Assembly (NCBI GenBank): GCA_031367385.1
Contig: JANLPS010000060.1
Span: forward strand, 1 to 10,058
DNA: 10,058 bases
DNA from: Archangium sp.
GTDB lineage: Bacteria; Myxococcota; Myxococcia; Myxococcales; Myxococcaceae
Direction: 5' to 3'
The number at the start of each line of letters is the position of its first letter. Position 1 is the stretch's first letter. Under the pieces are notes generated by a model. The model had not been told where the DNA came from, searched no databases, and worked only from the letters and a program-made list of their open reading frames with translations. This document shows, piece by piece, positions 1 to 10,058 of the stretch. A program made the translations under genes and the position numbers.

Positions 1-169
1 GCTTGAGCACCGCGGGCTGACGAACCGGGCGCCCATTCGAGGCGAGATATTCGACGTGCTTGCCCTTTTTCACCCGGGTGATGCCGGCCCCGCCATCAAC
101 GGCGTAGGTCAGCCCCATGCGTTTTGCCTCACGAACGGCGGCGAGCGAGGTGGGCTTTTCAGTGTTCAT
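1..169 (-). CDS. Probable DNA topoisomerase IB (bacterial type), N-terminal 56 codons; gene continues off the left edge
   Basis: Manual translation from ATG at 169-167 is open to the window edge: MNTEKPTSLAAVREAKRMGLTYAVDGGAGITRVKKGKHVEYLASNGRPVRQPAVLK. This fits the bacterial TopIB N-terminal pattern (A..AGL.YV.D..PGI.R.+.G+.F.Y....G..V.D...L.RI..L.IPPAW). The start overlaps the upstream TGA (ATGA, 169-166). Catalytic residues lie outside the window. Confidence 0.72.
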   Translation of the reverse strand, partial: MNTEKPTSLAAVREAKRMGLTYAVDGGAGITRVKKGKHVEYLASNGRPVRQPAVLK

Positions 170-1278
170 ATCGAGGGAGACCGAGCATTGACGAGGCGCG
201 GCTTTCGCACCGGGGGTTTGGTGATTGCCTGGCTCAGGGCCGGGCCCTTGCGCGGCTGATGCGGCGCCAGCAGCACTGGCAAACCGGTCGAGGCTGATTG
301 GGCGATCGCCTCGAGCACCCTCACGTCGGCGAGCCCTTCTTCGCCTGAAGGCTCCGGCTGGGTGTCGGTCAGAATGCACTTCGAGAAGGTGATCAGCTCA
401 GGCGCGAATTGATCTCGTCTGCCGAAGGTCTTGTTCTTCTTCTTCTCTTTGGCCGTCAGGTGGTGGGCGATCGACCCGACGTATTCGTAGGCGGGCTCGA
501 CCCGCAGGTCACCTTTGGTGCCCACGACCCGGTAGCCGCCCACGTCGGCGCTCCCCTGGCTGACGGTGATCTGCGCCATGCGTTGATCATCGAAGCGCAG
601 AATCGCGGTCGTCATCTCGTCGACTTCGACCGAGCGCGAATCGACGTTGATCGCTTTCCACGCGAAGACGCTGATCGGGTCGGCGCCGAAGAGGTTTCGC
701 ACCGCGTTCACGGGGTAGGGGCCGAGATCAGCGAGCGCTCCGCCGCCTTCTTCGAGCTTGGTGCGAATGTCGCCTCGGCGAATCTGGTGCGAAAATGAGG
801 AGGAGAAATACCGCAGATCACCCAGCTTGCCCGAGCGCGCGGTGTCGATGGCTTTGAGCGTCGCTTCTTCGAAGTGCAGCCGGTAGGCGATCATCAACTT
901 GCGGTCGTATTTCTTGGCTGCTGCCAGCATCGCCTCGCAGTCGTCGACGGTCATCGCCATCGGCTTCTCGCAGAGCACATGCGCTCCGGCGGCCATTGAA
1001 CGCTCGGTGAAGGCCCGGTGCGATTCGTTCGGCGTCGCGATGTAGACCGCGTCGACCTGGGCATCGTGAATGACTTGCTCGAGGTTGTCGTACGAGGCGA
1101 CGTGGTCGACGCCGTAGTGCTTGCCCAATACGCGGCGCTTCTTGGGGTCTGACGAAACCAGCGCCACCAACTCGGAGTTCTTCGCTGCGTGCGCGAAGGC
1201 CGGCAGCACCGCGACCTGCGCGATGTGGCCGACTCCAATGACCGCGTAGCGGACCCTCCGTCGTTTCGGCGAACGCAT
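166..1278 (-). CDS. Gfo/Idh/MocA family NAD(P)-dependent oxidoreductase (glucose-fructose oxidoreductase-like), ~370 aa
   Basis: Rossmann motif YAVIGVGHIA, DAVYIATPN, HVLCEKP, LMIAYRLHFE and GGGALADLGPY are typical of the family. The start is placed at ATG 1278 (MRSPKRRRVRY) rather than 1377 because the Rossmann fold begins right after it and a sigma-54 promoter lies at 1307-1292. Confidence 0.93.
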   Translation of the reverse strand: MRSPKRRRVRYAVIGVGHIAQVAVLPAFAHAAKNSELVALVSSDPKKRRVLGKHYGVDHVASYDNLEQVIHDAQVDAVYIATPNESHRAFTERSMAAGAHVLCEKPMAMTVDDCEAMLAAAKKYDRKLMIAYRLHFEEATLKAIDTARSGKLGDLRYFSSSFSHQIRRGDIRTKLEEGGGALADLGPYPVNAVRNLFGADPISVFAWKAINVDSRSVEVDEMTTAILRFDDQRMAQITVSQGSADVGGYRVVGTKGDLRVEPAYEYVGSIAHHLTAKEKKKNKTFGRRDQFAPELITFSKCILTDTQPEPSGEEGLADVRVLEAIAQSASTGLPVLLAPHQPRKGPALSQAITKPPVRKPRLVNARSPSI

Positions 1279-1291
1279 GACACAGCCGTTC

Positions 1292-1307
1292 AGCAAGGCC
1301 GGTGCCA
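1292..1307 (-). promoter_or_regulatory. Sigma-54 (RpoN) -24/-12 promoter for the oxidoreductase-topoisomerase IB unit
   Basis: The minus strand reads TGGCACCGGCCTTGCT, an exact match to TGGCAC-N5-TTGCW. It is correctly oriented and ends 13 nt before ATG 1278. Confidence 0.8.
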
Positions 1308-1552
1308 CCGCACAGGCGCTCTCGAACAACGCGAATGGCGGGGCATTGCTTGCGCTGGAGGCCCAAAAGCGCCGCAACGAGGCCGACTTGCACCTTCGCT
1401 CGCTCCACAGTGACCGTGACGCTTCCAGTCAAAGTGAGCAGGTTGAGGCCCTCCGCCCAAGGCGAGGCGGGCTGTTGGTGTTCGGGCGCGGTGCTGAAAG
1501 ACGGCCAGCTCCGCGGCGCGAGCGGGCGAATGTCCTGATGCGCTGTGCTTCC

Positions 1553-1657
1553 GGCGCGATGATTTCAAAGAGACAACTGCGTTTTCTATTCAGCCAGGGC
1601 GAAACCGGCCTGCGCGAAATACGAAACGCAGTTGTCTATCTGAAAACACCCCGCGCC
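1553..1657. repeat. Long imperfect inverted repeat (hairpin or paired operator sites)
   Basis: Perfect 14-bp arms AGACAACTGCGTTT (1571-1584) and AAACGCAGTTGTCT (1624-1637). Pairing extends outward via TTTCA/TGAAA (1563-1567/1641-1645) and GGCGCG/CGCGCC (1553-1558/1652-1657), and inward via TATT/AATA (1587-1590/1618-1621). Confidence 0.85.
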
Positions 1658-1788
1658 CAGGCCACACCTCGTCGCTCTGGCCACTGGCCTCCGGGGAAGG
1701 GGCTCGTCTTCGTCGGCAGTGCGAGGGTCAACCAAAACTCCGCCCGCTCCCAAAGCCAGTGAGCACGAGCCGTGGTCAGCCAGGCACA

Positions 1789-3351
1789 TCAGAAAAATTG
1801 GCGAACCGTGAAGCGCCGCGCACCCCACAACCACGCCAGAAAGACCGCGACGATCATCACCAGGTCGATACACGACTGTGCGTCGAAATAGTCATCCATC
1901 CGCATGCTCGGCGCGGGCACCAGGCGCCCAACGAGCAAACCCGCCACCAACACCATCGCCGCCGCCCGACTCACGCGCGTGCCGACCGCCAGAAACGCGA
2001 GCACCGCCTCGTAGTAACACGAGAGCGTCGCTGCGAAGGGTATCAGCCCAACCGACGTCGCCGCCGCCGACCCCAGCCGGCCTCGGCGTGCCACCGCCAC
2101 CCACAGCCCCAACGCGGCCAAACGCAACACCCAGGTCAGCCCACGAACGCGCTCGTGCACCTGAGCTCGCAGCGCAGACCACGACTCGAACAGCATCGCC
2201 GGGTCAGGCTCCGAAATCTTCTCCAAGCGCGCGTCAGACGCCACCGCCAGCGCCGGCTGCAAGCCCATCTGGTTGTACGACCACGCGCTACCGTGCGTGC
2301 GCAGGTTCTCGAACGACTCGGTGAACAACCGCCAATCGTGTTGCCCCGCCGCCGCGCCGCACAGAACGAGCGTCGCGATGCCCGCTCCGAGCAGCAAACG
2401 CCCGGCGCGTTTTCGATCTCTGCCCGGCAATAGCGCAGCGCCAACCGCTGCGACCAACACCAGCGCGGGAAACACGCGGAGCAACGCGGCATACGCGAAC
2501 GCGGCGCCCGCCAGGCGGTCTCGTCGAAAGCGCAGAAACGCCAACCCGACCGCGAGCGCCACCCACCAGTCGTTGCGCAAGAACGAGCCGCCCGCCCAGT
2601 CGAACCGGTTGGGCACATGGCACCCCCACACCAGCATCACCACCATCAGCGTGCGCCCACCGAAGGCCCGAAAGAGCACCGCCGCCGCCACCAGAATCAG
2701 CAGCGGGTCGAGCCAGGTCAGCCAGTGCGCCGGGCCAGCGATGATCAGCGGGCTCGCGAGCAACAGCCACACCGGAGGCGCGTTGAACCCATGATCGACC
2801 AACATCGCAGGCAGCAGCGTGCCCTTCGAGCGTCGCTGAAGCTCGTTGAGGTCGTCGGTGAATTCGACCCACCTGGCCTCGTCGAAGCGCCCGCGGCAGG
2901 CCTCGGCCTGCTCCAGCCGCGATGCCGCGCTGCTGATGGCATACGTGCGCAGGTCTCTGACCTGCCAGCCGTCGATGGGCATTCGCTGCTCGACCGCCGC
3001 CGCCAACGCGCAGTCGTACAGACCGGTGTAGCGAAGCTCATCGACGAACCGGGCGCCCAACACGTAGTGCGAAAAATCAGACGGGTGCTCGGGGCTCGCG
3101 AAGTGACCGACGAAGAAATTGGTGCTCGAGGCGAACGCCAGCCCGCTGACGGCCAAGTACAGCGCCTGACGCACTCGGCTCGACAGCCGTGGCGCGACCA
3201 CCAGCACTGAAAGCCCGAGCACCACGACCCCGGTGGCGGCGATGCTGGCCTTTGACCCAGTGGTGACCCAAGGGCTCAGCGCTCCGCCCGCGAGGCACCC
3301 CACCGCGAAGCAGAGTGCCGCCTGCAGAGCTCGTCGTTTTTTCGGTCGCAT
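1789..3351 (-). CDS. Polytopic membrane protein, probable GT-C fold glycosyltransferase (GT87/DUF2029-like)
   Basis: Many hydrophobic helices, with a large soluble loop after the N-terminal helices (SDFSHYVLGARF..ELRYTGLYDC..RDLRT..C..RW..F..D..DHGFNAPPVW). Later motifs WAGGSFLRNDW and AGAAFAYAALLRVFP resemble the GT87 'AG...A...K..P' segment. The start is uncertain (ATG 3351 preferred; the ORF is open to 3393). Confidence 0.62.
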   Translation of the reverse strand: MRPKKRRALQAALCFAVGCLAGGALSPWVTTGSKASIAATGVVVLGLSVLVVAPRLSSRVRQALYLAVSGLAFASSTNFFVGHFASPEHPSDFSHYVLGARFVDELRYTGLYDCALAAAVEQRMPIDGWQVRDLRTYAISSAASRLEQAEACRGRFDEARWVEFTDDLNELQRRSKGTLLPAMLVDHGFNAPPVWLLLASPLIIAGPAHWLTWLDPLLILVAAAVLFRAFGGRTLMVVMLVWGCHVPNRFDWAGGSFLRNDWWVALAVGLAFLRFRRDRLAGAAFAYAALLRVFPALVLVAAVGAALLPGRDRKRAGRLLLGAGIATLVLCGAAAGQHDWRLFTESFENLRTHGSAWSYNQMGLQPALAVASDARLEKISEPDPAMLFESWSALRAQVHERVRGLTWVLRLAALGLWVAVARRGRLGSAAATSVGLIPFAATLSCYYEAVLAFLAVGTRVSRAAAMVLVAGLLVGRLVPAPSMRMDDYFDAQSCIDLVMIVAVFLAWLWGARRFTVRQFF

Positions 3352-3431
3352 CGCCCGAACCACCCTTCTCGTGGGAGATCGCCGCAAAATCAACCCGTAT
3401 CAGGCCCGTCGTGCACCGGTGAGCACACACA

Positions 3432-3448
3432 TTCTCACTCCTTGAGAA
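3432..3448. promoter_or_regulatory. Possible operator palindrome in the divergent promoter region
   Basis: TTCTCA-N5-TGAGAA perfect dyad between the divergent starts at 3351 and 3522. Confidence 0.3.
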
Positions 3449-3521
3449 CGACTGAATGCGGCCATGACGCAACCAAACGAGGTACGGTGCCGACCATTCG
3501 TTTTCGCCTTTCGGAGCAACC

Positions 3522-4562
3522 GTGACGACCCCAGTCAAAGCCAGCGCGACCCAAGCCCCCGCCCAAGTCGGAGGCCAGAAGGTCAATGACGCCAAAGCGG
3601 CCATTCTGATCAACTCCGCGCGCAAAGACCTCGGGTACCACGAGGGCCCCAACAACAGTAACAAGTTCACCAAGGCGCCCAACGCTCCGTGGTGTGCCGG
3701 CTTCGTCAGCGCGAAGCTCAAAGAAGCCGGAGTGGCTGGCATCAAAGGCAGCGACGGGTGTGCGGAGCTCGCCAACCAATTCAAAGCTGCTGGCAAGTAC
3801 ACGGACTCGAGCAAGCCGCCGCAGCCGGGCGACGTCATCTTCTTCGGCAACCCGCCACACCACACCGGCATCGTGCAGAAGGTCGACCTCGCCTCGGGCA
3901 GGGTCTACACCATCGAGGGCAACTCGAGCGACGCGGTCAGCCAGTGCTCGTACAGCCTCAAAGACGGTGGCATCAGCGGCTACGGCAAGACCTTCGCGCC
4001 GGGCACCGTGCGCGACGACCTCGGCTTCAACGTGAGCGAGGCGAACGCCCAAAAAGCCGGCGGTGCTCCACGAAACCCGGCCGCCGCGCGGGCCAACCCG
4101 AGCCAGGCCACCGAGACCGGCCGCGACGGTGGCGTGTACGGCCGCTACAACTACTTGCTCGCGCTGCTCGAGGCGATTCTCAACAGCGACACCGAGGCCA
4201 TCACGGCGTTGATGAAAGAGCTCTTCCCCAACGCGACGCCCGAGCAGATCGACGGCGCGATGAACGCGCTCAAGAACGACCCCGAGCTGATGGCGCAGAT
4301 GCTCGCCAACCCCGAGCCGATGATGAACGCGCTGTTGGCCGATTCGTCGCCCGCCGGCATCGACGCGGTGAAGCGTTCGCCGCCCAAACCCGCGCCGGGC
4401 ACCGCCGAAGACAACGCCCAGCTCGCCAAAGACATCTTGCGCTCGACCGAGCTCAACCCGGCCGGCGAGCGGCTGCGTGAGCAAACGCTGGCGCTGGCGA
4501 ACAAGCCCAAGTCGCAGGGCTGGGTGCCCAAGACCTCGGGCTTCGCCCCCACCGAGAAGTGA
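3522..4562 (+). CDS. CHAP-domain (cysteine, histidine-dependent amidohydrolase/peptidase) protein with helical C-terminal region, 346 aa
   Basis: Motifs G..EGPNNSNKF, PWCAGFVS (Cys58), PQPGDVIFF, HHTGIV (His114) and TIEGNSSDAV (Glu132). GGAG RBS at 3513-3516 precedes GTG 3522. Strong GC3 codon bias. Confidence 0.9.
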   Translation: MTTPVKASATQAPAQVGGQKVNDAKAAILINSARKDLGYHEGPNNSNKFTKAPNAPWCAGFVSAKLKEAGVAGIKGSDGCAELANQFKAAGKYTDSSKPPQPGDVIFFGNPPHHTGIVQKVDLASGRVYTIEGNSSDAVSQCSYSLKDGGISGYGKTFAPGTVRDDLGFNVSEANAQKAGGAPRNPAAARANPSQATETGRDGGVYGRYNYLLALLEAILNSDTEAITALMKELFPNATPEQIDGAMNALKNDPELMAQMLANPEPMMNALLADSSPAGIDAVKRSPPKPAPGTAEDNAQLAKDILRSTELNPAGERLREQTLALANKPKSQGWVPKTSGFAPTEK

Positions 4563-7006
4563 CCTCTCGCCTCTCGCAGGTGCTGGCCGAGCGGGTCGCT
4601 CCGAACGCCCCTGCTCCGCGGCCCGGCGCCTTCGTCGTCTATTGGATGCGGGTCGCCGTTCGCGCGACCGAGAACCCTTCGCTCGACGTCGCGTTGTCGA
4701 TGGCCAGGGCGTTGGGCGTGCCGTGCTTCGTCTATCACGCCATCTCAGAGCGCTACCGCTACGCGTCTGATCGCGTGCACACCTTCATGCTCGAGGGAGC
4801 CCGCGACGTGCAGCAGGCGATGGCCGCGCGCGGCGTGGGCTACGTGTTTCACCTGCAGCACGCGAATGATCAATCGCCCCACTTGCTCACCCTCGCGAAG
4901 CAGGCCGCGCTGGTCGTCACCGATGCGATGCCGGTGCAGCCCCTGCAGAAGTGGGACGCTCAGGTCGCCGCTGTCGCGCCCCTGTGGAGAGTCGACGCCT
5001 CGTGCCTGGCACCGATGTGGTTGGTCGAGGCTCCGTTCGAGCGGGCCTTCGAGTTCACCGCCGCGCTCAAGCCACTCTGGGCCCAGCGAATCGACGCGGC
5101 GTGGGTCGACGTCGAGCCGCACCACCCTCCCTTCGTGCCGCCGCTGCCGTTCAGCCCGCTCTCGCTTCAGGGTGAAGACCTGCCGGCGCTGGTGGCGATG
5201 TGCGACATCGATCACTCGATTGGCCCGGTGCACCACACGCCCGGAGGCTCGAGCGCGGCCGGCGAGCGCTGGCAGCGGTTTCTGACCGAGCGCATCGACC
5301 ACTACGCGAGCGATCGCAATGACCCGTTGCTCGCGGGCACCAGCCGCATGTCGGGCTACCTGCACTTCGGGCACATCTCGCCTTTTCGAATGGCCCGCGA
5401 AGCCAACGCGCGGCGCACCAAAGGGGCCGAGAAGTTTCTCAATGAGCTGCTCACCTGGCGCGAGCTCGCGTGGAACTTCTGCCGCTTCAACACCGAGCTC
5501 GACTCGATTCAGACCTTGCCGGCGTGGGCACGCGAGACGCTCAAGGCGCACGAGCGAGATCGCCGCGAATTCTTGCCCTCGTGGGAGCAACTCGCCCGGG
5601 CCCAGACCGGCGACCCCCTGTGGGACGCGGCGCAACGGCAGCTGCTGACCCACGGCGAGCTGCACAACAACGTACGAATGGCCTGGGGCAAGGCACTCGT
5701 CGGGTGGACCCGTACGGCGCAAGAGGCCCTCACCTTGCTGCTCGACCTGAACCACCGCTTCGCGCTCGACGGCCGAGACCCGGGCTCGTACGGCGGCATT
5801 CTCTGGTGCCTGGGGGCCCTCGACCGCCCCTTTCCCGAGCAGCCGTTCTTCGGCACGGTGCGCACGCGGCCCACCGCGGAGTACGGCAAGCGCATCGACC
5901 TGCCCGAGTACTCGCGCCGCACCCGGTTGCCGAGCCGGGGCACGCCTCTGGTGGTGGCGGTGGTCGGTGCCGGAGTCGCAGGCGCCGCCGCCGCCCGCAC
6001 CATCGCTGACGCCGGCCATGCCGTGACGCTCTTCGACAAGGGGCGTGGGCCAGGCGGCCGGGCGTCGACGCGGCACGACGGCGAGTACAGGTTCGACCAC
6101 GGCGCGCAGTACTTCACGGTCGAAGACGAGCGCTTCGCCCGGGTGGCCCGCGCCTGGTGGCACGAGCGGGCCATCACCGAGTGGTCGCCCAGGCTCCTCA
6201 CCTTCGGCGAAAAACCGCCCAGAGCGTCAGACGCGAACACCTCCACCCGCCCCCCGCTGCACCGCCTGGTCGCGACCCCGGGCATGAGCGCGCTGCTCCA
6301 GCGAATGCTCTACGACCTCGACGTTCGATACGGGGTGACGGTGACCGAGCTGCACCGCACCGAGACCCGCTGGCGCCTGGTCGGCGGCGACCAGACCGCG
6401 CTCGGTGAGTTCGATGCCCTGGTCTTGGCCGCGCCCGCCCCGCAATCAGCCGCGCTGCTCGACCCCGCCTCGTTCGCGATGGCCTCGCGCATTCGCGAAG
6501 CGCAGTACGCACCGTGCTGGGCCCTGATGTTGGCCTTCGACGAGCCACTCGGCCTCGAGCTCGACGCGGCGTTCGTGAACATCGGGCCCCTCAAGTGGCT
6601 CTCTCGCGACTCGAGCAAGCCCGAGCGAGCACCCGGCGAGCGCTGGGTGTTGCACGCCACCGCCGACTGGAGCCAGAAACACCTCGAGTCGGCCCCTGAA
6701 GAAATCACCGCCATTCTGCTCGACGCGTTCTACGCGACCACCGGCGCCCGCCCCACCACGCCCGCGTACGCCAAGGCCCATCGCTGGCGCTACGCGTTCG
6801 TCACCCAGCCCCTCGGCGAGCCCTGCCTGTACATGCCGACCCTGCGCGTCGCGGCCTGCGGTGACTGGTGCCTGGGGGCGAAGATTCAAGCCGCCTACCT
6901 CAGTGGCTGCGCCGCCGGAGGCCGCATCAACGCCATCGCTCCCGATGCCGTACCCGACGACGCCGAGAGCCCCATCACTCGCGCCGCGCAGATGCGGCTG
7001 ATCTAA
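4559..7006 (+). CDS. Fusion protein: class II CPD DNA photolyase (aa ~1-455) plus renalase-like NAD(P)/FAD-dependent oxidoreductase (aa ~464-795), 815 aa
   Basis: Photolyase part: VVYWM..AVR..EN.SL, DRNDP, SRMSGYLHFGHIS, FLNELLTWRELAWNF, TGDPLW, HNNVRMAWGK...W, LNHRFALDGRDP.SYGGILW. Oxidoreductase part: VAVVGAGVAG, FDKGRGPGGRASTR, FDHGAQYFT, HRWRYA, CGDWCLG....AYLSG. One uninterrupted frame; the GTG start overlaps the CHAP stop. Confidence 0.92.
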   Translation: MTSRLSQVLAERVAPNAPAPRPGAFVVYWMRVAVRATENPSLDVALSMARALGVPCFVYHAISERYRYASDRVHTFMLEGARDVQQAMAARGVGYVFHLQHANDQSPHLLTLAKQAALVVTDAMPVQPLQKWDAQVAAVAPLWRVDASCLAPMWLVEAPFERAFEFTAALKPLWAQRIDAAWVDVEPHHPPFVPPLPFSPLSLQGEDLPALVAMCDIDHSIGPVHHTPGGSSAAGERWQRFLTERIDHYASDRNDPLLAGTSRMSGYLHFGHISPFRMAREANARRTKGAEKFLNELLTWRELAWNFCRFNTELDSIQTLPAWARETLKAHERDRREFLPSWEQLARAQTGDPLWDAAQRQLLTHGELHNNVRMAWGKALVGWTRTAQEALTLLLDLNHRFALDGRDPGSYGGILWCLGALDRPFPEQPFFGTVRTRPTAEYGKRIDLPEYSRRTRLPSRGTPLVVAVVGAGVAGAAAARTIADAGHAVTLFDKGRGPGGRASTRHDGEYRFDHGAQYFTVEDERFARVARAWWHERAITEWSPRLLTFGEKPPRASDANTSTRPPLHRLVATPGMSALLQRMLYDLDVRYGVTVTELHRTETRWRLVGGDQTALGEFDALVLAAPAPQSAALLDPASFAMASRIREAQYAPCWALMLAFDEPLGLELDAAFVNIGPLKWLSRDSSKPERAPGERWVLHATADWSQKHLESAPEEITAILLDAFYATTGARPTTPAYAKAHRWRYAFVTQPLGEPCLYMPTLRVAACGDWCLGAKIQAAYLSGCAAGGRINAIAPDAVPDDAESPITRAAQMRLI

Positions 7007-7470
7007 CCGGCCTTCCACCCCTGGGGGGCCGGCGAACCCAGCCGCTCGAGCCCAGAGACCGTCTCGTAGATGCTCGCGTAGTTGGCTTCACCGGGGTTGT
7101 TGTAGGCCCGCGTCACCGCCTGCAAGACACTCTCGAGCTGTGGGTCGAGCCCGGCCCTTTTCTTCGGAGGGGCGCGCGCCATATCGAGCACCGAGTGCCA
7201 CTTTCCTTCGGGCGAGCGAAGAAAAGTCCACGGGCCATCCATTTCGTCGAGCGCGATGTCACCGACCTTGGTGCGATACACGACGGCAGAAAGTTTGCCG
7301 TTGTTGTCGAGCCTCAAGTCAGGGTCACGACTGGCCCCTTTGGGTCGATACGCCGCAGCATCGACCCAATGGCCAGCGGCGCTCGTGGCACCAATGTCAG
7401 GGGCGTCGTGGGTGTAGGAATGCGCGAAGAGGTACTCGAGCCCGACTCGGGGGTCTTTGTTCGCCGGCAT
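7003..7470 (-). CDS. Hypothetical protein (~155 aa; alternative start at 7545)
   Basis: Open frame with globular-protein composition that fills the gap between plus-strand genes. Its stop overlaps the photolyase fusion stop (CTAA, 7003-7006). No family recognised. Confidence 0.65.
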   Translation of the reverse strand: MPANKDPRVGLEYLFAHSYTHDAPDIGATSAAGHWVDAAAYRPKGASRDPDLRLDNNGKLSAVVYRTKVGDIALDEMDGPWTFLRSPEGKWHSVLDMARAPPKKRAGLDPQLESVLQAVTRAYNNPGEANYASIYETVSGLERLGSPAPQGWKAG

Positions 7471-7607
7471 TCGCAGCGAAGAATTGACGCCCTGATTCGC
7501 AACTTCGGTGTGTCGAAAGAGAGATCTCAGGGCGGTCAAGAACATCGGTCTCTCGTACCGCACAAACCCTGCGGGCCTCAACCCCCCCGGGGTGGTACTG
7601 AAGGGGC

Positions 7608-7847
7608 ATGACGACCGAAAAGACCCAGACCACCGACGAGCTGCTCAAGGTGGCCCACGCCGAGGCCGAGCGCCTCAAGATGCACTTCGCCCAGCGCTCG
7701 AAAGCTGAGAAGAAGCGAATGACCCAGCTCGAGACGTTGGTGCCCAAGCTTCGCAACCTGGTGAAGAACGGTACGCCGATGCCGGGTAAGGTGACCAAAG
7801 ACGAGCTGGCGTTGCTCCAGCTGCTCCAGACGCCTGAAATCAAATAG
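7608..7847 (+). CDS. Small hypothetical helical protein, 79 aa
   Basis: ATG preceded by GAAGGGG (7600-7606). GC3-rich codons; Lys/Glu/Leu-rich amphipathic pattern. Confidence 0.75.
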   Translation: MTTEKTQTTDELLKVAHAEAERLKMHFAQRSKAEKKRMTQLETLVPKLRNLVKNGTPMPGKVTKDELALLQLLQTPEIK

Positions 7848-7925
7848 TTCGACGCTGTGAATACGGCCCGCGCCGGCCCGTCACCCGCATCGCCGCACTC
7901 CTTTTGACCGCAAAGGCTGCCCCCT

Positions 7926-9539
7926 ATGTCTCGCTCGCTGCTGCTGGGTTGTTTGGTGTTGTCGACTGCCACGCTCGCTGCCGATTCGGCGACCCGCTCG
8001 TTCAAGAATGCCGCTGACGCCGTCGAAGACGCCTTCGACCGAACCAAGCGCACCAGCCCCACCTGCCGTGAGAACATCGGCCGGCAGCTCGATGCCCTGG
8101 TCGACCGCATCGACGCGCTCAAGCAGGGGGCCACCGACCAGTCGATCAACGGCCTCAAACAGGAGCTCTCCATGCTCGGCATGTCCGCTCCGATGGCCGG
8201 GTGCCCGGTCGACGTGAACGACGACATTCAAAAGGCGGTGGGCTTTCTCGAAGAAGGCCGTGCCGCGATGTGGGGCAACACCGGGCGCCGCGCCGATGAT
8301 CGCCGCAACCGCCGCCATGACGACGAGCCGGTGTTCACCCAGACCGAGAGCTTCGTGCAGATGGGGCCGCTGACGGTGCAACCGAACGCCCGGTTCGAAG
8401 GCGAGAACGCCGTGCGGGTGGTCGTGCCCGAGCTGAAGATCTTCAACATGCAGGGCAAGCCGTTCTCGGTGGGCGCGCGCTTTCGCTCGTACGAAGGCCA
8501 GTGGAGCGACTGGGTCACCACCCAGACCTGGGCCGTGCCCAACAACGCCTTCGTGTGGAAGAACGCGTTCAACCACTTCTTTCGCTACTCGAGCCTCGCC
8601 GAAGACGACTTCAGCCAGGGCCGGTTCATCGCGCACGTCTCGGTGTTCGACAGCGACGGGCGCGAGCTGGCCTTTCGCGAAGCGAGCTTCAAGGTGCGCT
8701 TGCCGCAGCTGCCAAGCCCGGTGGGCCCAGGGCCTCTGGGGGTGCCTCCGGTGGTGCAGGCGCGCGACTGTGGCCCCGGCGCAGACATCGGCTGCAACAT
8801 GACCCGCGACGGCCAATACCCGATGGACGCGCAGGTCTTCGCCGGCGTGCTGGAGTCGCTGCGCAGCTGGAGCACCGAGACGATGCGCGCACAGTCGGTG
8901 CAGGTCATCACCCAGCGGCAGTACCTGACGGCGGCGCAGCTGGGGGCCGTGCTCGACCTCTTTCGCACCGAAGAGCTTCGGCTGCAGGCGGCGCGGTTCG
9001 CGGCACCCCGGGTCGTCAACCCGCAGCACTCGCTGGGCCTGGCCGCGAAGTTTCGCACCGAGCAGTACGGGCAGGCGTTTCTGCAGCTGATGTCAGAGCA
9101 GCCGCCGGGAGGCATGCCCGGCACCCAGCCTCCGCCGGTGGTGCTCCCGAACGCACCCCCGCCGCCTCCAGTGCAGGGGCCGCCGCAAGCCTACCGAGAC
9201 TGCGGTACGGGCTCAGACCCGGGCTGCACGATGTGGCACAAGGGCCGGCAGGCGGCCGACGCGCCCACCTTCGCAGGCGTGCTGACCGTGCTTCGCAGCA
9301 ACGCCAATGAGCTGACCCGGGCCGAGGTCGCGAACACGATGATCGGCAGCCATTGGGTGACCGCCGCGCAGCTGGGCCTGGTGTTGGATTTGTTCAGCAA
9401 TGAGCTGGTGCGGCTCGATGTGGCGAAGCGGGCCGCCGAGCACGTGGTCAACCCGCAGCACGCGCTCGCGTTGGCGGCGAAGTTTCAGAACTCATTCAAC
9501 GCGCAGGAGCTCGTCGAAGTGATGTCGAGGCAACGCTAG
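7926..9539 (+). CDS. Secreted protein with two C-terminal DUF4476-like domains, 537 aa
   Basis: Sec-type signal (MSRSLLLGCLVLSTATLA-A), a helical N-domain and a beta-rich middle domain. These are followed by two repeats matching the DUF4476 pattern (F..vL..LRS...E..R......TAAQLG.VLDLF..E..RL..A......VVNPQH.L.LAAKF), separated by a Pro-rich linker. Confidence 0.8.
   Translation: MSRSLLLGCLVLSTATLAADSATRSFKNAADAVEDAFDRTKRTSPTCRENIGRQLDALVDRIDALKQGATDQSINGLKQELSMLGMSAPMAGCPVDVNDDIQKAVGFLEEGRAAMWGNTGRRADDRRNRRHDDEPVFTQTESFVQMGPLTVQPNARFEGENAVRVVVPELKIFNMQGKPFSVGARFRSYEGQWSDWVTTQTWAVPNNAFVWKNAFNHFFRYSSLAEDDFSQGRFIAHVSVFDSDGRELAFREASFKVRLPQLPSPVGPGPLGVPPVVQARDCGPGADIGCNMTRDGQYPMDAQVFAGVLESLRSWSTETMRAQSVQVITQRQYLTAAQLGAVLDLFRTEELRLQAARFAAPRVVNPQHSLGLAAKFRTEQYGQAFLQLMSEQPPGGMPGTQPPPVVLPNAPPPPPVQGPPQAYRDCGTGSDPGCTMWHKGRQAADAPTFAGVLTVLRSNANELTRAEVANTMIGSHWVTAAQLGLVLDLFSNELVRLDVAKRAAEHVVNPQHALALAAKFQNSFNAQELVEVMSRQR
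8763..9536 (+). repeat. Intragenic domain duplication (~113 aa units starting at 8763 and 9195; offset 432 nt)
   Basis: RDCGPGADIGCNM...TAAQLGAVLDLF...VVNPQHSLGLAAKF versus RDCGTGSDPGCTM...TAAQLGLVLDLF...VVNPQHALALAAKF. Similarity is also visible in the DNA (GTCAACCCGCAGCAC in both). Confidence 0.92.
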
Positions 9540-9573
9540 GGACTCGTTCGTGGTGAGGACTCGTTCGTGGTGA
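9540..9573. repeat. Perfect 17-bp tandem direct repeat (2 copies)
   Basis: GGACTCGTTCGTGGTGA at 9540-9556 and 9557-9573, followed by a partial GAGACTCG. Confidence 0.95.
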
Positions 9574-9655
9574 GAGACTCGAACTACCTTCGGCGGCGAG
9601 TGAACGTGGGTCCTTCGACTGCGGCCTTTGGCCTTCGCTCAGGATGAACGGGGGG
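9558..9655. repeat. REP-like/MITE-like palindromic extragenic element between convergent genes
   Basis: Left end CGTTCGTGGTGAG..TCGAA (9562-9583) and right end TTCGA..CTCAGGATGAACG (9614-9650) are imperfect inverted copies (10/13 for the terminal 13-mers). The layout resembles, from recall, the widespread 'CCGTTCRTSSTGAGC..GTCGAA / TTCGAC..GCTCAGGATGAACGG' repeats. Confidence 0.65.
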
Positions 9656-9663
9656 TTCGGTTT

Positions 9664-10058
9664 TCAGGTGCCGTTCATTCGCCGCCGCAGCGTGGCGACC
9701 GCGAAGAAGAAGACCTGCACCGCGCCAAAGTCGATCGCGTCGTTGTCTTCCAACCGAAGGCCCGACGAGACCTTCTTGCCGTTGACGAACGTGCCGTTCG
9801 AGCTGCCCACGTCGACGATCTCCGCGTGGTCATGCCGCCAGTCGATGCGCGCGTGGTGGCTCGACACCGTGTCTTCGTCGATCACCAGGTCGCAATCGGG
9901 CGCCCGGCCCAGCGAGAATGAATCGGAGTCGGCCAGCGGCGGCAATGTCGCCACCCACAGGTCTTCGAAGTCGAGCACCGAGCGCTTCGTGCGCGCCGGC
10001 ATCGGCTGCGTCGTCTTGAGCCCCTTGCCCGGCGCGCCCTTGACCGCCTCTTCAATCG
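9664..10058 (-). CDS. FHA-domain protein, 3' part (starts beyond the right edge)
   Basis: FHA motifs LGRAPDCDLVI, VSSHHA, DVGSSNGTFVNG and L.D.D.I.FG. The frame stays open upstream of ATG 10002 to the window edge (..IEEAVKGAPGKGLKTTQPMPAR..), so the true start is probably outside. Confidence 0.9.
   Translation of the reverse strand, partial: IEEAVKGAPGKGLKTTQPMPARTKRSVLDFEDLWVATLPPLADSDSFSLGRAPDCDLVIDEDTVSSHHARIDWRHDHAEIVDVGSSNGTFVNGKKVSSGLRLEDNDAIDFGAVQVFFFAVATLRRRMNGT

Follow-up and report, generated by a model that had tools for sequence, protein, structure and literature searches.

The window, a stretch of 10,058 nucleotides of Archangium sp. DNA, carries one intact gene in which a photolyase is fused to a flavin-dependent oxidase. 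The features assigned to it are listed below, with Mm denoting M. mazei numbering.

4559..7006, forward strand: whole gene (photolyase, renalase-type oxidase and clamp-type tail), 815 aa in one open frame
4577..5923, forward strand: class II-like photolyase module with antenna-type and FAD-binding domains, aa 7-455, core retained
5573..5605, forward strand: loop and helix, aa 339-349, with P340 at the Mm Y345 position and fusion-specific W342 and R347, within the predicted oxidase interface
5621..5707, forward strand: class II tryptophan triad W355, W376 and W383 (Mm W360, W381 and W388) and HNNVRMxW motif
5924..5944, forward strand: short linker, aa 456-462
5945..6946, forward strand: renalase-type FAD oxidase module, aa 463-796, with GxGxxG, GGR, DHGAQYF, H699, HRW and GDW
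aa 477-486, 525-536 and 784-795: predicted oxidase-side interface helices
6947..6988, forward strand: flexible spacer, aa 797-810, pLDDT <50 at 799-805
6989..7003, forward strand: terminal QMRLI, a beta sliding-clamp motif variant, putatively clamp-binding

The original prediction of a single 815-codon frame with two complete flavoenzyme domains was confirmed. The motifs lie where it had placed them, with GAGVAG from nt 5966 (G470), GGRASTR at residues 499-505, FDHGAQYFT at 512-520 and CGDW at 767-770. The start codon is a GTG that overlaps the stop codon of an upstream CHAP gene (GTGA, 4559-4562), and homologues start at the same position. A sigma-70-like promoter was not found between 3300 and 7700. 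The linker was spanned, with no differing letter and hence no stop or frameshift, by contigs of all four runs from two studies, two of the runs possibly being the source of this DNA. Among the matches listed, 119 of 120 homologues covered at least 91% of the protein, which excludes an artefact of assembly or frame; the fused loci in other genomes and the run contigs bridging the linker ruled it out as well. The AlphaFold model of the whole protein reached a pLDDT of 91.6 and a pTM of 0.91, and the structure matches listed contained no solved structure spanning both halves. We concluded that the photolyase-oxidase fusion is real and encoded by one intact gene.

The N-terminal half matched the M. 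mazei class II photolyase best among solved structures (E 7e-63; class I only 4e-09), and its fold Z-score was 43.7 to class II photolyase 8oet (rmsd 2.5, 440 residues aligned) as compared with 31.9 to class I. The score against NCBIfam TIGR00591 (phr2) was 326.3 bits, under the curated cut-off of 550.05. The core residues Y249, S265, E296, W300, R373, M374, N398, D404 and W416 were present, together with the equivalents of the FAD-site residues Mm N403 and R378-D409 and of the lesion-pocket residues E301, W305, M379, W421 and N257, roles that we in part presume. A 12-residue core was whole in 172 of 184 fusions, the Mm N257 equivalent being retained in only 134. The triad residues W376, W355 and W383 were kept in 184, 184 and 182 of the 184, and the basic residues R435, R437 and R423 of the DNA face in 184, 182 and 177. 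Several canonical class II positions were altered, with HN for HG at Mm G375 and replacements at Mm Y345, Y380, D404, W431, Y442 and M443. The proposed class II CPD photolyase identity thus stood for domain and fold, but not as a canonical member: the half is a divergent class II-like subfamily.

That the second domain is renalase-like was borne out by sequence (E 8e-65 to Pseudomonas renalase 4zcc), by fold (Z 43.3 to 3kkj, rmsd 1.8, 322 residues aligned) and by the FAD motifs GxGxxG, GGR, DxGAQYF and GDW. Identity to the solved Pseudomonas and human renalase structures was 36-37%, with a TM-score of 0.92-0.93 over the target. H699, equivalent to Pp H232, which we take to be the active-site His of renalase, was retained in 173 of 184 fusions. 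At the position of the presumed active-site Arg (Pp R280) the protein has F747; Arg occurred there in 13 of 63 fused and 21 of 59 stand-alone oxidases, and the nearby R744 was Arg in 49 of the 63 fused ones. The substrate is therefore uncertain, since so few fusions have the R280 equivalent. Renalases are defined, in the accessible text of PMC7660482, as oxidising 1,2- and 1,6-NAD(P)H and not the 1,4 form.

In 131 of 140 measurable homologues the motifs flanking the linker stood 31 residues apart. The predicted interface score for the two halves was 0.94, the best of three controls reaching 0.00. Of 157 solved complexes 116 reached the mark applied, against 2 of 215 mismatched pairs, counts that apply only roughly here. 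The prediction runs shared at least 96% of contacts, with a partner pLDDT of at least 92. The oxidase surface carries the fusion-specific residues R480, D484, R528 and G788, with R480 found in 60 of 63 fused versus 19 of 59 stand-alone oxidases and D484 in 58 versus 8. The halves are thus predicted to pack rigidly through residues specific to the fusion. The predicted interface adjoins the exit of the tryptophan chain of the photolyase. A rigid interface at such an exit exceeds what simple co-expression would need, and counts against the reading that we favour below.

The original prediction had suggested that the oxidase might supply reducing equivalents or flavin to the photolyase, or be placed under light control. 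In a redox form of this idea, aberrant NAD(P)H isomers would reduce the oxidase flavin, which would then pass an electron through W533, W/Y529 and W342 to the terminal Trp radical, so that photoactivation had its reductant within the protein. Part of the predicted interface is aa 339-349, the loop of Mm Y345, a fourth electron donor that, according to the accessible part of PMC5885780, lies 3.8 Å from the terminal W388 and hardly varies within class II. Tyr was found at this position in only 37 of 184 fusions, the present protein having P340. W342 was present in 130 of 184 fusions and in none of 15 stand-alone photolyases of the clade, and residue 529 was W, Y or F in 149 of 184. However, W342 was also kept in 12 of 17 remnant forms without a second flavin site, and therefore a packing role is indicated. 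Position 529 is Val in the present protein, and the Tyr is likewise missing from most stand-alone members (present in 6 of 15), whose photolyase core is whole. By a rough estimate, the distance between the flavins is presumably 25-30 Å or more. Extrinsic donors are, moreover, abundant in cells, as stated in the part of PMC5885780 available. We consider such redox coupling rather unlikely. Similarly doubtful is its extended version, a self-activating photolyase riding on the clamp, in which renalase would draw electrons from photo-damaged NAD(P)H isomers via W533/W529, W342 and W383, and replace the class II Tyr donor, so that the repair flavin stays reduced at the replication fork.

The original prediction had allowed that similar fusions may already exist as unstudied entries, and they do occur in other genomes: all of the 80 best genome loci were fused, in at least six phyla, a count that is biased because loci were ranked by a full-length query. 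Relatives are mostly fused and not always two separate genes. A claim of invariable fusion was rejected, as two genomes (G036 and G010) have the clade photolyase alone and a renalase gene on another contig. Long frames in six Myxococcota genomes that resembled other fusions of stand-alone class II genes were dismissed, after inspection of their translations by eye, as read-through of GC-rich upstream DNA. A functional study of the fusion was not found in the literature. The legend of a 2022 tree marks a COG3380 domain on some related photolyases (PMC9649867; bioRxiv 10.1101/2022.06.29.498140, each available in part), and the words 'fusion' and 'oxidoreductase' do not occur in the accessible text of Emmerich 2020 (PMC7736829).

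Among 184 full fusions, 157 had both catalytic cores, 15 only that of the photolyase and 12 only that of the oxidase. The photolyase tree placed 17 stand-alone members and another 17 with an oxidase remnant at several separate points among the fusions, all in one clade (support 0.906). The photolyase core was whole in 15 of 15 scored stand-alone members and 16 of 17 remnant forms. The oxidase remnants retained only the interface helices; GGR and HRW were each present in 0 of 17, and GDW persisted in 1 of 17. Conversely, L117, L118 and L186 retained the oxidase with a decayed photolyase site. The oxidase has thus been repeatedly lost or reduced to a remnant, and either half can decay. As the other half then keeps its catalytic residues, the case for light control of the oxidase, or for electrons or flavin being obligately supplied to the photolyase, is weakened; electron supply from the oxidase flavin keeps the low probability given above. 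One could also think of a near-neutral fusion of two neighbouring genes, now kept only by the structural dependence of their surfaces. Fissions do occur, and the remnants, reduced to precisely the interface helices, are still predicted to fold with the photolyase (model of P0141, pTM 0.87, pLDDT 82.8). Both active sites are nevertheless kept in those 157 members, across several phyla at 43-65% identity, and we regard this reading as very unlikely.

Missed in the original prediction was a second class II-like photolyase of the same genome, a stand-alone enzyme of 35% identity that is likewise under the TIGR00591 cut-off (338.2 bits). The genome encodes in addition an FeS-type photolyase. By hand count, 38 of the 43 Myxococcota genomes that have this clade showed at least two matches, matches not being copy numbers. 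Plain CPD repair by the fusion would therefore be redundant. With another photolyase in most carriers and a rigid predicted interface, the photolyase half could be imagined as a cryptochrome-like light sensor that switches the oxidase; a few Myxococcales fusions show erosion at E296, W300 or N370, which would agree with this. We find it very unlikely, as most members conserve the residues of the lesion pocket and the DNA face, the photolyase stays whole where the oxidase has repeatedly been lost, and the clamp-type tail suggests DNA as the target.

This tail had no place in the original prediction. A terminal Qxx[LM][FLIV] was found in 101 of 182 fusions, in 0 of 60 stand-alone renalases and in 0 of 15 stand-alone photolyases of the clade; the pattern is loose, but the fusions are enriched in it over the long frames of the genome, of which it ended 30 of 3307. 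A narrower form of the tail ended 6 of 8491 frames, the other five including DNA Pol II, exonuclease III, a PA0069 radical SAM protein and an SMC-type ATPase. The beta-clamp consensus we take to be of the QL[S/D]LF type; a strict QxxLF tail occurred in only 33 of 182 fusions, and the present one is QMRLI. A limited literature search did not turn up a photolyase with a C-terminal clamp-type motif. Judged from these sequence patterns, the tail likely docks the protein on the DNA sliding clamp. It follows the oxidase and is retained in the photolyase-dead L117 and L118, which would suit an oxidase working close to DNA, clearing inhibitory nicotinamide isomers beside the NAD+-dependent ligase or oxidising a different reduced heterocycle. 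The fused oxidases fall mostly in one clade (63 of 64 fused, support 0.831) and mostly lack the R280 equivalent, as this idea would also allow. Against it, the substrate-side residues H699, W680, C653 and R744 agree with those of stand-alone renalase-like proteins, in which R280 varies too, and 7 of 17 remnants with a dead oxidase still carry the tail. We judge a DNA-proximal oxidase unlikely.

That DNA repair may be linked to the repair of nicotinamide metabolites, also part of the original prediction, gained support from gene neighbourhoods. In a sample of 301 Pseudomonadota genomes a photolyase-family gene lay within about 6 kb at 15 of 47 stand-alone renalase loci, a count made with no control gene and including related loci, 13 of them with a MerR neighbour in common. 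Of 30 plasmid loci found, 10 were inspected, and 8 of these had photolyase, folE, ChrR/sigma, rhodopsin or katG genes around them. Among 80 fusion loci no neighbour was common to the family; SDR genes (about 12), FeS-type photolyases (about 10) and FAD_binding_7 photolyases (about 9) occurred, and the CHAP gene did not reappear in the top neighbour clusters. By the presumed gene order, the renalase gene of P. mendocina would lie at the two locus tags between PME_6655 and ferrochelatase. These tags are not on the over-2-fold list in the accessible part of an RNA-seq study in which phrB was light-induced (PMC9758184). The same source has an induced FAD-dependent oxidoreductase adjoining ufaM and DUF1365; it probably belongs to another family, and was therefore not counted as a renalase.

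Taken together, we favour, with somewhat better than even confidence, two co-recruited light-damage repair enzymes that are likely clamp-tethered and not obligately coupled. A class II-like photolyase would be packed rigidly on a renalase-type FAD oxidase in one protein. The former, with light and FADH-, may split pyrimidine dimers, as its conserved residues suggest; the latter may convert 1,2- and 1,6-dihydro NAD(P)H isomers, or a close substrate, to NAD(P)+, as homology suggests. The tail would tether both to the sliding clamp, the fusion would fix a partnership kept as neighbouring, possibly light-regulated, genes in other bacteria, and the halves would work largely independently. New here are the predicted packing, the clamp-type tail, the decay of either half and the renalase-photolyase gene neighbourhood. 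The physiological role of renalase is unsettled, and the stable fusion together with the frequent gene neighbourhood makes a light-stress role testable. Cultured carriers exist (Alienimonas chondri LzC2, Pirellulaceae SH449), and the natural series of full fusion, oxidase remnant, stand-alone and photolyase-dead forms is a control set for flavin-to-flavin coupling. A clamp-tethered photolyase, if true, would tie photoreactivation to replication.

The fusion shares the fold and the class II Trp triad with the photolyases of M. mazei (2XRY, 8OET) and rice (3UMV), and with the former the FAD-site and lesion-pocket equivalents described above. Unlike these it has the replaced positions already listed, falls below the TIGR00591 cut-off and bears a second enzyme and a tail. 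N370, E296, W300, M374 and N398 correspond to N384, E310, W314, M388 and N412 of PhrSph98-like putative bifunctional CPD/(6-4) photolyases (Fernandez et al. 2022, PMC9649867, accessible part), positions that were mapped by numbering offset via N412 = Mm N403, PhrSph98 itself being outside the alignment. In contrast, Y389, F376 and W381 of its electron path and D413 are A375, L362, E367 and H399 here; Thr at the Y389 position, found in 178 of 184 fusions, matches the excluded nodes 13-14 of that study, whose accessible text does not discuss fusion to a COG3380 domain. The oxidase resembles Pseudomonas renalase (4ZCC, 4ZCD, 5KRQ, 3KKJ; COG3380) and human renalase (3QJ4) in its FAD motifs and in the equivalents of H232, W212, Y57 and F204. 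It differs from the Pseudomonas enzyme by Phe at R280, Cys at T185 and Lys at R308, and from both in being covalently tied to a photolyase, with fusion-specific surface residues. Photolyase and renalase-like genes also occur together in the phr-MerR(LitR) light-response clusters of Pseudomonas and Burkholderia, but there as separate genes and with a class I photolyase. Although the tail ends in Ile or Val in most Myxococcales fusions, unlike those of DNA Pol II and mycobacterial DnaQ (Q[Y/L]ALF), it shares with these beta-clamp binders a terminal Q-x-x-L-hydrophobic motif on a flexible spacer.

The gene at window positions 4559-7006 (+) encoded 815 aa in one open frame. The host genome (7.97 Mb, 98% complete), of which the window is contig C65, had Myxococcales/Myxococcaceae as its closest named relatives among the matches listed. 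The predicted two-flavin architecture was upheld: the N-terminal half matched the class II photolyase of M. mazei (E 7e-63), the C-terminal half matched Pseudomonas renalase (E 8e-65), and each half separately matched known folds in a fold search (full-length model: pTM 0.91, pLDDT 91.6). All four Pfam domains sought were found in this frame:

aa 26-157, DNA_photolyase
aa 297-379, FAD_binding_7
aa 468-530, NAD_binding_8
oxidase half, Amino_oxidase

Other genes in the window included:

1789-3393 (-), 534-aa membrane protein without Pfam/NCBIfam match
3522-4562 (+), CHAP-domain gene (PF05257, TIGR02594), its stop overlapping the fusion start (GTGA); no recurrence as a neighbour was seen in relatives
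7003-7581 (-), 192-aa frame without Pfam/NCBIfam match
7926-9539 (+), secreted-looking DUF4476 protein

The frame was intact as claimed, with no stop or frameshift at the linker, which was bridged with zero differing letters in contigs of 4/4 runs, two of them possibly the source of the same DNA. At least 91% of the protein was covered in 119/120 listed homologues, and relatives were encoded in at least 586 stretches of the species-level genome collection. Both halves shared one frame in the best 80 of these (80/80; three of the genes were frameshifted at another point), a ranking by full-length query and therefore biased toward fusions. The relatives belonged to Myxococcota, Planctomycetota, Gemmatimonadota, Acidobacteriota, Rhodothermales, Bdellovibrionales and Pseudomonadota. 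In the window's phylum 239/401 genomes had a class II-like match; 43 top places (47-100% identity) stood apart from the rest, and of the 35 inspected 32 were fused, two stand-alone and one truncated by a contig end. Relatives were thus mostly fused, not always two separate genes. Full-length matches of the fusion type occurred in 6/301 genomes of a sample centred on a Pirellulaceae genome (frames of 836-897 aa; 3/3 inspected were fused). The window's genome also encoded an FeS-type photolyase and a second, stand-alone class II-like photolyase on contig C150, 35% identical to the fused copy. From the surveys and these additional genes we concluded that the fusion is real and conserved, and that it is common yet patchy, usually an additional photolyase copy.

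The C150 photolyase (G000:C150:18563-20044; L001:6564-8045) carried the motif HNYLRMLW, had no clamp-type tail, and retained the equivalents of Mm Y345, W431, Y442 and M443, all lost in the fused copy. G000:C7:11164-11808 matched the FeS-type (6-4) family (PF04244), giving three photolyase-family genes in the genome. At planctomycete loci L024, L027, L034, L040, L045, L046 and L056 an SDR gene or a photolyase (FeS-type or FAD_binding_7) was often close to the fusion.

M. mazei (Mm) numbering was taken from a pairwise alignment (an offset of query + 5 across the FAD domain). The photolyase half kept the triad W355/W376/W383, N398, R373-D404, E296, W300, M374, W416 and N254. After removal of sequences more than 95% alike (335 to 296), 184 full fusions were left, and 172/184 kept the 12-residue core. 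Non-canonical for class II were N370 for Mm G375, P340 for Y345, A/T375 for Y380, H399 for D404, F425 for W431 and T436/R437 for Y442/M443; the TIGR00591 score was 326 against a cut-off of 550. That this half serves as a light sensor we consider very unlikely.

In the oxidase half the FAD motifs were near-invariant among the 184 fusions. H232 and R280 are active-site residues of Pseudomonas renalase (Pp). H699 (= Pp H232) was present in 173/184 fusions, and F747 occupied the R280 position. Since Arg stood there in 13/63 fused vs 21/59 stand-alone sequences, this position does not separate the two groups. Fused oxidases formed mostly one clade (63/64 fused plus two stand-alone, support 0.831). 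A distant renalase-like oxidoreductase, G000:C41:20378-22320 (L002), overlapped a downstream frame that presumably, by motif, resembles GTP cyclohydrolase II. According to PMC7660482, renalase substrates are 1,2- and 1,6-NAD(P)H, which in regeneration systems form by non-specific reduction, photochemical included.

Stand-alone renalases were surveyed in 301 genomes around a Pseudomonadota genome. A photolyase-family match lay within ~6 kb at 16/48 places inspected (excluding the centre's own fusion), one of them itself a fusion, leaving 15/47; chance by arithmetic was <1%, a figure without control gene and uncorrected for kinship. Thirteen loci shared a MerR neighbour and are therefore probably kin. 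In ten of 30 plasmid renalase loci we found a photolyase-family gene at two, folE at four, ChrR with its sigma factor at one, rhodopsin at one, katG at two and none of these at two. In the part of PMC9758184 seen, P. mendocina genes between PME_6655 and ferrochelatase were absent from the light-induced list, which counts against a light link if renalase is placed there, as presumed. At L192:4683-6980 (-) a stand-alone oxidase of the fused clade lay directly upstream of class I/DASH-like photolyase and SDR genes, and on an Asticcacaulis plasmid (L141:5944-8050) a renalase-like gene overlapped a 390-aa FAD_binding_7-only photolyase gene.

For structure prediction the halves were entered as two separate chains together with FAD. 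The interface score was 0.94 (best control 0.00), for chains from a single gene with alignment rows common to both; the mark used is reached by 116/157 solved complexes and 2/215 mismatched pairs, and is rough here, with our own alignment and ligand. Contact agreement between runs was at least 96% and partner pLDDT at least 92; the fold-search matches listed held no solved photolyase-oxidase pair. The two-chain model predicted the following interface:

aa 71, 75, 209-226, 339-349, 363-364, photolyase side
aa 477-486, 525-536, 784-795, oxidase helices

Residue conservation supports this predicted interface: R480 (182/184 fusions vs 4/11 stand-alone), D484 (181/184 vs 1/11), W342 (130/184 vs 0/15) and R347 (180/184 vs 5/15). 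D218 and H219 were rejected as fusion-specific, being kept in 16/16 unfused outgroups. Linker spacing was 31 residues in 131/140 measurable cases of the 184 fusions. The loop 339-349 holds the position of Mm Y345, described in PMC5885780 as a fourth electron donor lying 3.8 A from W388; the oxidase is thus predicted to lie next to the photoactivation chain's exit. This placement would favour redox coupling between the oxidase flavin and the photolyase, which we nevertheless regard as unlikely, in view of the losses in relatives.

A search restricted to proteins of 228-728 aa listed 120, 58 with an oxidase match. By eye we picked 15 stand-alone members (shared natural ends; confirmed in DNA for L114 and L115 only) and 17 with shrunken tails, the rest being dropped as probable fragments or frameshifts. 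The 17 remnants (P0124, P0133, P0136, P0140, P0141, P0145, P0147, P0148, P0152, P0162, P0165, P0176, P0183, P0189, P0198, P0201, P0215) had pseudo-renalase domains of ~130-245 aa. Their tails were in-frame internal deletions aligning to oxidase profile positions inside 1-176 and, in most cases, also inside 291-350, with the substrate domain gone; the ARxLxD helix was retained in 15/17, the retained helices were the predicted interface helices, and one remnant protein folded with pTM 0.87. Fused, remnant and stand-alone forms made one clade (support 0.906) in a 120-sequence FastTree phylogeny with a canonical class II enzyme as the root. The latter two nested at several places within it, many inner nodes being weak; the shrunken domains apparently arose several times. 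The whole photolyase core was kept in 15/15 stand-alone members and 16/17 remnants. Conversely, L117, L118 and L186 (L186:3759-6182, in the 1.6 Mb genome G421) kept the oxidase while their photolyase site had decayed. Because either half can be lost or decay while the other stays, obligate coupling seems unlikely. Both cores were kept together in 157/184 full fusions. The original prediction stands in part: its domain identities hold, but an obligate form of the coupling is disfavoured. The least probable alternative in our judgement is a neutral relic.

The C-terminal tail resembles the binding consensus of the sliding clamp. The pattern Qxx[LM][FLIV], chosen post hoc from the tails and scored in the last 14 residues, ended 101/182 complete fusions and 7/17 remnants, 0/15 stand-alone clade photolyases, 1/31 other class II-like proteins, 0/60 stand-alone renalases and 30/3307 background frames (400 aa or longer) from the window's genome, kin being non-independent. 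A narrower pattern ended 6/8491 frames there: the fusion, exonuclease III, DNA Pol II, a PA0069 radical SAM protein, an SMC-type ATPase and an ABC ATPase. The published clamp motif of mycobacterial DnaQ is Q[Y/L]ALF. The fusion is, judged by its tail, probably clamp-tethered; a DNA-proximal role of the oxidase is quite unlikely. We moderately favour two co-recruited light-damage repair enzymes, of putative activity, in a rigid, probably clamp-tethered unit.

As the original prediction had allowed for, the architecture was present in databases under generic names, and no functional study of a photolyase-renalase fusion was found in a literature search with most subscription journals outside its scope. 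Fernandez et al. 2022 (PMC9649867; bioRxiv 10.1101/2022.06.29.498140) presented a tree of homologues of PhrSph98, a putative bifunctional CPD/(6-4) photolyase; its legend states that COG3380 domains are marked, and nodes 13-14, with Thr or Leu at Y389, are excluded. Thr stood at this position in 178/184 fusions, so the family is probably what these authors drew as COG3380-marked homologues.
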